Positions 1 to 64,000 of a stretch of 64,000 nt of DNA are shown here, piece by piece. Made by a program: the position numbers and the translations under genes. Below the pieces are notes generated by a model. It did not search any database. It was not told the origin of the DNA and worked only from the letters and a program-made list of their open reading frames with translations. This stretch comes from Candidatus Iainarchaeum sp. (lineage in GTDB: Archaea > Iainarchaeota > Iainarchaeia > Iainarchaeales > JAAZKV01), in contig JAPLVR010000006.1 in assembly GCA_026397015.1 (NCBI GenBank), positions 64,977 to 128,976 on the forward strand, read 5' to 3'. Within the stretch, counting starts at the first letter, position 1, and each line of letters starts with the position of its first letter.

Positions 1-94
1 AGTGTTTTAAAACGACAAACCTGCAATTTTATTAATGAAAACTGCCTTACAATTGATTTTTGTCATGGAGGTTAGATTGATTACAAATTTGTCA

Positions 95-739
95 TCATGT
101 ACAGCCAAGCTCTTCAACAATTGCATTCGTAGAAGGAAGTTTGTAATGCACGACTCCGTTTATTATCAAACTCGGGGATGATTGCACATTATACTTTGCT
201 TCAACCATTTCGGTAAAACTATATTTTTCCATTCTGAAAGGCAACGCAAAAATCCTTACATCCTTGCACCTATTTTTTACTTCCTCAAGCACATTTACAA
301 AAGGATCGCATTCAATCGAACAGTTTTCAAATGGATAAAAATAAATTATCGGCTTCATCGAATAGTTGCAGTCGATTATTGCCTGTTGAACCTTTGCAAA
401 AACAAGCATGTTACCGACAACATAATTTCTTTTCAGCGTTTCATAGTCATCAAAAATAAACGATTGCTTATAACTTGGCAGCACTTTGCCAATATCATAA
501 AGTTGAATATTTATCAGGTCAATATTTTTTGTGAGCAGTTTGCATTTGTTTTCAAGGTTTTCATCCAATTTATAAAACTCATTATAAAGCCTGTCCAACT
601 GGCCCACAAAATAAACATTGTTTATGCGCTGGCTAATCTCACTCTTGGCAACGGTTTCAAACATAAATATTGAGACCGCAACGGAAAATATTATTGCAAT
701 TGCGCATAACAGCGCTATCACATAGATACTCTTACCCAT
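95..739 (-). CDS. membrane-anchored hypothetical protein, possible extracytoplasmic thioredoxin-fold protein
   Basis: 214-aa ORF. N-terminal TM helix IYVIALLCAIAIIFSVAVSIFMF after a short MGKS. C-terminal half has thioredoxin-like element order: IIYFYPFENCSIEC (CxxxC), VRIFALPF, SSPSLIINGVV. Function is inference only. Confidence 0.45.
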   Translation of the reverse strand: MGKSIYVIALLCAIAIIFSVAVSIFMFETVAKSEISQRINNVYFVGQLDRLYNEFYKLDENLENKCKLLTKNIDLINIQLYDIGKVLPSYKQSFIFDDYETLKRNYVVGNMLVFAKVQQAIIDCNYSMKPIIYFYPFENCSIECDPFVNVLEEVKNRCKDVRIFALPFRMEKYSFTEMVEAKYNVQSSPSLIINGVVHYKLPSTNAIVEELGCT

Positions 740-2043
740 CTAGATTCACTGCCAATTAATTCTTTCAAGAGGCTTAGCAAATAAACCAAAGCCAAAATAA
801 AAGGATAAACCAAATAATTAAATAACAATGCAGGCAAATCTGAAATCTTAAAACGATATTTTGCCGCCGAAAGCCCCAGATATGCATAAAGTAAGAGAAC
901 TGCATAGGAAAAGAGACAAAGAAGCAGCATGGATGTTATCATAAATTCGCCAAGGTGAAAATTCAATAAGATGTTTTCAGTAAAAAAAAGATTAACCTCA
1001 AGCATCGCAAATCTGAATAATTCTGAAAAAAACATTACAGAAAGCCTAATGAAGAGGGTTAGTGACATAAGTTCCAGAAAAAAAAGAACGGGTAATCCAA
1101 AAAAACCAAGGTCAAAGTTTGTTTTGTTGAAAAAAAGCCTTTTGTACTTAAACAAGTTGTAAAGCCGCCCCCTGAACCATCTTTCTCTTTGTATAAGTAA
1201 TTTTTTCCAAGTGTTTGGAACATCCGTAAGAGCAACAGCTTCAAAACAGGTTTCAAGTTTATACCCTGATGCATGAAGCCTTAGGGCCATTTCCATATCT
1301 TCGGTAGGGTTGTCAAAATCAAAACCGCCTATTTTTTTTAAAACAACCGTCCTAAATATTATCGTTGCACCAGGAAACCCCACTCTGGCATTTATTTTTG
1401 AAAGAAGCGCTGCCCACAAACCTAACCCGCCGGCGTATTCAAAAAACTGTAATTTTTTTATGAATTTGCTTGTTTCATCTGGAAGGACAAGACAGCTTAC
1501 GGCGCCAACCTTTTTGTCACCCTCAAAATAACCCATCGTTTTAAGGAAGATCTCCTTTTCTGGATATGTGTCCGAATCCACAAACGCGACAAAGTCCGTG
1601 CGTACATATTTTAAGCCTACATTCAAAACGGCGGCCTTTGAGCCCGAATTTTTTGCCAATCGAATCAATTTAATATGTGCGATTTTTTTCAAAACCTCAG
1701 ATGTTCCATCGTCAGAACAGTCATCCACTACAATAATACTAATTTTTCCAGAGTAATTTATTGACTTTAATGAAAAAATACACTTCGCAATAGTTCCTTT
1801 GGAGTTATACGTGGGAACAATAATTGAAATTGGAGGAAAATCTGAAGGTTTCCTTGCACCCCCGACAAAGCCATATTCAATGTAAATCAACAAGAAAAAA
1901 CAAAAAACAAAAAGCCCCAAAAAAGTGGTGACAAAAAGCAAGTAAAAAATATTTGCAAAAAGAGAAAGCACTGCAAAAAAACACATAATTAAAAAAATCA
2001 CAAGAAGCAAAACCCTATCTTCAAGCCCCATTTTTTTTATCAT
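718..2043 (-). CDS. membrane glycosyltransferase family 2, processive synthase-like
   Basis: 441 aa. TM segments flank a GT-A core with IIVPTYN, VVDDCSDDGT, DSD and QRERWFRG (the Q-x-x-R-W motif of processive GT2 synthases). Confidence 0.8.
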   Translation of the reverse strand: MIKKMGLEDRVLLLVIFLIMCFFAVLSLFANIFYLLFVTTFLGLFVFCFFLLIYIEYGFVGGARKPSDFPPISIIVPTYNSKGTIAKCIFSLKSINYSGKISIIVVDDCSDDGTSEVLKKIAHIKLIRLAKNSGSKAAVLNVGLKYVRTDFVAFVDSDTYPEKEIFLKTMGYFEGDKKVGAVSCLVLPDETSKFIKKLQFFEYAGGLGLWAALLSKINARVGFPGATIIFRTVVLKKIGGFDFDNPTEDMEMALRLHASGYKLETCFEAVALTDVPNTWKKLLIQRERWFRGRLYNLFKYKRLFFNKTNFDLGFFGLPVLFFLELMSLTLFIRLSVMFFSELFRFAMLEVNLFFTENILLNFHLGEFMITSMLLLCLFSYAVLLLYAYLGLSAAKYRFKISDLPALLFNYLVYPFILALVYLLSLLKELIGSESRWVRVSM

Positions 2044-2098
2044 TTAAAACCAAACCTCGGAATAAAAACCCGACCGCCAAGGGCCGTGTAAATATCAA

Positions 2099-2827
2099 TT
2101 ATCCAATCTGCCCTATCACATCATTTATCCTGCTGATTATTTTCGCAGCATCCTGATAAATTTGGGACATAATTTTTAGGTTCAGCGTGCCAACGTCCTT
2201 GCTTTTTGCGTAAAAAATTTCCATTTTTCCCTTTGAAAGCACAACTTTATCTTCGCTGCCTTTACCTATCAGGACCTTCATTTTTCCGCTGTCCAAGAGA
2301 ATTTCGGAGCATTTTTCCGCGCTTATTTGCTCGCTTTTGTTGGTGTCGCCCCAATTGGTGTGGCAATAAAGCAACTGCCCCACCGCCGTCGTTGTTGTTG
2401 CTGTCTCTGGTGGCAACTGCTGTTGGGAACCCGCACCAGCATAAACGCGGAGCAACTGAACCGGCTTTTGACCATTTGAAATTAAAACGACCTGCCAGAG
2501 GTTCATTGAATTTGCAACCAGCTGATCAGTTTTCCCTTCTATGAATTCGGGGGAAACATAAACCTCTTTCGCCTCCTTAAATTCTTTAAAAAAATCATTT
2601 GGGGAATATTCATTTGAGTAGTAGCTTACTCCGCCTCTTTGAAACGAAAATTTGTAAGGGTTCAAAAAACCCAGGTAGTTTGCCAAAAAAATGGCAATTG
2701 CGATTAGTGCTATTGCGCCAAAACCAAGAAGCAGATTTTTCTTTGTAAATATTTTTTTGCCGCTTTTCTGCCTTTTACCGGCTGATTTTGCACCCAACTC
2801 TTCGACCTTTTTCCTCAATTTGCGCAT
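2099..2827 (-). CDS. hypothetical membrane-anchored protein
   Basis: 242-aa ORF with a basic N-terminus and one TM helix (LLLGFGAIALIAIAIFLANYL). No recognisable motif. Confidence 0.5.
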   Translation of the reverse strand: MRKLRKKVEELGAKSAGKRQKSGKKIFTKKNLLLGFGAIALIAIAIFLANYLGFLNPYKFSFQRGGVSYYSNEYSPNDFFKEFKEAKEVYVSPEFIEGKTDQLVANSMNLWQVVLISNGQKPVQLLRVYAGAGSQQQLPPETATTTTAVGQLLYCHTNWGDTNKSEQISAEKCSEILLDSGKMKVLIGKGSEDKVVLSKGKMEIFYAKSKDVGTLNLKIMSQIYQDAAKIISRINDVIGQIG

Positions 2828-2904
2828 AGATTATTAGAAATAACAAAGGAATAAAAACAAACCTAATTTCTTTCGGTCGAGAAAATAAAAACAAAACAAT
2901 TGAG

Positions 2905-2941
2905 AAATAAAAAAAAGAAAAAAGGGGGGATTTCTCCCCGC
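2905..2941 (-). terminator. hairpin plus T-run downstream of the S-layer gene
   Basis: Minus strand reads GGGGA-GAAA-TCCCC followed by CCTTTTTTCTTTTTTTT, starting about 20 nt after the stop at 2959. Confidence 0.5.
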
Positions 2942-2958
2942 CTTTTATGAATTTATAT

Positions 2959-5643
2959 TTATATCAGACCTTCAAGTGCTGTTATTAACTGTTGTGCAGC
3001 CGTTCCAGTGTCTTCAGCGCTGTAACCAGCAACTATTATGTCGCCGTTTTCAAGCACGTTTGCTACACTGTCGCCGTTAGCAATAAGCACATCGGCTAAA
3101 GACTGAGTGTCTATCATTACGCTGGCAGCAGCGGTGTTAACCACCTGTCCACCAACTATGATTGACTTAGCGCTTGCGCTCTCAGAATCTGTTTTTACCA
3201 ATTTACCTAATGCCTTGTTGATTACAACTGCAGTTCCCGCAGTTCCGCAGCTTCCGGCTATTGAATCAACCGTTATTGTAGTCCCAGCTGTTGTGGTCTT
3301 TGTTTCGCCTGCAGCTACTGCAGTGAAAGCTTCTCCGCCAACAGATGAAGTTGTTACGTCAGTTGATCCAGCATATGCTTCAACCTTTCTTGCCTGATTA
3401 GGCATGTTGATTGTAGCAACGCCTCCGCTTACAGAAACTTCTGTACCGTAGTTGTTTACACCGCTCAACAGCTTAGTTGAGGCTGCTGTAGTGTATTCGT
3501 TCAGGTTCCAATAACTGGTCCCTGTGATTCCGTACTCTACTTCGTTGTCGAACACAGAAGCTCTTGTCTTGTTGTCCGAAGAATCAACAAGCATGCTGTC
3601 TGATGTTTTTACAAAGAAGTTGATGTCTGTAGTTGTTACACCCTCGCTTCCTTCATTCAAAGCAAAGTTTGCAACGTACTGGTATACATCTCCTTCGCTT
3701 GGAGATCTGAACATTCCACCACTTACGTCGCTGGTGTCGCTAAGAGCATCGCCGTTGTAACTCTTTTCAACAGTTAAAACGTTGTACGTTGTTATGTCCG
3801 GCAAATAGTAGTTCAAATCTGTTGGAACTCCACCATACATGATGACTCCGTTTGACAGATTTTGATCCACTTCTGTTCCTCCGAACATTAACTCAGCACT
3901 TGCCGCAGTTTTTGTATCACCATCGTCGTCCATATCGAATCTCTGAGCAGCCAAGAACAACCAGTATTTGCTGTTTGTTTCGTCTGCACCAAGGTAGTAA
4001 TTAACTTTCCCTGTTGTAGAGTTCTTCCAGTCGCCATCGATAGTGAAACCGATTGCTGCTTCAGCGTTTACATCCTTATCGGTGTATCCAACGTCTGCAG
4101 ATCCTGATGGAGCTGCTGTTGACGTACCCCAAGGGTCCGTTGTAGAGCCTGAAGTTCTTGAAACAGTCCAGTACCTAGCGGCACCTGCAGTTCCAACAGT
4201 CAAGTTCTCTTTGTTTACATCGATTACGAATGGCAAACCAGCGATAGTTATCTCGTTGGTTCCGCTGCCAAGCTCTATTACCAATGGAATAGTCCTCAAA
4301 ATACCTTTACCGTCGGTTACTGTGAGGTTGCTTCCACCGATAGTGGCTTTAGCCATCGGTTTAGTCTGCAATCCTTTGTATGTGAACTTAGCGTAGTCTT
4401 TCATTGTTATTGACTCGCCTGCGCTCAATACCAACTTCTGTGTAGTTGAAGATGACTTTGCCTGATCGTATGACCAGTTGTTCTTTATTTGTATGTAAGT
4501 CACCTTTCCGCCAGCACCAGTAGTTGTTACATATGCTTTCCACTCAGGATTGGTCGTATCTGCCGAGTTGTATGGGAATACCTGGTTGTCTCTTATTTCC
4601 AACCTTGAGTTACCCATTCTTACTGTGGCAGTGTATGTGTTCTTTGACAGGTTCAATCCGGCTGCAGAAACGTATACGCTTGTAGTGAAGTAGCTCGTTC
4701 CGAACTCATCCTTCAAGTCTGTTCCCGCTGCTTTTTGAACATATTTCAAAACACTTCCCGTGTTGCCATCTTTCAATGCCCACTTAGCTTGGTAAGTTGT
4801 GCTTCCAGAACCTACCTGTACCAAGTCCATGAGTTCGATGGTCAAATCTTTGCCCGCGTAGCTTCCTACACCGGGAACTGTAACTGTTTGTCCAACAGTC
4901 AATTCAGTCGGGGTTGTATCCTTGAAGAATACCAAAGTCTTTCCAGTACTTGCTTCTTCATCAAGAACGTATGTTTCCCCCAAAATTGGGATTTTAACGT
5001 CAACTTCCGAGTTTGCATCCAGCTGTGTAGCGTTCATTGCCGGGAATCCGTCTCCAAGGCTAAGGCTGTATATGAAAGCGTCTTTAGAAACGCTTGCAAC
5101 AGCTTGTCCCGGAGATTTTCCGTCAGCAGTGCTCTGCACACTTACGCCAGACGTAACTTGTACGTTGTCGTCGATGTTGATATAGTAGTCAGTTGATGAC
5201 CATCTATATTTCGCACCTGTCTGATTTACAAATTTTGTAGAGTCACTATAGTCTGCCTTGATCGGGTTGAATTCAACACCAGTTGATGCCAAATCCAAAT
5301 AGTTCTCGTCAGTGTTACCTGACCCCGTGGTAGACTGTGTTCCGCCAACCGTGAAGTTGACAGCCTTATCTGCCGCTTCGCCGCCTGCGCAGCTACCAGC
5401 AGTTGTTGCCAATTGGGCAACTCTTGCAGCTATGTTTCCTGCCCACACTACGTCCGAAGCCGCAGCGTTTGCTCCAACTACAATATCTACCACCGGAGCA
5501 CCGGTAGAGTCCACAATGTTAGCCTTTAGTATTGTGCTAACATTTGGTGTTATTGCAGCCGAAAATACAGGAGCCAGAGCTGATCCGACTAAAGCTGCAC
5601 CTATACCGATAGCAGCCAGTCTCTTTATACTGAATCCTTTCAT
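2959..5643 (-). CDS. S-layer / surface glycoprotein-like secreted protein
   Basis: I place the start at MKGFSIKRLAAIGIGAALVGSALAPVFSAA (signal peptide), preceded by AGAGGTGA 8 nt upstream. 894 aa, Thr/Ser/Gly/Asn-rich, no Cys-rich or enzymatic motifs. N-terminal IVVGANAAASDVVWAGNIAARVA and C-terminal IIVGGQVVNTAAA...VAGYSAEDTGTAA resemble archaeal S-layer terminal segments. Confidence 0.7.
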   Translation of the reverse strand: MKGFSIKRLAAIGIGAALVGSALAPVFSAAITPNVSTILKANIVDSTGAPVVDIVVGANAAASDVVWAGNIAARVAQLATTAGSCAGGEAADKAVNFTVGGTQSTTGSGNTDENYLDLASTGVEFNPIKADYSDSTKFVNQTGAKYRWSSTDYYINIDDNVQVTSGVSVQSTADGKSPGQAVASVSKDAFIYSLSLGDGFPAMNATQLDANSEVDVKIPILGETYVLDEEASTGKTLVFFKDTTPTELTVGQTVTVPGVGSYAGKDLTIELMDLVQVGSGSTTYQAKWALKDGNTGSVLKYVQKAAGTDLKDEFGTSYFTTSVYVSAAGLNLSKNTYTATVRMGNSRLEIRDNQVFPYNSADTTNPEWKAYVTTTGAGGKVTYIQIKNNWSYDQAKSSSTTQKLVLSAGESITMKDYAKFTYKGLQTKPMAKATIGGSNLTVTDGKGILRTIPLVIELGSGTNEITIAGLPFVIDVNKENLTVGTAGAARYWTVSRTSGSTTDPWGTSTAAPSGSADVGYTDKDVNAEAAIGFTIDGDWKNSTTGKVNYYLGADETNSKYWLFLAAQRFDMDDDGDTKTAASAELMFGGTEVDQNLSNGVIMYGGVPTDLNYYLPDITTYNVLTVEKSYNGDALSDTSDVSGGMFRSPSEGDVYQYVANFALNEGSEGVTTTDINFFVKTSDSMLVDSSDNKTRASVFDNEVEYGITGTSYWNLNEYTTAASTKLLSGVNNYGTEVSVSGGVATINMPNQARKVEAYAGSTDVTTSSVGGEAFTAVAAGETKTTTAGTTITVDSIAGSCGTAGTAVVINKALGKLVKTDSESASAKSIIVGGQVVNTAAASVMIDTQSLADVLIANGDSVANVLENGDIIVAGYSAEDTGTAAQQLITALEGLI

Positions 5644-5774
5644 TTTTGCTTCACCTCTTTTATTAGAATACAAAGAATAGAACCCGCCTGCTGCCGCCCG
5701 CAAAGAACCAAAATCTTCTAGACTAAGACTTTGAGGCAGCAATTATTGGATTCGTACATAGAAGCATTCCTTCT

Positions 5775-5788
5775 GTTTATATATGTTT
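5775..5788 (-). promoter_or_regulatory. candidate TATA box for the S-layer gene
   Basis: Minus strand AAACATATATAAAC. This implies a 5-prime leader of roughly 110 nt before the ATG at 5643. Confidence 0.25.
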
Positions 5789-5978
5789 CTGTTTGGGAAA
5801 ACCCTTGGGAAAGCTCCGTTTCGAAAACAGGGCAAAATTTACCCTTTTCGTTGAACCCTGCTTCGACAATCGCCAAAATAAACGATTGGTGCAAACGTCA
5901 AAAAATGAACTTTTTCCGGGAGAGAAACAATTCGCCATAATACCGCCAACCGGTTAATGCCTGTGAGGGGGTGGAAGC

Positions 5979-6614
5979 TTACTCATATATTTTTTTGTAG
6001 AACTTGTCAAGGTCTTCCTTGTTTAAGTGCTCCATGAAATACCTTGAATAGCTTTGGAATATTGCCGCTAAATCCATAAGCCCTTCCTGGAATTCATACT
6101 GGGAAAATGCTATCCTATCTGGTTTAAGCACCTCTATAGAACTTGCGCCATAATAGAAGAGCAGCCTTATTACCGAGGAAAAGTTCTTTACCGAGAGATT
6201 TACTTCTATAAAGGAAGAATACATTTCACCATCTTTTGCTGTTTTTGCCCGCTCTATTGAATATACGGTGAACATTTTCTCTTTCTTTATCGCATCTATT
6301 ACCTTGTCCATATGCTTCTTCAGAAGGGTTTTCTCAATCGCCTGAAAATCTATTATAACTCTCAGCCGTATCTTGAATGCATCGGCTTCCGCTATTTTCC
6401 TTCTTTTCAACACCTCGTCAATAATTTCCTGTTTTAGGGAGTACTTTTTGCTTGCACCGTCTTTTGAAATAAGTTTGAGCCTCAACATCTGCGCCAGCAC
6501 CTCGCCGAGCTTCTCCTTTGAAAAACGGAGTTTCTTTTCAAGTTCTGCCTCCGCCAGGGACTCTCTCATCAGCAAATTTGCAACAACCTTTCGTTCTTCC
6601 TGCATAGCGCCCAT
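5979..6614 (-). CDS. hypothetical protein, possible N-terminal winged-helix domain
   Basis: 211-aa ORF. The N-terminal ~60 aa is helix-rich (LEKKLRFSKEKLGEVLAQMLRLKLISKDG). The C-terminal alpha/beta part has no motif I recognise. Confidence 0.5.
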   Translation of the reverse strand: MGAMQEERKVVANLLMRESLAEAELEKKLRFSKEKLGEVLAQMLRLKLISKDGASKKYSLKQEIIDEVLKRRKIAEADAFKIRLRVIIDFQAIEKTLLKKHMDKVIDAIKKEKMFTVYSIERAKTAKDGEMYSSFIEVNLSVKNFSSVIRLLFYYGASSIEVLKPDRIAFSQYEFQEGLMDLAAIFQSYSRYFMEHLNKEDLDKFYKKIYE

Positions 6615-6768
6615 AAAAAATCCTTCAAATTAATTTGATTGAACCCATAATTCCGCGAACTCAATTACTTTCTCCTTGAAAATGTTTAAAAAACACTCAG
6701 AATGCCGCTAAAAAATAATCAACCAAAAAAGCAAGTATTTATTAAAACCTAATTCGCAAATATCTAAT

Positions 6769-7125
6769 ATGCAAATCAATTACATTGAAACCAACATGAT
6801 CCCGTTTTTTCTCGGCTTCGCCGAAAGCATAAAGTGGCCCGATATTGGTGCAATAACACCGGGCGCCACACCGATGGGAAGCCCTTTCGCCGATCCGCTG
6901 ATTCTTTTGGGGGCTGGAATTGTTCTCATAATCGCGACAATACTGGTTCTGCTTTTCATGAAAAAAATAATCGTCAATACTATCCTCGGATTAATTTTGT
7001 GGAGCGTCGTTAATTTCATTTTCAACGCGAACTTGCCGTGGCTTCCGAGCCTGGTTGTTGCGGCAATTTTCGGCCCCGCGGGCGTCGGAGTAATGCTCCT
7101 GCTCAGATTCTTCGGCATTCTTTAA
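6769..7125 (+). CDS. small membrane protein, BofA-like
   Basis: 118 aa. The C-terminal NTILGLILWSVVNFIFNANLPWLPSLVVAAIFGPAGVGVMLLL resembles the BofA pattern (N..G...ip.N..ta.v.g.lG.PGv..L). Confidence 0.45.
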   Translation: MQINYIETNMIPFFLGFAESIKWPDIGAITPGATPMGSPFADPLILLGAGIVLIIATILVLLFMKKIIVNTILGLILWSVVNFIFNANLPWLPSLVVAAIFGPAGVGVMLLLRFFGIL

Positions 7126-7150
7126 CGCAAAAACAAGGGGGTAAAATTTT

Positions 7151-7765
7151 ATGGAACTAAACGAAAGCGAAAAACTGAAGGAAGTAAGAGAAAATTTAAT
7201 CGCGCACGCAAAGAAAAGCGCGCTCTACAAAAATGTTGAAGCCACAAACGGGCATATTGTTTTCGGAAGAGGGAGCGACGAAGCAAAAGTGCTTTTCATA
7301 GGGGAAGCCCCCGGTTTCAGCGAAAACAAAGAAGGAAAACCTTTTGTTGGGAGAAGCGGCAAACTCCTCGGCGGATGGGTAAAAGAGCTCTGCCTTAGCG
7401 AGGCAGATTATGCGGTGATGAATGTCGTGCCGATAATTCCGCTCACAAGCGAAGGGAAAATAAGGGCGCCGACAGAGGACGAAATCAATTACTTCCTCCC
7501 ATTGACAAAAAAAATGATGGAAAAAATAGCACCGAAAATAATTGTTCCGCTCGGGAGAAGCGCCGGAAGCATCTTCAGCAAGTCGCTCGCCCTCGGCGAG
7601 GTTAAGCGCTACGACGGATACAAATTATTTTTCATCTACCACCCGGCGTATTACCTGCGGAACGGCGCCGACGGCATAAATGATTTGCGGAACTTGAAAA
7701 AGCTTCTGAAGGAAATCGAAAACGAAGAGGGCTCAAAGAAACAACTCACTCTCGACAAATTTTAA
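7151..7765 (+). CDS. udg: uracil-DNA glycosylase superfamily protein (family 4-like)
   Basis: Motif [24 protein letters not shown] and motif [14 protein letters not shown]. 204 aa with only one Cys in the whole protein. Confidence 0.75.
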
Positions 7766-7832
7766 ATCTAAAAAAAGAAAAAATTATTTTAATTACTTTA
7801 GCCCGAACCATTTGCCTAATTGCCTAACTAAT

Positions 7833-8624
7833 TTACCTAACATAAGTAAGCCCGTTCGATGGCTTTTCTTCCTCGTGTATTTCCAGCTGTTTGTTGAGCT
7901 CGGTGAAGGCCTTTTCGATGTTCTTCGTTTCCTTTTCAATCGAGTGCATGTCAAGCCTGAAGCCGAACCTTCTTGACAGGACCTCAATGACACTTTTCGC
8001 GCTTCCGTGGTCGCCGTAAACGAGCTGTACATTCGTCTCGCCCATCAGGCACGCCCCTTCAATTGCGTGCAGCCTCCCTATCCCAACAATCAAACCGGCT
8101 GCGCCCGAAATCAATCCTTCTTTTTTGTCTTCCTTCGCGCCTGCCTTTTTCCAGAGCAGAAGAACCTTGTCATCCGTTGCCGCAACTATTACCTTCGGTT
8201 TGGCGCTAAGCCTTGCGCCGCCGACATTTATTCCCGCAAGGGTTACAATCTCCTTAACGCCGATTGACTTAAAAAAATTCACTAATGTTTCGGCAAACTC
8301 ATAATGTTCGTGGGAAGAGCCGACTTTGAAATCCAGCGCCGGCTGCACAGGCCCGGCGAGAAAAAGAAAATCTTTTTTCTTGTGCTTAAAATGAAATAAT
8401 TCGTTTTTTATGAGAAAAATTTTTGAATTTTTCGTGTGAATGCTCGGCGGAAAAGAATCTGAGAGAATTTCCGCAATCTTCTCGGTCTTAAACTGCTTCA
8501 GCAGGTAATCAACTGCTATTTTTCCAACCAACCCTATGCCGGGCAGGCCGACCAAAAGAACCGCATCCGAAAACGCCGTTTTTTTCAGAACAAGAATTCT
8601 TGTGGGCATAAACAAAACCGCCAT
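7833..8624 (-). CDS. PAC2-family proteasome assembly chaperone-like protein
   Basis: 263 aa. N-terminal LLVGLPGIGLVGKIAVDYL matches the PAC2 family signature. Confidence 0.65.
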   Translation of the reverse strand: MAVLFMPTRILVLKKTAFSDAVLLVGLPGIGLVGKIAVDYLLKQFKTEKIAEILSDSFPPSIHTKNSKIFLIKNELFHFKHKKKDFLFLAGPVQPALDFKVGSSHEHYEFAETLVNFFKSIGVKEIVTLAGINVGGARLSAKPKVIVAATDDKVLLLWKKAGAKEDKKEGLISGAAGLIVGIGRLHAIEGACLMGETNVQLVYGDHGSAKSVIEVLSRRFGFRLDMHSIEKETKNIEKAFTELNKQLEIHEEEKPSNGLTYVR

Positions 8625-8694
8625 AATGGCCGATTACAATTTAACGTGCAGGAAAAGAAATTTAAATGGGCGCATCGCTTTACCCGGCTGAAAA

Positions 8695-9462
8695 TCATTT
8701 CGCCTCTTCCTTCGCAAATTCAAACGAAGCCCCAAGCTTTTTCGCTCTCTTTTCCAGCAAATCAATCGCGCCAGATAATTTTTTTTCAGCCTCTTTGAAA
8801 GCGGGCGCGGTACAGGAAATTGAATACCTGCCTGCGCCGAGGTACGCAACATTGCATTTTTTTATCCCGTCAATTTCGGAAAAAATTTCTTTTATGTCCT
8901 TTAATCCGGTCGAAGAGAGGGAACTCACCTTTGCAACCCCTTTCAGCTCCTTGTCGGCAACAACAATATTTTTCTCGACTATTTCTTTTACCGGGCCAAT
9001 CCATTCCTTCGGAATTATGGCATCAACGTTTGCGCCGAGCGAAATTTTTTCAAACGCGGAATAAACATTCCCAAATTCATCTATTAGCGGAATAGCCACT
9101 TTTTCCCACACGTCATTAAAAGATTTTTTGTGCTGCTTTGCAAGCTCTTCAAGCAGCTTCTCAACCCTTTTGAACTGCCTGTAATCGTTTATCTTCTGTC
9201 GCTCCTTGGATTGCGAAACCATTGCGAGCGACAAATCTACCTGCCCCCTTTCAGCATCAACATTAAGCACTTTTGCAACTCTCACCTGCCCAAGTTTCAC
9301 GAAATTTCTTATGTTTTTTACCCAAGAAGAAGCAACATTGCTTACGTGAACAAATCCTCTCGCATTATTGTATTCAAGGAGCTCGACAAAGACTCCATAA
9401 TTAAGCACCTTCGTTATTTTTGCAACAACGAGCTCGTCCTTTTCAGGGTAATCCATTTTCAC
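8695..9462 (-). CDS. translation initiation factor aIF2 alpha subunit
   Basis: 255 aa. N-terminal S1 domain (ELVVAKITKVLNYGVFVELLEYNNARGFVHVSNVASSWVKNIRNFVKLGQ) followed by helical and alpha/beta domains of typical length. Confidence 0.85.
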   Translation of the reverse strand: MKMDYPEKDELVVAKITKVLNYGVFVELLEYNNARGFVHVSNVASSWVKNIRNFVKLGQVRVAKVLNVDAERGQVDLSLAMVSQSKERQKINDYRQFKRVEKLLEELAKQHKKSFNDVWEKVAIPLIDEFGNVYSAFEKISLGANVDAIIPKEWIGPVKEIVEKNIVVADKELKGVAKVSSLSSTGLKDIKEIFSEIDGIKKCNVAYLGAGRYSISCTAPAFKEAEKKLSGAIDLLEKRAKKLGASFEFAKEEAK

Positions 9463-9547
9463 ACCTTCAAAAAAATAAAAACAATTTTATTTCAAACCTA
9501 ATTCCGACCAAATTTTATCAAACGCCGCTTTTCTCATTTCTCACAAA

Positions 9548-10084
9548 TCACTTTTCTTCGGCAAGTTTCCTCGCGAGGAAAAGCTGTGCAATCTTATTCG
9601 GCAATTCAACCGTTTCGTCCTTTGCAAACGGGCCGTATTCTTTCATGTCGGTGCCGATAAACGTCGGAACTTCCTTAAGCATTTTCAATTCAACCCTGCC
9701 GCTTTCTTTTCCCCTCTCTTCGCCGAAAAGCGATTCGCAGATCTTGTTGTGCTCTTCAAGCACTTTCAAAAGTTTCTTGAAGGTCTCTTTTTCTTGCGCC
9801 GCCATTTTTTCTTCGGAAAAGTCCTCAGTGCGCGAAACGATGAGCGCCTTGTTCAGGAGTTTCTTTTCACGGAGCAAAAAAATTTCTTCAACCACCTTTT
9901 TGAGATTTGAAAATTCACGCGCATCCGTTGGGGAAAAATTTTTCAATGAAGCTATGTAATTTTTTTTCTCGCCCTCGACAAAATCTTCAACAGAATCAAT
10001 GAAATCTGAATCAACCTCCACGAGGCGCGAGGTGTTCTTTTCCAGCCTGTGAATCCTTCTAAGCTCGTCGTAACTCATTTTCAT
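9548..10084 (-). CDS. GINS complex subunit (Gins51/Gins15-like)
   Basis: I place the start at MKMSYDELRRIHRLEK, whose ATG overlaps the priS stop (ATGA). The N-terminal helical domain plus C-terminal LKEVPTFIGTDMKEYGPFAKDETVELPNKIAQLFLARKLAE fits archaeal Gins51. Adjacency to priS is a known conserved arrangement. Confidence 0.6.
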   Translation of the reverse strand: MKMSYDELRRIHRLEKNTSRLVEVDSDFIDSVEDFVEGEKKNYIASLKNFSPTDAREFSNLKKVVEEIFLLREKKLLNKALIVSRTEDFSEEKMAAQEKETFKKLLKVLEEHNKICESLFGEERGKESGRVELKMLKEVPTFIGTDMKEYGPFAKDETVELPNKIAQLFLARKLAEEK

Positions 10085-11322
10085 CTGAGAACAGCTCCCT
10101 TGCCAATCAAATAAATCGCGCAAAATAAAGGCACTTCCGACTCTTCGTTTTCAAAAGGACCGAAAGACTGCCCACACAGTGAAAACCTTGGTGCCTTACT
10201 AATAAAAACCTTTACTAACCCGCTGCCGAAAAGATTCTCATCCGCAAAAACAACCGGGTCCGTGAAAGGGTCGAACTTTTTTAGTTCGCCGACTGGAATC
10301 CTTTTCGCGCAAAAACCCGTTTCGCCGTGAAGAGTTTCCGGAACGCGGATTATTTTGTGCAAATCAATGCTGGTTTGCCTGTCGATGGGAAGCATTTCCT
10401 CGCCCGCCACCATTTCAAGAATTTTTTTCCAAAACTCCTTGCTTTTCCTTCCCTCGGCCGGAAAAAGGATTCCGCGCCTCATGCCCGAAAGGACCTCCTG
10501 CTTTAAATCAAAAAATTTTTTCATTTTCTTTATTGAAAAGCCGGTGAAGGCGGCAACCCTTTCAGGGTCTTTTTCAAATAAATTTTCGATGCCTTTGTTC
10601 AGTCTTTTTCTCCACGCGCCGTCTTCTCTCGGGCACGTTATCGGCGCGGAAGAAATCCCGTAGCCGAGCTTTTCAAAAAACATTCCAGAAGCCGTAAGAT
10701 AATCCACCAGTTCTATCCGCGCGCCCCTCCCGAGATTTCTTATCTCTTTTCCTTGCAAGTGTATGTGATAGCCCGCCTTCCCCGAAAAATTCACTTCTAT
10801 CCCTTCGGTGAAACCGAAATCATCCTTCAAAAAATCTATCAGGCGAAAAACATGGCGCTTTGCCTCTCCAAGGCATTCGCTGCAAAACCACTGGCTCACT
10901 TCGACTCCTTCTCCGCATTCGGGACAATTTTCAATGGCACCCTTTCCAAAATGCCCTTTCGGGCATTTCCATGAATCGTGCTTCTCTTTGCAACTGGTTT
11001 GTATGTCGTCGGCATCAAATTCGTAAACTATATCGGCGCCCAAAAGTTCCTTGGCTTCCATCGGTTTTCTATTCGGATACCTGTAATAAGCGGTTGAGTA
11101 TGAAAAAAAAAGCGGAACCTGCGCGAATAAAAAGTCATTCACAATCTTTTCAGACGAAAACGAAATGTTTCTGTCGGCAATTTTTCTTCCGAAAACGCCG
11201 TATCCGAATTCGCGCCTCTCCACTTCCGGCACAGAGCCGACAAAATTTTTTTTGTAATACTCCTGAAAGTGCCTTTTCAAAAAAGTTTCCTCTTTTTGAA
11301 AATTAATCTTTGAAAAAGTCAT
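10081..11322 (-). CDS. priS: DNA primase small (catalytic) subunit PriS
   Basis: Catalytic IVYEFDADD, Zn-binding CPKGH...CPECG...CSEC, and HIHL. I prefer the start MTFSKINF at 11322 (GGAGCGGGGG upstream, ATGA overlap with the priL stop) over the track start at 11337. Confidence 0.85.
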   Translation of the reverse strand: MTFSKINFQKEETFLKRHFQEYYKKNFVGSVPEVERREFGYGVFGRKIADRNISFSSEKIVNDFLFAQVPLFFSYSTAYYRYPNRKPMEAKELLGADIVYEFDADDIQTSCKEKHDSWKCPKGHFGKGAIENCPECGEGVEVSQWFCSECLGEAKRHVFRLIDFLKDDFGFTEGIEVNFSGKAGYHIHLQGKEIRNLGRGARIELVDYLTASGMFFEKLGYGISSAPITCPREDGAWRKRLNKGIENLFEKDPERVAAFTGFSIKKMKKFFDLKQEVLSGMRRGILFPAEGRKSKEFWKKILEMVAGEEMLPIDRQTSIDLHKIIRVPETLHGETGFCAKRIPVGELKKFDPFTDPVVFADENLFGSGLVKVFISKAPRFSLCGQSFGPFENEESEVPLFCAIYLIGKGAVLR

Positions 11323-12377
11323 TTGCCCCCGCTCCATGCTTTTGAAATTTCTTTCTCAGGTTTTGGGCTTTCTGCAATCCTTCTGGATTGCCTGAGTTTC
11401 CGCATGTAATACTGCAGCGGATGGTTCTCGCCGCATTCCTGCTCGCATCCTTTGACTTTCAACCCGTACTCTTTTATTTTTTTGCATCCCGGAGCGGAAA
11501 GCTTTTTTTCAAAAATTCTTAAAATGTGATAGCGGGCAATGTGCGGTTTGTAATCCGGGCTCTTTGCAAACAAAGCAGTGAGCTCTTCCTGTGTAAAGCC
11601 GACTTTGTAGAGAAAAGAAGCAACCGTGACGCGGGCAGCATAGGAAAGTTTTTTCCCGGCTGCCAGGTCGGAGTAAAGCGCCTTCATGCAAGGCGGGAAA
11701 AAGTTAGGATTAATCTTTCCGGAAACCTTTAGGTCGAATTCTTTTCTTTCAATGGAGCCTATCTGCGTTTCGATGCTCCTTGCCATCTGTTTAAACTCTC
11801 TCGAAATATCTTCCCCTGCTATCGGAAGAGAATCGAAAACTTTTTTGTATGCGATTTCGGAAAGGAAGCGCGCAAAATCCATTCCGTTCAAAAAAACTTT
11901 TCCGCACAAAACGCTCTGATTCACAAGTTTCAATTCCTCGTCATTAAAATTTATTTTTAAATATTCAAGAAGGGGCACTTCCACAAAAAATTCTTTTTTT
12001 TCCGCAAGCAAAAACTTCACACCCAGTTCTTCCGCAAGGTCGATTGAAAGTTTCCTTGGATTTTTCGCGGCGGAGAGGTGGGAAAAAGTGTTCCTTTCAA
12101 TCATCATGGAAAACTTTTCCGCGATGCGCGGCTGAGACATTGCGGAAACAAACATTTTTGCAACGGGAAAAGCAATTATTTCATGGCTCAGAATTTCTTC
12201 GGAAGGATTATTCATCTCAAGCAAATATTGTTTTCCGGCTGCCGCCCTCGAAACCATCAGGGCTGCCTTCTTGACCGCCTCCGGAGGGGCGCTTTGAATC
12301 GAAATGTTTGACTTCTTCAAAATAGCCCTTGCTTTTTCCGTAAAGGGAAATTTTTGGGAGAAAGAAAGGTCATCCAT
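11319..12377 (-). CDS. priL: DNA primase large subunit PriL
   Basis: 352 aa. FPPCMKALYSDLAAGKKLSYAARVTVASFLYKVGF plus C-terminal cysteines (CKKI...C..EC) fit the Fe-S domain. Confidence 0.8.
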   Translation of the reverse strand: MDDLSFSQKFPFTEKARAILKKSNISIQSAPPEAVKKAALMVSRAAAGKQYLLEMNNPSEEILSHEIIAFPVAKMFVSAMSQPRIAEKFSMMIERNTFSHLSAAKNPRKLSIDLAEELGVKFLLAEKKEFFVEVPLLEYLKINFNDEELKLVNQSVLCGKVFLNGMDFARFLSEIAYKKVFDSLPIAGEDISREFKQMARSIETQIGSIERKEFDLKVSGKINPNFFPPCMKALYSDLAAGKKLSYAARVTVASFLYKVGFTQEELTALFAKSPDYKPHIARYHILRIFEKKLSAPGCKKIKEYGLKVKGCEQECGENHPLQYYMRKLRQSRRIAESPKPEKEISKAWSGGK

Positions 12378-12480
12378 AAAACTAAGCTTAGTGAGAAACC
12401 ATTAAATAACTTCTATGCGCGCAACACAAACAGACCGTTAAATCCAAAAAACATCTTAAAAATCACGGAATGCCGAAAAA

Positions 12481-13200
12481 TCAAAGAATCATGCTAGCGA
12501 GATAAAACACTATCCTGCTCTCGCCGATTGAAAAGGAAACCCTCATCGGGGCATCATTTTTGAGTTCGATTAAAACGGGCTTTTCATTCTCCGCCTCCTT
12601 CACGATGTTTTGAAAAAAATTAAGGGAAAACTTTACCGTAACGCCTTCCTTCGAAGAAACTTTTATTGCCTTGCCGACCGCCTCGGAATCCATTGCCCCC
12701 TGCGGGCCCCTGGCCTCAACAATAAATTTTCCGTTTGAAACTTTAAGTACAACCGCACTGCCGAAGAGGCTCGCATCCTTCAACAGTTCCTTCAAATTGA
12801 AGCCGGAAATCTCCACCCTCGCGTCGTACTTTATGTCCGGAACTTTTACATTCCCTTCAGAAACATCCACAAGAGGAAGTTTGAAACCCCTTTTCAAATC
12901 CGATTCAAGCCGTATCTTCAGCTCGGAATCGGAAACGCCCATTACAAGCTTGTCGCGTGTGGTGGCTCGCTGCATTATCTTGTTGAAGGCAATCAAATCA
13001 ATTCCCACAAAATTTGGTTCTATTGTATACTCGTCAAACAGCTTTTTGTCAACAAAATAATCCACCAAAATTATCTGGCTCGGGTCGGTGGCTTTGAAAA
13101 AAATACCTTTTTCTGAAAAGCGGAAATTTCCCTGCGGAACAAAAAAAGAAACGGCTTCGATAGCCCTTTTCCAAAAATCGACTTTTCTCAGCTCAATCAA
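12481..13200 (-). CDS. pcn: DNA polymerase sliding clamp PCNA (paralog 1)
   Basis: 239 aa with a PCNA pattern throughout: ATDPSQIILVDY, FKLPLVDVS, C-terminal VFYLASMIL. Confidence 0.85.
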   Translation of the reverse strand: MIELRKVDFWKRAIEAVSFFVPQGNFRFSEKGIFFKATDPSQIILVDYFVDKKLFDEYTIEPNFVGIDLIAFNKIMQRATTRDKLVMGVSDSELKIRLESDLKRGFKLPLVDVSEGNVKVPDIKYDARVEISGFNLKELLKDASLFGSAVVLKVSNGKFIVEARGPQGAMDSEAVGKAIKVSSKEGVTVKFSLNFFQNIVKEAENEKPVLIELKNDAPMRVSFSIGESRIVFYLASMIL

Positions 13201-13376
13201 TCAAATCGCCCTCAAAAACAATAAAAAAACAAAAACCCGAAAAAAACCCGCAAATTTCTACAGAATGAAACGGCGAAGGTTATTTAAATTATTTTTCAGG
13301 GGCAAAGCAAAAAGTTTTAGGAAAGGCCCTAAAAAAACCGAAAAAAATGGGTGAATTCCGGGAAAATTATCGAAAA

Positions 13377-14129
13377 TTACTGGCTTTCAATTCGCGGAGC
13401 AAGGAAATATGTTATACTTGCGTTGCCGATAGGGTAAGAAATTTTAACCGGCGCATTTGTTTTGAGGAAAACGCTGACCGGATTTTCGGAATCCGCTGCC
13501 TTCAGCATATCCTGCAAATAATCAAGCGGAAACATGCTTTTGCACTCGCGCTTCACTTTCATTTCTGGAAGGGTTTCCTTGTTCTGTGGCGTCTCTTCAT
13601 TCAAGTTTCCCTTCGAAGAGGTTGCTTTAACAAAAAATTTTTTTTCAGTGACGCCGAGAGTAACGTGCGTGCTTATCAGCGCCGCATCCTTGAAAGAACT
13701 CTGAAGCAGTGATGCACTTGCCTTTATTTCTGCGTCAAAATCGATTTTCGGATTTGGGACCTCGCTGGAGGAAATATCTATCAACGGAACCTGAAATGAC
13801 TTGTCGCCAGTGCCCTTGAATGAAACGATTATGTGCGCTTTTTTTTCATCCAGCGCGAGCTCGAGCTTCTCCCCGGATTGAACGCGTGATAAAATCCTGT
13901 TAAAGTAATCCAAATCAAGCCCGAGTTTAATATCATCCGAATCGAATTTTTCAAAAGCGCTTTTAGGGAGGGAAAAATCAACCATCGAAATCTGGCTCGG
14001 ATCGGTGGCCCGCAATTCCAAACCATTTTTTCCCACCACAAGCTCCGCCTCGTCAATCAGGACTGAGACTGCTTCGATACACCGCCTAAAAACCATGCCG
14101 TCTTTTAAAATCAGTTTCATCAAAATCAC
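13377..14129 (-). CDS. pcn: DNA polymerase sliding clamp PCNA (paralog 2)
   Basis: 250 aa: ATDPSQISMVDF, FQVPLIDIS, and the canonical C-terminal TYFLAPRIE. The start could be 14120 (MKLIL). Confidence 0.85.
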   Translation of the reverse strand: MILMKLILKDGMVFRRCIEAVSVLIDEAELVVGKNGLELRATDPSQISMVDFSLPKSAFEKFDSDDIKLGLDLDYFNRILSRVQSGEKLELALDEKKAHIIVSFKGTGDKSFQVPLIDISSSEVPNPKIDFDAEIKASASLLQSSFKDAALISTHVTLGVTEKKFFVKATSSKGNLNEETPQNKETLPEMKVKRECKSMFPLDYLQDMLKAADSENPVSVFLKTNAPVKISYPIGNASITYFLAPRIESQ

Positions 14130-14253
14130 CGCTTAAAAAAATCACTGCAAAAACTTTCCTATTTACTTAAGGAAGGGCTCATTACTTTTAAAAACTCACT
14201 GCCTACTGTGACGCCCAACGAGGTCGAGCACGCCGAAACGCCCAATAAAAAAA

Positions 14254-14685
14254 TTATTTTTCTTTTTTATAATCAATTATTTTTCCGGAAGGGTTCAGCA
14301 CGATTGAAAGTTTAACTCCTGAAATTTCGACAGCCGCGACAAAAGTCTTTGAATCCTCTGCAGCCTTCAAATCAATCACCTTTACGGTCGAACCCACCTG
14401 GGACTCGAGCTTCGATTTAAATTTTTTAACGAGCATCTCCTTGATTGAAAGATCCGGAATCTGAACCGGCTCATTTTCTTCTTTCGGAACCGCTTTCCCT
14501 CCTCTTATCAAATCGACATGCCTTAGCACGTGGTCTATTTTTTTCTCCTCATCGGATTTCCTGTTTTTTAGCAGGTAAATGATTATTGCAACTGCAATTA
14601 TAACAAAAGAAAGCGCAATCACCATAAGGGATACGTTGACAATGAAATCCGCCGGCACCGAGGCAATCACTTTCACCAAATCCAT
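14254..14685 (-). CDS. hypothetical membrane-anchored protein
   Basis: 143-aa ORF with one N-terminal TM helix. The small C-terminal beta-rich domain has no motif I recognise. Confidence 0.45.
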   Translation of the reverse strand: MDLVKVIASVPADFIVNVSLMVIALSFVIIAVAIIIYLLKNRKSDEEKKIDHVLRHVDLIRGGKAVPKEENEPVQIPDLSIKEMLVKKFKSKLESQVGSTVKVIDLKAAEDSKTFVAAVEISGVKLSIVLNPSGKIIDYKKEK

Positions 14686-14727
14686 AATTAACTAACCGCC
14701 TTCAAAAATAAAAACTCTTCCATTCAG

Positions 14728-15510
14728 TCAGCAATAGCCCCTGAAATCATCGGGCAACTTTCCCCTGGTCAAAAGGGAAAGAGGGTTGTCAATAATCCAC
14801 AATTTTACGCAACCAATCTTCGGAATCTGAAAGAAGGAAATCCCCTGAACGTCTTTTGCATTCACCGCATAAAATGTAATGCACGGTTTTTCAGACTTGT
14901 TTAAAATTATTTTTCCGCAGTCCTGGTCGATGGTTGGATTGGTTAAATCGTTGTCCCCCTTTGTGAGCAGGAATATCCCGTCATTTGCGCGGATTTTTGC
15001 CACGGCCCTGTGAATAATCGGAATCCCCATCGGGTATGCTACATAAACAATCACGGAACCTTCTTTGTTCAGAAAAATTTTTTGGCCATCTTCGAACATT
15101 ACCGAATCAATAACTTTTTTTTCAAAATTGTAGTTGATTGAAGCATAATCATAAACCGGCAGCTGCGAAATATTTTTGTCGAGCGTTATTTCCTGCGCAG
15201 AAATTTTTTCGGCGTCTCGACCGGCGCCCCCGAGCGCAACCACGTCGCCGCGAAACATCACGTTTTCCATGCTGCCGGAATAAACAATCATTAGCGGGTT
15301 TGCGGTGCCGAAAAGCAGTCCGAGAATAATATAAAGCGCGGCGGCAAACAAAGCCGCAAAAAAAAGGTTCACAAAATCTTCGACAAGCCTGTTGCCGGTA
15401 ATTTTTTTCACGCGCGGCATTACAAAAATATCGACACAGGTAAAAGGATCAAGCCACCTCATCCATGCAAGCTTTTCCCTGATTTTTTTTATTGTGCCCA
15501 TTTGAACCAA
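14728..15510 (-). CDS. signal peptidase I (archaeal/ER S26B type)
   Basis: Ser box VYSGSMENVMFRGDVV, His box IIHRAVA, and TKGDND. An N-terminal TM anchor is present. Confidence 0.75.
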   Translation of the reverse strand: MVQMGTIKKIREKLAWMRWLDPFTCVDIFVMPRVKKITGNRLVEDFVNLFFAALFAAALYIILGLLFGTANPLMIVYSGSMENVMFRGDVVALGGAGRDAEKISAQEITLDKNISQLPVYDYASINYNFEKKVIDSVMFEDGQKIFLNKEGSVIVYVAYPMGIPIIHRAVAKIRANDGIFLLTKGDNDLTNPTIDQDCGKIILNKSEKPCITFYAVNAKDVQGISFFQIPKIGCVKLWIIDNPLSLLTRGKLPDDFRGYC

Positions 15511-15566
15511 AACCCGCTTTCAAAAAAAACTTTGCTTTCAAAAAAAACCATTTTTCAAAAAATTGT

Positions 15567-16583
15567 CTAAAAGAGATCCGTATCACACACATCTGAACTG
15601 CTTTTTCTGCCGTAAAGCACCACCAGAAGTATTACTGTGACCATGTAAACAAATCCCATGCCGTAGTAAAGCACCGAATTGGATTCAGTCATTATCAGGG
15701 CCTCCATTATCGCGCCGTAAAATACCGAAAAGAACGCCAGCCCGGTGAGAAAAATAAAATCCTTGAATATTAATTCAAACTCGTGAGTGAGGAATTTTCC
15801 CTTTGCAACCATTGCCGAAATTATCGCGCCCGCAAGTGCGCCGAAAATATAACCCAAAAGTTCCGGCGGGCCGTGGCCGATAAGCATGCTTTCAAGCATC
15901 CCGAGACCCTGAACTATCGCGCCCGAAGCAATCATTTCCCCAAAAAATATTCCGAGGACGGAGGCGTTCCATGCAATAAGAAAAATTGCGCCCGCACCAT
16001 AAAACAATGAAAGGATTAATGTGAAAACTAATACACCTGAATTATTTTCAAAAATATATGCGGCGCATGAAGCAAGATTTTTTGTTTCCGAATTCTTGCA
16101 TTCTTCCATCGCAAGCGCGGTAGCCTTCCCAGTGACTGTTCCGGCCTTTTCGCTTTCCCCTGCGACCATCGAGAACGGGTTTCCCCCCTCGCACTTTCCG
16201 GAAATGGCGCAAAAAGTTTTCATTTGCTCTGAGAAAATCGATTTGCTCTGCTCCTGCGGAATAACAAGATAAACGATTGAAAATGTGAGGATTATTCCTA
16301 CAAAGAGCCACACATAAATCATTATCAAATTAAAATGTCGGGCGAAAAAAGTCACACAACTTTTTTTTGTCAACGCCTCTTCGGACTCTTCATGGAGCAG
16401 TATGCGGTGAATAAGCGGGGCAAAACCTATTGTAATGAAAGCGATTGAAAGGACGCTTGAATAAGCCGGAAAAAAGGCGTTGGCACAGATTAGGCTTCCG
16501 ACAGAAATCACAACCGCCATGAACAAAATGAAGAGAGGATGCTTCCGCACAACCCTTTCCCCGAGTACAGACTCCAAAACCAT
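15567..16583 (-). CDS. SpoIIM-like integral membrane protein
   Basis: 338 aa, multi-pass. IFENNSGVLVFTLILSLFYGAGAIFLIAWNASVLG and HGPPELLGYIFGALAG match SpoIIM-family blocks. There is a cytoplasmic or loop insertion with 4 Cys. Confidence 0.55.
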   Translation of the reverse strand: MVLESVLGERVVRKHPLFILFMAVVISVGSLICANAFFPAYSSVLSIAFITIGFAPLIHRILLHEESEEALTKKSCVTFFARHFNLIMIYVWLFVGIILTFSIVYLVIPQEQSKSIFSEQMKTFCAISGKCEGGNPFSMVAGESEKAGTVTGKATALAMEECKNSETKNLASCAAYIFENNSGVLVFTLILSLFYGAGAIFLIAWNASVLGIFFGEMIASGAIVQGLGMLESMLIGHGPPELLGYIFGALAGAIISAMVAKGKFLTHEFELIFKDFIFLTGLAFFSVFYGAIMEALIMTESNSVLYYGMGFVYMVTVILLVVLYGRKSSSDVCDTDLF

Positions 16584-16634
16584 TGAACCACTGCCAGACC
16601 TTAGCGCGAACGCCAGTGCTTTTTTGCGCTTCGC

Positions 16635-16655
16635 TTTATATACCTTTTATATACC
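16635..16655. promoter_or_regulatory. tandem duplicated TATA-like element in a divergent promoter region
   Basis: TTTATATACC occurs twice, 11 nt apart (16635-16644 and 16646-16655), between the divergent SpoIIM-like and csl4 genes. Confidence 0.3.
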
Positions 16656-16735
16656 TTATCATAAAGTAAGTTTTTGTGTATAAATAACTTTCCTAATATA
16701 AAAAAGCAGGGGTTCCTAATTTTTGGGGTGGCTGA

Positions 16736-17695
16736 ATGGATAAGAAAGCGCGAATTGTTTTTCCGGGTGAATTCATAACGACTGAAGAGGAGTTCGCCCC
16801 TGGCAGAAACACTTTCGAAGAAGGTGGAATAATAAGGGCAAGCATAATCGGAGAAGCTGATTTTGACGATTTGAACAAGGAAGTTAAGGTAAAAGGAAAA
16901 TCAATAACAAAGCTCAGAACCGGAGACATTGTAACGGCAAAAATAATGTCGGTAAGAGAGTCAAAAGTTTCCGTAGGCATTGTCAGTGTTGAGAACGAAA
17001 CCCTTGGGAAAAAAGTGCTTAGCGTTATGAGCGCGATGATTCCTGTGAGAAATGTTTCAAACGCATACGTAACAGATTTGACAGACTTTTTCAAGGTCGG
17101 GGACATAATACGCGCGAAAGTTGCGATGGCAAACGACCTCGCAGTCGACCTTCAAACCAATGAAAAAGGATTGGGCGTCATAAAGGCATATTGCCACAAC
17201 TGCAGGAAAGAACTTTCTTACAACGGCGGAAAACTCATGTGCCTAAACTGCGGAAATGTAGAAGAAAGAAAATGGTTCGAAGCGGAAGATGTGAGAGGCG
17301 AAAGAAGGGACTTCGGCGGGGAAAGAAGAGGATTCGGAGGCGGCGGCAGAAGAGACTTTGGCGGAGACAGAAGAAGCTTCGGCGGAGAAAGAAGAGGATT
17401 CGGAGACAGAGGGGGAGAAAGGCGTTTTGGCAGCAGGGATGCCGGAGGAAGAGGATTCGGGGGCAGACCACGCGAAGAAAGAAATTTTGGCGGCGGAAGA
17501 AGCTTTGATGCAGACGACAGAAGCCAGCACGGATTTGGAAGGGGGGGATCAGGACGAAACTTTGGCGGACATGGTGAAAGAAAAGACTTTGGGAGCCACA
17601 GCGACAAAAGGGCCTTCGTTCAGCGCGAAGCGAGGTTTGAAAAGGATTTTAAAAATGACCGCAAGCATTTTAGTGGCGGAAGCAACAGAAGATAA
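16736..17695 (+). CDS. csl4: exosome complex RNA-binding protein Csl4 with C-terminal RGG/FG-repeat tail
   Basis: GGGGTGG lies 5 nt upstream of the ATG. N-terminal domain VFPGEFITTEEEFAPG, S1 domain GDIVTAKIMSVRESKVSVGI, Zn-ribbon CHNC...CLNC, then ~130 aa of R/G/F/D repeats. Confidence 0.8.
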   Translation: MDKKARIVFPGEFITTEEEFAPGRNTFEEGGIIRASIIGEADFDDLNKEVKVKGKSITKLRTGDIVTAKIMSVRESKVSVGIVSVENETLGKKVLSVMSAMIPVRNVSNAYVTDLTDFFKVGDIIRAKVAMANDLAVDLQTNEKGLGVIKAYCHNCRKELSYNGGKLMCLNCGNVEERKWFEAEDVRGERRDFGGERRGFGGGGRRDFGGDRRSFGGERRGFGDRGGERRFGSRDAGGRGFGGRPREERNFGGGRSFDADDRSQHGFGRGGSGRNFGGHGERKDFGSHSDKRAFVQREARFEKDFKNDRKHFSGGSNRR

Positions 17696-17754
17696 ACCGC
17701 AGAAATGGTCAAAAAAATAAATTTATTGAATTGAAAGATGGAAGGGAGATTTAA

Positions 17755-18021
17755 ATGAAAATCGAAGTGATAAACCAGGACAAAAATATTTTGGAATTTT
17801 ATGTCGAGGGCGAAAGACACACCATCACAAACGTGCTGAGGGAAAGGCTTTCCCAGAACAGAGATGTCGAATTCTGCAGCTACAGGCTTGACCACCCGCT
17901 GGACAAGAGGGCGCGATTTGTCGTGCGCGCGGCGAATCCGAAAAAGGCAATCGAAGATACAATAAAAGAAATAACCGGCGAAGTCAGCGAATTCAAAAAG
18001 GCTTTTGAAAAAACAAAATAA
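17755..18021 (+). CDS. rpoL: DNA-directed RNA polymerase subunit L (Rpb11-like)
   Basis: 88 aa: ILEFYVEGERHTITNVLRERL...FCSYRLDHPLDKRARFVVRA. The csl4-rpoL adjacency is conserved in archaea. Confidence 0.8.
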   Translation: MKIEVINQDKNILEFYVEGERHTITNVLRERLSQNRDVEFCSYRLDHPLDKRARFVVRAANPKKAIEDTIKEITGEVSEFKKAFEKTK

Positions 18022-18120
18022 AGAAGAGCACAAAAAATAAAAAATAGTATAAAAAAAATAAAAAAAGGGCACAAAAGAACTTAATCAAAAAAAATTTTTA
18101 TCTCCGAACTTTTCAACTTT

Positions 18121-19092
18121 TTATTTTTCAGCGGCCCTTGCTTTTTTGACCGCACTGTCAACATAGTCCTTCAAAACCCGCTGATAATCCGCAGTCATCT
18201 TTTTCATTGCACGGGCCTCTTTCGGAGGCAACTCTTCAGCCATGTTTGCAAAAGAAGCGGCGAGCTTTGAAAACTCCGCTGGAAAGAAAACCCTTGAACC
18301 CTTTCCCTTCGCCATGCTCTCAATCGCCTGAATATAATAATATGCAAGCGCCTTGTCGTCCAAACCCGCTGCGGCTTCTTTTACCGCCTGAATTTCAGCT
18401 TTGTGTGCCAAAGCTCTTTCCATTCTTGCCAGCTTCTCTTGGACGGCGGCCTTTTCCGCGTGCATCGCGTCCAAAACAACATCCGGAATCTGCACATCCT
18501 TTATTTCAACTGAATCAATCGATATTCCCCAGTCCTTCGAAATTTCTTCCAAATTTATCTTTATCTGCTTATTGATTTCCTCAATATTTGAAAGGACATC
18601 GCTTAAAGGCAGAGCACCTAAAACATCACGCAACGAAGAAACAACATAAAGCTGGACCGCGCCGACATAATCCTTTACCTCGACCACCGCATTAACCACG
18701 CTCTGGCTGTCCTTCTTTATGCGCATATAAATTACCGCATCAACAGTCAGTTCTATCGAATCCTTCGTTACCACTTCCTGTTTCGGAACATCAATTGCCT
18801 GAACCCTTAAATCAACCTTTGTGTAGCTTTCTATCACCGGCCAGATGAATGCCCACCCGGGACCGCCCACGCGATGCACTTTTCCAAACCTGAAAATCAC
18901 CGCCCTTTCATAATCAACCAGTTGAAGCACGAAATCGTATCTCCAAATAATGTACAGGAAAAAAATAAGCAGCAGTGCCCATACAATATTTTGAATCAAA
19001 AATTCCCTGTATGCTACGAGCGCGAACAAAAAGGCAATTATAACCGCTATTATCCCAATAAAAATAACATACTTAAAATTCGATTCAGCCAT
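18121..19092 (-). CDS. SPFH/band-7 (stomatin/prohibitin-like) membrane protein
   Basis: N-terminal TM region, then RAVIFRFGKVHRVGGPGWAFIWPVIE...VDLRVQAIDVPKQEVVTKDSIELTVDAVIYMRI. Confidence 0.85.
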   Translation of the reverse strand: MAESNFKYVIFIGIIAVIIAFLFALVAYREFLIQNIVWALLLIFFLYIIWRYDFVLQLVDYERAVIFRFGKVHRVGGPGWAFIWPVIESYTKVDLRVQAIDVPKQEVVTKDSIELTVDAVIYMRIKKDSQSVVNAVVEVKDYVGAVQLYVVSSLRDVLGALPLSDVLSNIEEINKQIKINLEEISKDWGISIDSVEIKDVQIPDVVLDAMHAEKAAVQEKLARMERALAHKAEIQAVKEAAAGLDDKALAYYYIQAIESMAKGKGSRVFFPAEFSKLAASFANMAEELPPKEARAMKKMTADYQRVLKDYVDSAVKKARAAEK

Positions 19093-19192
19093 CCAAACAC
19101 CATTAAGAGCAAAAAGCTATACTAAATAATTGACACTTTATATATATAAGTGTTTCTCAACAACCAATAATTATACGTTGAAAAGTGGTCAA

Positions 19193-20419
19193 ATGAAGAA
19201 AATGATTTTCGTCGTATGCGTTGACAGGGACAACGACCTGGGCAGAAAAGCGAAAATAAGGGGCCCCGTAGTAGGAAAAGAAGCCAACCTTAACGCGGCA
19301 ATAAAACTTGCACTGGCGGATCCGACCGAGAGCGACGCAAACACAATTTTCGCCGCAATAAAAAAACTTGAAGAGGCGAAAAAAGAATATGACCACGTCG
19401 AAATTGTTACCATTACCGGTTATGGAAAGACGGGCTTGAAATCGGACAAGGAAATAAGCGCACAACTTGACAAACTCCAAAAAAAATACTTCATAAGCGG
19501 GTGGATTGTTGTTACGGACGGAATGGAAGACGCACAGGTGTTTCCGCTCCTGCAGTCAAGGGCAAAAATAGTTTCGACAGAAGAAGTGATAATAAAGCAG
19601 GCACAGGCGGTTGAATCGACTTTTTACACAATAAAGGAAGCGCTCAAAGACCCCGGGGTTGCAAGGATGGCATTCGGAATACCGGGGTTAATACTTGTGC
19701 TTGTAGGGGGAATGATTGCATTTGGCCAGTTTTCAATTCAAATAATTTCATTGGTTCTCGGCGCATACCTGCTGCTAAAGGGCTTCGGCATAGAAGAAAA
19801 AATAATCGGTTTCTTCAACGAAGTTTCCTCAAGCTTGTCCGAACAAAGGGGAAGCGTTCTTCTTTACATGGGCGCAATCTTCATCCTTTTATTTTGGCTA
19901 TGGGCGATTTACTGGCAATTCATAACATCGGATTATCTCGAAACCGGGCTCAGCGTCGCCTCGGCAGTACGCACAACGCTTCCGATGTTAACCCTTGCGA
20001 TGCTGTTAATCGGGGCTGGAAAGGCCGTTGACTGCATGCACCTGAAAAAAGCTTACCTACTTGGAAAATATTTTACGTGGATGATTTCAATAGTTTTGCT
20101 TTGGTCAATAGTTGACGCAGGAACAGCGGTTTTCCTAAGGCAAACAAACCTCGACTGGTTCTTAACAGTAATAATGATAAGCCTTGTTGTGCTGGTAGTT
20201 GCAATGAAACTCGGCGCAATATTCGACATCCGCGGAAAAATTACGAAACTTTTCATAGGCACGAATGTTATGGATGAGGATGGAAACATACTCGGAAAGG
20301 TAACCCTGATAGACGGAAAAAAACAGAGCATAACTTTTGTCAATGCGAAAAAAAAAGAAATAGAAAAACCCAGAAAAGAATTCGACCTAAAACAGGGAAA
20401 AATAATTTTAAACGCTTAA
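19193..20419 (+). CDS. DUF373-family archaeal membrane protein
   Basis: I place the start at [50 protein letters not shown], a soluble N-domain typical of DUF373, followed by a multi-pass membrane domain. Confidence 0.6.
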
Positions 20420-22425
20420 ATTGCTTTTGCGCCGGTTTTCTTAATCACTGCGGTCTTCTGTGCGGAGGCGGAAATAATGCCGTCAAGTATTTTCAGCAAA
20501 TTATTCCTTTTCGCACCGCTTTCAAATGCAACCTTCAAAACCTCTGAAAGGTTCGAAACGGGGATGATTTTTATTTTTGCGAGCTCTTCTTTTGAAATAA
20601 CTATGTCGCGCATATTCGCCCTTGGAATGATAACTTCCTTAAAGCCGGCGTGAATCGCGGCGACAATTTTTGAAGAAATACCGCCGACTGGAAGCACTTC
20701 GCCGCGGACACTCAAAGAACCTGTCATAGCAAGCTCCTGCCTCACTGGAATCTTTTCAATTGCGGAAATAACTGCAGTCGCTATCGAAACCGAAGCCGAA
20801 TCGCCTTCAACCCCCTCGTATGTCTGGAGGAACTGGATGTGCATGTCCTGGGTCGAAAATGTTGTGCCGGAAATCTTTTTGAAAAGAACCGAAACATTCT
20901 GCACCGCTTCCTTTGCAATCTCGCCAAGCTTTCCGGTTGCGATGACTCTTCCTTCGCTCTTGCTGCTTGAGGGCGCGACCGCGGCTTCAATCGGAATTAT
21001 GCTGCCGGCACTTCCGTCGCCGAAAACCGCCAAACCGTTAACGCGCCCTACTACACTTCCTTTTGTAAGATAAACTTCGTAATCCCTCTTCATCTCAATA
21101 GCCTTGTCAACCATTTGTCTCTCAAGCGTTTTTGAAGAAAGCTTTGCCTCGTAAACATCCTCGCGAACAACCAGTGAATGCCCTTTTTCCCTTGCGACAT
21201 CTCCTGAGGCTCTGACAAGCCCTCCGAGGTCGCGAAGTTTTAGCGTGAGTTTTCCTTTTCTTTCCGCCCTTCTCCTCGCCTCAAAAATTATTTCATCAAC
21301 CGCGCCCCTGTCAAAATGAGGAATTTTTTTATCCTTCACTACTTCCTGTGCGACAAACTGCGCCAGCCTGTACCTGTTTTCATCGTTATCATCCATGTCA
21401 AGATTCATGTAAAGTTCATAACCGTAACCCCTCACCCTTGACCTCAATGCCGGGTGAACCTTCATCAAATCATCATAGCCGCCCGCTGCAACCAAAACAA
21501 AGTCGCATGGCACTGGGTCGGTTCGCGTCATCGCACCGCTTGAGTTTTCACTCTGACCCGTAATCGGATATTTTTTTTCCTGCATTGCGGAAAGTAATTC
21601 CTGCTGGGATTTATAAGAAAGGGTTGCGATTTCATCAAGGAACAGGACACCGCCGGAAGCGCGGTGAATGTAGCCCGGTTCGACACGCAAGTGTGCCGGT
21701 GTTCCAAGACCGCCGGATTGCAACGGGTCATGACGAACGTCGCCGAGCAACGCCCCTGCTCTGCTCCCAGTCGCCTCAAAAAAAGGCGCGGTCTTTTTAC
21801 CGAGATTATTTATCAAAAGCTTTGGCGCAACAACATTTTCCTTGCCGCGCATTTGGCTGCCAACAGAAAGACCGACCAGCAAAAATGCGCCGATCAAAAG
21901 CAGCGCCGCAAAAATAATGTCGGAATACCACTTCAACTGCCACAAAATGCTCGCAATAATCATCCAGCCGAGCGGAAGGATGAATGAAACCATTCGCATT
22001 GAATCGGAAGCGCGCTTCCCATCAAGAGACGCCTCGTCAAGAATTTTTTTTCCGTCGCCCGCTTTTACTACGCGCACCTTCGGATTATTCTGGTCCTCTT
22101 CATTCGGATAAATCAAAACATCTTCAAGCTTCTGCACCGGAAGGATTTCCGACATCGCCTGCGCAAGCAATGACTTGCCGGTGCCTGGCAAACCGACCAA
22201 AAGAACATTTCTTTTTTGCGCCGCGGCCTTTCTTACAATTTTTACGCTGTCATCCTGCCCTATTATCTGGTCAATAAGCCTTTTTGGAACGACAATCTCG
22301 GAAGTGTCTTCATACGCAAAAGTTTTTTGGATACCACTTTCGCCGGCCGCAGGCGCCGACTGCTTCGCCGCTTTTTTCGCGCCTAGCCCCGGCTTTTTCT
22401 TGAGCTTCAAATTCTTGGAGGGCAT
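20416..22425 (-). CDS. lonB: archaeal membrane-bound Lon protease (LonB)
   Basis: Walker [14 protein letters not shown]. Two TM helices are inserted in the AAA+ domain ([32 protein letters not shown]). Protease domain has [15 protein letters not shown]. Confidence 0.9.
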
Positions 22426-22551
22426 ACAAGTAGTTTCACGATAAAAGGGTTAAAAATGTTGTGAAATGATTTGGCGCCACGGCATCACGGAATAAAAAGT
22501 GCAAAGCGGAGAAAGAAAAACTATTTAAAATCAAGGTTCTCTAATTGGTTC

Positions 22552-23460
22552 ATGGAACCGATAAAAATCACTTTTTTGGGCACTTCCGGTTCGACCCCTC
22601 AAAAGGAAAGAAATTTCGCAAGCGTCCTCCTTTCGTTCAGGGGCGACAATCTGTTATTTGACTGCCCCGAAGGAACACAAAAACAGCTCATGCTTTCCGA
22701 ACACTCACTCATGAAAATACAAAATGTTTTCATCTCGCATATGCATGCCGACCATTTTCTTGGCCTGTTTGGGTGGATTGCGACAATGACATTAAATCAG
22801 AGAAAGGAAAAGCTCGTGATATTCGCGCCTCGGGGCGGGGCGGAAAAAATAAAAAAAATGCTGCACGAAGTTGTCCGGCCGTGTTTTGAAGTGGAATACA
22901 AAGAAATAAAACGCGGAAAAATTCTTGAAACCAAGTTTTTTGAAGTGAACGCATTTCCGCTGAAACATGACGTTCGGTGCCACGGTTTCGTTTTCAAGGA
23001 AAACGACAAGGAAGGAACCTTTGACAGAAAAAGGGCCGAAAAACTCGGCATCCCGCCCGGGCCGCTATACTCAAGGCTTGTTGCGGGGGAAAAAATAAAA
23101 ATAAACGGAAAAACATTTTCACAAAAAGATGTCATGGATTATTCCCGGAAAAGAAGCGGACGAAAAATAGCCATAGTTTCCGACACGAGGCCTGTAAAGG
23201 AAACTGTTGCGCAGGCAAAGGGGGCGGATGTCCTGATTCACGAAGCCACTTTTATCGAAGAGCAGAAGGAAAAGGCGCTGGAAAGCCTGCACAGCACAGC
23301 ATTCGAAGCCGGGGAAATCGCGAAGAAAGCAAAAGTGAAACAACTCGTATTATTCCACCTGAGCGCAAGAAATGCGGATGAAAAAAAAATATTTGAGGAT
23401 GCAAAGAAAGCATTTGGAAAAACAATAGTTGCAAAAGACCTTGAAACAATTTCAATCTGA
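22552..23460 (+). CDS. rnz: ribonuclease Z
   Basis: I place the start at MEPIKITFLGTSGS. Contains HMHADHFLGL (HxHxDH), a C-terminal HLS motif, and has the typical 302-aa length. Confidence 0.85.
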   Translation: MEPIKITFLGTSGSTPQKERNFASVLLSFRGDNLLFDCPEGTQKQLMLSEHSLMKIQNVFISHMHADHFLGLFGWIATMTLNQRKEKLVIFAPRGGAEKIKKMLHEVVRPCFEVEYKEIKRGKILETKFFEVNAFPLKHDVRCHGFVFKENDKEGTFDRKRAEKLGIPPGPLYSRLVAGEKIKINGKTFSQKDVMDYSRKRSGRKIAIVSDTRPVKETVAQAKGADVLIHEATFIEEQKEKALESLHSTAFEAGEIAKKAKVKQLVLFHLSARNADEKKIFEDAKKAFGKTIVAKDLETISI

Positions 23461-23498
23461 AAAAATTTTGGCTGTGCAGCGTAAAAAATTTTATTTCT

Positions 23499-23557
23499 TT
23501 TTTTCAACTTCGGTCTCGTTTTTCAACTTCGACTTCATTTTTCAACTTCGGTCTCAT
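23499..23557. repeat. three tandem 19-20-bp direct repeats
   Basis: TTTTTCAACTTCGGTCTCG / TTTTTCAACTTCGACTTCA / TTTTTCAACTTCGGTCTCA. The third copy encodes the last residues (ETEVEK) of the 23535..24095 ORF. Confidence 0.6.
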
Positions 23558-24095
23558 TTGCCTGGAGCTCTTCAAAAAGCCTTCCTCTGTGAGATTCTTC
23601 GACGAGGCGCAAAAGGTCAGCCTCTTTCTTTATCAGTTCTTTTTCTTTGGAAGTCATGAGCCTTTCAAAAACCTCTTCCCTAATTTCATGCTTCAAAAGT
23701 TTGGATTCAAGCATGCTCATCTCGCGCCTCAGAACTTCAGTTTCCTTAAGCATGGCTGTTATTTTTATTTTTGTTCTCTTCGGCGGCTTTGGAATCCTTG
23801 CCAGAATCTCTTCAGCCTTTTTTTGGACGGAGGGGGCAACAGGCCTGTTCAGCACCGCCCTTCCAAGCTCATAAGAAACCAGGTCCGATTCGAATCCTTC
23901 AACGAGAGAATTGAAAACGCCCTTTGAAATTTTTCTCTGAAGAAATTTTTTCTCTGCAATCCTCAATCTTGATTTGGTGAGGGAAATATTTTTCTCAAGC
24001 TCTGCGACCGCAAAATTTCCGGCGGAAACCACAAAATAAACCCAGAGGATAATAAGCAAGATTACAAAAACTACAAGAACGACAACTTCAAGCAT
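23535..24095 (-). CDS. hypothetical membrane-anchored coiled-coil protein
   Basis: 186 aa with an N-terminal TM helix (VVVLVVFVILLIILWVYFVV), then heptad-like K/E-rich sequence. Confidence 0.5.
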   Translation of the reverse strand: MLEVVVLVVFVILLIILWVYFVVSAGNFAVAELEKNISLTKSRLRIAEKKFLQRKISKGVFNSLVEGFESDLVSYELGRAVLNRPVAPSVQKKAEEILARIPKPPKRTKIKITAMLKETEVLRREMSMLESKLLKHEIREEVFERLMTSKEKELIKKEADLLRLVEESHRGRLFEELQANETEVEK

Positions 24096-24178
24096 GCCAC
24101 AATTACCGTTTTGGGGAATTTATTTCTTTCCTTTCGACAAAAAATGCGAAAAAAGTCGTTTCGCCCCTGTCCGCCAAA

Positions 24179-24295
24179 CTACCTGAAATATTTCATTTGC
24201 TCTTTCTCGCTTTCCTTCTGTTTGAAGGCAAAGTGGCTGAATGCAAACAAAACAATCGCGATTACTATCGCCGCAAGAATCCACATGAAAATCAT
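24179..24295 (-). CDS. possible 38-aa single-TM micro-protein (below track cutoff)
   Basis: My own translation: MIFMWILAAIVIAIVLFAFSHFAFKQKESEKEQMKYFR. It lies 31 nt downstream of the MBL-fold gene on the same strand. No clear SD. Confidence 0.25.
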   Translation of the reverse strand: MIFMWILAAIVIAIVLFAFSHFAFKQKESEKEQMKYFR

Positions 24296-24326
24296 TTTTA
24301 TCGCTCCGAAATTTAGGCTATCATCT

Positions 24327-25010
24327 TCAGACTCTTATTGTTTCCCCTGGCGAAAGCACTATCGGCCTTGTTTTAATAAGGCTTTTTTCTATACGTTTTT
24401 TAAAATCTTTTGGATCGGCCCTTGTCGGTTCGAATGTGTTATACTGCATCGGAACAACTATTCTTGGCTTTATCATTTTAGTCGCCCGAACAGCATCGAC
24501 CACATCCATTGTGTGTTTTCCTCCGATTGGGAGCAGAGCCACATCCGCCCTGGTTTCGCTGAAATTTTCAAGAAGGGCAGTTACGCCCGCGTGATAAATT
24601 TTTGTATTATCCAAATCAACTATGAAACCCATCGGATAAAAACTTTTTGGGTAATGCGCTATCGCGGTTTTTATTTTTGCACCCCGCAAAAAAATTTCCG
24701 AATTTGAAGAAATCGGAAGCTTCATGTTGCGCGGCAGGTTCAGCTGCTTCAGCACAACATCATGCGCGACAACTGTTGCGTTGCTGGCGGTTGCAATTTC
24801 CTCAACGGCGCGCCTGTCAAAATGCTCTGGCGTCTCATTCGTCAAAAGCAAAAAAGACACATTCTTCAAATCCTTCGGCTTAACAGGAAAACTTGCAATC
24901 CTCTTCAAATCTGTTTTTGTCGAATCAAAGACAGGATCTATTATTACATTGCCTGCCTTGCCGCCTATCCTAAAAAATGAGTGGCCAAAATACTGCAACT
25001 CAACCATCAA
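24327..25010 (-). CDS. metallo-beta-lactamase-fold hydrolase (UPF0173-like)
   Basis: N-terminal VELQYFGHSFFRI...IIDPVF, YHAGVTALL and GGKHTMD are typical of the UPF0173 MBL-fold family. Confidence 0.7.
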   Translation of the reverse strand: MMVELQYFGHSFFRIGGKAGNVIIDPVFDSTKTDLKRIASFPVKPKDLKNVSFLLLTNETPEHFDRRAVEEIATASNATVVAHDVVLKQLNLPRNMKLPISSNSEIFLRGAKIKTAIAHYPKSFYPMGFIVDLDNTKIYHAGVTALLENFSETRADVALLPIGGKHTMDVVDAVRATKMIKPRIVVPMQYNTFEPTRADPKDFKKRIEKSLIKTRPIVLSPGETIRV

Positions 25011-25149
25011 ACAACCCCTCTTTCCCGACGTGCTACAAATTGTATCACAAAAGAGAATTTAAAGCCGCCCTATGCATAACGAATTTTGTGGCAAGTTTGG
25101 AGGCTCTGCAAAAAGGTTATAATACTTAAACAATAAATAGTATTGCGGT

Positions 25150-25947
25150 ATGAGAAAAGCATTTGCCGGTTTTTTTGCGCTGATTTTGCTGATGATTTTG
25201 GCGCCCGCGCACGCCCAGGAATATGAGATAACACTGCATGAGGTCCATCTGCAGGTGAATACAGAGGGGAATGCAAAGTCCGTTGAAAGGTTTTACCTGA
25301 CTTTTCCGAATGATACGGAAAGAGCATTGTTTAGAAACATGAGCATAAAACTCGGTTCTGACATGGAGCAGTGGCTACAGTTCAATACTAAGTTTCAGCC
25401 GAACATAAAAAATCCGAACACGAAAACCGGAAATCTTTCGGACAAAAAAATTTCCTACAACGAAGGCGAGCAAACCTACCTCGAAATAAGTTATTCTCTT
25501 AGCGACCCGTTAATGGCAAAAAGAAAAGAAACTCCCACAGGCACTGAATTTGAATTAAAAGCGGTTTTCCTGAACAACTTTTTTGAATTCGGGTTATGGG
25601 TTATTCCGGACAAAACTAAAATAACTATTGAACTGCCACTGGATGCCGAAGTCAGGCAGCCTGTTGAACCGTCTGCAACAGTGAGCCAAATCGGCTCAAA
25701 AAAAGTCGTGCAATGGCAGGGATACAAGAGCGGAAACAACCTTGAATTGAAATATGTTTTGTGGAAACAGATTGCGCTTGATTTTAATTTATTTTCAGCA
25801 ATAAGTTCGCTCTTCTTTACCCCGACTGGGCTCGCGGCGCTTGCAATACTGATTGTGATTTTGGCGGTTATTTTCATTTCAAGAAAAAAAATAATCAAAA
25901 AAATAGAAGACTTTGTTGCAAATAATTCAAAACTGGAAGAAGATTAG
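25150..25947 (+). CDS. secreted, C-terminally membrane-anchored hypothetical protein
   Basis: Signal peptide MRKAFAGFFALILLMILAPAHA|QE. C-terminal TM helix GLAALAILIVILAVIFI followed by SRKKIIKK. Confidence 0.55.
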   Translation: MRKAFAGFFALILLMILAPAHAQEYEITLHEVHLQVNTEGNAKSVERFYLTFPNDTERALFRNMSIKLGSDMEQWLQFNTKFQPNIKNPNTKTGNLSDKKISYNEGEQTYLEISYSLSDPLMAKRKETPTGTEFELKAVFLNNFFEFGLWVIPDKTKITIELPLDAEVRQPVEPSATVSQIGSKKVVQWQGYKSGNNLELKYVLWKQIALDFNLFSAISSLFFTPTGLAALAILIVILAVIFISRKKIIKKIEDFVANNSKLEED

Positions 25948-26003
25948 GGAAATGAAAAAATCTAAAAATAAAAGGAAAAAAGTGAATCGCAAAAAAATCC
26001 GAA

Positions 26004-27326
26004 TTAAGAGATTTGTAACTGCCCTGGATGAGATTTCTGAACTATTACTTCTTTTGAAATTTTTTCGGCATTTTCAATAAGGCCCTTGACTTTTTTTGTG
26101 TCTTTTTTTGTCGAAAGCAAATTGGCCAGCTCTTTGCCATCAAAATCAAAAAAATAAACCATGGAAGGCGCGGCATCCTTGTCTTCAAGCATTACCTGGA
26201 TAAACGGAATATCCTTCATCGCCTGCCTGCGTGAACAATGCATCTTTTTTCCTATTTTTGACGCAATGCCCTTTCTAATTTCTCTGTTCGAGGTCGTGGC
26301 TGAAAGGGAACCGATCAAACTTGGAAACTGAAAAGGAACCCAGCCGTAATATTCTTTTTGCCTTGAAAGGCCAACACCTGCGGTCGCAAGAAGACTTGAA
26401 TACCTTAAGAAACCGTAATTTTGGCGCCTGAAAATCCTTCCGTTAAAAACATCCGCCCTGCTTAACTTATCAAATGCAATCGCCGAATCTTTTGCATCAA
26501 ACTGCCGCGGAATATTTTCTTCTACCCATCGGAAAAGCATCTCGCCGGAAACCTCCGAATCAAATGTCGCGTCCTGAATTTCTTTCAAATTTTTTCCCTT
26601 AAATATTTTTGTCATAATCGAAAAAATCTTTTCCTTTCTTTGGCGCGGAAAAAGCGCTCTGACCGCCTCCATTGTAACGTTGGGCGCAATGCTCTCCAAA
26701 TCTATTATGGCGCTTCTGAAATCGCCGCCCGAATTTTTCGCCAACTCCTTCACCGCTTCTTCATCGAACTCTATTCCTTCAAGAGTCGCAATTTCCCTCA
26801 GCCTCTTCGCGATGCTAAAATAATTTATTTTCTTGAATTCTTTCAGCTCTGCAAGGGTTCTCAGCGGAACAAGTTTTCTCTCGCCGTAAATGCCGTTCGC
26901 GGTGAGAATAATCGGATTGCTGGAATCTTTTATAAGATTCATTATCGCTTCCGCGCCGCCCCTGTCAGCCGATTGCAGGCCGTCTACCTCGTCAATCAAA
27001 ATTAACCTTCTTCCGCCAAAAAGAGAGGCGTTTGCAACAGCCGCCCCCATCACCCTTTCAATTTCTTCTTTTGACCTCAAATTCGACGCGTTCGTTTCGA
27101 AAAGCTGCCATCCGAACTGTTTTGCAATCAAAACCGCGAGAGCTGTTTTCCCCGCCCCCGTTTGGCCGAAAAAAAGAAGAGGTTTCTGCTTTTTTCCGTC
27201 GTTCCAACCCTGCGCCCAATTTTTCGCAGAATCGACTATTTCGGAGTTACCGATGAATTCCTCAAAATTTTTTGGAAAGTACTTGTCAACAAGAAGCTGC
27301 GGCATAAACCAATTATCTACCGCCAC
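26004..27326 (-). CDS. rfcL: replication factor C large subunit
   Basis: 440 aa. Contains KYFPKNFEEFIGN, Walker A GQTGAGKTALA, Walker B LILIDEVDGL, and SNPIILTAN. Confidence 0.8.
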   Translation of the reverse strand: MAVDNWFMPQLLVDKYFPKNFEEFIGNSEIVDSAKNWAQGWNDGKKQKPLLFFGQTGAGKTALAVLIAKQFGWQLFETNASNLRSKEEIERVMGAAVANASLFGGRRLILIDEVDGLQSADRGGAEAIMNLIKDSSNPIILTANGIYGERKLVPLRTLAELKEFKKINYFSIAKRLREIATLEGIEFDEEAVKELAKNSGGDFRSAIIDLESIAPNVTMEAVRALFPRQRKEKIFSIMTKIFKGKNLKEIQDATFDSEVSGEMLFRWVEENIPRQFDAKDSAIAFDKLSRADVFNGRIFRRQNYGFLRYSSLLATAGVGLSRQKEYYGWVPFQFPSLIGSLSATTSNREIRKGIASKIGKKMHCSRRQAMKDIPFIQVMLEDKDAAPSMVYFFDFDGKELANLLSTKKDTKKVKGLIENAEKISKEVIVQKSHPGQLQIS

Positions 27327-27364
27327 TAATTTAAATAAAACCCTTACTAATTATTCTTGGTCAT

Positions 27365-28561
27365 ATGCAGATAGGAATCGTTGGAAAACCGTCAAGCGGA
27401 AAAAGCACCTTCTTCAGCGCCGCCACTTTGATTGACGTTGCAATCGCAAATTATCCATTCACAACAATCGAGCCGAACAAGGGAATGGGATTAGTTAGAG
27501 TAGAAGATGCTGGAAAATTTTTTGGAGTGCAAAGCAAACCCCGTTATGGATTTGTGGTCAATGACGTAAGATACGTTCCGATTGAACTGATTGATGTCGC
27601 GGGGCTTGTTCCGGGCGCAAACGAGGGCCGCGGGCTTGGAAACAAATTCCTCAACGATTTAAGCCAGGCCGACGCGCTAATACATGTGATTGATGCCTCC
27701 GGAAGCACAGACGCGGAGGGAAAGGTTGTTGCGGAAGGAAGCCATGACCCGTGCGAAGACGTTTCATTCCTTGAAAAAGAAATTGATTTGTGGTTTTTAA
27801 AAATAATCGAAAATAATCTTCTAAAAATTGCGAGAAATCCTGAAAAAGATTCGCGAAAAAGACTGGCGCTGCTTTCGCAGCACCTTGCCGGCGTAAAAAT
27901 ACTTTCAACTCACGTTGAAAAGGCGCTTAAACAATTGGGGATGGAAGAAAAAAGATTTAATGAGTGGAACGCGGAAGACAAAAAAAATTTTGCGACAAAA
28001 TGCAGAGAACTTAGCAAACCAATAGTTATTGCGGCGAATAAGTGCGACCTTCCATCGGCGGAAAAAAACATTCTGCGGATGAAGGAAAAATTTAAAGGGC
28101 AAATAATTGTGCCGTGCTCGGCTGCGAGCGAGCTTTCACTAAGAAAGGCGGCAAAACAAAAAATTTTGACATACCACCCCGGGCAAAAAAACTTTGAAAT
28201 CGAAGGGCAGATTAATGAGAAGCAGCGCGAAGGGCTTGAAATAATAAAAAAAAATGTTTTGGAAAAATTCGGCGGCACGGGGGTGCAGGAATGCCTCGAC
28301 AAAACAGTTTTCGATTTCCTGAAATACATTGCGGTTTTCCCAGGCGGAACAAAGGGGCTGGAGGACTCGGAGGGGAGGACACTGCCCGATTGCTGGCTCC
28401 TTCCAGAAGGTAGCACCGCCCTTGACTTTGCATTCACAATCCATACTGACATAGGAAAAGGATTCATTCGCGCAATCGATGTGAAAACAAAGCAGGTAAT
28501 AGGAAAGGAGCACAAACTAAAAACGGGCGATGTTATCGAAGTTGTTTTCAAAAAACACTGA
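27365..28561 (+). CDS. Obg-family GTPase/ATPase (YchF/OLA1-like) with C-terminal TGS domain
   Basis: G1 GKPSSGKST, NYPFTTIEPN, G3 DVAGLV, G4 NKCD. The C-terminal KTGDVIEVVF is TGS-like. Confidence 0.85.
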   Translation: MQIGIVGKPSSGKSTFFSAATLIDVAIANYPFTTIEPNKGMGLVRVEDAGKFFGVQSKPRYGFVVNDVRYVPIELIDVAGLVPGANEGRGLGNKFLNDLSQADALIHVIDASGSTDAEGKVVAEGSHDPCEDVSFLEKEIDLWFLKIIENNLLKIARNPEKDSRKRLALLSQHLAGVKILSTHVEKALKQLGMEEKRFNEWNAEDKKNFATKCRELSKPIVIAANKCDLPSAEKNILRMKEKFKGQIIVPCSAASELSLRKAAKQKILTYHPGQKNFEIEGQINEKQREGLEIIKKNVLEKFGGTGVQECLDKTVFDFLKYIAVFPGGTKGLEDSEGRTLPDCWLLPEGSTALDFAFTIHTDIGKGFIRAIDVKTKQVIGKEHKLKTGDVIEVVFKKH

Positions 28562-28567
28562 ATGAAA

Positions 28568-30394
28568 TTATTCGACTGTTACACTCTTTGCAAGATTTCT
28601 CGGTTTGTCGATTTCACGCCCCATCTCATCGGCAACATAATACGCAAATAATTGCAAAGGAATTATGCTGAGAAGAGGAGAAACCAGTTCATGCGTTTTC
28701 GGAATACAAAAAAATTCGTTGCAGAGCTTTGCTGTTTCACTGTCACATTCATTTATTATTGAAATTACTTTTCCTGAACGGGCTTTTACTTCCTGAATAT
28801 TTCCACGCAGTTTTTCCAGCAAAGCGCCGCTTGCCCCGACAAAAACAGCCGGAAAATTCTTATCTATTAGTGCGATTGTGCCGTGCTTCATTTCAGCGGC
28901 AGGCATTCCCCAGGCATTAACATAAGAAATTTCTTTCAGCTTCAACGCACCTTCAAGTGCAACGAAATAATCGATTCCCCTTCCGAGGAAAAGAAAATTT
29001 GAATATTTTGAATTCACCTTTGCAATAAACTTTATCTTGTTCTTTTTTTCAAAAATTTCCCTCATTTTTACTGGCACTTTCTTCAATTCCAAAACAATCA
29101 ATTTGATTTCTTCTTTCGAAGCAGTTTTTCTCTGCACGGCGCCGTAAAGCGCGAAGAGCAGAAGCACGGCAATTTGAGTAGTAAACGCTTTTGTCGAGGC
29201 AACGCCGATTTCAGGGCCGGCTTTTGTGCAGATGGCTGCACCGCTTTCCCTCGCAATCGTTGAACCTTCAACATTAACAATCGCCATGGTTTGTGCGCCC
29301 CTGCGCTTCGCTTCCCTCAGCGCCGCAAGAGTGTCTGCGGTTTCACCGCTCTGACTTATCGCGACAACTAAACAATTCTTGCCTATAACAGGGCACCTAT
29401 ATCGAAATTCGCTTGCGCACTCAACTTTAACGGGAACTTTCCAAAGTTTTTCAATCAGGAATTCCGCAATCATGCCTGCATGAAGCGACGTGCCGCACGC
29501 AACAATTACAATTCGCTCAGTTTTTTTGATTTTGCCATTAAATCCTTCCAGCTCTTCAAGCACAGGTAGAGAATTTTTTATTCTGCCCGCAGTGCAGCTT
29601 TCAATGCATTCGGGTTGCTCGAAAATTTCCTTAAGCATGAAGTGTTTAAATCCGTTTTTTTCAGCCTGCCAACGACGCAAATTAATTTTCACTGCCTTTT
29701 TTGCCGCTTTTTTCTCACCGTTAAAACCGAATATTTCAATTTCACTGTTTCCTTCCATTTTTACAAATGCAATTTCACCGTCGCCAAGAAAAATAGCCTT
29801 GCCAGCATAATCTATGAATCCAATCGGGTCACTGGCGAAAAAAATCCCTTCATTGCCAAGCCCGACCACGAGGGGGCTGCCATTTTTTGCCCCGCAGAGC
29901 TGGTTGGATTTTTTATCAAGAATCAACAATGCAAAATTTCCTTCCAAATGGTTACATGCCAGCGTTACCGCCTCTCTAAATCCTTTTCCTTCGCATAGAA
30001 AAGCTTCAATCAGATGAGGCACAACTTCAGTATCGGTTTCGCTTGAAAAAAAATGCCCCTTTCTTTCAAGGGCGCGCCGCAGAGAAGAATGATTTTCAAT
30101 TATCCCATTGTGAACAACTGCTATTCTTTTGTCGCAGCTCAAATGCGGGTGGGCATTTTTTTCAGAAACTTTTCCGTGCGTTGCCCAGCGAGTATGCGCG
30201 ATTCCAATGTTTCCGCTTTGAATTTTTTCGGCAAAATAATCGAGCTTTCCAACCCTTTTCAAAATTTTGTGGTCGCCGTTGCTTAAAACCGAAAATCCGA
30301 AAGAGTCGTAGCCCCTGTAGTCCAGCCTCTTTAGACAGGCGGGCAAAAATTCAGAAACATTCCCGTTTCCGCAATAACCGACAATTCCACACAT
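28568..30394 (-). CDS. glmS: glutamine--fructose-6-phosphate aminotransferase
   Basis: I place the start at MCGIVGY (catalytic Cys2). Two SIS domains are present, with the canonical C-terminus NLAKSVTVE. Confidence 0.9.
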   Translation of the reverse strand: MCGIVGYCGNGNVSEFLPACLKRLDYRGYDSFGFSVLSNGDHKILKRVGKLDYFAEKIQSGNIGIAHTRWATHGKVSEKNAHPHLSCDKRIAVVHNGIIENHSSLRRALERKGHFFSSETDTEVVPHLIEAFLCEGKGFREAVTLACNHLEGNFALLILDKKSNQLCGAKNGSPLVVGLGNEGIFFASDPIGFIDYAGKAIFLGDGEIAFVKMEGNSEIEIFGFNGEKKAAKKAVKINLRRWQAEKNGFKHFMLKEIFEQPECIESCTAGRIKNSLPVLEELEGFNGKIKKTERIVIVACGTSLHAGMIAEFLIEKLWKVPVKVECASEFRYRCPVIGKNCLVVAISQSGETADTLAALREAKRRGAQTMAIVNVEGSTIARESGAAICTKAGPEIGVASTKAFTTQIAVLLLFALYGAVQRKTASKEEIKLIVLELKKVPVKMREIFEKKNKIKFIAKVNSKYSNFLFLGRGIDYFVALEGALKLKEISYVNAWGMPAAEMKHGTIALIDKNFPAVFVGASGALLEKLRGNIQEVKARSGKVISIINECDSETAKLCNEFFCIPKTHELVSPLLSIIPLQLFAYYVADEMGREIDKPRNLAKSVTVE

Positions 30395-30526
30395 TTTGCT
30401 TTTCAATCAGAATTAGTTTTTGCTTCTTTTAAGCGGATTGGTGCGATTGTACAAAAAAATAGCAGGCATGATGAAACGCGCCAAAAGAAATTGAACTGAA
30501 GTCCGAGAAAAAAATTGGCCCGAAAA

Positions 30527-30913
30527 TTATTTTTCCTCTTCTATTATTTCGGTAATTGTTTTTGATCTTGAGGGGGATTCGTTCGCGGCTGGCCTGGATC
30601 TTGTCTCCTCGACAATTTCAGTCCTCTTAACAGTTGCTCCTGTGTTGCCCGTTGAAGTTGTGGAAGTGGTTTCAGTTACTGTTTTATCAACTCCAATCAC
30701 TTCCTTGCGGACAATTTTATTTTCATCTTCAATGATTTGCCTTGAAATCCTTCTCATTGCATCTTCCTTGTTCCTTAATTTGTTGAGAGTGTAGAAATAT
30801 GAATTTATTATCTGGTCGAGGTCAAGCTGCCTCTTGAAACCGAGGCGCGCGATTTCTTCGAAATAAAGCCTCACTATTTTAAACGATACTTCTTCATCCT
30901 TCATTTTAATCAC
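30527..30913 (-). CDS. hypothetical protein; N-terminal ~50-aa domain paralogous to the C-terminus of the adjacent basic protein
   Basis: 128 aa. EEVSFKIVRLYFEEIARLGFKRQLDLDQIINSYFYTLNKLR is followed by a T/S/E-rich tail. Confidence 0.55.
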   Translation of the reverse strand: MIKMKDEEVSFKIVRLYFEEIARLGFKRQLDLDQIINSYFYTLNKLRNKEDAMRRISRQIIEDENKIVRKEVIGVDKTVTETTSTTSTGNTGATVKRTEIVEETRSRPAANESPSRSKTITEIIEEEK

Positions 30914-30924
30914 TTCCCAAAAAA

Positions 30925-31863
30925 TTATCTTCTCATCCTGCTTTTCTTCACGGCATCGGCAATGGCGGTCATTTCGATGTCCTGCCTTCGCACTCTTGCC
31001 AGCGCATATAGATACGCATTAACTATTTCATCAAGGGTAAGCTGTTTTTTGAACCCCAAACGGGCAACTTCCTTGAAGTAAGTCTGAATTATTTTGAAAG
31101 CAATCTCTTCTTCGCTCTCGCCCAAAAGATTCTCCACTTCATCTCTTGAAACGGTTCGTGAACTCGAAATAACGGACTGCATTATTGAGCGTATTTGTGC
31201 AGGAGTAACGGCTTCGGAAGAAGTCGAAATGGTTGTCGTCCTTCGAATTTTGGCTGGACGCACTTTGTGCACCCTGCGCACCCCCCTCACAATCTTTACA
31301 ACTCTTTTAACCCTTCTCCTTTTAGGTTTGATAATAATCTTTCTTGTTCTGTATCTCAACTTGGTAATAACCCTCGGCTTGGATTTTATATTCCTTGTTC
31401 TGTATCTCAACTTAGTAATAACCCTCGGCTTGGATTTTATCCTTCTGACCTTAACAACCGTTTTCGTAACAGTCCTGGTTTTGCCTTTCCTGCCAAGCTT
31501 GCCTGCTTTTGCAAGCCTCCACAACGCAACCGCCTGCTTGAAGGTCTTTCCCAAACGCATCTGGGAACCGATGAATTGATTGTAGGCGGAAGGCCTTCGC
31601 TTGGTTTTGTTCAAAAGAGCTTTGTATTTGTTCCACTCTTTTACGGCTTTCGCAAAGGTGGCGCCCGCAAGTATCTGCCTTTTAATAAAAAAATTGTATT
31701 CTGAAACGTGCTTTGAAGGCATTTTCTTTTTTTTCTTCAATTTTTCTATTTCAACTTTAAGTTTGTTAATCTCCTTCCCCTGTTCCGCGGTTTTCTTCCG
31801 CGCCTTCACAGCCGCTTTCTTCGCAGATTTTATTTCCTTCCTGCCCTTCCTGTCAACAGCCAA
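30925..31863 (-). CDS. highly basic hypothetical protein with two HMG/YABBY-like motifs, a 17-aa tandem repeat and a conserved C-terminal domain
   Basis: 312 aa and K/R-rich throughout. Contains PSKHVSEYNFFIKRQILAGATFAKAVKEW and RRPSAYNQFIGSQMRLGKTFKQAVALW, IKSKPRVITKLRYRTR(N/K) twice, and C-terminal EEIAFKIIQTYFKEVARLGFKKQLTLDEIVNAYLYALARVR. Confidence 0.55.
   Translation of the reverse strand: MAVDRKGRKEIKSAKKAAVKARKKTAEQGKEINKLKVEIEKLKKKKKMPSKHVSEYNFFIKRQILAGATFAKAVKEWNKYKALLNKTKRRPSAYNQFIGSQMRLGKTFKQAVALWRLAKAGKLGRKGKTRTVTKTVVKVRRIKSKPRVITKLRYRTRNIKSKPRVITKLRYRTRKIIIKPKRRRVKRVVKIVRGVRRVHKVRPAKIRRTTTISTSSEAVTPAQIRSIMQSVISSSRTVSRDEVENLLGESEEEIAFKIIQTYFKEVARLGFKKQLTLDEIVNAYLYALARVRRQDIEMTAIADAVKKSRMRR
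31339..31440 (-). repeat. in-frame 51-bp tandem duplication (2 copies)
   Basis: The two adjacent 51-nt units differ at only a few positions and encode IKSKPRVITKLRYRTRN and IKSKPRVITKLRYRTRK. Confidence 0.85.
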
Positions 31864-32061
31864 ATCAATTCACCCGTACAAAATAAATTTTAGCTCGGGC
31901 TTAAAACGATGCCCGATAAAGTATCTCGACCAAAAGGGTATATAAAAGTTTCCTTTTAACTGGAAAAGGTGAATGGTCCGCATTTTGCAACTTTTTGCCA
32001 TAGCTTTTTCGAAAACGACCGAAATAGTGTTTTTTAAACAATCATTCCACAAATTGAAACC

Positions 32062-32208
32062 ATGAGCATAAAACCAAAGTGCGACAAATGCGGAAAGGAA
32101 TTAACCGAATTCGGGGGCATCCTTTTTGGGCCGCCAAATAGAAACTCAAAAGTCAAAAAGCACCACTTGTGCAGGAAATGCTACAAAAAAATCGCTGCGG
32201 AACTTTAA
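32062..32208 (+). CDS. 48-aa zinc-ribbon protein (below track cutoff)
   Basis: My own translation: MSIKPKCDKCGKELTEFGGILFGPPNRNSKVKKHHLCRKCYKKIAAEL, with two CxxC pairs. A TATA-like TTTTAAA lies about 27 nt upstream of the ATG, consistent with a leaderless mRNA. Confidence 0.45.
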   Translation: MSIKPKCDKCGKELTEFGGILFGPPNRNSKVKKHHLCRKCYKKIAAEL

Positions 32209-32247
32209 AAAACAACAAAACCCAAAAAAACAGCCCAAAGGCAAAAG

Positions 32248-32254
32248 TTAAATA
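32248..32254 (+). promoter_or_regulatory. candidate TATA box about 26 nt upstream of ATG 32277
   Basis: TTAAATA centred about 26 nt before the ATG. No SD is present, consistent with a leaderless transcript. Confidence 0.3.
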
Positions 32255-32276
32255 CCAATAAAGAAATAATCCTTGC

Positions 32277-32957
32277 ATGCGGAGAATATTCAGGCGCGGA
32301 ATCGCGCGCCCAAAAAAAAGGAAATTTTTCAGAAAGGCGTTCAGGGCGATTGCCCTCGCCGGGCTGCTTGGCGCAACGGCGGGGTGCGCGCCCCCGCGAA
32401 ACGCGATAATCATAAGGGGAAGGATGGGGAAAGCCGCAGCCAAAAGGGAGCAAAAAGAACTCATTGAAAAGCTCGGGCTGGAAAGGACATGTATGCTTTA
32501 CGAAAGGAAGGTGAAGCACGAGATACTTATGGATGAACTTAATAAGGAAAGCCGGGACATCATCAAAACGGAAAAGGAAAGCCAGGACATTATCAAAATG
32601 GAACAGGAACTTGGCAAATCAACAAGCCTAAAGAGGAAACTGAATGTGCTGGAAGAGAAATTTGAATTATTAAAAAGAAAATACCTAGAATACCAAGGCA
32701 GGTTCGAGGAAAAGGAGCAGAAGATAATAACAAACATACAGGAGGGGCACTACATACTCCTTTACCCGGAAGAGTACAAAAAAGAACTCGGAAAATACGT
32801 GAAAGAAAATAAGCGCGAGCCGAATGAAAACGAGCTGAAATCAATAGTGAAAAAGGCATCGTACCTGGCATGGCTTCAAGCGAGGGTTGCAGCCAAAAAT
32901 GAATGGGAAGAATTCGTTCAATATCTGATAAAAATCAACAAAAAAAAGGCTAAATAA
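32277..32957 (+). CDS. hypothetical coiled-coil protein, possible lipoprotein signal peptide
   Basis: 226 aa. The N-terminus MRRIFRRGIARPKKRKFFRKAFRAIALAGLLGATAGC is lipobox-like. The remainder is K/E-rich coiled coil. An alternative start is MGKAAAK at 32424, behind AAGGGGAAGG. Confidence 0.45.
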   Translation: MRRIFRRGIARPKKRKFFRKAFRAIALAGLLGATAGCAPPRNAIIIRGRMGKAAAKREQKELIEKLGLERTCMLYERKVKHEILMDELNKESRDIIKTEKESQDIIKMEQELGKSTSLKRKLNVLEEKFELLKRKYLEYQGRFEEKEQKIITNIQEGHYILLYPEEYKKELGKYVKENKREPNENELKSIVKKASYLAWLQARVAAKNEWEEFVQYLIKINKKKAK

Positions 32958-33037
32958 AATAACGGAAAAAAAATCCGGATAAAGGCTGCCGATAAAAAAT
33001 AATTCCGTGCCGGCAAAATAAAATAATCGGAAAAAAA

Positions 33038-34108
33038 TTACCTCGCCGCCTTCGAAATCAGCCTGGTAAACCCCCTTCCCTTTTGCACGCGCCGCGCCCT
33101 CAAAATTCCCTTTCCCTCCAAATCAGAAACCGCCTTGCGGAGGGTACGCTCCGAAAACTTCCTGCCAAGCGCCTTGTAAACCGCGCCAGCATCCACTTCC
33201 CCGCCCGCAACAAAGTTGAGGACCAAAAATTCCTGTTCCGAAAGGTTTTCCGCAATCTCGAACTTCACGGGTTTCTCCTGCATGAAAGAAGCGCGCACAT
33301 GCTTCAACTGAACCTGCTTTGCGTTTTCCCTCTCCGCCAGGCGCGCCGCCTTCAGAAGCACTGTTATTGCTATCCGCGCATCGCCCCCGTTCTTTGCCGC
33401 GTGAGCGGCGCAAAGCGGAATCACTTCGTTTTCGAGAGCGTTGCCGAAGAATGCGTACTGCGCCCTTTCCTTCAAAATCTCCTTCAATTCGATTGGTGAA
33501 TACTTTTCAAATGAGAGGTGCGACGCCTGGAGCGAACTTCTCACCCTTTCGTCAATTGCGGAAAGGAAGAAGGCGTCGTTGGAAATGAAAACCATCCCGA
33601 GGAAAAGGCCCTTTTCCTCGCCAAGCCTGGAAAAATCATAAAGCAGTTTTTTTGAATCATCCGTTTTCAGCAGCTGCTCGGCCTCGTCAAAAACGATTAT
33701 CGGAATGACTTTTTTCGATTTGAGAAGCGCGACAAGCCTTTCATAAACCTCTTCGCTTCCAAGCCCCCTTTCCGGCACCGGATAGCCTAAAGAGTTGACC
33801 GTTTTAACAAGAATCCCGTTGCGGGTGGATTTTTCAAAGCAATTAATGTAAACGCATTTCGCCCTGTCTGAAAACTCCTCCAATTCGTGAAGCACATATT
33901 TCAGGGTAACGGTTTTTCCGGTTCCGGGAAAACCCGAAACAAAAATATTGCCCGGCTTTCTGCCCATGGTTGCCGGCTTCAGCGCAAAAACAAGTTCGCT
34001 TATTTCCCTTTCACGGAAAGGAAGCCTCTCCGGAACAAACTCCGGATAAAGATAGCGCTCGTCTTTAAGTATTCCTTTTTCATCTGACTTTTCAAAAGGA
34101 TTCGCCAT
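33038..34108 (-). CDS. cdc6: Orc1/Cdc6 replication initiator
   Basis: Walker A GFPGTGKTVTL, Walker B IIVFDEAEQL, and a C-terminal winged helix (SERTLRKAVSDLEGKGILRARRVQKGRGF). Confidence 0.9.
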   Translation of the reverse strand: MANPFEKSDEKGILKDERYLYPEFVPERLPFREREISELVFALKPATMGRKPGNIFVSGFPGTGKTVTLKYVLHELEEFSDRAKCVYINCFEKSTRNGILVKTVNSLGYPVPERGLGSEEVYERLVALLKSKKVIPIIVFDEAEQLLKTDDSKKLLYDFSRLGEEKGLFLGMVFISNDAFFLSAIDERVRSSLQASHLSFEKYSPIELKEILKERAQYAFFGNALENEVIPLCAAHAAKNGGDARIAITVLLKAARLAERENAKQVQLKHVRASFMQEKPVKFEIAENLSEQEFLVLNFVAGGEVDAGAVYKALGRKFSERTLRKAVSDLEGKGILRARRVQKGRGFTRLISKAAR

Positions 34109-34169
34109 ATGTGAAAAGTTGTGGCAAAGTAATTAAAACAATGCCCGTTTTCAGGCAATCGTCTAAAGA

Positions 34170-35825
34170 TTAGTTAAGCGGGAACTCCAAAAGCGCAACC
34201 TGATTTTTTATGCCGAAATTTTCGAGCGTTTTTTTGTTTATTTCGCCGATGAAACCTTTTTTGCCATTCACAATTATTTCCGCGCAATTCTCACCCATAA
34301 AAGGGAACTCCTTCCTGCGAAGTTCGACCTTTAAATTCAAATAATTACAAATAGAAACCAGCGCTGATTTTATGTCGGTGAAATTGACTTTTGAAGAGGA
34401 AAGCGCAACACACAAATTAGTAGTTTGTTTTACCCCATTAGGCGCGTCTTTGTCCAGCTCCAAACATGTGCCAACTTCGAATATTCTCTGCGGATAAAGC
34501 TCGGACTTGTTTTTTGCAAGGAAATTAACCAGCTGCGGGGCAAGCCTTTTCCTCAATATCCCGTAATTAAGAGAAACAGGGTTTGCAATTTCGACAAACT
34601 GTTCATCAATGTGAAAATTTTTTCCCTGAATTTCCTTTGAGGTCAGGTTATAGGTCAGAACTTCCTGCAAACCTATTCCGACACAAGCGTCCCTCGCAGA
34701 ATCAAACAAACTAATTTCCTTCAGCTGCGAACCGATGACGCTCATCTTAATCTGCCTTGGAACAATTTTGTTGAAACCATAGGAAATGAGCAAATCCTCT
34801 ATAACATCAACGGGATGCAAAATATCCGTCCTACAAGAAGAATATTCCACAACAATTTTTTTCGCATCAATTTTCACATTATAGCGGGCACGCTCAAGCA
34901 GTTCTTTTACCTTCGCATCATTCAACTTCAAACCGGTTTTCTTTTCAACCAACGCCTTTTCAAAAGAAATTTTTTTAGTTAAAAAGCGGGGGGTTTTCAA
35001 AAAAGTTTTGGGGTAAATTTTTCCTTTCGAATAATTTATTTTGCAAGAATATATTTTTCCGCCGCGGTCGGCAAGAGCCATGCACATCACCTCGAGCGCT
35101 GTTTCAATGGTCTCGAGCGAAAATCCGGTAACCTCAACAAAAAGGTTCTTTGTTTTTTCAGTAACCTTTCCGGTAGCGTTCGAATTTATTATCGGGGGCA
35201 TGGAAGCAACCATTTTATTAGCATCCATTACAATCGGATAAACCGCCGAACCCTGGACCAGCCAGCCATAAATTTTTCCCTTTTCGTGCTGGGAAATAAT
35301 CTCGCTTGGCCTCATCGGAACTTTCCATTCCAAAGGAACGAATTCTATTTCATTGTCCTTAAATCCCTTGTAATAAACCGGAGGCTTCATCACGTCAAAA
35401 TCATAAAGCCCTATTGCGGCTTCCTTCCTTTTTCGACCGAACGTTTCGCAAATCTTTTCCTGGAGCTGGACCATTTGAACAACAAAATCGCCATCAACTT
35501 TTACGCCCTTAAGAACAGCGCATGCAATGAACGGCCTCACTTTCTCGAGATTTGAATCAACAAAAACATTTACGCTACTTTCTCCCACCACATATTTTCT
35601 AATTCCTTTCTCTTTTCCAATGCGCGCCCTTATTTCGCGCGCCAATCCTTCGGTGCTCCACAAATCCGGCCTGTTGGTTTCTTTGCAATCCACTTTCAAA
35701 TTATTTCCATCAACAGAATCTATTTCGCACTTGACATACTCCAAAACTTCTTCCAGTCCCTGCTCATCAAATTTTTTTCCGACCAACTTTTCGAAATCCT
35801 TTTTTGAAACATCAAGCGTCGGCAT
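34170..35825 (-). CDS. pheT: phenylalanine--tRNA ligase beta subunit (archaeal type)
   Basis: 551 aa. The N-terminus MPTLDVSKKDFEKLVGKKF and B3/4 and B5 domain pattern are present. The start shares 1 nt with the pheS stop (TAATG). Confidence 0.9.
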   Translation of the reverse strand: MPTLDVSKKDFEKLVGKKFDEQGLEEVLEYVKCEIDSVDGNNLKVDCKETNRPDLWSTEGLAREIRARIGKEKGIRKYVVGESSVNVFVDSNLEKVRPFIACAVLKGVKVDGDFVVQMVQLQEKICETFGRKRKEAAIGLYDFDVMKPPVYYKGFKDNEIEFVPLEWKVPMRPSEIISQHEKGKIYGWLVQGSAVYPIVMDANKMVASMPPIINSNATGKVTEKTKNLFVEVTGFSLETIETALEVMCMALADRGGKIYSCKINYSKGKIYPKTFLKTPRFLTKKISFEKALVEKKTGLKLNDAKVKELLERARYNVKIDAKKIVVEYSSCRTDILHPVDVIEDLLISYGFNKIVPRQIKMSVIGSQLKEISLFDSARDACVGIGLQEVLTYNLTSKEIQGKNFHIDEQFVEIANPVSLNYGILRKRLAPQLVNFLAKNKSELYPQRIFEVGTCLELDKDAPNGVKQTTNLCVALSSSKVNFTDIKSALVSICNYLNLKVELRRKEFPFMGENCAEIIVNGKKGFIGEINKKTLENFGIKNQVALLEFPLN

Positions 35826-37279
35826 TAAAGCATCACCGCCTTTGCTTTTCTCAAATAGCCCAAGTTTTCTGAAAACAAATCCCTTATGTCTCTGGTGCCG
35901 AGCTTGAACATCGCTAACCTGTCAATACCGATTCCCCACGCAATCGCCTCTCCTTTGATTCCCAAGTTTTTAAGCATCTCGGGCCTGAACATTCCTGCGC
36001 CGGCAAACTCTACCCAACCCATTTCAGGGTGTTTCGCGCTCAGCTGGACGGAAGGCTCGGTAAAAGGATAATAATCAGGAATAAATTTCACTTTTTTCGC
36101 GCCGGCGATTTCCACGGCGAATTCTTCAAGCATTCCAAGCAAGTGTCCGAAATTTAAATCATCGCCAACAATAAAACCTTCCAGCTGATTGAACTCGATC
36201 AGATGCGTTGCATCCAAAACATCCGGACGGAAACAGCGCGCAATCGCAAAATACTTGCGCGGCATTTCAACGCCCTCAACAAGCTGCCTGGCGCTGTGCG
36301 CCGTCCCATGCGCGGCAGGCATCAAGCGTTTCGCAATTTCTTCGTTCCAGTTATACCTCCACCCAGTGCTTGCCGAAACGCCGCCGTTCTCGTGCGCGGC
36401 TTTTACCGCTTTTACTTTTTCCGCGGAAGGCAAAACGCCGAAGCGCGGCTGTTTCAAATGATAGGTATCGGTCCATGCCCGCGCAGGATGATTCTGCGGC
36501 TGGAACAAAACATCAAAATTGTAAAATTCCGGAACAATCAGCGGAGCATTCATCTCTTTGAAACCGAGGGCGACAAGCTTCTGCCTTATCTGATTCAGAA
36601 ATTGGACATAAGGCGCCTTCTTTCCCAAAAACAATTCTGGAACAGGCGCTTCAACATCGAACTCTCTTGAAACCTTCTGTGTCGACAATATTTCGCGCGC
36701 GGCCTTTCCGGAATTCGTGATTGAAATTTTTCTTTCGATGAATTCTTTTTTCTCGACCAAACCTCGTTTAAACAATTCTAACGCTTCAACTTTTTTCCCC
36801 TCCGAAATTGATTCAAGCAGGTTCTGTTCTTCAAAAGTTTCCTGGCTTTTTGCAACGCCCGTTTCTTCAATTACCCCGTTCACGATTGTGATGAATGCCT
36901 TCTTTTTATTTATCCCGAGCGCCGCGTTGAATTCTTGGACATCCAACTTTGACTCTTCCATCAAATCTTTGAAGCCGGCCTTTCCACCGAGCTTTGTAAG
37001 GACCTCAAGAAAAATATTTTCAGGCATTCCCTTCTCAAGCGCTGTTTTTCCAGCCGCAGTTAAAAAAAGTTTTTCTGAGCGCGTTTCAGAAATTTTTGCG
37101 AACCCTTTTTCGGCAAGCCACGCGCAAGCCCTGCGCACCGAGTCAATCGACAAAGCCGCTTCGGACGCGATTTCCTCGAAGCTTTTTTCCGAATCGCCGA
37201 TCCCTAAAATGGCTTTTCGTTCTATGTCGCTAAGCTCCCTAATCCTGCCCAAATCGCCAGTTTTTCCAGCCATCAACAA
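35825..37279 (-). CDS. pheS: phenylalanine--tRNA ligase alpha subunit
   Basis: N-terminal winged-helix repeats and a class II core: HPARAWTDTY, FRPDVLDATHLIEFNQLEG, GAGMFRPE. Confidence 0.9.
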   Translation of the reverse strand: MLMAGKTGDLGRIRELSDIERKAILGIGDSEKSFEEIASEAALSIDSVRRACAWLAEKGFAKISETRSEKLFLTAAGKTALEKGMPENIFLEVLTKLGGKAGFKDLMEESKLDVQEFNAALGINKKKAFITIVNGVIEETGVAKSQETFEEQNLLESISEGKKVEALELFKRGLVEKKEFIERKISITNSGKAAREILSTQKVSREFDVEAPVPELFLGKKAPYVQFLNQIRQKLVALGFKEMNAPLIVPEFYNFDVLFQPQNHPARAWTDTYHLKQPRFGVLPSAEKVKAVKAAHENGGVSASTGWRYNWNEEIAKRLMPAAHGTAHSARQLVEGVEMPRKYFAIARCFRPDVLDATHLIEFNQLEGFIVGDDLNFGHLLGMLEEFAVEIAGAKKVKFIPDYYPFTEPSVQLSAKHPEMGWVEFAGAGMFRPEMLKNLGIKGEAIAWGIGIDRLAMFKLGTRDIRDLFSENLGYLRKAKAVML

Positions 37280-37435
37280 GATAAGCTTATTTGTTATTTT
37301 AAAGGTTTCCAGTGCGGCAGACTAAAAAAACAGCAAGTTATTTAAGGAGTAAAAACAATAAATTTGGTTGGCATAGGTGCTTTAGATGGGCGACGATTCC
37401 GGTTAGTTGAATGGAATTAAAGAACGCTAATTCAA

Positions 37436-37717
37436 ATGGCGAAAATTATGGCCGATGAGAAAGAGGGCGGGAAGGTTGACGGCCTTTTTAATGGAATTAA
37501 AAAATATGTTTCTGAAAGAATAGGCACTTTTGTTGCATTTCTTTTTTTTCTTGTCGCACTCGGTGCCTTCATGGCGATGGTCGTGATGAAAAAGTGGCCC
37601 GAATATACATATTTGACCGTAATAATTCCGATAATCGCCGGAATCACTTCATACTATAACAGGGCGGTTGCGCTCGGATTGTTTTTACTCATAGCCTTTT
37701 TTGTATTCATTTTGTGA
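37436..37717 (+). CDS. small hypothetical membrane protein
   Basis: 93 aa with three predicted TM helices. It sits immediately upstream of the pilin-like operon. Confidence 0.45.
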   Translation: MAKIMADEKEGGKVDGLFNGIKKYVSERIGTFVAFLFFLVALGAFMAMVVMKKWPEYTYLTVIIPIIAGITSYYNRAVALGLFLLIAFFVFIL

Positions 37718-37799
37718 TTCTTTTCTGAAAAAATCACGAGATTTCAGCAATCAACGAACTTTTGGAAAATCTTTTAAAGCCCGGGAAAAAAATCTTCTT

Positions 37800-38318
37800 A
37801 TGCGCGGCATCTTCTGTTTCAGCATTACTCTGGTTATGCTCGCAATACTGCTCAACTTTTCGATTATTGAAAATGGGTTTTACTCAAAACTGGAAAAAGG
37901 CAAGAGCGCATTGATTGAAATGGAAAGCGGGAACAAAGAAAGAACCATAATTGAAAATAATGTCGACAAAATTGTGAGCACAGAAATAGCCGAGCAGATT
38001 GAAAATGGAAACCTCAATTCCGAATCAATAAAAGACGAGATAAATTCTTCCCTCGCCGGCTATCTCAAAGGCAGGGCGAATGCTTCAACAATCTTCTCAA
38101 AAACACAGGGCTCAACAATAACAAAAGAATTTCTAAATGGCAACAGCAACGCCTTCATACTTGAACTTGGTGGAAAAAAATATGGAGAATATTCGTTTGC
38201 TTCAAACGCCGAAAAAACAAACATCGTCTCGAAAACTTTCGGCAATAACGCAAAAGCCATTTTTACAATTCCCATTGACTACACAATCAGAAAACTAGCA
38301 GGGGGCGTAAAAAATTGA
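37800..38318 (+). CDS. pilin-like protein with class III-type signal peptide (A)
   Basis: I place the start at ATG 37800: MRG|IFCFSITLVMLAILLNFSII, then a ~150-aa soluble domain. Confidence 0.5.
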   Translation: MRGIFCFSITLVMLAILLNFSIIENGFYSKLEKGKSALIEMESGNKERTIIENNVDKIVSTEIAEQIENGNLNSESIKDEINSSLAGYLKGRANASTIFSKTQGSTITKEFLNGNSNAFILELGGKKYGEYSFASNAEKTNIVSKTFGNNAKAIFTIPIDYTIRKLAGGVKN

Positions 38319-38641
38319 GCACACTCGAAGCGTTAATTTCATTGATTGCTTTGCTTGCATTCATTGGAACAATGCTTGCAGTGCTTTCGCAGCAGAAAGA
38401 AAGCATCCTTCTTGCGGAAGCCTCGGTAAATGCAAAAGCCGACTCGTTTTTTTGCGCATTAACAATCGATTCAATTTATTCCAACAGCATTGATTCATAC
38501 TCGCAAAAAATTTTATGTTCTATTGGCCGGAAAAAAACAAGTGCAACTTCCAATAGAACTCTGAAAGAAACGGAGACTTTGGCGGAAGCCGAAAGCGGCT
38601 TTGAGACGGCGGTGAAATCGTTTGGGCATTATATCAAGTAA
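38315..38641 (+). CDS. pilin-like protein (B)
   Basis: The TTG start overlaps the upstream stop (TTGA), with AGGGGG 7 nt upstream. The N-terminus STLEALISLIALLAFIGTMLAVL resembles a pseudopilin helix. Confidence 0.4.
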   Translation: MSTLEALISLIALLAFIGTMLAVLSQQKESILLAEASVNAKADSFFCALTIDSIYSNSIDSYSQKILCSIGRKKTSATSNRTLKETETLAEAESGFETAVKSFGHYIK

Positions 38642-39086
38642 AGGGATGTTATTCTCAATCGATACAATAATTGCTTCAACGATTATTCTTCTTTCGCTTC
38701 TTGTTTTTTTCACGGCGCTTGAAAATCACACAAGCGAAATAAGCGGAACGGGCGAAAAAATCTTCCTTGAGGAAAAAACCATCTTCGTGGCGGATTCATT
38801 TGTGAAAAATTACGATCCTGAAAACGGGCTGCTTGGAGCCTGCGTCCCAGATTATGAAAAAAAGCGTGTGCGGTCAAACGAAATCTCATCGGCAAATTTT
38901 TTGAACATTAAGCTCGTTGAAATCGACAAATTTTTTGTAAAAAAAATTTCATTCAAAAACCGCACAACAGACACAACTGTTTTTTCAACCGAAAAAAAAG
39001 GAAAGGAGTGCATAGTGGCAAAGAGATTTGCGCTTATTGATTCCGAAAAAGCGGTTATTGAAATAATGGGGTGCCTGCTTGAGTAA
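38622..39086 (+). CDS. pilin-like protein with class III-type signal peptide (C)
   Basis: The TTG start gives MGIISSKG|MLFSIDTIIASTIILLSLLVFF. The SKG plus SI[DE] pattern is shared with the next gene. Confidence 0.5.
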   Translation: MGIISSKGMLFSIDTIIASTIILLSLLVFFTALENHTSEISGTGEKIFLEEKTIFVADSFVKNYDPENGLLGACVPDYEKKRVRSNEISSANFLNIKLVEIDKFFVKKISFKNRTTDTTVFSTEKKGKECIVAKRFALIDSEKAVIEIMGCLLE

Positions 39087-39423
39087 AGGGTTTATACTTT
39101 CAATCGAAGCAACAATTTCAATCCTTCTTCTTGGGCTTGCCCTCGCCACCATGTTTCAGCACCAAAGCTTTTCGTTCAAGGAAATAACCGTTTTGCAGCA
39201 GGAAAACGACCTGCTGAAAATATGGGGAATCAAATTCCCATCCGACTCTGAAATGATTTTCGATGCGAAAAAAATGTTCGGGGAAAATTTCGATATTTTT
39301 GTCGACGGGAAACAAATCTTTGCCTCAAAGGAACTGCACAAAAACTGCGTTTCAAGCGAGGCAACAATTTTGGACGATTCGCTCAAAGAAAAAAATTTTT
39401 TAATAAAGGTTTATTTTGAATAG
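39079..39423 (+). CDS. pilin-like protein with class III-type signal peptide (D)
   Basis: The TTG start overlaps the upstream gene. Sequence begins MSKG|FILSIEATISILLLGLALATMF. Confidence 0.55.
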   Translation: MSKGFILSIEATISILLLGLALATMFQHQSFSFKEITVLQQENDLLKIWGIKFPSDSEMIFDAKKMFGENFDIFVDGKQIFASKELHKNCVSSEATILDDSLKEKNFLIKVYFE

Positions 39424-39812
39424 GCGCGCAACCCCACTATGCCGTTGCTTTTTTCGATTTCAACGACAAATTTTTTTGTAAATTCCTGCCTTTGCAGGTT
39501 TTGGCCCTCACCAAGAATCGCCTCAAATGTTTGCGAAGGGCTTGCAAAAAAAACAATTTTTCCTTCCGATGAAATGGTTATTTTCCGCGCGGGAACAAAT
39601 TCGAAAACCTCCTTTGAACCGTCGCCAAGAAATTCGAAAAAACTCGCTTTTTCCTGGACAGTTTCCGCGATTTGCTTCGCCAGTGCGGAATCACCCGCGT
39701 CAAAAAATGCTTCCATGGAATAGGAAATCGCCGGCAGTATTATTGCGAACGCCGAGAAGAAGCCGAGCAACAAAAGCAGGAACTCCAGCGAACTCTGGCC
39801 CCTTTGCCTCAT
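39411..39812 (-). CDS. class III signal peptide (QxSxE) pilin-like protein (E)
   Basis: MRQRG|QSSLEFLLLLLGFFSAFAIILPAI. ATGA overlap with the upstream short pilin. The 3-prime end overlaps gene D by 13 nt. Confidence 0.65.
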   Translation of the reverse strand: MRQRGQSSLEFLLLLLGFFSAFAIILPAISYSMEAFFDAGDSALAKQIAETVQEKASFFEFLGDGSKEVFEFVPARKITISSEGKIVFFASPSQTFEAILGEGQNLQRQEFTKKFVVEIEKSNGIVGLRAYSK

Positions 39813-40000
39813 ATGTCATCAATCTTCTTGAACACTTCGTCGGCGGTTTTCTTCAACTTGTCTGAACCTTCTGCGGACGTTTCCTGCAGCTGATTCACCA
39901 GCAGAAGGACAACCGCGACAACCGCCGCCAGCACAATTATCAGCTCGACGGAAATCTGCGCTTCTTCCTCTTTAAAAATTTCATCAAAAAATTTCTCCAT
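39809..40000 (-). CDS. short Flp-like class III signal peptide pilin (F)
   Basis: 63 aa: MEKFFDEIFKEEEA|QISVELIIVLAAVVAVVLLLV. The leader is acidic. Confidence 0.65.
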   Translation of the reverse strand: MEKFFDEIFKEEEAQISVELIIVLAAVVAVVLLLVNQLQETSAEGSDKLKKTADEVFKKIDDI

Positions 40001-40122
40001 AAAGTAAGCCTTCTTTTTGTATTTAAAAAGATTCGGTTTTTTTCGTTGCGAGACGAAGATGAAAAAATTGTTCTGAAGGGGTTTGTTTACTTTTTTAAAT
40101 CTGTCGCAAATTGGTTCTTCCT

Positions 40123-40758
40123 ATGAAGACACAGGAAAAATTCGACCTAATTGTTTCATGGATAACGCTAAGCATTGCATTTGCAATTGTAATCGGGTTA
40201 TTTCCTTTCGGCCTGGAAGAAATTTTTATAACTCTCCCCATCGCATTTCTCGCGGTCGGCACGGGATTTGTTTTCCACGAACTTGCGCACAGGCAGGCGG
40301 CGCGAAAATTCGGCTTTCACTCTGAATACAGGGCGTGGTATGGAATGCTCGTGGTCGCATTGATTTTTTCACTAATAACAAGAATGGTTATTGCCGCGCC
40401 CGGCGCAACTTATTTTTTCGGAAAAAACGTTTCAAGGAGACAAAACGGGATAATCTCGGTTGCCGGCCCGATAACAAACATTTTCATAGGCTTCATTTTT
40501 TTGCTGCTCATGATTGCGCTTGTAAAAAGCAATATTTACACCTCTGAAATCAGCGTGGTACCGGCAATACTATACTATGTTTCACAAATAAATTTCTTCT
40601 TCGCATTTTTCAACATGCTTCCGATACTGATATTTGACGGGGCAAAAGTTTTTGTCTGGAATAAAAAAATCTGGTTTGCGGTATTTGGAATTGCCGCGCT
40701 GATGTCGTTCCTTCCGGACATTATTCTTGGCGTTTTCGGCATAGCGCTCGGCATGTGA
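40123..40758 (+). CDS. M50-family (site-2 protease-like) membrane metalloprotease
   Basis: HExxH in a TM segment (FVFHELAHRQAARKFG) and the second motif FNMLPILIFDGAKV. I prefer ATG 40123 over the TTG at 40111. Confidence 0.7.
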   Translation: MKTQEKFDLIVSWITLSIAFAIVIGLFPFGLEEIFITLPIAFLAVGTGFVFHELAHRQAARKFGFHSEYRAWYGMLVVALIFSLITRMVIAAPGATYFFGKNVSRRQNGIISVAGPITNIFIGFIFLLLMIALVKSNIYTSEISVVPAILYYVSQINFFFAFFNMLPILIFDGAKVFVWNKKIWFAVFGIAALMSFLPDIILGVFGIALGM

Positions 40759-40775
40759 AACCAAAAAGAAAAAAA

Positions 40776-42971
40776 TTATCCGACATATGAGGGTCTGAAT
40801 TCGAGCGCCACTTCCGCAAATTTTGAATATGCGTCTGAGGTTTGCTCGTCAATGGTCGGCTTTAATTTAGAAAGAACCTTCTCAAAATGCGCCATTTTTA
40901 TCGGAGATGGAACTAATTTATTTTCTTCCAAAACCAGAAGCGCGGCTTCCCTTACAACTCCGCTCAGGTCGGCGCCCGAAAACCCGTTGGTTTTTTTCGC
41001 CAACTCCTTCAATGAAACGGATTTATCCAGATTTACGTTTTTGGTGTGAACCTTAAGTATCGCTTCGCGCGCCCTTTCATCAGGCGCTAAAACTGGAATT
41101 AGCTTGTCAATTCTTCCGGGTCGGAGCAAACTTGTATCTAACATGTCCGGCCTGTTTGTCGCGGCAATGAAAATAACATCTCTCATTGATTCTATTCCAT
41201 CCAGTTCCGTAAGAAGCTGATTGACCATTTGGTCGTAAACCTTTGAACCTGAGTGCGAGCCGCGTTTCGCCGCAACAGCATCAATATCATCAAAAAAAAT
41301 TATGCATGGAGCAACTTGCCTTGCGCGCCTAAAAATTTTTCTTATTCCCTTTTCACTTTCGCCTACCCACATGCTCAAAAGCTCCGGCCCCTTAATCGAA
41401 ATGAAATTGGCCTCGCTTTCAGTTGCAATCGCTTTTGCCAAAAGCGTTTTCCCAGTGCCGGGAGGCCCATAAAGCAAAACCCCGTTCGGAGGCCTTATCC
41501 CCATCTTTTTGAAAGCATCAGAATTCTTTAGCGGCCACTCAACCGCCTGCTTCAATTCCTGCTTAACAGCCTCAAGCGCGCCGACATCCTCCCATTGCAC
41601 ATTTGGAATTTCGATTGCGACTTCTCTAAGTGCGGAAGGCTGGACATCCTTCAGGCCTTCAAGAAAATCGCTTTTTTTAATATTAAGGTTTTCCAAAACT
41701 TCTGCGGGAATAGTTTCTTCCTCCAAATCAATTTTTGGAAGATAACGGCGCAGCGCTTTCATTGCCGCTTCCTTTGTAAGAGCCTGCAAATCGGCGCCGA
41801 CAAATCCGTGTGTTATTGAAGCAAAGAAACCCAAGTCAACATCCTTGTCAAGAGGCATTCCGCGCGTGTGAATACTAAGAATCGCTTTTCTCCCATTTTT
41901 ATCCGGAACACCGAATTCGATTTCGCGGTCAAAGCGACCGGGTCTTCGCAAAGCCTCATCAAGAGAATTTATTCTGTTGGTTGCGGCCATTACAATAACT
42001 TCGCCGCGCGCAGCCAAACCATCCATAAGAGAAAGTATTTGTGCAACAACGCGCCTTTCAACTTCCCCGACAACCTCGTCCCTCTTCGGCGCAATCGAAT
42101 CTATCTCATCAATAAAAATTATTGAAGGGGCATTTTCACTCGCATCCTGAAAAATTTTTCTGACCCTTTCTTCGGCTTCTCCGACAAATTTCCCCATTAC
42201 TTCGGGAGCTGAAACGGAAATGAAATGAACCTGCGCCTCGTTTGCAACTGCTTTCGCGAGCAAAGTTTTTCCTGTGCCGGGCGGCCCGTGCAACAAAATT
42301 CCTTTTGGTGGAACGATTCCAAGCTTCTGGAAAAGCTCCGGATGCTTCATCGGAAGTTCAACCATCTCCCTGACTTTTTTAACCTGCTCTTCTAAACCCC
42401 CGATATCTTCGTAGGCAATTTTTTGAACGCCTTCAATCGAACTTTTCACGGGCTTGTCCTTCAATGCGAATTGGGTTGTATCAACAACCTTCACAATGCC
42501 CCTCGGCTGCGTGTCAACGACGCTGTAAATGAACCCCGAACCGAAAACAGAAACCCAAACATTATCGCCTATGGTAAGAGGCCTCCCCAGAAAACTTTTC
42601 TTCAAAATCCTGTCGTAGCCGGAAGCAATTATTCTGACCTCTTCAATCGGCGCAAGCACAACCCGCTTCGCTTCCTTGGGAACAACTTTTTTCACCCTGA
42701 CTTTTTCATTCAGGCCGACGCCTGCATTGTGCCTTATGAATGAATCCATTCGCACGACTTTTCTTCCTTCATCTTCCGTGCGCGCCGGCCAAACAATTCC
42801 GGCTGTTTTCTTTTTGCTTTCCGCCCCTTCAATTTCAACTATCTCGCCGGACGTGATGCCGAGCGCATCCTTTGTTTCCTTGTCGAGAGTGATTATATTG
42901 CGGCCGACATGAGTAGGATCGGGATCTAAAACTTGCAGGACTATTTCCTTTTCCTTGTCTTCCTTTTTCAC
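40776..42971 (-). CDS. cdc48: CDC48/VCP-like AAA+ ATPase
   Basis: 731 aa. N-domain plus two AAA modules, with [13 protein letters not shown] twice and Walker B IIFIDEID / IIFFDDID. Confidence 0.9.
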
Positions 42972-43064
42972 CGAAAAAACCTCAAATTGAGCACAGCTTA
43001 AGTTATTACAACAAAAAAAGGATTAAAAATATGCCCTTCCAAAAAAAGTTCGGCAAAAAACGAA

Positions 43065-43895
43065 TTATTTTTTTAAAATTTCGAGGGTGCCGTTTGGAAG
43101 CGCCGAAACAAAATCATCGACGCTAAAGGAATAACCGTTTTTTTCAAAAATCGGTCTCAATTCCTTGGCGGCGTCGCTCTTTTTTTTGGAGCCCTGCCTT
43201 ACTTCAACGAAAAAAACGCAATTTTTTTTCGCTGCGGAAAATGGTGCGGCCATCAAAACATTTTCCTTCTCATAAAATCCGATTGCACAATTAAGCACGG
43301 AATTCCTGAACCAATTTCTTTCGCCGTAAATCATGAAAGCGCCCGCACCCATTGACTCGCCGGAGGGCGCCTTCTTTGAAACCTGTTCAGGCTTTACCGA
43401 ATATGCATCCGCGTGCGCGCGGTTTTCCTCCCATGCCTTGGAAAAGGTAACTGCAAATTGCGCCGCTTCCTTCATTGTCTGTTCAGGCACAATTTTGCCG
43501 GCCGTTTTTATTATACAGTGCGGCGCGCCGAAAACATCCGCGTGAAAATAAACATCGTCTTTTTCCACCCTTTTTTTTACAATCTCCTCATTCGAATGCG
43601 CGTCCCTTCCGCCTATTACAAGAAAACCGTCGCTAGAAACAAACCATCTGTATTTTTCGAACCACTTCTTTTCCCTCTTTTTTGCAAAAATTTTCTTTTG
43701 AGCCTGATTTTCTGCCGCGGTCTCTTTTTTTTCCTTTTGCTCCGCAAGCTTTTTTTCGGCCTGAACAAGCGCTTTCTTAATCCCTTCAATTTTTCTGCGC
43801 GCGAGCTTCGCATTCTCAAAATAAGCTGTTGCGTTTTCTTCCACTGATTTTTTTAAATCAATTTCAATCAGTTCCTTTTCCGAAGGCGTTCCCAT
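43065..43895 (-). CDS. NFACT-R (DUF814) domain protein; RqcH/Tae2 C-terminal half only
   Basis: 276 aa. A coiled-coil remnant (SVEENATAYFENAKLARRK) is followed by WFEKYRWFVSSDGFLVIGGRDAHSNEEIVKKRVEKDDVYFHADVFGAPHCIIK. Confidence 0.7.
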   Translation of the reverse strand: MGTPSEKELIEIDLKKSVEENATAYFENAKLARRKIEGIKKALVQAEKKLAEQKEKKETAAENQAQKKIFAKKREKKWFEKYRWFVSSDGFLVIGGRDAHSNEEIVKKRVEKDDVYFHADVFGAPHCIIKTAGKIVPEQTMKEAAQFAVTFSKAWEENRAHADAYSVKPEQVSKKAPSGESMGAGAFMIYGERNWFRNSVLNCAIGFYEKENVLMAAPFSAAKKNCVFFVEVRQGSKKKSDAAKELRPIFEKNGYSFSVDDFVSALPNGTLEILKK

Positions 43896-43928
43896 TTTAT
43901 TCAGCTCCTTCTATTTAATTGCTTCAAA

Positions 43929-44483
43929 TTAATCCAGCCCGGCTTTCTTCCGCATAATTTCAATTATTGAATCGGTTCGCGAGCCGCGCTTGAAAGTCGG
44001 CTCTGTGAGATAGAAAACCTGCCTGTCTTTTACCACATCGTAATAATTTGGAATCTTCTTTACGTAACGTTCCTGCAAATTTTTGTGGTAGGATTCGACG
44101 TCGGAATAGAACTGCGAACTTATCACATTAAAATTTCCGGAACCCATTATTGAGTTGAGTGCATAAACGTGCGGATCTTTTTCGGCGGCTTTCAAATATT
44201 GTTCTATCAAATCCTGGCGCGAAAAATCAAGTTGCAAAAGTTCAACTGCTTCAAGCTTATAGCCGAGCTTCCAAAAAGCAATTTTTGGGCCGTAACCTAC
44301 GAGCAATCCTTCCTTTTGAAGAAAATCAAGCGAAGCCTTTATCGTTGCCAGATGATACTTTGTTTTTACTTTTATTCTGCGAATATTCGGCTGAACTGAG
44401 CCACCCTCAAGCAATGCCTGAAGAATATTTAGCCTGATAATGTCATCCGCTTTCATTTTCTGAGCCACAAAAACATCTCCCAA
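43929..44483 (-). CDS. putative winged-helix transcription regulator (divergent Lrp/AsnC-like)
   Basis: 184 aa. N-terminal IIRLNILQALLEGG...LATIKASLDFLQKEGLL, then a small alpha/beta C-domain. Confidence 0.4.
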   Translation of the reverse strand: MGDVFVAQKMKADDIIRLNILQALLEGGSVQPNIRRIKVKTKYHLATIKASLDFLQKEGLLVGYGPKIAFWKLGYKLEAVELLQLDFSRQDLIEQYLKAAEKDPHVYALNSIMGSGNFNVISSQFYSDVESYHKNLQERYVKKIPNYYDVVKDRQVFYLTEPTFKRGSRTDSIIEIMRKKAGLD

Positions 44484-44669
44484 CCAACAAAATCAAAATG
44501 CACCCAAAAAAGCGCATTTTTAGTTGATTATTACACCCATGGCTATTTAAATGTCATTTTTATTACACTTAAACTCAATTAATACTTATTAACGGTGATG
44601 GCGTATAATATGTCATAATTTTAAGGAGGGGGTTTATCTAAATCTGATAAAAGTAGAAAATTTGGAAAA

Positions 44670-44744
44670 GCTGATTGGGGTTGTTGGACAGGCTCACCAG
44701 GATTTCTAAGTTCTTTCTGTCTTCCAACAATCCCTTCAATCAGC
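44670..44744. other. long imperfect inverted repeat (75-nt stem-loop) in a 350-bp non-coding spacer
   Basis: GCTGATTGGGGTTGTTGGA ... TCCAACAATCCCTTCAATCAGC. About 19 pairing positions with one G-T pair and a 2-nt bulge, and a ~34-nt loop. Confidence 0.5.
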
Positions 44745-44835
44745 TGAATTAGAAAAATATTTTTATTTCTCGGCTGGCGCTCTGGGCTGGTTTTCGCCGC
44801 GCCCTTGGCTGCTTTTCGGACTTATTTCATTTTTG

Positions 44836-47052
44836 CTACTGGCTATTTGCAGAATCGATTTCTTCGTTCTCTTCGATTTCATTCAGAATTTCTTCGGAAA
44901 TGATTTTCGCTTTCTTTGAAGAAGATTTTTTCGCCCGTGCTTTCTTTGCTGGTTTTGGTTTTTCTATGACTTTTGTTTTTTCTGGCGCCGCCGAACTTTT
45001 TTCTTCGACCTTTTCCTTCTGTTCCTTCTTTTTTCCCCAATCATTTTTTGTAACACACGTCATTGTAAGACACATTTTGTATGAGAATCTGATGTTCCTT
45101 ATTTTGACAATCGGAGCGCCGCACTCTGGACAGGAATCGGAGGTAAGAGTGATTGCGCCCTTTTGCGGAAGAGGGAAAGAATTATTGCACCGCGGATACT
45201 CGCTGCAGCCGACAAACCGCTTTCCGGATTTTCCATGGCGTATTACAAGCTGGCCATTGCCGCACTTGCCGCACTTCCCAACCACAGAGCTGAATCTAAG
45301 GGCGCTTCGCAATTCGCCACCGATGCTGTCCTTTTCCTTAAACAAAACTTCCATGACACCGTGCAAATATTTTCCGGAATTTGCCACAACCTCTTCGCGC
45401 GTCTTTTTTCCGGCTGCAATTTCATCCATTTCCTTTTCAACATTCGCTGTCATTTCAGGTTTTGTGACAAGAACGCAGTGTTTCTCCAAAGAATCGATTA
45501 CGGAAAATGCCACCTTGCTCGGTTCAAGACTTGTTCCGCCGACAATATAACGGCGCGAATAAAGTTTTTGTATTATCGCGGGGCGGGTCGATTTTGTGCC
45601 GAGATTATTTTCCTCCATCAATTTTATCAGAGATCCCTGGCTGTAGCGCGCCGGCGGTTCGGTGCATTTCTCAAACAAATCAAGCTTCTCAATTTTAACA
45701 TTATCGTCAACATCAAGCCTCGGAAGAATTATTTCGGAAAGCTTGCTGTAAGGATAAAACGCTTTCCACCCTGCGGAAATTATTATCTGTCCGCGCGCGG
45801 CATAAGGCTCTCCTTCCGCATCAAGCAGAACTGTAACGTTCTCGGTTTCAGCATCGTCTGCAAGAGTCGCGAGGAAACGCTTCGCAATAAGTTCGTAAAT
45901 TTTCCACTCATCGTTATTTAACATTTCTTTTTGAACCGCCGAAACGGGATGAACAGGCGGATGGTCTTTCGTTTCCTTCCCCGCGGAAGGGTTAAGCGTT
46001 TTTTTTCCAAGAATTTTGGTTACGTCGCGCTCAAGCTCGCGCACGGAAACAAGCCTGTTTAGAATTTCGCGCAAATCCAGATTCTTCGGGTAGACACAAT
46101 TGTCCGTTCTCGGATAAGATGTGAATCCGCGTTGATAGAGCGTTTCGGCGAGGCTCATCGCCTTGCTGGCAGAAAAGCCGATTGCGGTCGCGGCGCGCAA
46201 AAATTCTGTTGTGTTAAAAGGAACGGGCTTCTTAAGTGTACGCCTTTTTTTCTCGATTTTCTTAACCACCGCGCTCTTTGGATTCTTTGCAAAAACTTCT
46301 TTTGCCTTTTTTTCGTTCCAAAATTTTCCCTCGGAGTGAAGCGCCAAAAACTTTTCCTTATTTTTGTCGCAGTGCGCGGCAATCTCCCAATATTTTTTCG
46401 ATTCAAACGCCAATCTTTCCTTTTCCCTGTCAACAATCAGCGCGAGGGTTGGTGTCTGCACCCTTCCAACGCTTAAAAATTCTTTTCCCAGCTGGCCGGA
46501 TATGAGCGAAAGAAACCTTGTAAGAACCGCGCCCCAAATCAAATCTATTTCCCTGCGCGCATTTGCGGAATAAGCAAAATTATAGTCGAATTTTTCCAGC
46601 GAGCTAAAAGATTTTTCAATATCCTCTTTTATTATTGCGGAAAAATACGCCCTTTCAACTTTTATATTTTTGTTCGTTTCTTTTGCATAGACCAGCGCTT
46701 CGAGGCCGATTGCTTCCCCTTCCCTATCGGCATCGGTAGCAACGATTATTCTTTCCGACTCTAACGCCGAATCCTTTATACAATTTATTATGTCACGCTC
46801 GGTCGGGGAATAAATTATTTCGGCATCAATAAGTTTCCTGACATCTGTGCCTATCCAATTCGAGTACTGCACCGGAAATTCAACATCGGAAATGTGGCCT
46901 CTCAGCGGAATCAACCTGACGGGGCTTCCTTTCCATTCAAACTCAAAAACCTTGGCTCCGCTGACGGACCTGACAGAAACTTTCCCGTCCGCAAGAAGCG
47001 AGGCAATTCTTTCCCCTGCAATCGCCTTTTCGGAAATAATTATGTCCATCAA
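44836..47052 (-). CDS. topA: type IA DNA topoisomerase (TopA-like)
   Basis: TOPRIM domain (IIISEK, ATDADREGEAI), active-site region GFTSYPRTDN, C-terminal Zn-ribbons (CGKCGNG...C..YPRC, CPECG), and a Lys-rich tail. Confidence 0.85.
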   Translation of the reverse strand: MMDIIISEKAIAGERIASLLADGKVSVRSVSGAKVFEFEWKGSPVRLIPLRGHISDVEFPVQYSNWIGTDVRKLIDAEIIYSPTERDIINCIKDSALESERIIVATDADREGEAIGLEALVYAKETNKNIKVERAYFSAIIKEDIEKSFSSLEKFDYNFAYSANARREIDLIWGAVLTRFLSLISGQLGKEFLSVGRVQTPTLALIVDREKERLAFESKKYWEIAAHCDKNKEKFLALHSEGKFWNEKKAKEVFAKNPKSAVVKKIEKKRRTLKKPVPFNTTEFLRAATAIGFSASKAMSLAETLYQRGFTSYPRTDNCVYPKNLDLREILNRLVSVRELERDVTKILGKKTLNPSAGKETKDHPPVHPVSAVQKEMLNNDEWKIYELIAKRFLATLADDAETENVTVLLDAEGEPYAARGQIIISAGWKAFYPYSKLSEIILPRLDVDDNVKIEKLDLFEKCTEPPARYSQGSLIKLMEENNLGTKSTRPAIIQKLYSRRYIVGGTSLEPSKVAFSVIDSLEKHCVLVTKPEMTANVEKEMDEIAAGKKTREEVVANSGKYLHGVMEVLFKEKDSIGGELRSALRFSSVVGKCGKCGNGQLVIRHGKSGKRFVGCSEYPRCNNSFPLPQKGAITLTSDSCPECGAPIVKIRNIRFSYKMCLTMTCVTKNDWGKKKEQKEKVEEKSSAAPEKTKVIEKPKPAKKARAKKSSSKKAKIISEEILNEIEENEEIDSANSQ

Positions 47053-47122
47053 AAGGAAGGGCTTAGAAAATAATTAAAAAGCCAAAGCATTCTTTCTGCA
47101 ATCGCCGAAGGGCAAAAAAGAA

Positions 47123-47611
47123 TCACAATTTATTCTGCAAAGGCATGCTTGGAAGAGTCCTCGTCTGCTTTAGTTCGGAAGTAACGACCATTGTTTTTAC
47201 AGCCAGCACCCCGTCAATAAGGCCTATCTGCCCTATGAACCTGTCGGCGCTTTCAAGATTAGGCACAACAATTTTCGCAATCAAATTATACTCCCCTAAA
47301 ACCTGATAGAGTTCAAGAACAAAATCCATTGTCACAAGTTTTTTCATTATGTCCCTCTGCTTTGAAGGATCCACCTGCATCTGCACAAAAATAGGGTTTT
47401 CATAGCCGAGTGCCTTGTAATTTAAATCAACCGAAATTGATTGAATGACGCCTTTTCGCTTCAATGATTCAACCCTTTTCTTTATCGCGACATCGGTAAG
47501 CTTTGTCTCCCTTGCAATCGCAGAAAAGGAGGCGCGCCCGTCAAGAAGCAGCGCTTTGAGAATTATGTTATCAATCTTATCAAGAGAAGCACCCAACCAA
47601 AAACACCCCAA
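47123..47611 (-). CDS. Lrp/AsnC-family transcription regulator
   Basis: LDKIDNIILKALLLDGRASFSAIARETKLTDVAIKKRVESLKRKGVI plus a RAM-like C-domain. No ATG start is available. A TTG at 47611 or 47596 is possible. Confidence 0.8.
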   Translation of the reverse strand: MGCFWLGASLDKIDNIILKALLLDGRASFSAIARETKLTDVAIKKRVESLKRKGVIQSISVDLNYKALGYENPIFVQMQVDPSKQRDIMKKLVTMDFVLELYQVLGEYNLIAKIVVPNLESADRFIGQIGLIDGVLAVKTMVVTSELKQTRTLPSMPLQNKL

Positions 47612-47748
47612 AAGTTCAAAAAACCAAGAAAACTATTAAACAAATAAACCCAATGATTATTTAAAGTTTGCTTTTCTAACGCGGCCGGACTTTCGAGAAC
47701 TTGCCTTAAAACAAAACAAAACAAAAAAAAAGAAATAATTCTTTTATT

Positions 47749-48564
47749 TTAGAGCTTTCCGCCGAAGTGCTTTTCCCTCAGGCGCACGGCATTTATTTTT
47801 TTTGGCCTCTCAGCCGGTTTGGCCTTCGACTGATAATACTCGACGCTTCGCAGCAGCTCGAACTTCATTATGAAAGAATAAGATTTCATCTGTTCAATCA
47901 GGGGGACAAGCAAAACAAGCACGAAAACAAGAGAAATAAAATTTCCAGGAAGGGCGAGCATATCCAAGCCGAATTCGATTGCAAATATTATTGCGAGCAA
48001 AATTGAACCAATTAGCACGGTTGACACTGCGAGAACCGGCTGGGCCAAAATAAACTTCAGGCTATCTACAATGGAACCCGAAATATTTTCTTCATCCAAA
48101 ACAATGCTCTGTGGCGCGTACATAAGCGCAAACGCGATAACAAAATTTATCGCCACAATTACGACAGGGACCAGCCCATACTGGGCGCCAAAAACGGAAA
48201 CCAAAAAAAATATCGCCACCATCCCGAGGTAGAGCAAAAATATTTTTAGCGCCGCACCGCGCATCAGCTCATTCCAGTAATCATCAAGAGACATGTGCTG
48301 GATATCCCTTCTTACGGCATAAATTGTCAGGGAAACTAAAAATGAAAAAAAATACAAAAAAACCAGCCCTGCAATCAGCCCGAGCAGAATTGAAAGAGTT
48401 GCGCCATAGCTGAGGAAAACAGTGCCGGACGCGATGTAAAAGTCCTCGAACATCACGAAAAGCAACACAAACACCAAAAGAAGCAGGTAGCTCACCGCCA
48501 CCTTCAGATTTGAGGAGTATTCCTCAACGGCCTTCTTCAAAACCAGCCCAAGCATCTCAAACAT
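47749..48564 (-). CDS. hypothetical multi-pass membrane protein
   Basis: 271 aa with about 6 hydrophobic segments. No motif I recognise. Confidence 0.5.
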   Translation of the reverse strand: MFEMLGLVLKKAVEEYSSNLKVAVSYLLLLVFVLLFVMFEDFYIASGTVFLSYGATLSILLGLIAGLVFLYFFSFLVSLTIYAVRRDIQHMSLDDYWNELMRGAALKIFLLYLGMVAIFFLVSVFGAQYGLVPVVIVAINFVIAFALMYAPQSIVLDEENISGSIVDSLKFILAQPVLAVSTVLIGSILLAIIFAIEFGLDMLALPGNFISLVFVLVLLVPLIEQMKSYSFIMKFELLRSVEYYQSKAKPAERPKKINAVRLREKHFGGKL

Positions 48565-48626
48565 AATCCAAATTATATACTTAAATGTTTAAAAACCAAA
48601 AGCAACAACCCAAATTCGGAGAAAAA

Positions 48627-49886
48627 CTACTTCTGGCAGGAAACAATTTCGCCCTCAAAAAAATTCGGATACGCTTTTGTTATTCTTACGCGGGCAAATT
48701 TTCCAAAACAGCTTTTAACCAAAACCGGCCTGTAGCAATCGGTGCGCGCGGTAAAAAACCCATTGCCCGCTTTTTCCGAAACCAGCGCATCAAATTTCTT
48801 TCCAACCAGCTTTTTGTTTTTTTCCAAAAAGAGATTCTTGCAAAAAGACGAAATTTTTCTGCTCCTTTCTTTTTTTTCAGATTCGGAAAGCTGGTTTTTC
48901 ATTATGGCTGCCTTTGTTCCGGGGCGCTTTCCAAAGCGCGAAATGTTCACTACATCCGGTTTTGCCTTCCCAAGCAAAGCCAAAGTTTTTTCAAAATCGG
49001 CTTTTGCTTCGCCCGGAAAGCCGACAATTACGTCAGTTGAAATTGTGATGTTCGGCTGGCTGGCACGCGCGATTTTTAGGCAATCCAAAAAATCCTTTCC
49101 TGAATATTTTCTCCCCATCGCTTTCAAAATCTGGTCAGAGCCACTCTGCACCGGAAGATGGAGAAATTTATAAAGACGCCTGTTTTCGAATAGAGGCATA
49201 AGCTGTTTGTGAATTTTTTTGAAATGATTCGGATTCATCATTCCGAGGCGGACAAAATAATCACCCTCATTTTTCAAGAGGCGCTTCAAAAGTTTTGGAA
49301 GCGATGAACTGGAATCAACGCCGTAACAGCCCAGATCCTGCGAGGTGATCCAAATTTCTTTTGATTCAGCCGTTGCTTTTTTGAAAGCAACTTCAATTTC
49401 CTTTTCGGAGTATGAATGCAATTCTCCGCGCGCAATTTTTGTGATGCAATAAGAGCATCCGCCGACACAGCCGGTCGCAATCGGAATAATTGAAATCATT
49501 TCCCTGGTTTTTACGCTTTTCATTTCCGGGGAAAATTTTTTCGGCCTTATTTTCAACGCACGGCAAAGGGACTCAAGATTCGTGTCAAGAACTGTCATTT
49601 TCTCCGAAATTTTTTTTATTGGCGCACTTCTCGCCGCCGAAAGGCAACCAAAAACAAATAATTTCGCGCCGCTTCTTTTATTTTCAAAAAGAAAACTTAT
49701 GCGGGAAAGCATTCTCTGTTCAGTAACGGCTTTAACCGCGCAGGTGTTAATTACGACAATATCCGCTTCCTTAAAATCATCCGCCTGCTCAAACTTTTGC
49801 GATTCAAGAAATCCGGAGATTTTTTCCGTTTCAGAAATGTTCAGGGCGCAGCCGTAACCCTCGACATAATACTTTTTTAACTTCAT
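48627..49886 (-). CDS. MiaB-like tRNA methylthiotransferase (archaeal/eukaryal CDKAL1 type)
   Basis: N-terminal YVEGYGCALN, the radical-SAM motif GCVGGCSYCITKIARG, and a C-terminal TRAM-like domain. Confidence 0.85.
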   Translation of the reverse strand: MKLKKYYVEGYGCALNISETEKISGFLESQKFEQADDFKEADIVVINTCAVKAVTEQRMLSRISFLFENKRSGAKLFVFGCLSAARSAPIKKISEKMTVLDTNLESLCRALKIRPKKFSPEMKSVKTREMISIIPIATGCVGGCSYCITKIARGELHSYSEKEIEVAFKKATAESKEIWITSQDLGCYGVDSSSSLPKLLKRLLKNEGDYFVRLGMMNPNHFKKIHKQLMPLFENRRLYKFLHLPVQSGSDQILKAMGRKYSGKDFLDCLKIARASQPNITISTDVIVGFPGEAKADFEKTLALLGKAKPDVVNISRFGKRPGTKAAIMKNQLSESEKKERSRKISSFCKNLFLEKNKKLVGKKFDALVSEKAGNGFFTARTDCYRPVLVKSCFGKFARVRITKAYPNFFEGEIVSCQK

Positions 49887-49935
49887 ACTGAAAATTGAAA
49901 GAAAATATTAAAGAATTGTTAAGTTATGAAAAGCG

Positions 49936-50580
49936 TTACGATTCTTTTTGTTTTTCATAAAGTTCAAGAACAAAAAATGGAAGCCACGCAGCTATGGCGC
50001 CGAGCATGAAAATCAGGTACATGCTTTTTCTAAGCTCGGGCCAGTAATTTACAGGAAGGAATTGAACAAGCTTGGTTGACTGCCCGCTCTGATACTGCGC
50101 AGCGTATTCCTTATTCACAGTGTCAACGTCATTTGAACATGTGCTCTCATTGAAACAAAAATAAAGGGAAACTGAAATGCCGTTTCGTTCCGCGGCAAGC
50201 GCGGCATTGTTGCCATAATGCCATGCGAGGTTTATCATGTAGCCGAAGTAAAGCGCAATCACAAGCAAAACGAAGAATAAGAGCGAGGAGGCAACCTTTG
50301 TTTCAAAATATTCATTGAACCATCTTATCACAAAATAACAGAGGGCGAATCCGGTTAGGGGCGCAAAAAAAAACATCAGCGAACTCCACGTGTCATACGG
50401 TAAAATTGATCCTATTATAGGAATTCCTCTAAAACCGTCAAGAGCACCCGCAGAGAGACATTTGCCCCCGGAAAATATGTTGGTGCATGCCCCGCCGATA
50501 AACCAAAAAATTGAGTAAGAAACAAGGAACCATATCAATGCCATAACGAGAAAAAATTTCTTGTTACCACTTAATGCCAA
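49936..50580 (-). CDS. hypothetical membrane protein
   Basis: 214 aa with 4-5 TM segments. No motif I recognise. Confidence 0.5.
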   Translation of the reverse strand: MALSGNKKFFLVMALIWFLVSYSIFWFIGGACTNIFSGGKCLSAGALDGFRGIPIIGSILPYDTWSSLMFFFAPLTGFALCYFVIRWFNEYFETKVASSLLFFVLLVIALYFGYMINLAWHYGNNAALAAERNGISVSLYFCFNESTCSNDVDTVNKEYAAQYQSGQSTKLVQFLPVNYWPELRKSMYLIFMLGAIAAWLPFFVLELYEKQKES

Positions 50581-50693
50581 AAGAAACCACCGCTAAAAGC
50601 CCTTAAGAAAACTGTCCGATAATATGCTTTTAATCTTTACTCAGCGCTCATTTCCTAGAAGCGGCGCTGGTGCTGCTCGAAAAACCGATTTTT

Positions 50694-51659
50694 ATGACAC
50701 AAATTGAAATTCCATGGGTTGAAAAATACAGGCCGAATTCGCTGGACGACGTAATGGGCCATGAAGGCATAACAAAGCGCCTGAAAGCATATGTAAAACA
50801 GAGAAATCTTCCGAATATGCTTTTCTCCGGTCCGGCGGGAACTGGAAAAACAAGTTCCGCAATCGCGCTGGCAAGAGAGCTCTTCGGAAAAAATATGGGA
50901 ATGAATTTTTTAGAACTTAACGCAAGCGATGAGCGAGGCATCGATGTTGTAAGAAACACAATCAAGGATTTTGCGCGAACACTTGCCTTCGACACCGATT
51001 TCAAAATAATTTTTTTGGACGAATGCGACGCTCTTACAAACGATGCACAGCAGGCGCTAAGAAGGACGATGGAAAAATATACTAAAACCTGCAGGTTCTG
51101 CCTGTCATGCAACTACTCTTCAAAAATAATCGAGCCGATACAGTCAAGATGCGTAATTTACAGGTTCAAACCACTGAGCCCGGAAGACATTGCAAAACAA
51201 ATTGATGCCATCGGAAAAAAAGAGGGGCTCACAATCGACGAGGGCGCAAAGAAGGCAATCAATTACGTGTGCCAGGGCGACTTGAGAAAGGCAATCAATA
51301 TTTTACAGGGCGCATCGTCAACCGGAAAAAAAATTACTGAAGACATAATATACAACGTTTCAAGCCGCGCAAGGCCGGAACAAGTTAGGGAAATGATTAT
51401 GCTGGCACTGCAGGCGAAATTTTTGGAAGCAAGAAAAAAACTGGACGAATTAATGTACGAACAGGGGATGAGCGGAGAAGACGTGCTGCTGCAGCTTTAC
51501 AGGGAAACAATGGCGCTTGAAGAAAATGAACTGTCGGACAAGGCAAAAATTGAGCTGGTTGACATCATAGGAGAATACGATTTCAGAATGGTTGAAGGCG
51601 CAAACGAAAGGGTACAGCTTGAAGCGCTTTTGGCGCAGTTCATGAAATACAAAAAATAG
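50694..51659 (+). CDS. rfcS: replication factor C small subunit
   Basis: I place the start at MTQIEIPWVEKYRP. Contains Walker A GPAGTGKTS, DECD, and the SRC motif (IEPIQSRC). No intein. Confidence 0.9.
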   Translation: MTQIEIPWVEKYRPNSLDDVMGHEGITKRLKAYVKQRNLPNMLFSGPAGTGKTSSAIALARELFGKNMGMNFLELNASDERGIDVVRNTIKDFARTLAFDTDFKIIFLDECDALTNDAQQALRRTMEKYTKTCRFCLSCNYSSKIIEPIQSRCVIYRFKPLSPEDIAKQIDAIGKKEGLTIDEGAKKAINYVCQGDLRKAINILQGASSTGKKITEDIIYNVSSRARPEQVREMIMLALQAKFLEARKKLDELMYEQGMSGEDVLLQLYRETMALEENELSDKAKIELVDIIGEYDFRMVEGANERVQLEALLAQFMKYKK

Positions 51660-51787
51660 CTGCCAAAGCTTCCTAAATTTTTTATTTTCAACTTTTTTGA
51701 TTTTTCAAATTTTTCATTTTAAAATGATTTCTTATTCAAACAGATAGTAATATAAGCAACGTGCAGGGCAATATTTTTGGTGAATCC

Positions 51788-52432
51788 ATGCCGAAAAAGC
51801 CCCCAAAACCGCCTCCAAAAAATCACGGCAGTCCGGAAAATCAGCTGCCGATGCAATTGAGGTTCCAACTAAGCCGAAAGGAACTGATAGACGCGCAAAC
51901 AAAGGCGGAAGCGCAGGTGGCATGGAAAACCCTGAACAGCTTCATAAGCCAGCGAAAATTTGACAAGACGCTTCACGAAAATCTTGCCAGGGGGATTGAC
52001 AAGCTGGCTTTTAAAAAGGTCACCATGGCACTTGAAATAGATCCGAAAACAGTCGGAAATGCTTACAGAATAGTCCGAAAAATAAGAAAGGCCAACCTCC
52101 AAAAGGAATACATCATGAGGTACGTGAAACTTTACGGCACGCTTGTGAGAATGGGAATAATTCCTGCCGAAAAGATTATTTCGGTAAATAAGCACCTAGT
52201 TCCGAGGCTGCAGAGGGCGATGGACGAAAAAGAAATGCTTAAGATGCAGCTTGAAAAAGCCATCGGTGACAAAAAAAAATCCGATGTTATTTTGAAAATC
52301 ATTTCTAAAGTTGGTGGCAGATTCATGCCAACGCCGCCGCTGAGCGACGCGGTCCTGAGAACGATAAGCAAGAAAAATGCGAAAAAAATAATTGCAAGCC
52401 TTCCTCCGCCTTCAGAGCTGCCGCCCATTTGA
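51788..52432 (+). CDS. hypothetical basic protein, Pro-rich termini
   Basis: I prefer the start MPKKPPKPPPKN. Helical and K/R-rich, with a possible HTH (LEIDPKTVGNAYRIVRKIRK). Confidence 0.45.
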   Translation: MPKKPPKPPPKNHGSPENQLPMQLRFQLSRKELIDAQTKAEAQVAWKTLNSFISQRKFDKTLHENLARGIDKLAFKKVTMALEIDPKTVGNAYRIVRKIRKANLQKEYIMRYVKLYGTLVRMGIIPAEKIISVNKHLVPRLQRAMDEKEMLKMQLEKAIGDKKKSDVILKIISKVGGRFMPTPPLSDAVLRTISKKNAKKIIASLPPPSELPPI

Positions 52433-52486
52433 ACTCACAAGAATCAGGGCAATAAGGATGAATGTGCTCCTGCTTGAGGGGAACAG

Positions 52487-53719
52487 CTAGTACCACTCGC
52501 TTATTCTTTTCTGCTCCTTAAAATGCTTCAGCAATTTGGATTTTTTTCTATACTTTTGAATCGGGACGCCCAATTTAGTTGAAAGGAACTCAAGCGCCAA
52601 ATTTAGAGTTGAAAATTCGAGCGGCTTTTCTTTTAGTGCGGCGCGGACATTCTCCCTAATCTGCCACACTCCGAGAGGGACCATGTAGCCGGAACCGATT
52701 TCTCTGAAAATTATTGCAGCCGCCTGCTTCTTCTGAGCGACCAAATGTTCGGCAATGGCAAGGCGCGCGGCGAAATAAGCTCCCTCGGTTTCCTCTGGAT
52801 AGCCCTTTAAGCCCTTGTTAAATTCATGGTCCGCGCCGATGTTGACTTCCTTCGCCCCGGGATTCCAGACACCCCCTGGATTCCACGCCTCAATCTGCTC
52901 AAAGGACCACGGATAGGGCATGAGCATCACCCAAAAATTGTTGTCCAAATAATTTGAATGGAACAGTTTGAATGAATCGATCAGCGCGCTCCGCCTTATT
53001 TTTTCGTCAATGAAATATTTTGAAATATTTGAATCAACGGCGGTTATCGCCCAGCGCGTCGGCACAATTTTCCTGTTCTTTTTCAAGCCGAGCGAGCCGC
53101 TTGAAAGCACCTTTGAAAGAACCGAAACCGGAAAACCATCGTTGAAAAGCTCCACCAACGCCGTTGCGGATTTTGCATCCGTGTCGGAATAAAAATTTTC
53201 AATCTTTTTCGGCACCTTCGGGTTTCCGGAAATTGTCAGCTTTTTAAGTTTCACGCTCGGACCCATCGGGGCGACAAAAGAATCAAAAGAGATTTCCATC
53301 TTCGGCTTGTTTGCGAGCGAAAGCTCGACATTGAGCGAGCCGGAAGCCATTGTTATTTCCTGAAAATCCTGCAATTCGTAATTCGGGTTCCTTGCGGAAT
53401 TAACCGGCATCGTTTTGTAAGAACGGAGCAGCGACTCCCTGAAGGAAATTATTTTCTCCTGCGGCAAGCCGTACCACTGCTCGGGCAAATCGCTCATCCC
53501 GACTGATTCGCTTGGAAGCGAGGAAAGGGGCGCGACAGCTACCTTCGGATAATTTCTCCACGAAACGAAGAAGCCCGGCGGAGTCACCCCTTCAAATTCA
53601 TTCCCTTTTATCGCGGATTCGATTGTTTTCTGCCGCGACCGCTTCTCAAGAATTGGGCAGCTTTCCAGGCCGCACAAAAGCTTTCCTTTGCATCTGATGC
53701 ATAGCTCCGGCGAAATCAT
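52487..53719 (-). CDS. nreA: NreA-like DNA repair protein
   Basis: N-terminal Cys cluster CIRCKGKLLCGLESCPIL, 410 aa, and the C-terminal PIP box QKRISEWY. Confidence 0.7.
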   Translation of the reverse strand: MISPELCIRCKGKLLCGLESCPILEKRSRQKTIESAIKGNEFEGVTPPGFFVSWRNYPKVAVAPLSSLPSESVGMSDLPEQWYGLPQEKIISFRESLLRSYKTMPVNSARNPNYELQDFQEITMASGSLNVELSLANKPKMEISFDSFVAPMGPSVKLKKLTISGNPKVPKKIENFYSDTDAKSATALVELFNDGFPVSVLSKVLSSGSLGLKKNRKIVPTRWAITAVDSNISKYFIDEKIRRSALIDSFKLFHSNYLDNNFWVMLMPYPWSFEQIEAWNPGGVWNPGAKEVNIGADHEFNKGLKGYPEETEGAYFAARLAIAEHLVAQKKQAAAIIFREIGSGYMVPLGVWQIRENVRAALKEKPLEFSTLNLALEFLSTKLGVPIQKYRKKSKLLKHFKEQKRISEWY

Positions 53720-53893
53720 CCCATACCAATCCGAAAATTAAAACAAAAATCAATCCGCGAATCTCAAATAATTTTGTGGACAAAAAGAAACAAAAATGCA
53801 TCCATGCTTTTGTGCCGGTCAAAAAAATATTAAAAATTAAGAAGGAAGCCCAACGAAAACCTTTTTATTTCCTTACCAATCCATTTCTGATTC

Positions 53894-54142
53894 ATGCCTT
53901 TCAAAGATATTGTGGTCGAAATTAAGAATATGCCGGCACGGCCGAGAACGAGAGGTGCGAACGGCTCAAAGGGAATAATTGACGCATGCGCTCCGAGCCT
54001 AAGGGAGGCGATTGAACAGTCCGTTGCGCCTGTAAAAAGCTGGAAAGAATGCAGGCATGTGCGTATGGACGGCGAGAATGCGCTTTGCAGGGAATACATT
54101 TCAAAATGCGGCAGGGAAAAGTGCACACGCGTAAAAAAATAA
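53894..54142 (+). CDS. possible 82-aa Cys/Arg-rich small protein (coding status uncertain)
   Basis: The ORF has 5 Cys. A TATA-like TTTTTATTT lies about 28 nt upstream of the ATG and oligo-T runs follow the stop. The region is locally GC-rich and open in three frames. Confidence 0.35.
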   Translation: MPFKDIVVEIKNMPARPRTRGANGSKGIIDACAPSLREAIEQSVAPVKSWKECRHVRMDGENALCREYISKCGREKCTRVKK

Positions 54143-54272
54143 CAAATTTTTCTTCCAAATTTTTTCTAATTCTAATTGCCAGTTGAAATTGATGCAAGCC
54201 CGCAACAAAGGAGTTTTAAAAAAGGTTTGCTGGCTCAGTTATAAAAGCGCAAATTAGAGGTTAAAAGCGCCG

Positions 54273-56036
54273 ATGCAAGTTGATTTTATGGCAGAAAAAA
54301 AGGAAGCGGAAGAACTTGAAAAGCTTTGGCATACAACGGCGCATGTATTTGCCGACGCGCTGACCGAGCTTTACCCGAAGGCAAAAATCGCAATCGGACC
54401 GCCGATAGAGTGGGGCTTTCACTATGATTTTGAGCTGGATAAAAACATTGACGGAAAAGATTTGGAAAAAATAGAAAACAGGATGAGGGAAATCCTTTCC
54501 AGAAAAGAAAAATTGACAAGGAAAGAAATTTCGACGAAAGAAGCGCTCCAGTTTTTTAACGATAATCCTTACAAAGTGGAAATGATAAAAGATTTGGCGG
54601 CAAAGGGAGAAAAAACTGTTTTAATTTATTATACCGGAAAATTTGTGGACCTGTGCAAGGGGCCGCATCTCGAAAGCACCGAACCGATAAAAGCGGTGAA
54701 ACTTCTAAAAATTTCTTCGGCATACTGGAAGGGCGATGAGAAAAACAAAGTGCTGCAAAGAGTTTACGGAATCGGATTCAAAACGCAGAAAGAACTTGAT
54801 AACTGGCTCGAAATGAGAAAAAAGGCCGAAAAAAATTCTAATGTAAAACTGGGAAAAGAACTCGACTTGTATATGATAAGCGAGGAAGTCGGAAAAGGGC
54901 TTCCAATCTGGACTCCAAAAGGGACTCTTCTTAGAATGCAACTTCAGGAATTTTTGACAAAAGAACAGATAAAACGCGGATACAGTTTTCTTATAACGCC
55001 GCACATCGCAAAACTTGACCTCTTCAAAAAATCCGGGCACTACGACAATTACAGGGAAATGATGTATGCGCCGATAAAAATAGATGATGAAGAATATTTG
55101 CTGAAGCCGATGAACTGCCCGTTCCACATACAATATTACATGCGAAAACCGAAGAGCTACCGCGACCTTCCTCTTAGACTCAGCGAGATGGGGACGGTTT
55201 ACAGATATGAAAAAAGCGGCGAGCTCTCGGGACTGTTAAGAGTGAGAGGATTTACACAGGATGACGCCCATATTTTCTGCACACCAGAACAGGTGAAAGA
55301 AGAATTCAAGGCGGTCTTTGACATGGTAATGCGTGTAATGAAAGTTTTGGGGCTGGAAAATTTCAGAGTCAGAATCGGAACAAGAGATGAAAAAAGCACA
55401 AAATATATTGGAGATATTAAAAACTGGGAAAGGGCGACAAAAGAAATAATCGAGGTTCTTGAAGAGTGCAAAATAAAATTTGAAATAAACGAGGGGGACG
55501 CCGCATTCTACGGCCCGAAAGCCGACATACTGATAAAGGATTCGCTCGAAAGAGAATGGCAAACCGGAACGATACAACTGGACTACAATCTGCCGGAAAG
55601 ATTTGAACTGGAATACATCGCCGCCGACGGAAAAAAACACAGTCCGGTCATGATACACAGGGCGCCGTTCGGAAGCTTTGAAAGATTTGTAGGAATAATA
55701 ATCGAGCATTTTGGGGGTGCCTTTCCGCTGTGGCTGGCTCCGGAACAGGTAAGAATCATTCCTGTTTCCGAAAAGTTTGCAAAATACGGGAAAAAGGTTA
55801 GGGATGAACTTGCGGAAAAAGAAATCAGGTGCGTGCTTGACGACAGCAACGAAACCCTCGGGTATAGAATAAGGGAAGGACAAAAGGAAAAAATCCCCTA
55901 CATACTGGTTGTGGGCGCAAAAGAAGAAGAGGATTCCTCTGTTGCCATAAGAGACCGCCAGGGAAAACAAGAAGTCATGAAAATGGAAAAGTTTATTCAA
56001 AACGCGCTGAAGGAAATCGCCGAAAAAAGTCCCTAA
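54273..56036 (+). CDS. thrS: threonine--tRNA ligase (bacterial-type editing domain, no TGS domain)
   Basis: N-terminal WHTTAHVFADAL (HxxxH of the N2/SAD editing domain), then the class II core and HRAPFGSFERFVGIIIEHFGGAFPLWLAP, and an anticodon-binding domain. Confidence 0.9.
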   Translation: MQVDFMAEKKEAEELEKLWHTTAHVFADALTELYPKAKIAIGPPIEWGFHYDFELDKNIDGKDLEKIENRMREILSRKEKLTRKEISTKEALQFFNDNPYKVEMIKDLAAKGEKTVLIYYTGKFVDLCKGPHLESTEPIKAVKLLKISSAYWKGDEKNKVLQRVYGIGFKTQKELDNWLEMRKKAEKNSNVKLGKELDLYMISEEVGKGLPIWTPKGTLLRMQLQEFLTKEQIKRGYSFLITPHIAKLDLFKKSGHYDNYREMMYAPIKIDDEEYLLKPMNCPFHIQYYMRKPKSYRDLPLRLSEMGTVYRYEKSGELSGLLRVRGFTQDDAHIFCTPEQVKEEFKAVFDMVMRVMKVLGLENFRVRIGTRDEKSTKYIGDIKNWERATKEIIEVLEECKIKFEINEGDAAFYGPKADILIKDSLEREWQTGTIQLDYNLPERFELEYIAADGKKHSPVMIHRAPFGSFERFVGIIIEHFGGAFPLWLAPEQVRIIPVSEKFAKYGKKVRDELAEKEIRCVLDDSNETLGYRIREGQKEKIPYILVVGAKEEEDSSVAIRDRQGKQEVMKMEKFIQNALKEIAEKSP

Positions 56037-56096
56037 TAAAAGCCCTCAAAATGCTACAGTAGTAATAAATATATAATTAGACACTTTATCTATTGC

Positions 56097-57923
56097 ATGG
56101 CAGAAGACTATCTGACCGGGCTGATGAAACAGCTCAAAGACAAAACCGTTTCTGAAACAGGGGAAGAAAATGCGGATTCGGAGACACAGCCGCAGACTTT
56201 TTCAACCGAAAAATCCGCACAAACAACCGACGAAGAAATAATTCTTTCGGCAAAAAAAGAAGATGCGCCGATAATAAAGGCGCCGACTTATGAGGCGGAA
56301 ATCGAAGGGCCAGAAGCGGAAGGCGCGGGAAGAGAAGGAATCGGGATCGATAGAACAGGCGCAGAAACCGGGGCGCTATCTCCTCTGAAAAAAGAAATAA
56401 TCGAAGGGGATGAAAAAGCGGCGGAAGTGATTGAAAAAACAACCGCGGAAAAAGAAGTCGAGCAGAGCCAAAAAATAGAACTGAAATCTTACGGCAAAGT
56501 AAAAATATTTAAGATTCCGGAAAAGCCGCTGCCCTACTATTTCATTCCTACGCCGAGACCGACATCGGCTGAAAGAAAAATAATTAACACGATAAAAGAG
56601 GCAACCACAAGACTAATCTCTATCGCACCCTACAAAGTCAGGGACCCGGAACAAAGGCGCATCGTGTACAAACAAAAAATAATTGAAATAATCAAAAACA
56701 GCCCGTCGCTAAGAGTGCCGGAAAGCAGAATAAATTTTTACGCGGAAGCGGTTGTAAGGGAAATGGTCGGTTACGGAATAATTGACGACCTGATAAAAGA
56801 TGACGGACTTGAAGAAATAATGATAATAGGCCCGAAGAAACCAATCTACGTTTTCCACAGAGAATTCGAAATGATGAGCACCAACATAGAATTTTTTTCC
56901 GAACAGGAAATAGAAGACCTGATAAATAAAATTGCAAGAGAAGTCGGAAGAAGGGTCGATGTTTCGGCGCCGCTACTTGACGCCAGGCTTCCCGACGGAA
57001 GCAGGGTAAATGCAACTATTCCTCCGGCATCCATAAGCGGCGGAACACTAACAATAAGAAAATTCAGGGCAGACCCTTACTCTATAATCGACCTCGTAAA
57101 ATTGGGAACACTTACAAGCGAAGCCGCCGCATTCCTCTGGCTTTGCGCCGAGGGAATGAGCGTGAAACCTGCAAACATCCTAATTTCCGGAGGCACGGGG
57201 TCTGGAAAAACAACGCTGTTGAATGTGCTTACCGCATTTGTTCCGGAAAGGGAAAGAGTAATAACAATCGAAGACACAGCCGAATTAAGTTTGCCGCTCA
57301 AGCACTGGATAAGGATGGAGGGGCGGCCGCCCGGATTGGAGGGAACAGGCGAGTTGAAGATGGATATACTCACAAAGAACTCGCTGAGAATGAGACCGGA
57401 CAGAATCATCGTCGGAGAAATAAGGCACGAAGAAGCATTCACTCTTTTCACCGCACTCAACACGGGCCATGACGGATGCATGGGAACAGTTCACGCAAAC
57501 AGCCCGCAGGAAACAATAATCAGAGTAACGAATCCGCCCATGAATGTTCCGCAAATAATGCTAAGCGGACTAGACTTGATAATAATAGAACACAGGATGC
57601 ACGACAGAAAAAAAGGAACAATAAGAAGAATAACCGAAATAGCCGAAATTTATAACGCGCTCGAAGGCAACCCGAAAACGGAAACAATCTACAAATGGGA
57701 CCCGATTAAAGACACACTTGAAAAAACACTTGTAAACAGCAGGTATCTTGCCGACCTGAGGGCTTTCAGCGGCCTCAATAAGGAACAGATAAATGCGGAG
57801 CTCGAAATAAGAAAAACATTTTTGGAAGAATTGCTCAAACAAAACGTGCGAAGCATCTCCGCGGTTTCATCCGCAACAAAAAAGTTTTTAACAAAAAAAG
57901 CCGAAGCGGGCGATACACGATGA
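56097..57923 (+). CDS. type II/IV secretion-family ATPase (TadA/FlaI/EpdL-like)
   Basis: Walker A SGGTGSGKTTLL, Asp box ITIEDTAEL, Walker B PDRIIVGEIR, His box GHDGCMGTVHAN. The N-terminal ~130 aa is acidic and low-complexity. Confidence 0.85.
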   Translation: MAEDYLTGLMKQLKDKTVSETGEENADSETQPQTFSTEKSAQTTDEEIILSAKKEDAPIIKAPTYEAEIEGPEAEGAGREGIGIDRTGAETGALSPLKKEIIEGDEKAAEVIEKTTAEKEVEQSQKIELKSYGKVKIFKIPEKPLPYYFIPTPRPTSAERKIINTIKEATTRLISIAPYKVRDPEQRRIVYKQKIIEIIKNSPSLRVPESRINFYAEAVVREMVGYGIIDDLIKDDGLEEIMIIGPKKPIYVFHREFEMMSTNIEFFSEQEIEDLINKIAREVGRRVDVSAPLLDARLPDGSRVNATIPPASISGGTLTIRKFRADPYSIIDLVKLGTLTSEAAAFLWLCAEGMSVKPANILISGGTGSGKTTLLNVLTAFVPERERVITIEDTAELSLPLKHWIRMEGRPPGLEGTGELKMDILTKNSLRMRPDRIIVGEIRHEEAFTLFTALNTGHDGCMGTVHANSPQETIIRVTNPPMNVPQIMLSGLDLIIIEHRMHDRKKGTIRRITEIAEIYNALEGNPKTETIYKWDPIKDTLEKTLVNSRYLADLRAFSGLNKEQINAELEIRKTFLEELLKQNVRSISAVSSATKKFLTKKAEAGDTR

Positions 57924-59026
57924 GCGAACAGGGCGCAAGTTCATATGCAATAGACAAGGATGAGGTTGAAAGAATAGTCGAGGGAATGAAGAAGAAATAC
58001 CGCGACGACGGAATGCACTTCGAGGAGGTTTCCGACAATCTCAAAGAATTGCGGGGAATTATTGCGGAAGAATCATATTCAAAAATAGACATCGAAAGCG
58101 AATCGGACGTCGAAAACTTTGATTCAAAAACTATGCAATTCTTCGGAAACTTTTATCTGAAAACAAAAAATTTTCTAAAACCAATACAGAATTCGCTGAA
58201 AAAGCTTCCCTCAAACAAGGAGCTGAGCTATTACCTCTATTCGGCAGACATGCACTATTCGTCAAACCAGTATGTCGCGATATCAAGCGCTGTGGGGCTG
58301 CTCATCGGGCTTATAACATTCGCAATAATAATTCTTTTGAGCGCAATTCTTCTGAATCCGTTGATTTTGATAATCGCCGTTCCAATGGCAGTTGTAACAG
58401 GATTTATTGCAATGATGATTACGCTCTTTATCCCAAAACAAAATGCGATTGCGCGGGGGGAAGCATGCTCGACAGAACTTCCGTTCGCATTGAGACACAT
58501 GGCAACGGAACTCAAAGCCGGAATAGGGTTGTACAAAACAATACAGGCGATTGCGGTTGCCGATTACGGGGTTTTGAGCGAAGAATTTGCAAGAACTATA
58601 AACGAAATCGAAGAGGGAACGGATACAAGCCTCGCATTAAGGCACCTTGCGCTCAGAACACAAAGCAGGCCGCTCAAAATGGCGATGATGCACATAATAA
58701 GGGCGATGCGAATCGGGGGAAACCTTTCTGGAATAATTAATGAAATTGCAAACGATGTTTCCGACGATTTAAAAAACAGAATAAATTCATTCTCGCAAAA
58801 AATGAATCTCTTTTCAGTAATATTTATTTTCCTCGGGATAGTAATTCCAGTCGGAATAACCATACTTGGGGTAATAAGAAACTCGCCGATAACAAGCGGC
58901 AGCCAGGAAATGTTCAAGGCGATTCCGCTGACGCCGCCCGTAATGTTGATATTTTATTTCGTGGTGATGCCAATGCTTTTCATCATGATGAATTTAATGA
59001 TTTATTCAATACAACCAAAAATGTGA
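57920..59026 (+). CDS. single-domain T2SS-F-like platform protein (TadB/EpdJ-like)
   Basis: ATGA overlap with the ATPase gene. T2SSF block ELPFALRHMATELKAGIGLYKTIQAIA, flanked by TM helices. Confidence 0.75.
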   Translation: MSEQGASSYAIDKDEVERIVEGMKKKYRDDGMHFEEVSDNLKELRGIIAEESYSKIDIESESDVENFDSKTMQFFGNFYLKTKNFLKPIQNSLKKLPSNKELSYYLYSADMHYSSNQYVAISSAVGLLIGLITFAIIILLSAILLNPLILIIAVPMAVVTGFIAMMITLFIPKQNAIARGEACSTELPFALRHMATELKAGIGLYKTIQAIAVADYGVLSEEFARTINEIEEGTDTSLALRHLALRTQSRPLKMAMMHIIRAMRIGGNLSGIINEIANDVSDDLKNRINSFSQKMNLFSVIFIFLGIVIPVGITILGVIRNSPITSGSQEMFKAIPLTPPVMLIFYFVVMPMLFIMMNLMIYSIQPKM

Positions 59027-59041
59027 AAAAATGGTGAACAG

Positions 59042-59950
59042 ATGAGCATAGTTGAAGATTACATAGAATGGGTTGAATTCAGCAGAATTCCATTCAAGGC
59101 GCCAGTCTGGGTCACAATGTCGCTGGGAATATCCGCGGCAGTAGGCGCCGCTTCCTTCATAGGAAGCTTCTTCATTCTCAGCGAGATAACGCTGCTTCCA
59201 ATTGCGTTCACACTTGCAACTCTCGTACTGCTTCTCGGCTACCCTTACATGAAAACCGAATCAATAATTGATTCCATCGAAAAAAACTTTAGTGACGCAC
59301 TCAAACAAATGGCTGACACTCTAAAAGCGGGCGACACCTACGAAAGTGCCCTAAGGGAAGTTGCCAACGCAGAATATGGAAGGCTTTCGGAAGAAATGGA
59401 TATCGCGTTACGAAGGCTCGAGGAAGGCGAAAACTTGGAAACATCGCTCAACGGATTCGCAGAAAGGGTTAACTCAAAAGTCGTAAGAAGAACAACAACC
59501 ATAATACTCGATTCGATAAGAACGGGAGCCAGTCTGGCAGACATTCTCGACCAAATTTCTGACGACGTTAGGTCATTCCAAAGAATCAAAGAGGAAAGAA
59601 AAGCGAATACTACAATGCAGTTTGCATTCATGGCATTGGCAGGCGGATTAATAGCGCCCGCAATTTTCGGCGAAGTAAACAGCGTAATGACAATATTTTC
59701 AAAAGTCTCGCTCAAAATGCTTGAAGGGGCGCAGCTGGAAACAAGCAAAAAGGTAACAGAATTTATCATGATGCTAATTCAATCCTACATAATAATTGAA
59801 GTTATCGCATCGGGCGCAATGATGTCAATAATCAGAGAAGGAAAACTCAACAAAAGCGTTATATATATCCCAATACTATTACTGTTGGCATTCATCGCAT
59901 ATTACTCCGCAAGAATGATAACACAGGGGGCGGTTGCCGGAGCGATATAA
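59042..59950 (+). CDS. single-domain T2SS-F-like platform protein (TadC/EpdK-like)
   Basis: T2SSF block FSDALKQMADTLKAGDTYESALREVA, with N- and C-terminal TM helices. Confidence 0.75.
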   Translation: MSIVEDYIEWVEFSRIPFKAPVWVTMSLGISAAVGAASFIGSFFILSEITLLPIAFTLATLVLLLGYPYMKTESIIDSIEKNFSDALKQMADTLKAGDTYESALREVANAEYGRLSEEMDIALRRLEEGENLETSLNGFAERVNSKVVRRTTTIILDSIRTGASLADILDQISDDVRSFQRIKEERKANTTMQFAFMALAGGLIAPAIFGEVNSVMTIFSKVSLKMLEGAQLETSKKVTEFIMMLIQSYIIIEVIASGAMMSIIREGKLNKSVIYIPILLLLAFIAYYSARMITQGAVAGAI

Positions 59951-60003
59951 ATAATTGAAAAATTGGAAATAGGGCGATTAAAAAAATATTGTCGGTGAAA
60001 AGA

Positions 60004-60147
60004 ATGGAAGAAAAAGCACAGGTAAATTTGGAGTACTTGCTGATAATCGCTGGCGCTGTCGTAATAGCGACAGCAGTAGGGCTATTCATAAAACAAAGCG
60101 CAAGCTCGGTAACACGCTCGGCGCAGGAAAAGAGCGCACAGGGTTGA
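60004..60147 (+). CDS. 47-aa Flp-like pilin (below track cutoff)
   Basis: My own translation: MEEKA|QVNLEYLLIIAGAVVIATAVGLFIKQSASSVTRSAQEKSAQG. GGTGA lies 6 nt upstream of the ATG. Confidence 0.6.
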   Translation: MEEKAQVNLEYLLIIAGAVVIATAVGLFIKQSASSVTRSAQEKSAQG

Positions 60148-60241
60148 AAAACGCTTATTCCAGCTTCAAAAAGCAAAACATTTAAAAATTAGGAAACCCT
60201 TATACAATGGTGGTTTTTACGGTTCAAAGGAGGTTATAAAA

Positions 60242-60550
60242 ATGGAGGGAAGAGGACAAGGCTCAATCGAGTATTTGCTTATCATCGGCGCGGCGATAGT
60301 TATTGCTGTAATAGTAATTGCAGTGGTAGTGAGTATCGGCGGAGGCAATAAGGAAAGCACGAATCAGACAACTCTTGAAGCACAAGACATGAAGGAATGC
60401 CTCATAGACTGCTGCTACAAGACACAGAGCATAAAATACAACCTAGACAAAAATGTTAGTCTGCCCGACTGCAACAGCATACCAAATGTATGCCAAGGCC
60501 TAGACATGAATCAGGCAGCTTGCCTTAAGTGTAATAAAGTAAAATGCTAA
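60242..60550 (+). CDS. class III signal peptide pilin with 8-Cys C-terminal domain
   Basis: AAGGAGGT SD. MEGRG|QGSIEYLLIIGAAIVIAVIVIAVVV. The C-terminal ~60 aa contains 8 Cys. Confidence 0.75.
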   Translation: MEGRGQGSIEYLLIIGAAIVIAVIVIAVVVSIGGGNKESTNQTTLEAQDMKECLIDCCYKTQSIKYNLDKNVSLPDCNSIPNVCQGLDMNQAACLKCNKVKC

Positions 60551-60561
60551 TTTTTTGGTAG

Positions 60562-60581
60562 AAAAGGCCTTCGGGCCTTTT
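60562..60581 (+). terminator. perfect hairpin with TTCG loop followed by T-rich tract
   Basis: AAAAGGCC-TTCG-GGCCTTTT, 12 nt after the stop of the pilin gene. Confidence 0.55.
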
Positions 60582-60631
60582 CGAATATTTTTTCATAATT
60601 CCATTTTTTTACTTTGGGCGCTGGCGCAACC

Positions 60632-60639
60632 TTTAAATA
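60632..60639 (+). promoter_or_regulatory. candidate TATA box about 25 nt upstream of ATG 60661
   Basis: TTTAAATA with no SD before the ATG, consistent with a leaderless transcript. Confidence 0.35.
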
Positions 60640-60660
60640 GCAAAATCACGTATTATTAGC

Positions 60661-60993
60661 ATGGAAAATAAAAGGATTATTGAAGCACAGGGGGCAGTCG
60701 AATATTTGCTTCTGCTGGCGGCGGGAGTCGTTGTTGTGGCAGTAGTAATAACTTTCTTGATAAATGCAACCACTGCGGGGCAGGGTGCCGGTTGCCAACA
60801 GCTTAACACCTACCTGTGTGATACCCTGCATTCGAAAACAGATGAATGCGCTTGTTACATAGGGCCTGGGGGAAAGTGGCCTGATGACACTAATGTAGAT
60901 GAATACATGAACGATAATCACAAAGTGAGCAACTTTTGCTGTATAACATACACTAATTGTGCAGCACTTACGTCGAAATGGAACTGTACCTGA
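60661..60993 (+). CDS. class III signal peptide pilin with 8-Cys C-terminal domain
   Basis: MENKRIIEA|QGAVEYLLLLAAGVVVVAVVITFL. The C-terminal ~70 aa contains 8 Cys, including a CC pair. Confidence 0.75.
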   Translation: MENKRIIEAQGAVEYLLLLAAGVVVVAVVITFLINATTAGQGAGCQQLNTYLCDTLHSKTDECACYIGPGGKWPDDTNVDEYMNDNHKVSNFCCITYTNCAALTSKWNCT

Positions 60994-61020
60994 ATAGTTG
61001 AGTCGAAAAGAGCTGAATAA

Positions 61021-61203
61021 ATGGGAATGATAGGAGAAGAGCGAGCGCAGGTCTCATTCGAGTACCTGCTAACAGCGGTTTTCGGGATAGTTCTGGCGAT
61101 AAGCGCCGCGATAATAATTGAAACACTGAGGGAAATAGCTCTGGGCGCTCAGGCGGATATCCTGTCAACAAGAGAAGAAGTAATTTCAAATATAATGAGA
61201 TAA
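61021..61203 (+). CDS. 60-aa Flp-like pilin
   Basis: MGMIGEERA|QVSFEYLLTAVFGIVLAISAAIIIETL, then a short polar tail. Confidence 0.7.
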   Translation: MGMIGEERAQVSFEYLLTAVFGIVLAISAAIIIETLREIALGAQADILSTREEVISNIMR

Positions 61204-61258
61204 AATAGAAACAAGGAGAAAGTCGAAAACGGCAAGGCTTCTCAAGACAAGAAATTTA

Positions 61259-62512
61259 TTATTGGCGCCCGTCTCTTAACAGCAAACTTGGAATAATTCC
61301 GTTCAATTCCCCGATTTTTTCAACCAGATTGGAATACCCTTTTGCCTGCCTTGCAACCCTGCTTCTCAACAAATCGATTTTGCCGGAAATTTCCCTGTGC
61401 AATTTTGACTCAACAGAAGGATTTCTTTTGGCTTTACTTAAAAGTTTTTCCAGTTCGATGCTTGAATGATTAATCATTCTTTGCCATTCCATCAAAAGGC
61501 GCAAATTCCTCAGAACGGAAAATTGAAGGGCCCTTGCCCGTGTGTACGCATGCCCGCTTCCCTTGGAAAGATAAATCTTTTCAAGATTGTCCAAATTTGT
61601 TATGACATCCTGGAGGTCTCTTGAATAATACAAAAATTTTTTAGGATTAAAATTTTTAGAAGTGAAATCGCGGTTGGCTTCAAGAGCCCTCTGAAAAATC
61701 CCTAATTTTTTTATCTGCCTTGTGTTTTCTGCAACAAACCACCAGACCGGGGGCACCCCTCTTGGAACTTCGCGCTGGAAAGCCGCTATCTTTTTGCGAA
61801 GAAGCCTGTAATCACCAACGGACATCTTGTCCAAATCTTTTATCTCCGCCTTTAACAAATCATACGCGCTCTTGCCCCCTCTCTTTGGTGGAACAAGTGA
61901 AATCGAAAAAGAAAAAAGTTTTGGCGCCTCTGGCCCGCCAAGCGGAAGAAAAAATGCGTGCTTTCCATCCTCCACCGGAATTGAAAATAATCCCCCCTTT
62001 CCGCCTTCCCTTAAGCCCGGCTTGAAATTTTGCTCCACAAACCTGCGGAGCTTCCTTGCATTCCCGAAATACAGGGCGGTTCTTGTTACAAAACAAAAAT
62101 GCGAAGCCTGTTGATTTTCCCACGTAAATTTTCCACCGATTTTTTTTATTATGACCGGAAAATTTTGCGTGTAATGCCCGAAAGGGCTGGATTTCACTTC
62201 CAGCGTTTTTGCATTCCTGTCAAAAGATTTTATTACCCTGTCAACCGCCGCCTTGTCTTTTATGCCCCCTGTGTTCTCAATCAGCGCCAATTCCTTGACG
62301 GTTGACAAGAATTCTTTCGACGGCTTTTTGTCTGTTAAAAATACATCGATTCCACTGGACCATTTTTTTGTTCCGTGGGCAAATTTTCCTCCGAGACCTA
62401 TAACTTTCCTCTCGGCCCACCTGCCAAACACTTTGTAAAAGGGAACACGCACCATCACAAAATTAGCGTCGCGGAAGTTTAAATGTGTTTTGGTTTTTGG
62501 AAAACCACCCAA
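61259..62512 (-). CDS. hypothetical basic protein (orphan, 417 aa)
   Basis: Long uninterrupted ORF. The N-terminal half is mixed alpha/beta and the C-terminal ~120 aa is helical. No catalytic or binding motif I recognise. Confidence 0.55.
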   Translation of the reverse strand: MGGFPKTKTHLNFRDANFVMVRVPFYKVFGRWAERKVIGLGGKFAHGTKKWSSGIDVFLTDKKPSKEFLSTVKELALIENTGGIKDKAAVDRVIKSFDRNAKTLEVKSSPFGHYTQNFPVIIKKIGGKFTWENQQASHFCFVTRTALYFGNARKLRRFVEQNFKPGLREGGKGGLFSIPVEDGKHAFFLPLGGPEAPKLFSFSISLVPPKRGGKSAYDLLKAEIKDLDKMSVGDYRLLRKKIAAFQREVPRGVPPVWWFVAENTRQIKKLGIFQRALEANRDFTSKNFNPKKFLYYSRDLQDVITNLDNLEKIYLSKGSGHAYTRARALQFSVLRNLRLLMEWQRMINHSSIELEKLLSKAKRNPSVESKLHREISGKIDLLRSRVARQAKGYSNLVEKIGELNGIIPSLLLRDGRQ

Positions 62513-62566
62513 TTGAGAAGTTGCCGAGCGGAATCAAAATTTGAAAATAATATCCGGGTTTGAAAG

Positions 62567-63700
62567 TTAGCCTTCCCATGCAGCGTTTTCTATTTCCTGA
62601 ACCTTTCTCTTGGCTTTTTTTGAGCGCATTAACTCTCCCTGGTATATTTTCTTGAGTTCTTTGTCGGAAAGCATCAATTTGTCCCAAGGGACTGCAAATC
62701 CTCTTTTTTCGAACATAGAAATCTTGTGCTTCAATTTTGTATTGCCCATCATCAGATATATTTTTCTTTTCAAAGGGTCCTGACCGCGCGAAGCCAAAAG
62801 TTCAACGTTTGCAATAATCTCCCCAGTTGGAACAATCAGCAATCCTGGATTTGTTTGATAAGCTTGCTTTAGCCCGTACAAACTATTGAGGATTGCCCTT
62901 CCTCTCTTTGACCTGAAACTTTTTTCGTGCAAATATTCCCTGAATTTTGGCGTCTTCGCAATGCTCGCAAGTCTGTCCATTCTCCATGCGCGCTTTGAAT
63001 ACAAATCTATAGTGCCCATTCCAGCCTTGTAAAGAATCCTTGCGCGGTCCTGCGCGCCCCTTATTCCGAGCTCCTTAACCAAAAGATTGTGGAGCTCGCG
63101 CAACTGTTTTTCGGGCATTGTCCAAAGATCAACATAATTCAGGCTTTTTGAAAAATCGAATCCCAGGCGCTTGAGAAGTTTCGATCTTGCAGCCCTTTGC
63201 TTCGGGGTCATTTTTAGCATTGCTTTTATTTTTGCCGGAGAAGGGCTTATTCCCTTATAATAATCCGTCATGCTTCCCTTTGCTTCCCTTCTCAAAGAGA
63301 CTGTTCTAACTTTCGTAAGCCCTCTTTCGGTAACTCCAAGCTCCCCGAAAATCATCCTCCTGAGCTTCTCATTGAAAACCGGCCTTGTCGCCCTCAAATC
63401 TGCATGGAATGCATCGTAAATTCTCCTCTCTGGCTGAGCAAGCCCTTGGTAACGATAATCCGAAATTTTTCGACTGACCAGCTGCCCGATTTTCTCGCGC
63501 CCAAGTTTGAGAGCGATTTTATAGTTGTAATAATCGCCGAAACTTTTGAACTTTGCAGGATAGGCTCTTCCGGTTGCCTTGTTGCGTGCGCTTATTCTCC
63601 TCCGCATCCCCTTTAAAACGCGCCTCTCATACGCCGCCTTTTCTTTCAGATTCATCTTGTTAATTTTTTTTGCGGGTTTTCTCGCGGGCATAAAAATCAC
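62567..63700 (-). CDS. hypothetical basic helical-repeat-like protein (orphan, 377 aa)
   Basis: K/R-rich. The motif [LF]-x-x-[LR]-G-[hydrophobic or polar] recurs six times: ALKLGREK, FGELGVTE, LKRLGFDF, VKELGIRG, LASRGQDP, FEKRGFAV. Confidence 0.55.
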   Translation of the reverse strand: MIFMPARKPAKKINKMNLKEKAAYERRVLKGMRRRISARNKATGRAYPAKFKSFGDYYNYKIALKLGREKIGQLVSRKISDYRYQGLAQPERRIYDAFHADLRATRPVFNEKLRRMIFGELGVTERGLTKVRTVSLRREAKGSMTDYYKGISPSPAKIKAMLKMTPKQRAARSKLLKRLGFDFSKSLNYVDLWTMPEKQLRELHNLLVKELGIRGAQDRARILYKAGMGTIDLYSKRAWRMDRLASIAKTPKFREYLHEKSFRSKRGRAILNSLYGLKQAYQTNPGLLIVPTGEIIANVELLASRGQDPLKRKIYLMMGNTKLKHKISMFEKRGFAVPWDKLMLSDKELKKIYQGELMRSKKAKRKVQEIENAAWEG

Positions 63701-63874
63701 GTAACATGAAACAGGCTGCCATGCAACCCTAATAATTAATTTGCGTTCCCTAAGTATTTAATACTTGCTATTCAACCAACCGTGAAACGGCCAAAAGTGG
63801 AATAGGGCGGTTTTCCCGAACCCGAAAGATTTTTTAACTTCAAGGGGCAGGTCTTGTATAAAGAGGGTGGTAAC

Positions 63875-64000
63875 GTGCCGATAATTAGGTTTCGCGAGCC
63901 GCGAATGAAGAAAGAAGTAAAAATGGGCTTTGCCCAAAGGCTAAGATGCGGAACAAAAGCAATGATGACCAACCTCCACGTGAGAATGACCAAAAAAACC
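63875..64000 (+). CDS. 5-prime part of an ORF running off the window edge
   Basis: A GTG at 63875 follows AGAGGGTGG, with an in-frame ATG at 63905. Translation: (M)PIIRFREPRMKKEVKMGFAQRLRCGTKAMMTNLHVRMTKKT... Product not recognised. Confidence 0.3.
   Translation, partial: MPIIRFREPRMKKEVKMGFAQRLRCGTKAMMTNLHVRMTKKT

Follow-up and report, generated by a model that had tools for sequence, protein, structure and literature searches.

A putative nucleoid-associated protein pair of the Iainarchaeota with tandem minimal HMG/YABBY-like hairpins

The gene pair described here encodes a hyper-basic protein and a small partner that are conserved throughout the Iainarchaeota (Diapherotrites). The large protein is composed of an N-terminal helix, a tandemly duplicated two-helix hairpin, a disordered basic tract and a C-terminal domain, of which the small protein carries a paralogue. 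The locus is linked to orc1/cdc6 and, as a rule, contains exactly two copies of this tail domain. Profile comparisons relate the hairpins to the YABBY domain and the HMG box. The pair may well encode a lineage-specific nucleoid-associated DNA-binding complex of the phylum, a reading that we regard as about evenly balanced. Such a complex would bind DNA, would form a heterodimer and would have an architectural rather than a gene-specific role.

Both genes are located on the minus strand of the window (the whole 64,000-nucleotide stretch of Candidatus Iainarchaeum DNA that was analysed), where the sequence-only reading had placed them. The large open reading frame (30925-31863) encodes 312 residues from a TTG start, and the small one (30527-30913) encodes 128 residues from a GTG. 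In public gene calls the small gene begins at the ATG at 30904, a start also supported by an SD-like GGAAGTGA before it, and the protein then has 125 residues. The stop codon of the large gene is separated from this ATG by 20 nt, and this spacing makes co-transcription of the pair, as one operon, probable. The G+C content of the region is like that of its surroundings. The genes and the neighbouring elements are:

31939-31946, minus strand: candidate archaeal TATA box TTTATATA, about 80 nt upstream of the large-gene start, proposed from a reading of the sequence alone
30925-31863, minus strand: large gene, 312 aa, hyper-basic, pI 11.6, with an SD-like GGGTGA before the TTG start
30527-30904, minus strand: small partner gene, 125 aa from the ATG (128 aa from the GTG at 30913)
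33038-34108, minus strand: orc1/cdc6, the conserved upstream neighbour, separated from the large gene in the window by a 1.17-kb insert
27365-28561, plus strand: YchF/YGR210-like GTPase, the conserved convergent downstream neighbour, with glmS in between in the window

The large protein had been described as K/R-rich throughout, and its composition bears this out: 92 of the 312 residues are K or R, the pI is 11.6, and there is no cysteine. A full-length AlphaFold2 model, built with 109 homologues, contains an N-terminal helix (aa 5-44, pLDDT ~85), four short helices (55-65, 70-86, 93-103 and 108-119, pLDDT 88-98), a disordered segment (aa 129-250, pLDDT ~50) and a C-terminal helical domain (aa 251-308, pLDDT ~80). 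The parts of the two proteins are encoded as follows:

31732-31851, minus strand: basic N-terminal helix, aa 5-44, ending in a short leucine-zipper-like heptad (AlphaFold and conservation)
31606-31719, minus strand: hairpin 1, aa 49-86, VSEYNFFIKRQILAGATFAKAVKEW, helices 55-65 and 70-86
31501-31605, minus strand: hairpin 2, aa 87-121, RRPSAYNQFIGSQMRLGKTFKQAVALW, helices 93-103 and 108-119
31219-31479, minus strand: disordered basic region, aa 129-215, with 17-aa IKSKPRVITKLRYRTR units; 36 K+R and 0 D+E, pLDDT ~50
31114-31218, minus strand: S/T-rich linker, aa 216-250
30964-31113, minus strand: C-terminal helical domain, aa 251-300 (EEIAFKIIQTYFKEVARLGFKKQLTLDEIVNAY…), an orphan found in this phylum only
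30752-30904, minus strand: partner aa 1-51, paralogue of the C-terminal domain of the large protein (hhalign 99.9%, E 6.7e-32)
30530-30562, minus strand: conserved C-terminal peptide of the partner, KTITEIIEEEK, after a T/S-rich linker (alignment of 42 partners)

The a/d positions of the heptad that closes the N-terminal helix are occupied by I32, L35, I39 and L42. In the family alignment L35 is invariant and I32 and L42 are nearly so; a comparison of this region with PDB sequences returned weak coiled-coil matches only. The basic region contains a 51-bp DNA tandem repeat (31343-31440, 97% identical) that encodes a duplicated 17-aa unit, and the copy number of this unit varies widely among the homologues.

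The C-terminal domain of the large protein and the N-terminal domain of the small one are 49% identical in the window's own pair, in keeping with an earlier hand alignment in which about half of the positions were shared. The partner had also been called acidic. It is in fact neutral overall, with a pI of 6.41 and 23 K+R residues balanced by 23 D+E. The possibility that its tail is an acidic autoinhibitor of the HMGB1 kind was dropped, the tail having 12 K+R against 14 D+E. The small proteins have KTITEIIEE at their C-termini in common, behind a T-rich linker, in the alignment of 42 partners.

The profile of the shared tail domain matched nothing significant among PDB sequences, and its matches are confined to the Iainarchaeota/Diapherotrites, GW2011_AR10 included. 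Two arrangements of the domain were found. In the window and in three other loci (L001, L006 and L007) a single copy in the large protein is followed by a small gene with the paralogue, and in another three (L002, L004 and L005) the large protein contains two copies and the small gene is absent. The N-terminal domain and two tail copies occur in one polypeptide in 15 of the collected proteins. Exactly two tail-domain copies are present in 42 of the 46 species loci that are linked to cdc6: the copies are split between the two genes in 33, fused in the large protein in 8, and counted as 0+2, with a broken reading frame, in 1. The other cdc6-linked loci have a single copy (three, one of them on a truncated contig) or are truncated with no copy (one). 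This split-or-fused pattern suggests that the two paralogous tail domains act together. It is the best available evidence for the pairing through the shared domain that had been proposed earlier; the pattern does not prove a heterodimer.

The two copies of the PSAYNxF…W motif in the N-terminal half of the large protein represent a true internal duplication. The profiles of the first and the second repeat align with each other at 98.5% (hhalign, E 2.4e-15), and none of the residues Y, N, F, G, F and W varies in either copy among 109 homologues. Together with the alignment of the shared tail domain, this confirms both parts of what had been noticed in the sequence. One detail is corrected: the P-S at aa 49-50 is not the counterpart of the P-S of the second copy, and it is V53-S54 that aligns there.

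The relationship of the hairpins to known families was examined at several levels. When the whole large protein is compared with Pfam, YABBY is the sole relevant match and lies below threshold (E 0.043, 14.6 versus 28.6 bits), and HMG_box is unmatched. Taken alone, the N-terminal domain of the window protein scores 18.2 bits (E 0.0032) in a stretch of 17 residues, still below the 28.6-bit gathering threshold. Scanned singly, 27 of 28 non-redundant N-terminal domains have YABBY as the top Pfam family, with a best E of 5e-5; HMG_box_2 is matched by four of the 28, at E 0.024 or weaker, and HMG_box by one. For direct comparison, two reference sets were assembled, one of plant YABBY domains and one of canonical HMG boxes; all of their members pass the respective Pfam family (6/6 for YABBY and 11/11 for HMG_box). 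The alignment of the archaeal domain with YABBY by hhalign covers 33 columns across both helices at 92.2% (P 5.8e-7), with a 10-residue deletion in the helix I/loop region; hairpin 1 alone gives 95.3% and hairpin 2 alone 94.3%. In the same test YABBY and the canonical HMG box are related at 95.1%, and the archaeal domain matches the canonical HMG boxes directly at just 26-55%. None of 200 column-shuffled YABBY alignments reached the observed score (maximum 21.7 versus 35.9). The YABBY signature PSAYNxFI…F..A...W is present in the large protein in a helix-loop-helix setting (AlphaFold helices 93-103 and 108-119), and the N-terminal C2C2 zinc finger of YABBY is absent from this cysteine-free protein.

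Since the closest profile match, YABBY, is a family of transcription factors, the large protein might be a sequence-specific transcription regulator, whose hairpins read a defined motif in the manner of plant YABBY or Sox/TCF proteins and whose partner is a co-regulator. The gene occupies a fixed locus in the loci examined, and the conserved C-terminal peptide of the partner could recruit another factor. However, a long non-specific basic tract, a variable number of repeats and so extreme a pI would be more usual in an architectural protein, and neither a zinc finger nor any other specificity module is present, so that this explanation is considered unlikely.

The distribution of the pair is narrow and its surroundings are stable. 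All of the 119 homologues of the large protein and the 106 of the small one are unannotated, and those that carry an organism name come from Diapherotrites/Iainarchaeum metagenome-assembled genomes. The family is almost entirely confined to the Iainarchaeota/Diapherotrites. Among the GTDB species representatives the N-terminal domain occurs in 55 loci, titled Iainarchaeum, Forterrea or 'archaeon', with two titled Micrarchaeota. The orc1/cdc6 gene lies at most 3 kb upstream on the same strand in 46 of these 55 loci, and the YchF/YGR210-like GTPase is convergent downstream in 40. Gene-level views of seven loci, including members with 36-38% identity, showed the same context, with RFC-large and PheRS nearby. 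On the minus strand of the window, PheRS-alpha is followed by PheRS-beta, Cdc6, the 1.17-kb insert, the large gene, the small gene and glmS, with the GTPase on the plus strand. Conserved synteny within a phylum may reflect inheritance rather than function. A replication origin around cdc6 was also considered and set aside, the repeats there being only short and weak and the intergenic spaces too small to argue for one.

This context bears on the possibility that the large protein is an RNA-binding or ribosome-associated basic protein, with the hairpins and the basic repeats bound to structured RNA in a way comparable to the HMG box of Maelstrom. The hyper-basic composition and the presence of the GTPase and PheRS among the neighbours would be in keeping with such a function, and one HMG box is documented to bind RNA and not double-stranded DNA (PMC4373776). 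Searches of Pfam, NCBIfam and PDB sequences, however, matched no ribosomal or RNA-binding family. The GTPase is not co-transcribed with the pair, because it is convergently oriented, and cdc6 is the most tightly linked and best conserved of the same-strand neighbours. An RNA-directed function is accordingly judged quite improbable.

The fold of the N-terminal domain was modelled separately. The AlphaFold model of aa 45-128 (pLDDT 88.3, pTM 0.72) consists of two two-helix hairpins and has no helix III. The full-length model was compared with PDB by Foldseek, and the domain-only model with both PDB and BFVD. No match had an E below 1.5 or a TM-score normalised to the query (TMq) above 0.46, and no HMG box was listed; in the PDB comparison the best E was 1.7, with TMq at most 0.40. 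The L-shaped three-helix HMG fold expected from the sequence-only reading is thus absent from the model. YABBY has itself been described as a helix-loop-helix of 39 aa that can be superimposed on HMG-D helices I-II (bioRxiv 10.1101/2022.11.22.517060). The archaeal hairpin is predicted to have this YABBY-type topology, but it is 10 residues shorter than the ~39 aa of YABBY. The earlier claim of an HMG/YABBY resemblance is thus partly supported, with backing from sequence and not from fold: the YABBY alignment, the shuffling result and the consistent ranking of YABBY in Pfam speak for it, and the window protein itself remains below the Pfam thresholds.

An exhaustive search extended the comparison. 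The N-terminal domain profile retrieved 182 matches at E <= 1e-3 from 1.84 billion representative proteins. Outside the archaeal family, the matches include proteins that by themselves pass the Pfam gathering scores for HMG_box or YABBY: P0268 (E 5.2e-7; HMG_box 106 bits, YABBY 80 bits), P0289 (E 4.9e-6; YABBY 35.2 bits), P0314 (E 2.8e-5; HMG_box 45.5 bits), P0319 (E 4.3e-5; HMG_box 26.4 bits) and P0324 (E 5.5e-5; HMG_box 38.8 bits). When 127 distant matches were compared with Pfam at E <= 0.01, YABBY was found in 22, HMG_box_2 in 10 and HMG_box in 7. For the distant hairpin proteins, cluster records supplied a single name, 'hypothetical protein'. One distant subgroup has the short loop of the archaeal hairpin followed by a typical HMG helix III (WKxLdxxxQxxYKxKA). 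Archaeal hairpin 2 aligns with this subgroup without gaps over 33 columns (hhalign 98.7%, E 4.6e-16), and the subgroup in turn matches canonical HMG boxes at 96.0% over the full three helices, helix III included. The chain from the archaeal hairpin through the short-loop group to the HMG box supports homology at the clan level, although its intermediate step is partly circular, since the short-loop group was picked by its similarity to the query. At the profile level the hairpins appear homologous to YABBY and to short-loop HMG boxes, within the HMG-box superfamily.

The same comparisons bear on the opposite view, that the YABBY-like motif is convergent and the four helices form an unrelated module of a scaffold made of coiled-coil and dimerisation domains, with a function, for instance, in cell division or segregation. 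The strongest signal is confined to a short motif, the ordered parts of the protein are mostly coiled-coil and dimerisation elements, Foldseek gave no HMG-box match and the Pfam thresholds are unmet. The similarity nevertheless spans the whole hairpin up to the distal F..A...W and exceeds 200 of 200 shuffles, the gapless 33-column alignment leads to boxes that run into a canonical helix III, and proteins that pass Pfam are retrieved at E 5e-7 to 5e-5 from the 1.84 billion searched. Convergence is therefore very unlikely.

Other searches placed the pair in no known family. The whole large protein and its family had no significant match among PDB sequences in phmmer and profile searches, and neither protein matched NCBIfam or PHROGs. 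PADLOC returned a single weak, borderline match, Csa3 (E 0.0032, 15.9 bits), which is probably spurious. A tblastn search of 50,697 phage records with the consensus hairpin found no match, a result to which the low-complexity filter may have contributed, and a scan of IMG/VR for close family members found none. Apart from the sub-threshold YABBY and Csa3 matches, neither protein is covered by a Pfam, NCBIfam, PHROG or PADLOC family. A phage head-module protein contains the same short hairpin, as does a giant-virus-like contig. These viral occurrences might suggest that the protein derives from a virus or a mobile element and now resides in the chromosome. Such an origin is highly improbable in view of the identical chromosomal position in 46 of 55 species, a G+C content like that of the surroundings, and searches of PHROGs and IMG/VR that gave no match and no relative.

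The nucleoid-associated complex that we prefer would contact DNA in two ways. The two tandem hairpins, as minimal helix-turn-helix units homologous in sequence to helices I-II of the HMG box and YABBY, would each present a basic N-terminal arm followed by SAYNxF and F..A...W, and the disordered, H1-like basic repeat tract would provide a second contact. Self-association would be mediated by the short N-terminal zipper and by the C-terminal domain, whose binding partner would be the paralogue in the small protein or, in fused proteins, the second copy. With paired C-terminal domains and a zipper, the complex could bend or bridge DNA.

Histones enter the argument on the other side. The window was searched by tblastn with sequences of HMfB, Alba, MC1, Cren7, Sul7d and HU, and nothing was found at E <0.4. 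The earlier use of this absence as an argument carries little weight, since a published listing credits the Diapherotrites with histones (PMC6136690) and a stretch of 64 kb represents little of a genome. A phylum that already has histones does not require a further chromatin protein, and this counts against the nucleoid-associated reading.

Among known systems, the tandem HMG-box proteins of organelle nucleoids would be the closest functional analogy for the pair. Organelle nucleoids are organised by tandem HMG boxes (PMC8157925). TFAM, Abf2 and chloroplast HBD1 (PF00505/PF09011) likewise have two modules in tandem in a basic protein, and DNA binding by the archaeal protein is putative. The homology with the HMG box runs through the short-loop intermediates and the profile retrieves HMG-box proteins that pass Pfam, but the archaeal model lacks helix III and the L-shaped fold, its direct similarity is 26-55%, and neither Foldseek nor Pfam HMG_box gives a match. 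With YABBY (PF04690), the top Pfam family in 27 of 28 domains, the archaeal hairpin shares the basic arm followed by PSAYNxFI and F..A...W in a helix-loop-helix. It differs in scoring below threshold, in being 10 residues shorter and tandemly duplicated, in the absence of a C2C2 zinc finger, in its other flanking domains and in its archaeal host, YABBY being described as plant-specific. Linker-histone-like (H1-like) proteins have basic repeat tails. The archaeal tract, which is disordered, K/R-rich and made of short S-K-P-K repeats in variable copy number, resembles these tails in composition, and it is just one module of a multidomain protein. The role proposed for the pair is like that of histones, Alba, MC1, Cren7 and Sul7d, with no sequence relationship to any of them in Pfam or NCBIfam.

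To our knowledge, no HMG-type protein is among the established chromatin components of archaea. The HMG box is treated as a hallmark of eukaryotic chromatin and YABBY as specific to plants. No description of an archaeal or prokaryotic HMG/YABBY-like family of this type was found in the literature. On the evidence of profile comparison, the pair would represent a minimal version of the HMG-box superfamily, with two-helix modules in tandem, new as a lineage-specific archaeal architecture and putative in its function.

A broader and more doubtful proposition, put forward tentatively, is that minimal two-helix modules of the HMG/YABBY type make up a chromatin or replication-linked protein in the Iainarchaeota and that the short-loop hairpin is ancient and common to archaea, viruses and eukaryotes. 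If this is true, the 'eukaryote-specific' HMG box and the 'plant-specific' YABBY domain have prokaryotic or viral relatives, perhaps precursors, and the origin of the HMG/YABBY superfamily would become testable through the archaeal family. At about 35 aa each, the hairpins would offer a tractable minimal model for HMG-type DNA recognition. The rule of two tail domains per locus predicts a specific heterodimer, and a phylum-wide minimal tandem HMG/YABBY family would enlarge the range of candidate archaeal nucleoid proteins by a new class.

The basic repeat tract of the large, hyper-basic protein is built from units whose number varies among its homologues from about none up to seven. In the window, the coding region of the large gene contains a 51-bp tandem duplication with 97% nucleotide identity between its copies. 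The tract therefore changes rapidly through the gain and loss of repeat units. The features of the locus are as follows.

28568-30406: glmS
30530-30562: conserved C-terminal peptide of the small partner, K-[TS]-I-T-[ED]-I-[IL]-E-E (alignment A7)
31343-31440: 51-bp tandem duplication in the large gene
31864-33037: 1.17-kb insert, with cdc6 on one side and the large gene on the other
32062-32208: 48-aa CxxC...CxxC ORF, in the insert
32277-32957, plus strand: 226-aa ORF, in the insert
32544-32609: 30-nt tandem repeat, in the 226-aa ORF
32948-32974 and 33012-33038: 27-nt direct repeat of the insert

The insert is present in the window but missing from the other loci. The N-terminus of its 226-aa ORF is basic and hydrophobic and ends in a lipobox-like LLGATAGC. 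On the other side of the gene pair, glmS separates the small partner gene from the convergent GTPase gene, whereas in most related loci the GTPase gene directly follows the pair. The terminal peptide of the small partner is preceded by a T-rich linker, which is poorly conserved in the same alignment, and looks like a candidate docking motif for a third protein. The PADLOC (defence-family) Csa3 model gave a weak match (E 0.0032, 15.9 bits) to residues 203-285 of the large protein (31008-31257), a stretch that extends across the linker and into the C-domain, over its first helix; the match is probably due to chance.

Short-loop, HMG-like boxes are also found, as 3-5 tandem copies, in five metagenomic, eukaryote-looking proteins (P0243, P0249, P0253, P0274 and P0341) that carry Toprim_C_rpt, the Pfam topoisomerase C-terminal repeat (E about 1e-13). 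These boxes do not reach the Pfam HMG_box threshold and look like an undescribed short-loop HMG subfamily. Numerous short proteins from metagenomes, about 40-110 aa in length (P0255, P0256, P0259, P0261, P0266, P0292, P0295 and others), consist of a variable N-terminal part followed by a single C-terminal hairpin, KRKPSAYNxFxGxxMKxGKSMxEAxxxWK.

The short-loop PSAYNxF...W hairpin of the large protein is carried in virus-like contexts as well. P0306 (L063:8001-9242) has two copies, and its gene has Peptidase_S78_2 on one side and a major-capsid-like gene on the other, where a scaffold protein is usually encoded. P0321 (L064:8001-8618) has a copy at its C-terminus, and its contig, which also encodes Pox_A32, DUF5754 and NUMOD4-HNH genes, looks like that of a giant virus. 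P0246 (L065:7001-8011) lies within a phage-like run of small ORFs of unknown function.

Divergent members of the large-protein family, with a single hairpin and one C-domain, occur at six loci (L050, L051, L053, L055, L060 and L061), where they are located at a distance from both cdc6 and the GTPase gene. Within the phylum, they may make up a second, paralogous branch of the family.

Follow-up and report, generated by a model that had tools for sequence, protein, structure and literature searches.

Gene content of the locus

The window (the whole 64-kb stretch of DNA that was analysed) belongs to a small DPANN archaeon (Diapherotrites/Iainarchaeia) and carries a pilus-assembly gene cluster that is real but ordinary. 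The seven ORFs proposed in a preliminary description, which was made from the letters of the window, were all recovered at the positions listed in Table 1, and code for a T2SSE ATPase, two platform proteins with one T2SSF domain each, and four short proteins. More than a dozen related genomes share the gene order and the N-terminal motif of the short proteins, so a chance pattern is ruled out.

Table 1. Features of the pilus locus and of the DNA around it (positions beyond 64000 are window-equivalent and lie outside the window)
Feature	Position	Strand	Description
Assembly ATPase	56097-57923	+	608 aa; Pfam T2SSE 154 bits, E 5.7e-45
Platform protein 1	57920-59026	+	368 aa; one Pfam T2SSF domain, 69.3 bits, residues 190-316
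Platform protein 2	59042-59950	+	302 aa; one Pfam T2SSF domain, 61.8 bits
pil47, helix-only pilin	60004-60147	+	47 aa from ATG; 52 aa from upstream TTG at 59989; Class_IIIsignal 25.1 bits
pil102, pilin	60242-60550	+	102 aa; Class_IIIsignal 31.3 bits
pil110, pilin	60661-60993	+	110 aa; Class_IIIsignal 18.3 bits, below gathering score
pil60, helix-only pilin	61021-61203	+	60 aa; Class_IIIsignal 10 bits, below gathering score
Insertion, in-window start	61204-64000	.	interrupts operon; not part of machine
Orphan gene 1 in insertion	61259-62455	-	398 aa
Orphan gene 2 in insertion	62567-63691	-	374 aa
A24 peptidase	65759-66889		376 aa, beyond window
Two further pilins	66886-67347 and 67368-67712		G↓Q-x3-E proteins, beyond window
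Two candidate class III signal-peptide proteins away from operon	39411-40000	-	63 aa (EEEA↓QISVE) and 133 aa (RQRG↓QSSLEF)

In the ATPase, a conserved N-terminal helix is followed by a disordered acidic linker (~100 residues), an N-terminal domain and a domain of the RecA-like ATPase type. As had been proposed, the Walker A motif (GGTGSGKT, residue 365), Asp box (384), Walker B (433) and His box (456) are present, and the stop codon overlaps the start of platform protein 1 in an ATGA at positions 57920-57923. The N-terminus had been described as an unusual acidic extension of ~130 residues. It is acidic (27 D+E vs 12 K+R in residues 1-112), and residues 15-111 are predicted to be disordered (AlphaFold, pLDDT below 50), but the non-conserved stretch, which comes after the N-terminal helix, measures ~110 residues, and it is not unusual, because bacterial CpaF has an equivalent disordered NTD0 (PMC11300603).

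The two platform genes are separate and adjacent, each with a single PF00482 domain, as the preliminary description had it. Platform protein 1, which has a cytoplasmic N-terminal extension of ~110 residues, resembles the N-terminal half of the fused archaeal platform proteins and aligns to positions 31-253 of the 484 of UpsF. Platform protein 2 resembles the C-terminal half (ArlJ/FlaJ positions 190-461 of 465, 88 bits; UpsF positions 268-437 of 484). Platform protein 1 scores 87-141 bits against its orthologues from Altiarchaeota, Hydrothermarchaeota and Methanobacteriales, vs 46 bits against platform protein 2, whose own orthologues score 111-116 bits. Since each protein has its own orthologues in Altiarchaeota and Hydrothermarchaeota, the split of the platform is old. 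Similarity to TadB/TadC reaches 17-23 bits only.

Pilins and conservation of the processing motif

The four short same-strand ORFs all carry the motif proposed for them, [GA]↓Q-x3-E-Y-L-L (the arrow marks the predicted processing site). Its E-Y pair belongs to the consensus of archaeal class III signal peptides. With a gathering score of 23.7 for PF04021 (Class_IIIsignal), two of the four in-window pilins, pil47 and pil102, pass. Of the two pilin profiles suggested beforehand, Class_IIIsignal was thus matched, and the families listed for the four pilins at E up to 1 did not include Flp_Fap. Of 95 orthologous pilin ORFs in relatives, 94 retain the motif, and one has Asp in place of Glu.

In their mature form pil47 and pil60 consist of a hydrophobic helix and a short polar tail, with neither a globular domain nor Cys. 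The precursor of pil47 starts with MEEKA↓Q, which leaves 42 residues; its 21 orthologous ORFs all have [KR]A↓Q-x3-E and a mature length of 38-46 aa, and in many relatives the gene overlaps the stop of platform gene 2. We consider pil47 a candidate major subunit. The best-conserved pilin is pil60 (EERA↓Q, mature 51 aa), all 14 orthologues of which start with QV[SA]FEYLLT and have a mature length of 51-53 aa. The other two pilins have a C-terminal domain with 8 Cys each. The variable member of the set is pil102 (MEGRG↓Q, mature 97 aa): its orthologues occur in 1-2 copies, with 51-267 mature residues and 0-14 Cys. Its gene is preceded by GGAGG and followed by a hairpin and a T-run (~60556-60620). 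For pil110 (IEA↓Q, mature 101 aa), 12 orthologues with the motif were found (~100 aa mature, 4-10 Cys), and a single 47%-identical paralogue is encoded elsewhere on the same 220 kb contig.

A motif scan of the whole window yielded two more candidate class III signal-peptide proteins, of 63 and 133 aa, whose genes overlap by 4 nt and lie away from the operon. Their Class_IIIsignal scores are sub-threshold (15.9 and 14.5 bits, respectively); they are possible extra substrates of the pilus machine.

An insertion splits the operon ahead of the peptidase gene

In at least 12 related Iainarchaeia genomes the genes are contiguous, in the order ATPase, platform 1, platform 2, pil47, pil102 (one or two copies), pil110, pil60, A24 peptidase, and two further pilins (pil153 and pil114). 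In the closest relative, pil60 and the peptidase gene are 74 bp apart; a 4.5 kb block occupies this place in the present genome only. The block starts in the window with two orphan genes and continues past its end with genes for a PIG-L deacetylase and for a protein of 287 aa. Searches of 5.8 billion clusters and of 1.84 billion representatives gave no relatives of the 398-aa and 374-aa orphan proteins, which also had no Pfam, NCBIfam or PHROG matches; the third insertion protein had no family match.

Because the insertion displaces them downstream, the peptidase gene and two pilin genes fall outside the window. It had been stated that the window holds no prepilin peptidase gene, which is true, and the search beyond it located an A24 gene ~1.8 kb past the window end, which overlaps the first downstream pilin gene in an ATGA. 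The description of the seven genes as a self-contained unit was therefore incomplete, since the peptidase and two more pilins are part of the same conserved operon. The peptidase has a Peptidase_A24 domain (53.7 bits) and an Arc_PepC domain (35 bits), and both catalytic Asp are present (D21 and the GGD at 81-83, aligned to FlaK 3S0X). Its match to the NCBI EppA model is end-to-end (residues 6-363 to positions 5-331 of 334), yet weak (36 bits vs a cut-off of 450), and the match to the FlaK model covers the N-terminal 150 residues only (53 bits vs a cut-off of 330), which makes any subfamily assignment tentative. A crude hydropathy scan gave 7 clear hydrophobic segments, and the long form of EppA has about 9 TM segments.

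The presence in this genome only of a block with two relative-less proteins, a third without a family match and a PIG-L deacetylase could mean that the locus is a decaying or inactive remnant, in which the insertion has uncoupled the peptidase and two pilins from the other genes. All ten genes, however, are intact and full length, and 82-94% similar to those of the closest relative; a junction alignment revealed that the conserved AAATAAATGGTTTTTTAAACACAAAAAAC element has been kept immediately before the peptidase start; and the same split arrangement is seen in two independent assemblies. We consider decay very improbable. Because the ORFs are intact and the element upstream of the peptidase gene is retained, the split pilus system is probably functional. 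The insertion may affect the stoichiometry or regulation of the peptidase.

Placement of the ATPase

Archaeal pili with one ATPase, two split platform genes, an EppA-type peptidase and short pilins are known, and have been reported in methanogens, Thermococcales and DPANN archaea. This kind has reportedly been named "clade 1" by Makarova, Koonin and Albers in 2016, "Epd-like" by Denise, Abby and Rocha in 2019, and "System 1" in a 2026 preprint by Sivabalasarma and Albers. Its prototype is the EppA-dependent pilus of Methanococcus maripaludis. Clade 1 comprises an ATPase, two TadC-like genes, a long EppA peptidase and major pilins of ~70 aa (PMC4858521); the Epd-like and Tad systems have in common a platform split into two one-domain genes, and short pilins (PMC6668835).

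The core of the ATPase is 56-63% identical to its counterparts in Methanobacteriales, Altiarchaeota and Hydrothermarchaeota (56-58% for three Methanobacteriales ATPases), 42-46% to three bacterial CpaF proteins, which is higher than to FlaI, and 36-38% to FlaI (38%), GspE2 and a haloarchaeal ATPase; for VirB11 and TrbB the value is 33%. In a simple neighbour-joining tree, built from a comparison set without M. maripaludis EpdL, the FlaI/GspE2/haloarchaeal clade excluded the window protein with 100% bootstrap, and all archaeal ATPases stood together against CpaF and VirB11/TrbB (96%). The group of the window ATPase with Methanobacteriales reached 66% only, and that of clade 1 with CpaF only 4%. 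The closeness to the Epd/Tad lineage claimed in the preliminary description is supported; a specific sister relation to bacterial CpaF was not recovered in this tree. On sequence, the ATPase is assigned to the clade 1 lineage, not to clade 2, 3 or 4, and appears closest to the ATPases of Methanobacteriales. Methanobacteria have a clade 1 ATPase only (PMC4858521).

Among solved structures the best sequence matches were CpaF (259 bits), Archaeoglobus fulgidus GspE2 (235) and FlaI (213), and the best plasmid matches were CpaF proteins (40-46% identity). The C-terminal helical extension is archaeal, aligning to FlaI/GspE2 and not to CpaF. Fold comparison (Foldseek; model mean pLDDT 64.8) failed to tell FlaI, GspE2 and CpaF apart (E 1e-28 to 1e-24, TM 0.6-0.68).

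The database names of homologues could point to an archaellum (motility) locus, or to a bacterial Tad locus that was mis-binned: many are called "flagellar protein FlaI" in JGI, the NCBI name is "CpaF family protein" (an identical ATPase has the entry "CpaF family protein [Candidatus Diapherotrites archaeon]" there), a bacterial MAG (Izemoplasmatales) is given as the source of one homologue with 82% identity, and FlaI is the best NCBIfam match. That match, however, amounts to 299.5 bits vs a cut-off of 550, and TadA/CpaF is not reached at the curated family level either (TIGR03819, 240.8 bits vs a cut-off of 373). An archaellum is further opposed by the split platform, by the position of the ATPase outside the FlaI clade, and by the lack of archaellins, of ArlH/C/D/E/F/G/X and of stator/accessory genes in the window and in the neighbouring contig genes. 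A mis-binned Tad locus is opposed by archaeal gene neighbours (RFC small subunit, Nre, AsnC-family regulator, type IA topoisomerase), by the lack of a Flp_Fap family match, and by the absence of a secretin (RcpA/CpaC), TadZ and TadD from the operon, the window and the relatives. Both identities are contradicted by the scores, the split platform, the tree and the archaeal neighbours, and have a negligible probability.

Proposed assembly and role of the pilus

By comparison with the characterised Epd, Tad and other type IV systems, the pilin precursors would enter the membrane, where the neighbouring, putatively long-form A24 aspartyl peptidase would cut the leader of 4-9 residues after [KR][GA], so that the mature proteins would begin with Gln (+1) and have Glu at +5. 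The hexameric ATPase would dock on the platform formed by the two half-size T2SSF proteins, and this motor would pull the mature pilins out of the membrane and add them at the base of the filament. Having no globular domain, the 42-aa and 51-aa mature pilins probably form the shaft, and the four larger ones (the two Cys-rich pilins in the window and the two after the peptidase) probably serve in low abundance as initiation, tip or adhesive subunits.

By analogy only, the pilus most likely serves in adhesion, either to surfaces or, as the preliminary description suggested, to a host cell: the M. maripaludis Epd pilus, the only characterised relative, acts in surface attachment (PMC6668835). The same machine could mainly serve otherwise, as a secretion/presentation pseudopilus (bindosome-like), a DNA-uptake/exchange pilus, or a retractile pilus for motility or host predation. 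Archaeal type IV filaments are functionally diverse, with SPIII-bearing binding proteins widespread (10.64898/2026.04.22.720090), and the disordered N-terminus of the ATPase resembles the NTD0 of CpaF, loss of which reduces retraction in Caulobacter (PMC11300603). The attachment role of the Epd pilus speaks against these alternatives, as does the operon, which here and in relatives has no substrate-binding proteins, DNA-translocation genes or second ATPase, and we regard them, taken together, as quite unlikely. No KGGxGK[ST] deviant Walker A of a secondary ATPase (TadZ/FleN/FlaH-type, MinD) was found in any ORF of the 64 kb window, and none in the relatives' operons. This absence is weak evidence, because the MinD/FleN (arCOG00589) gene is usually stand-alone according to the literature.

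Relation to known systems

The locus agrees with clade 1/Epd-like systems in its one secretion ATPase, most similar to those of Methanobacteriales, in its two platform genes with a single T2SSF domain each, in its very short DUF361/Class_IIIsignal (QxSxExxxL) pilins with Gln at +1 and no globular domain, and in an A24 peptidase, putatively of the long form, in its neighbourhood. Unlike in other clade 1 systems, the Iainarchaeial ATPase, platform, pilin, peptidase and further pilin genes all lie in one operon, whereas the ATPase loci examined from Methanobacteriales, Altiarchaeota and Hydrothermarchaeota had no such pilins or peptidase within 10 kb; the Iainarchaeial locus, in turn, lacks large adhesin/S-layer-like genes, a transglutaminase-like peptidase and a MinD/FlaH-like ATPase nearby. 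It departs from the Epd prototype in a peptidase far below the EppA model cut-off and, in this genome, in the split of the operon by the insertion.

The bacterial Tad/Flp (type IVc) machinery comprises CpaF/TadA, TadB, TadC, Flp, TadE/F and the TadV/CpaA peptidase. The order ATPase, F-domain gene, F-domain gene, pilin-like genes is the same in an annotated Roseinatronobacter locus; CpaF is the best solved-structure sequence match, and mature pilins of ~40-50 aa with Glu5-Tyr6 are shared. So is a disordered N-terminal extension of the ATPase, as in NTD0 (PMC11300603). In contrast to Tad, the pilins match Class_IIIsignal with Flp_Fap not listed, the platform proteins are only weakly similar to TadB/TadC, the ATPase has the archaeal C-terminal helical extension, and CpaF is not its sister in the neighbour-joining tree. 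The organism, being an archaeon, lacks an outer membrane. With the archaellum motor ArlI/FlaI the ATPase shares superfamily and overall fold (Foldseek E 1e-28), and platform protein 2 aligns to the C-terminal half of ArlJ/FlaJ, but core identity is 38%, the FlaI clade excludes the ATPase (100% bootstrap), and ArlJ is a single fused protein.

All tests that were run agree with the earlier proposal that the genes code for a type IV filament machine from the Epd/Tad lineage and not for an archaellum, with a split platform and very short pilins. The core of this proposal is supported because there are two one-domain T2SSF genes, Gln+1/Glu+5 pilins, an ATPase outside the FlaI clade and an adjoining A24 peptidase of EppA length. 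Neither of the two outcomes named beforehand as speaking against it occurred: the ATPase is not grouped with FlaI, and the pilin motif is conserved in relatives. We conclude that: i) the seven genes in this region of the window very probably form the first part of a type IV pilus (type IV filament) operon that is conserved in Iainarchaeia/Diapherotrites and is of the archaeal clade 1/System 1/Epd-like kind, and ii) this kind of pilus is already described, so that the interpretation is essentially right, but not new. New are the at least 12 related contiguous operons, the 4.5 kb block and the displaced peptidase, the conservation of the motif and the placement of the ATPase.

In Iainarchaeia, one operon carries the genes for the motor, both platform halves, the peptidase and two distinct helix-only pilins (of 42 and 51 residues when mature), and these two pilins are conserved throughout the class. 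A more far-reaching reading, which we find unlikely, is that no other known archaeal pilus is as compact and as Tad-like, and that the two helix-only pilins co-polymerise into a two-component Flp-type shaft. If this were true, the Iainarchaeial pilus would serve as a living model for the archaeal ancestor of the Tad pili that bacteria acquired. On the same unlikely reading, the orphan-gene insertion in this genome could be an unrecognised kind of mobile or hypervariable cassette targeting the pilus locus.

The motor ATPase

Every gene of the pilus locus named in the preliminary description was found in the ORF list, on the + strand. Their coordinates, and those of the neighboring features, are collected in the table below.

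Coordinates of the pilus locus, flanking features and comparison loci (window coordinates unless a locus is named)
Feature	Position	Strand	Description
Second small-protein cluster	37436-40000		Small proteins with N-terminal hydrophobic segments
Convergent ORFs	37701-38318, 38315-38641, 38622-39086, 39079-39423	+	KG-type leaders or bare hydrophobic helix
Class III-type ORFs	39809-40000, 39411-39812	-	EEEA↓QISVE, RQRG↓QSSLEF; sub-threshold Class_IIIsignal
M50 peptidase gene	40111-40758		Adjoins second small-protein cluster
ATPase	56097-57923	+	608 aa; Pfam T2SSE 154 bits, E 5.7e-45; Walker A GGTGSGKT residue 365, Asp box 384, Walker B 433, His box 456
Platform 1	57920-59026	+	368 aa; one T2SSF domain, 69.3 bits
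Platform 2	59042-59950	+	302 aa; one T2SSF domain, 61.8 bits
pil47	59989/60004-60147	+	52 aa from TTG, 47 aa from ATG; Class_IIIsignal 25.1 bits
pil102	60242-60550	+	102 aa; Class_IIIsignal 31.3 bits
Hairpin and T-runs	60551-60625		GGCCTTCGGGCC, directly 3′ of pil102
pil110	60661-60993	+	110 aa; Class_IIIsignal 18.3 bits, below gathering score
pil60	61021-61203	+	60 aa; Class_IIIsignal 10 bits, below gathering score
4.5-kb block	61204-64000, on to window-equivalent ~65716 (L001 15108-19620)		Between pil60 and peptidase genes
Block gene 1	61259-62455	-	398 aa
Block gene 2	62567-63691	-	374 aa
Further block genes			PIG-L family deacetylase; 287-aa protein
A24 peptidase	window-equivalent 65759-66889		376 aa; Peptidase_A24 53.7 bits, Arc_PepC 35 bits
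Intein-bearing ATPase orthologues	L014 9824-12796, L016 9743-12793, L025 9755-14323, L015 2351-4633		Pfam Intein_splicing, LAGLIDADG_3
Same-strand string past the tenth gene	L002 17731-21201, L005 16753-19098, L009 16752-19585, others		Relatives of the window's locus

The ATPase carries the four motifs claimed for it, and its stop codon overlaps the platform 1 start codon as ATGA. An identical protein is encoded on a 220-kb contig, deposited as 'MAG: CpaF family protein [Candidatus Diapherotrites archaeon]', and on an independent Logan assembly contig that continues past the window (L001; L001 coordinate + 46096 = window coordinate). Thousands of homologues with 60-80% identity were present in DPANN metagenome bins. 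Residues 1-112 are indeed acidic (27 D+E versus 12 K+R), and residues 15-111 are disordered in the AlphaFold prediction. This extension, earlier described as unusual, is no oddity, because it has a direct counterpart in the NTD0 of bacterial CpaF (residues 1-79), which is predicted to be disordered, varies between homologues and lowers retraction when removed (PMC11300603). In a 36-sequence alignment, a short N-terminal helix with nearly invariant M1, D4, Y5, L6 and K14 is conserved before the variable linker, and conservation becomes strong again from ~residue 113.

When the ATPase was compared with solved structures by sequence score, Caulobacter CpaF was the best match (259 bits, residues 198-525), followed by A. 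fulgidus GspE2 (235 bits) and S. acidocaldarius FlaI (213 bits). The top plasmid matches were bacterial CpaF (40-46% identity), with a haloarchaeal ATPase (38%) and VirB11/TrbB (about 30-34%) below them. Over a 314-column core alignment, identity was 77-94% with Iainarchaeia, 56-63% with Methanobacteriales, Altiarchaeota and Hydrothermarchaeota, 42-46% with bacterial CpaF, 36-38% with FlaI, GspE2 and the haloarchaeal ATPase, and 33% with VirB11 and TrbB. A bootstrapped neighbor-joining tree, whose sequence set lacked M. maripaludis EpdL, united the Iainarchaeia with 100% support and left the window ATPase outside a FlaI/GspE2/haloarchaeal clade that was also supported at 100%. Therefore, the alternative that it is an archaellum FlaI is ruled out. 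The Iainarchaeial sequences joined those of Methanobacteriales, Altiarchaeota and Hydrothermarchaeota with 66% support, and all archaeal sequences were separated from CpaF plus VirB11/TrbB with 96%. By sequence, the window ATPase belongs with the ATPases of Methanobacteriales; only the ATPase of clade 1 (Epd-like archaeal pili) is reported from Methanobacteria by Makarova, Koonin and Albers (PMC4858521). The published Epd-Tad sister relation was not recovered by our simple distance tree, in which clade 1-like sequences plus CpaF received 4% support.

Fold comparison was abandoned as a guide to the subfamily. The AlphaFold model obtained with the 36-sequence alignment had a mean pLDDT of 64.8, with a poorly predicted core (residues 391-485), and Foldseek against the PDB retrieved FlaI, GspE2 and CpaF about equally (TM 0.6-0.68, E 1e-28 to 1e-24), so that they could not be told apart.

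Several Iainarchaeial orthologues of the ATPase, which itself has no intein, carry inteins. In these, homology breaks at query residue ~461-463, within the His box (TGHDG↓C), and a 1522-aa ORF possibly harbors two inteins. A second group of ATPases, of ~1000 aa (P0003-P0022, L019 and L021, from Hydrothermarchaeota and related MAGs), shares 45-50% identity over the C-terminal 75-80% of the window ATPase, has a large additional N-terminal region (Pfam PF23989), and is followed by two split platform genes. Finally, P0002, an ATPase with 82% identity to that of the window, is labeled 'Candidatus Izemoplasmatales bacterium' at NCBI; it is probably from a mis-binned archaeal contig, since both its nearest relatives and the genes around it are archaeal.

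Two single-domain platform proteins

The claim of two separate platform genes was borne out, as each of the two membrane proteins has a single T2SSF domain in Pfam. Platform 1 matches the N-terminal half of UpsF, and platform 2 matches ArlJ (88 bits) and UpsF in their C-terminal halves; this N-half to C-half gene order is what a simple fission is expected to leave. Orthologues in Altiarchaeota and Hydrothermarchaeota scored 109-141 bits with platform 1 and 111-116 bits with platform 2, whereas the two platforms matched each other with only about 45 bits. The split is thus older than the separation of these phyla. An assignment of the halves to bacterial TadB/TadC was dropped, because the matches, at 17-23 bits, are too weak.

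Six pilin families with a conserved processing motif

Four pilins are encoded in the window (pil47, pil102, pil110 and pil60) and two beyond its end (pil153 and pil114). Their leaders are extremely short, typically MEEKA, and the motif [KR]-[GA]↓Q-x-x-x-E followed by ~20 hydrophobic residues is kept in 94 of 95 orthologous ORFs (six pilins, all loci), with Asp replacing Glu in the sole exception. The processing motif, whose absence from related genomes would have spoken against a pilus, is therefore conserved.

Properties of the six pilin families
Family	Mature length (aa)	Cys	Remarks
pil47	38-46	0	S/T/A-rich polar tail
pil102	51-267	0-14	Highly variable
pil110	about 100	4-10	
pil60	51-53	0	Start QV[SA]FEYLLT, nearly invariant
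pil153	about 145	4 (5 in one ORF)	Weak sub-threshold TadE match
pil114	99-116 (626, fused L011 ORF)	0-2 (7 in fused ORF)	

The Pfam family matched by the pilins is the archaeal Class_IIIsignal (PF04021, gathering score 23.7 bits); Flp_Fap is absent from the families listed for them at E up to 1. The Glu5-Tyr6 pair, which had been taken for a bacterial Flp trait, belongs to the archaeal class III consensus. Mature pil47 closely resembles, in size and design, the protein annotated as Flp pilin in a bacterial Tad locus. A homologue search with pil110 returned only itself and one paralogue, the 94-aa P0122 (NTZ73_03790), encoded on the same 220-kb contig outside the window and ~80 genes away. P0122 has the MENG↓QGAIEYLLLL start and the eight-Cys pattern of pil110, and represents a stand-alone pilin gene of the type described for clade 1 systems.

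Away from the operon, a further group of small proteins, each hydrophobic near the N-terminus, is encoded in the window beside an M50 peptidase gene. These are possibly extra pilins or pilin-like substrates of the same machine.

AT-rich TATA-like elements lie 5′ of the ATPase gene and of several pilin genes. The G+C-rich hairpin and T-runs that follow pil102, with the TATA-like TTTAAATA ahead of pil110, suggest internal termination and re-initiation inside the pilin string. We infer only that transcript levels of pilin and motor genes may differ. No RNA genes were detected in the window by tRNA and Rfam scans.

The peptidase gene and the insertion that splits the operon

The preliminary description was correct that no prepilin peptidase is encoded in the window; on L001 an A24 peptidase gene lies just past its end. 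Both catalytic Asp sites (D21 and the GGD at 81-83) aligned to the FlaK structure 3S0X. The protein aligned end to end with the NCBI EppA model, although with only 36 bits (cut-off 450), and the match to the FlaK model was confined to its N-terminal 150 residues. By architecture, it is thus a long-form A24 peptidase, putatively EppA-like. Two pilin genes follow 3′, pil153 (MKKG↓QASIEF, 153 aa), whose start overlaps the peptidase stop as ATGA, and pil114 (MRQTG↓QVSFEA, 114 aa).

The peptidase gene falls outside the window because an insertion separates it from pil60. The gap between the two genes is 4555 bp here and 74 bp in L002, the locus of the closest relative (ATPase 82% identical overall, 94% in the core), and the 4.5-kb block is absent from at least 12 relatives. 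Junction alignment placed the insertion point within ~25 bp 3′ of the pil60 stop codon, and revealed that the conserved AAATAAATGGTTTTTTAAACACAAAAAAC element 5′ of the peptidase start remained intact. The 398-, 374- and 287-aa block proteins are very basic (73-88 K+R each) and had no match in Pfam, NCBIfam or PHROG; searches of 5.8 billion clusters for the 398-aa protein and of 1.84 billion representatives for the 374-aa protein returned no relative. No terminal or flanking repeats were found at the block beyond chance-level short matches.

With each GTDB species represented by one genome, 30 loci were retrieved: at least 16 belong to Iainarchaeia or Forterrea MAGs (64-83% identity), and others to Altiarchaeota, Hydrothermarchaeota and, in three cases, Methanobacteriales (46-52%). 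When all ORFs were mapped by homology, at least 12 of the Iainarchaeial genomes proved to have an uninterrupted operon on one strand, in the order ATPase, platform 1, platform 2, pil47, pil102-like (1-2 copies), pil110, pil60, A24 peptidase, pil153 and pil114, usually with Nre and threonyl-tRNA synthetase genes upstream. Around the window's locus lie housekeeping genes of archaeal type (Nre, threonyl-tRNA synthetase, RFC small subunit, AsnC-family regulator and topoisomerase). No G/A↓Q-x3-E pilins were found near the ATPases of Methanobacteriales, Altiarchaeota and Hydrothermarchaeota.

In relatives, the same-strand string runs on past the tenth gene, so that the pilus-related cluster may be ~15 genes long. 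The extra genes code for a ~108-aa membrane-anchored protein, a TctA-family membrane protein (128.6 bits), a JAB-domain protein, and two further proteins with a KG↓QISxD or KG↓QIFSxD start.

Comparison with known systems and proposed role

Clade 1 is defined by its ATPase, two TadC-like genes, a 9-TM EppA peptidase and small major pilins of ~70 aa (PMC4858521). The Epd-like plus Tad clade of Denise, Abby and Rocha shows platform fission into two one-domain genes, short pilins and a TadZ/FlaH-like secondary ATPase (PMC6668835). All but two of the defining features that we tested are present in the operon. The two are a MinD/FlaH-type ATPase, which was not found in the 64-kb window, and the EppA peptidase, for which the operon has a putative counterpart with a low EppA score. 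These results confirm the type IV pilus observation and support the Epd/Tad-lineage interpretation with the corrections described.

Gene content, motif conservation, the presence of catalytic residues and synteny were established here, and the steps of assembly are inferred from characterised type IV systems. Pilin precursors would be inserted into the membrane and cut after [KR][GA] by the A24 peptidase, and a hexameric ATPase on the two-protein platform would power assembly. Helix-only pil47 and/or pil60 would form the shaft, and the Cys-rich and larger pilins would serve as initiation, tip or adhesive subunits; their disulfides are compatible with an extracellular location. The most likely role would be adhesion, whether to a surface or to a host cell, judging from Epd and Tad pili as analogues and from the lifestyle of DPANN archaea.

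Type IV pili are routinely noted in DPANN genome papers (e.g., PMC8561730, which includes the L012 MAG), and since such systems are already described, current understanding is unchanged. New here are the complete architecture of a ten-gene operon conserved in Iainarchaeia, the position of the 'missing' peptidase gene, and the insertion of orphan genes that splits the operon. Genome-reduced DPANN archaea have few recognisable surface organelles; pili are one of them, and they are the obvious candidates for host or surface contact. The fully syntenic, peptidase-containing Epd-like operon with its six conserved pilin families offers clean targets for filament cryo-EM, AlphaFold-multimer and metaproteomics, and a compact archaeal system for comparison under the proposal that bacterial Tad pili came from archaea.

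Follow-up and report, generated by a model that had tools for sequence, protein, structure and literature searches.

The window (i.e. the whole stretch of 64,000 nucleotides that was analysed) lies on a 220 kb contig of the genome of a Candidatus Iainarchaeum, a DPANN archaeon of the Iainarchaeota; the genome has 0.9 Mb and is 85% complete. Towards the end of the window, four small plus-strand ORFs were listed behind three larger ones, and two of the small ORFs encode the Cys-rich proteins of 102 and 110 residues that are referred to as p102 and p110 (Table 1). The product of the first large gene, a putative assembly ATPase, has an acidic N-terminal extension of ~160 aa and scored 299 bits against FlaI and 241 bits against the TadA family of NCBIfam, both scores being below the equivalog cut-offs. 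The start of the first platform gene overlaps the stop of the ATPase gene, and the second platform protein shows 80% identity to its same-genus orthologue. Downstream of the last pilin gene, and separated from it by a gene for a PIG-L deacetylase, a large A24 peptidase gene was found at a distance of 4.5 kb, just past the end of the window. With its archaeal C-terminal domain (Arc_PepC), the product of this gene represents a dedicated large prepilin peptidase, and two further genes for pilin-like proteins (i.e. of 153 and 114 aa) are located directly behind it. A second A24 gene is present in the genome at C1:198345.

Archaeal type IV filaments of 'system 1' (i.e. Epd-like) have two platform genes as their defining trait and have been reported from methanogens, Thermococcales and DPANN (PMC13705601). 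The system 1 gene set is complete here: one ATPase gene and two platform genes, which are separate, are followed by four pilin genes (60004-61203). Judged by this gene content, the p102 and p110 locus is an Epd/Tad-like type IV filament locus ('T4F system 1').

Table 1. Features of the p102 and p110 locus. Positions are those of the window, except for the A24 peptidase, which is given by genome, contig and contig position; a slash marks the predicted cleavage site.
Feature	Position	Strand	Basis
Assembly ATPase (FlaI/TadA-like)	56097..57923	+	PF00437 T2SSE, E 5.7e-45
Platform protein 1 (TadB/TadC-like, single T2SSF domain)	57920..59026	+	PF00482 T2SSF, E 3.9e-19
Platform protein 2 (TadC/ArlJ-like, single-domain)	59042..59950	+	PF00482, E 8e-17; ArlJ/FlaJ 88 bits
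Class A pilin, headless, 47 aa from MEEKA/QVNLEYLL, no Cys	60004..60147	+	PF04021 25.1 bits (above cut-off)
p102, class B pilin, MEGRG/QGSIEYLLIIGAA stalk, linker and 50-aa C-terminal region with 8 Cys	60242..60550	+	PF04021 31.3 bits
Cys-rich head of p102, C53 to C102	60398..60547	+	Cys positions; opens with C-x3-CC on a predicted helix
Terminator-like stretch after p102	60551..60610	+	T6 run, hairpin AAAAGGCC-TTCG-GGCCTTTT (60562-60581), two more T runs
TATA-like box CTTTAAATAG	60632..60641	+	~25 nt ahead of the p110 start codon
p110, class C pilin, ...EA/QGAVEYLLLLAAG stalk and 73-aa head with 8 Cys	60661..60993	+	PF04021 18.3 bits, motif present
Class C head domain of p110, residues 38-110	60772..60990	+	Alignments, Cys pattern table (53 heads), AlphaFold helices, head-only profile
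Class D pilin-like protein, headless, 60 aa, ...ERA/QVSFEYLLTAVF and amphipathic helix, no Cys	61021..61203	+	PF04021 10 bits, E 0.93, weak
A24 peptidase, large, 376 aa	G000:C1:130735-131865		PF01478 53.7 bits and Arc_PepC PF06819 35 bits

All four of the small proteins carry an EppA-type signature, consisting of a [GA]/Q cleavage site with Gln at +1 and Glu at +5 and a subsequent hydrophobic helix. In substrates of EppA the +1 Gln is required and the +5 Glu is present (PMC4371748). The predicted cleavage sites (i.e. RG/QGSIEYLLIIGAAIVIAVIVIAVVV in p102 and EA/QGAVEYLLLLAAGVVVVAVVITFL in p110) follow a short charged leader, and cleavage at these sites would produce mature proteins of 97 and 101 aa, respectively, in which a hydrophobic helix of 27-30 residues precedes a head of 50-73 aa. 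The gathering score of the PF04021 model (Class_IIIsignal) is 23.7 bits; the match of p110 lies below this cut-off with an E-value of 0.0023. The headless one-helix form of Flp/Tad pilins (~40-60 aa when mature) was exhibited by the neighbours A and D and not by p102 or p110. Identification of the two proteins as pilins, as put forward in the original prediction, was upheld by the PF04021 matches, by the +1 Gln and +5 Glu and by their position behind an ATPase and two platform genes. On these sequence features, p102 and p110 are EppA-type class III pilins.

The distribution of the pilin genes was examined by a six-frame search of 61 related genomes, 37 of which are from the same family, and 85 further loci were fetched by scans with TadC and with an alignment of class C. 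Genes resembling that of p110 were detected in nearly all 37 same-family genomes, and the gene order A-B-C-D was kept across the family of 38 genomes. Throughout the family the first pilin gene of the row is of class A, with a product of about 48 aa that contains AQVNLEYLL and no Cys. The copy number of class B, whose stalk is QGAIEYLLIIGAA, ranges from one to three, and class C proteins have the stalk QGAIEYLLLLAAA and a length of 94-125 aa. Class D (about 57 aa, AQVSFEYLLTAVF, no Cys) is the most conserved of the four pilins, with 85% identity within the genus.

The intergenic DNA was also read directly. A/T-rich TATA-like boxes are located ahead of both p102 and p110, and a GGAGG is found ahead of p102. 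The stretch following p102 may function as a terminator, and the CTTTAAATAG box is a possible promoter of p110 itself, which would then have a short leader or none.

Both p102 and p110 contain exactly eight Cys, all behind the hydrophobic helix, and inspection of the two ORFs confirmed these counts as originally reported. The Cys are at residues 53, 57, 58, 77, 84, 94, 97 and 102 of p102 and at residues 45, 53, 63, 65, 93, 94, 100 and 109 of p110. Four of the intervals first given for them (i.e. x23, x10, x33 and x9) were miscounts, and the corrected spacings are C-x3-CC-x18-C-x6-C-x9-C-x2-C-x4-C for p102 and C-x7-C-x9-C-x-C-x27-CC-x5-C-x8-C for p110. The remaining observations of that reading were reproduced: the flanking pilins (47-52 aa and 60 aa) are devoid of Cys, the pilin-like ORFs at 37.8-40 kb have a few scattered Cys and no clusters, and the two Cys-rich heads showed no alignment to one another; they are those of separate pilin classes (i.e. 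B and C). As Cys accounts for 1.3% of the residues in the long ORFs of this genome, the chance of encountering at least eight Cys is ~3e-7 in 50 residues and ~2e-6 in 66 residues. Among non-redundant small pilins of related loci, the number of Cys was even in 55 and odd in 3, these being raw counts in which kinship is ignored. A heme-binding or conductive pilus was also considered as an explanation for the Cys and was ruled out by the lack of any CxxCH motif.

The head of p110 was found to belong to a family of its own. Four Cys (i.e. C53, C63, C65 and C93 of p110) were invariant in class C alignments, while the pairs C94/C109 and C45/C100 are accessory; a 94-aa paralogue, P0003, has kept all eight Cys of p110. 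A profile of the head alone, searched against 1.84 billion representative proteins (1.84e9), retrieved 35 clusters, all of 55-156 aa, and the class C heads from this search had 4, 6, 8 or 10 Cys each, bar one incomplete entry. The occupancy of Cys columns was tabulated for 53 pooled non-redundant heads, and five patterns were observed in all: the core four alone in 8 heads, the core with C94 and C109 in 22, the core with a 'CYxC' Cys and C109 in 18, the latter pattern with a further C-terminal Cys in 2, and the core with C94, C109, C45 and C100 in 3 heads of the same genus, including p110 and P0003. In these 53 heads, the presence of C109 and the occupancy of exactly one of two alternative partner positions were strictly linked, each occurring only with the other (45 versus 8 heads, no exception), and C45 and C100 were linked to each other in the same way, again with no exception. 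The Cys states were spread over several genera; the covariation counts are raw and take no account of kinship. This pairwise gain and loss of Cys, as would be expected for intramolecular disulfides, leads to the prediction of bonds C94-C109 and C45-C100 in p110, and two further bonds among C53, C63, C65 and C93 are strongly predicted.

An AlphaFold2 model of p110, generated from 23 sequences, had a mean pLDDT of 75.6 (~80 for the head) and depicted a small, all-helical bundle with helices at residues 41-55, 61-67, 79-82, 86-96 and 101-106. The earlier description of the heads as knottin-like was not supported for p110 by this predicted helical structure. Comparison of the p110 model with the PDB and BFVD by Foldseek produced nothing below an E-value of 3, sequence and profile searches of the PDB with the heads found no match at E <=10, and neither head is covered by Pfam or NCBIfam. 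The absence of matches in Pfam, among PDB sequences and by Foldseek agrees with the earlier statement that no family with such heads has been described. In some members of the family the class C head is attached to a simple transmembrane anchor or follows the signal of a lipoprotein, which marks this head as an autonomous extracytoplasmic module. By the evidence of these searches, the class C head is a narrow, lineage-restricted family.

The head of p102 presented a different picture. An AlphaFold model from 12 class B sequences was confident only for a helix at residues 43-63, which contains C53, C57 and C58, and the rest of the head had a pLDDT of 35-50. A word-indexed search of a database of 5.8 billion proteins with this head returned only the query itself, and nothing below an E-value of 0.06 was obtained with the head alone in a six-frame search of the 38 family genomes. 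The sole link to other proteins was the motif C-L-x2-CC-[YE]...D-x-N-C-x6/7-C, which is common to p102, to same-genus class B pilins of 87 aa and 163 aa and to a fusion of a pilin with an Lcl_C domain on contig G000:C5. In the 163-aa pilin the module is duplicated and 14 Cys are present. A set of 35 unique mature proteins with a class B stalk was assembled, of which 16 are headless (57-65 aa, no Cys) and 18 have 2-14 Cys, always in even number; the single odd count comes from a protein truncated at the end of a contig. In class B, no fewer than 12 different spacings of the Cys were observed, and 10 of the heads open with C-x3-C. These sequences argue strongly for a class in which one stalk would be combined either with no head or with one of many unrelated Cys-rich heads.

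It had been suggested that comparison of orthologous loci would uncover a hypervariable head on a conserved stalk, and such a signature was present. Mean pairwise identities across the family were 68% for the stalk versus 32% for the head in class C, and 70% versus 20%, respectively, in class B. Between two genomes of the genus, TadC was 80%, pilin D 85% and the stalks 70-82% identical, as compared to identities of 39% for the class C head and 18-31% for the class B heads.

The genome was also searched for a source of disulfides. Searches for VKOR and Thioredoxin_4/DsbA and a scan of all ORFs for CxxC detected no canonical DsbA or VKOR in the genome, which is 85% complete. The only VKOR-like sequence was a 76-aa fragment scoring 24 bits (cut-off, 27.5), and the CxxC scan detected cytoplasmic redox proteins only (i.e. 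a glutaredoxin-like protein and thioredoxin reductase). Across the family, a canonical Thioredoxin_4 protein was present in 7 of the 38 genomes and a VKOR over the cut-off in none. A membrane-anchored, DsbA/GILT-like ectoprotein of 384 aa is conserved in the family, with CPYG instead of CxxC at the active site and an invariant ...GSC at the C-terminus. Of the extracytoplasmic thiol-disulfide oxidoreductases that were to be looked for, these searches of the genome brought up the CPYG ectoprotein, of thioredoxin fold, as a possible candidate and none of the canonical enzymes.

The proposal that the even number of Cys reflects intramolecular disulfides gained support from the parity of the counts (55 versus 3) and from the strictly pairwise gain and loss in 53 class C heads. 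In our main reading, to which a probability of roughly 0.78 is assigned, the Cys-rich regions of p102 and p110 would be pilin heads, each stapled by four intramolecular disulfides, on subunits of an Epd/Tad-like filament. The stalk would be buried in the core of the filament, with the head exposed at its surface, and each of the two proteins would display a small extracellular head behind its helix, held by its four bonds.

Three other explanations were weighed against this reading. It is unlikely that p102 and p110 are instead small surface proteins, for which the class III signal and helix would serve only as a membrane anchor or to gain access to the machinery, with heads that would decorate the cell surface and not a filament. 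Such an arrangement would resemble the sugar-binding proteins of the Sulfolobus bindosome and the pseudopilins of type II secretion, and many proteins with class III signals are encoded in this genome, some of which have 400-800 aa and are hardly shaft subunits. The occurrence of the class C head behind lipoprotein and transmembrane anchors points in the same direction, and a shaft could be supplied by the headless, Flp-like pilins A and D. Classes B and C, however, are found at a fixed position of the pilin row, beside the genes for the ATPase and the platform proteins, in practically all genomes of the family, the degree of conservation of their stalks matches that of the headless pilins, and with 50-73 aa the heads would not be too large for a subunit of the shaft.

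Binding of a metal by the Cys (i.e. in a zinc-knuckle-like or redox-active site), or cross-linking of subunits, in place of intramolecular disulfides, is very unlikely. The terminal C-x2-C-x4-C of p102 would fit a metal site, no clear disulfide oxidase was found in the genome, and the related genomes are from groundwater that may be anoxic. Against this, the head region is predicted to be extracellular, lying behind a secretion signal, and paired CxxC...CxxC motifs are lacking, as is CxxCH; the strictly even number of Cys in each protein and the mutual dependence of accessory Cys within one chain both fit intramolecular pairs. Lastly, that the ORFs or their Cys clusters are products of chance or of mis-called genes is exceedingly improbable, even though these are small ORFs in a metagenome-assembled genome and the head of p102 has no detectable homologue. 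The four-gene order is kept in 38 genomes with conserved stalks, the chance values for the two clusters are 3e-7 and 2e-6, and the class C head has invariant Cys; for p110 this explanation is refuted.

The heads, which evolve fast, would be the exposed portions of the filament and may form disulfide-stiffened surfaces for contact, adhesion or recognition of partners. This role is tentative, and we give it somewhat less than even weight. A protein of 376 aa, encoded in the genome under study at G000:C5:336018-337148, combines a class B stalk and a p102-like Cys module with a lectin-like Lcl_C domain (PF07603, 65.6 bits), and a weak Lcl_C match (23.4 bits, below the cut-off) was obtained for the gene that occupies the place of class C in a related genome. 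The occurrence of Lcl_C on the same stalks suggests that the head positions also display recognizable binding domains, which fits a role in contact or adhesion. A broader and rather doubtful reading would join these elements: the heads would determine specificity for partners or surfaces, the class B stalk would carry swapped or re-invented disulfide-stapled mini-domains, the class C head would represent an unseen helical, disulfide-stapled fold that is also put on lipoproteins, and the CPYG ectoprotein would act as a dedicated, non-canonical oxidase.

A way of life that depends on contact with other cells is assumed for DPANN archaea, and their contact structures have hardly been studied. The present comparison provides a family-wide anatomy of the Iainarchaeota pilus row, with two headless pilins, one pilin with a conserved head and a predicted disulfide map, and one with a hypervariable head. 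Variation in the heads could mark strain-level specificity for partners, and at 50-73 aa the heads are small enough to be produced as peptides or recombinant proteins.

The closest known counterparts are the Epd pili of Methanococcus maripaludis. In both systems Gln at +1 and Glu at +5 accompany the class III signal, the machinery comprises a single ATPase and two separate platform genes, a large A24 peptidase that has an archaeal C-terminal domain is dedicated to the pilins, and the latter are several and small, with headless forms of ~50-70 aa among them. Unlike the Epd pilins, two of the four pilins at this locus have heads of 50-73 aa that belong to uncatalogued families and are predicted to contain several disulfides, and the A-B-C-D gene order is specific to this Iainarchaeota family. 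Surveys of archaeal type IV systems describe the major Epd pilin, EpdE, as headless (including PMC13705601), mention Cys-rich components for Thermoproteales systems only and contain no Cys-rich heads on Epd-type pilins; a search for literature on Cys-rich pilins of DPANN or Iainarchaeota found nothing specific. The bacterial Tad pilus is held to derive from the archaeal Epd pilus (PMC13705601). The neighbours A and D are, like bacterial Flp/Tad (type IVc) pilins, very short one-helix proteins, and p102 and p110 differ from that form by the addition of a head. Neither heads nor Cys-rich domains are known from Flp pilins. The locus would show that the headless Epd/Flp design can carry mini-domains, providing a link between headless Tad-type pilins and pilins with heads.

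Bacterial type IVa pilins (e.g. Pseudomonas PilA and Neisseria PilE) combine a helix with an exposed, variable part that includes a disulfide-held D-region and is used for binding. Their heads fold as alpha-beta rolls, comprise at least ~100 aa and have, as a rule, one disulfide, whereas the heads described here have 50-73 aa and 2-5 predicted disulfides, are predicted to be all-helical in the case of p110, and have no match in sequence or fold. The attachment of Lcl_C to the class B stalk resembles the modular type IV pilins PilB and PilC of Streptococcus sanguinis and other fusions of pilins with adhesins, in which a conserved pilin module carries an exchangeable functional module, although p102 and p110 have far smaller heads, for which no known binding domain was matched. 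A small size and a high predicted density of disulfides are shared with knottins (i.e. inhibitor cystine knot mini-proteins). Knottins are beta-rich proteins of about 30-50 aa with a defined knot of three disulfides, as opposed to the predicted helices of p110 and a class C family in which Cys spacing varies and the Cys count ranges from 4 to 10. On the sequence comparisons made here, the kind of pilus is a known one, and what is new is an Epd/Tad-like pilus with two uncatalogued kinds of predicted multi-disulfide mini-heads.

Modules resembling the Cys-rich heads of the two pilins p102 (class B) and p110 (class C) were also found in other arrangements (see table). In a class B pilin of a same-genus genome, the C-x3-CC...D-x-N-C-x7-C module is present as a tandem duplicate, indicating that this small Cys module can be multiplied. 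A p102-like module also lies within a pilin-adhesin fusion, whose C-terminal domain is lectin-like Lcl_C (PF07603). The class C head was observed behind other anchors, being preceded by a lipobox in three database proteins with lipoprotein signal peptides (P0017, P0023 and P0033) and by an N-terminal TM anchor in three others (P0027, P0034 and P0036); in these six proteins, the class III pilin helix is replaced by a lipoprotein signal or a plain membrane anchor. The stand-alone p110 paralogue P0003 exhibited 47% identity to p110 (BLASTP), with all 8 Cys retained and shorter loops. Its gene has a HIT-family gene on one side and MCM on the other, a long way from any pilus machinery.

Features of the pilin row, its flanks and related loci (G000, genome carrying the window; C1, C2 and C5, its contigs; L010 and L046, loci)
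Feature	Location	Strand	Remarks
Acidic low-complexity N-terminal extension of ATPase, ~160 aa	window 56097-56580		ahead of T2SSE domain
GC-stem hairpin AAAAGGCC-TTCG-GGCCTTTT and three flanking T runs	window 60551-60610		immediately 3' of p102
Very basic protein, 417 aa	window 61259-62512	(-)	no Pfam family above threshold
Very basic protein, 377 aa	window 62567-63700	(-)	no Pfam family above threshold
PIG-L/LmbE-type deacetylase gene	window 63905-64000 onward = G000:C1:128881-129768		runs past window end
A24+Arc_PepC peptidase, then two pilin-like genes	G000:C1:130735-132688		past window end, after PIG-L/LmbE-type gene
P0003, stand-alone p110 paralogue, 94 aa	G000:C1:43195-43479 (L010 1492-1776)
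DsbA/GILT-like thioredoxin-fold ectoprotein, membrane-anchored, ~384 aa	G000:C2:13468-14682		outside window
Pilin-adhesin fusion, 376 aa	G000:C5:336018-337148		outside window; class B stalk + p102-like Cys module + Lcl_C
Class B pilin, 163 aa, 14 Cys	L046 1910-2401		same-genus genome

Within the pilin row, the hairpin and T runs after p102, together with TATA-like boxes ahead of both p102 and p110, suggest from sequence a division into separate transcription units. The T2SSE domain of the ATPase begins at residue 227 (Pfam match). Downstream, both genes for very basic proteins are convergent with the pilin row, and a Pfam search of their products returned only a weak RsiG-like match. The pilus locus extends beyond the window, as the A24+Arc_PepC peptidase gene is followed by pilin-like genes encoding products of 153 and 114 aa, the former with five Cys in G000 and four in most orthologues.

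The DsbA/GILT-like ectoprotein is kept throughout the family, with orthologues in loci L138-L144. At the active site, CPYG (in a single orthologue, CPGG) takes the place of CxxC, and several other features of the protein are conserved, namely multiple Cys and an invariant C-terminal ...GSC. Cys-rich surface proteins are numerous, and this ectoprotein may serve them as a thiol oxidase or isomerase of a non-canonical type.
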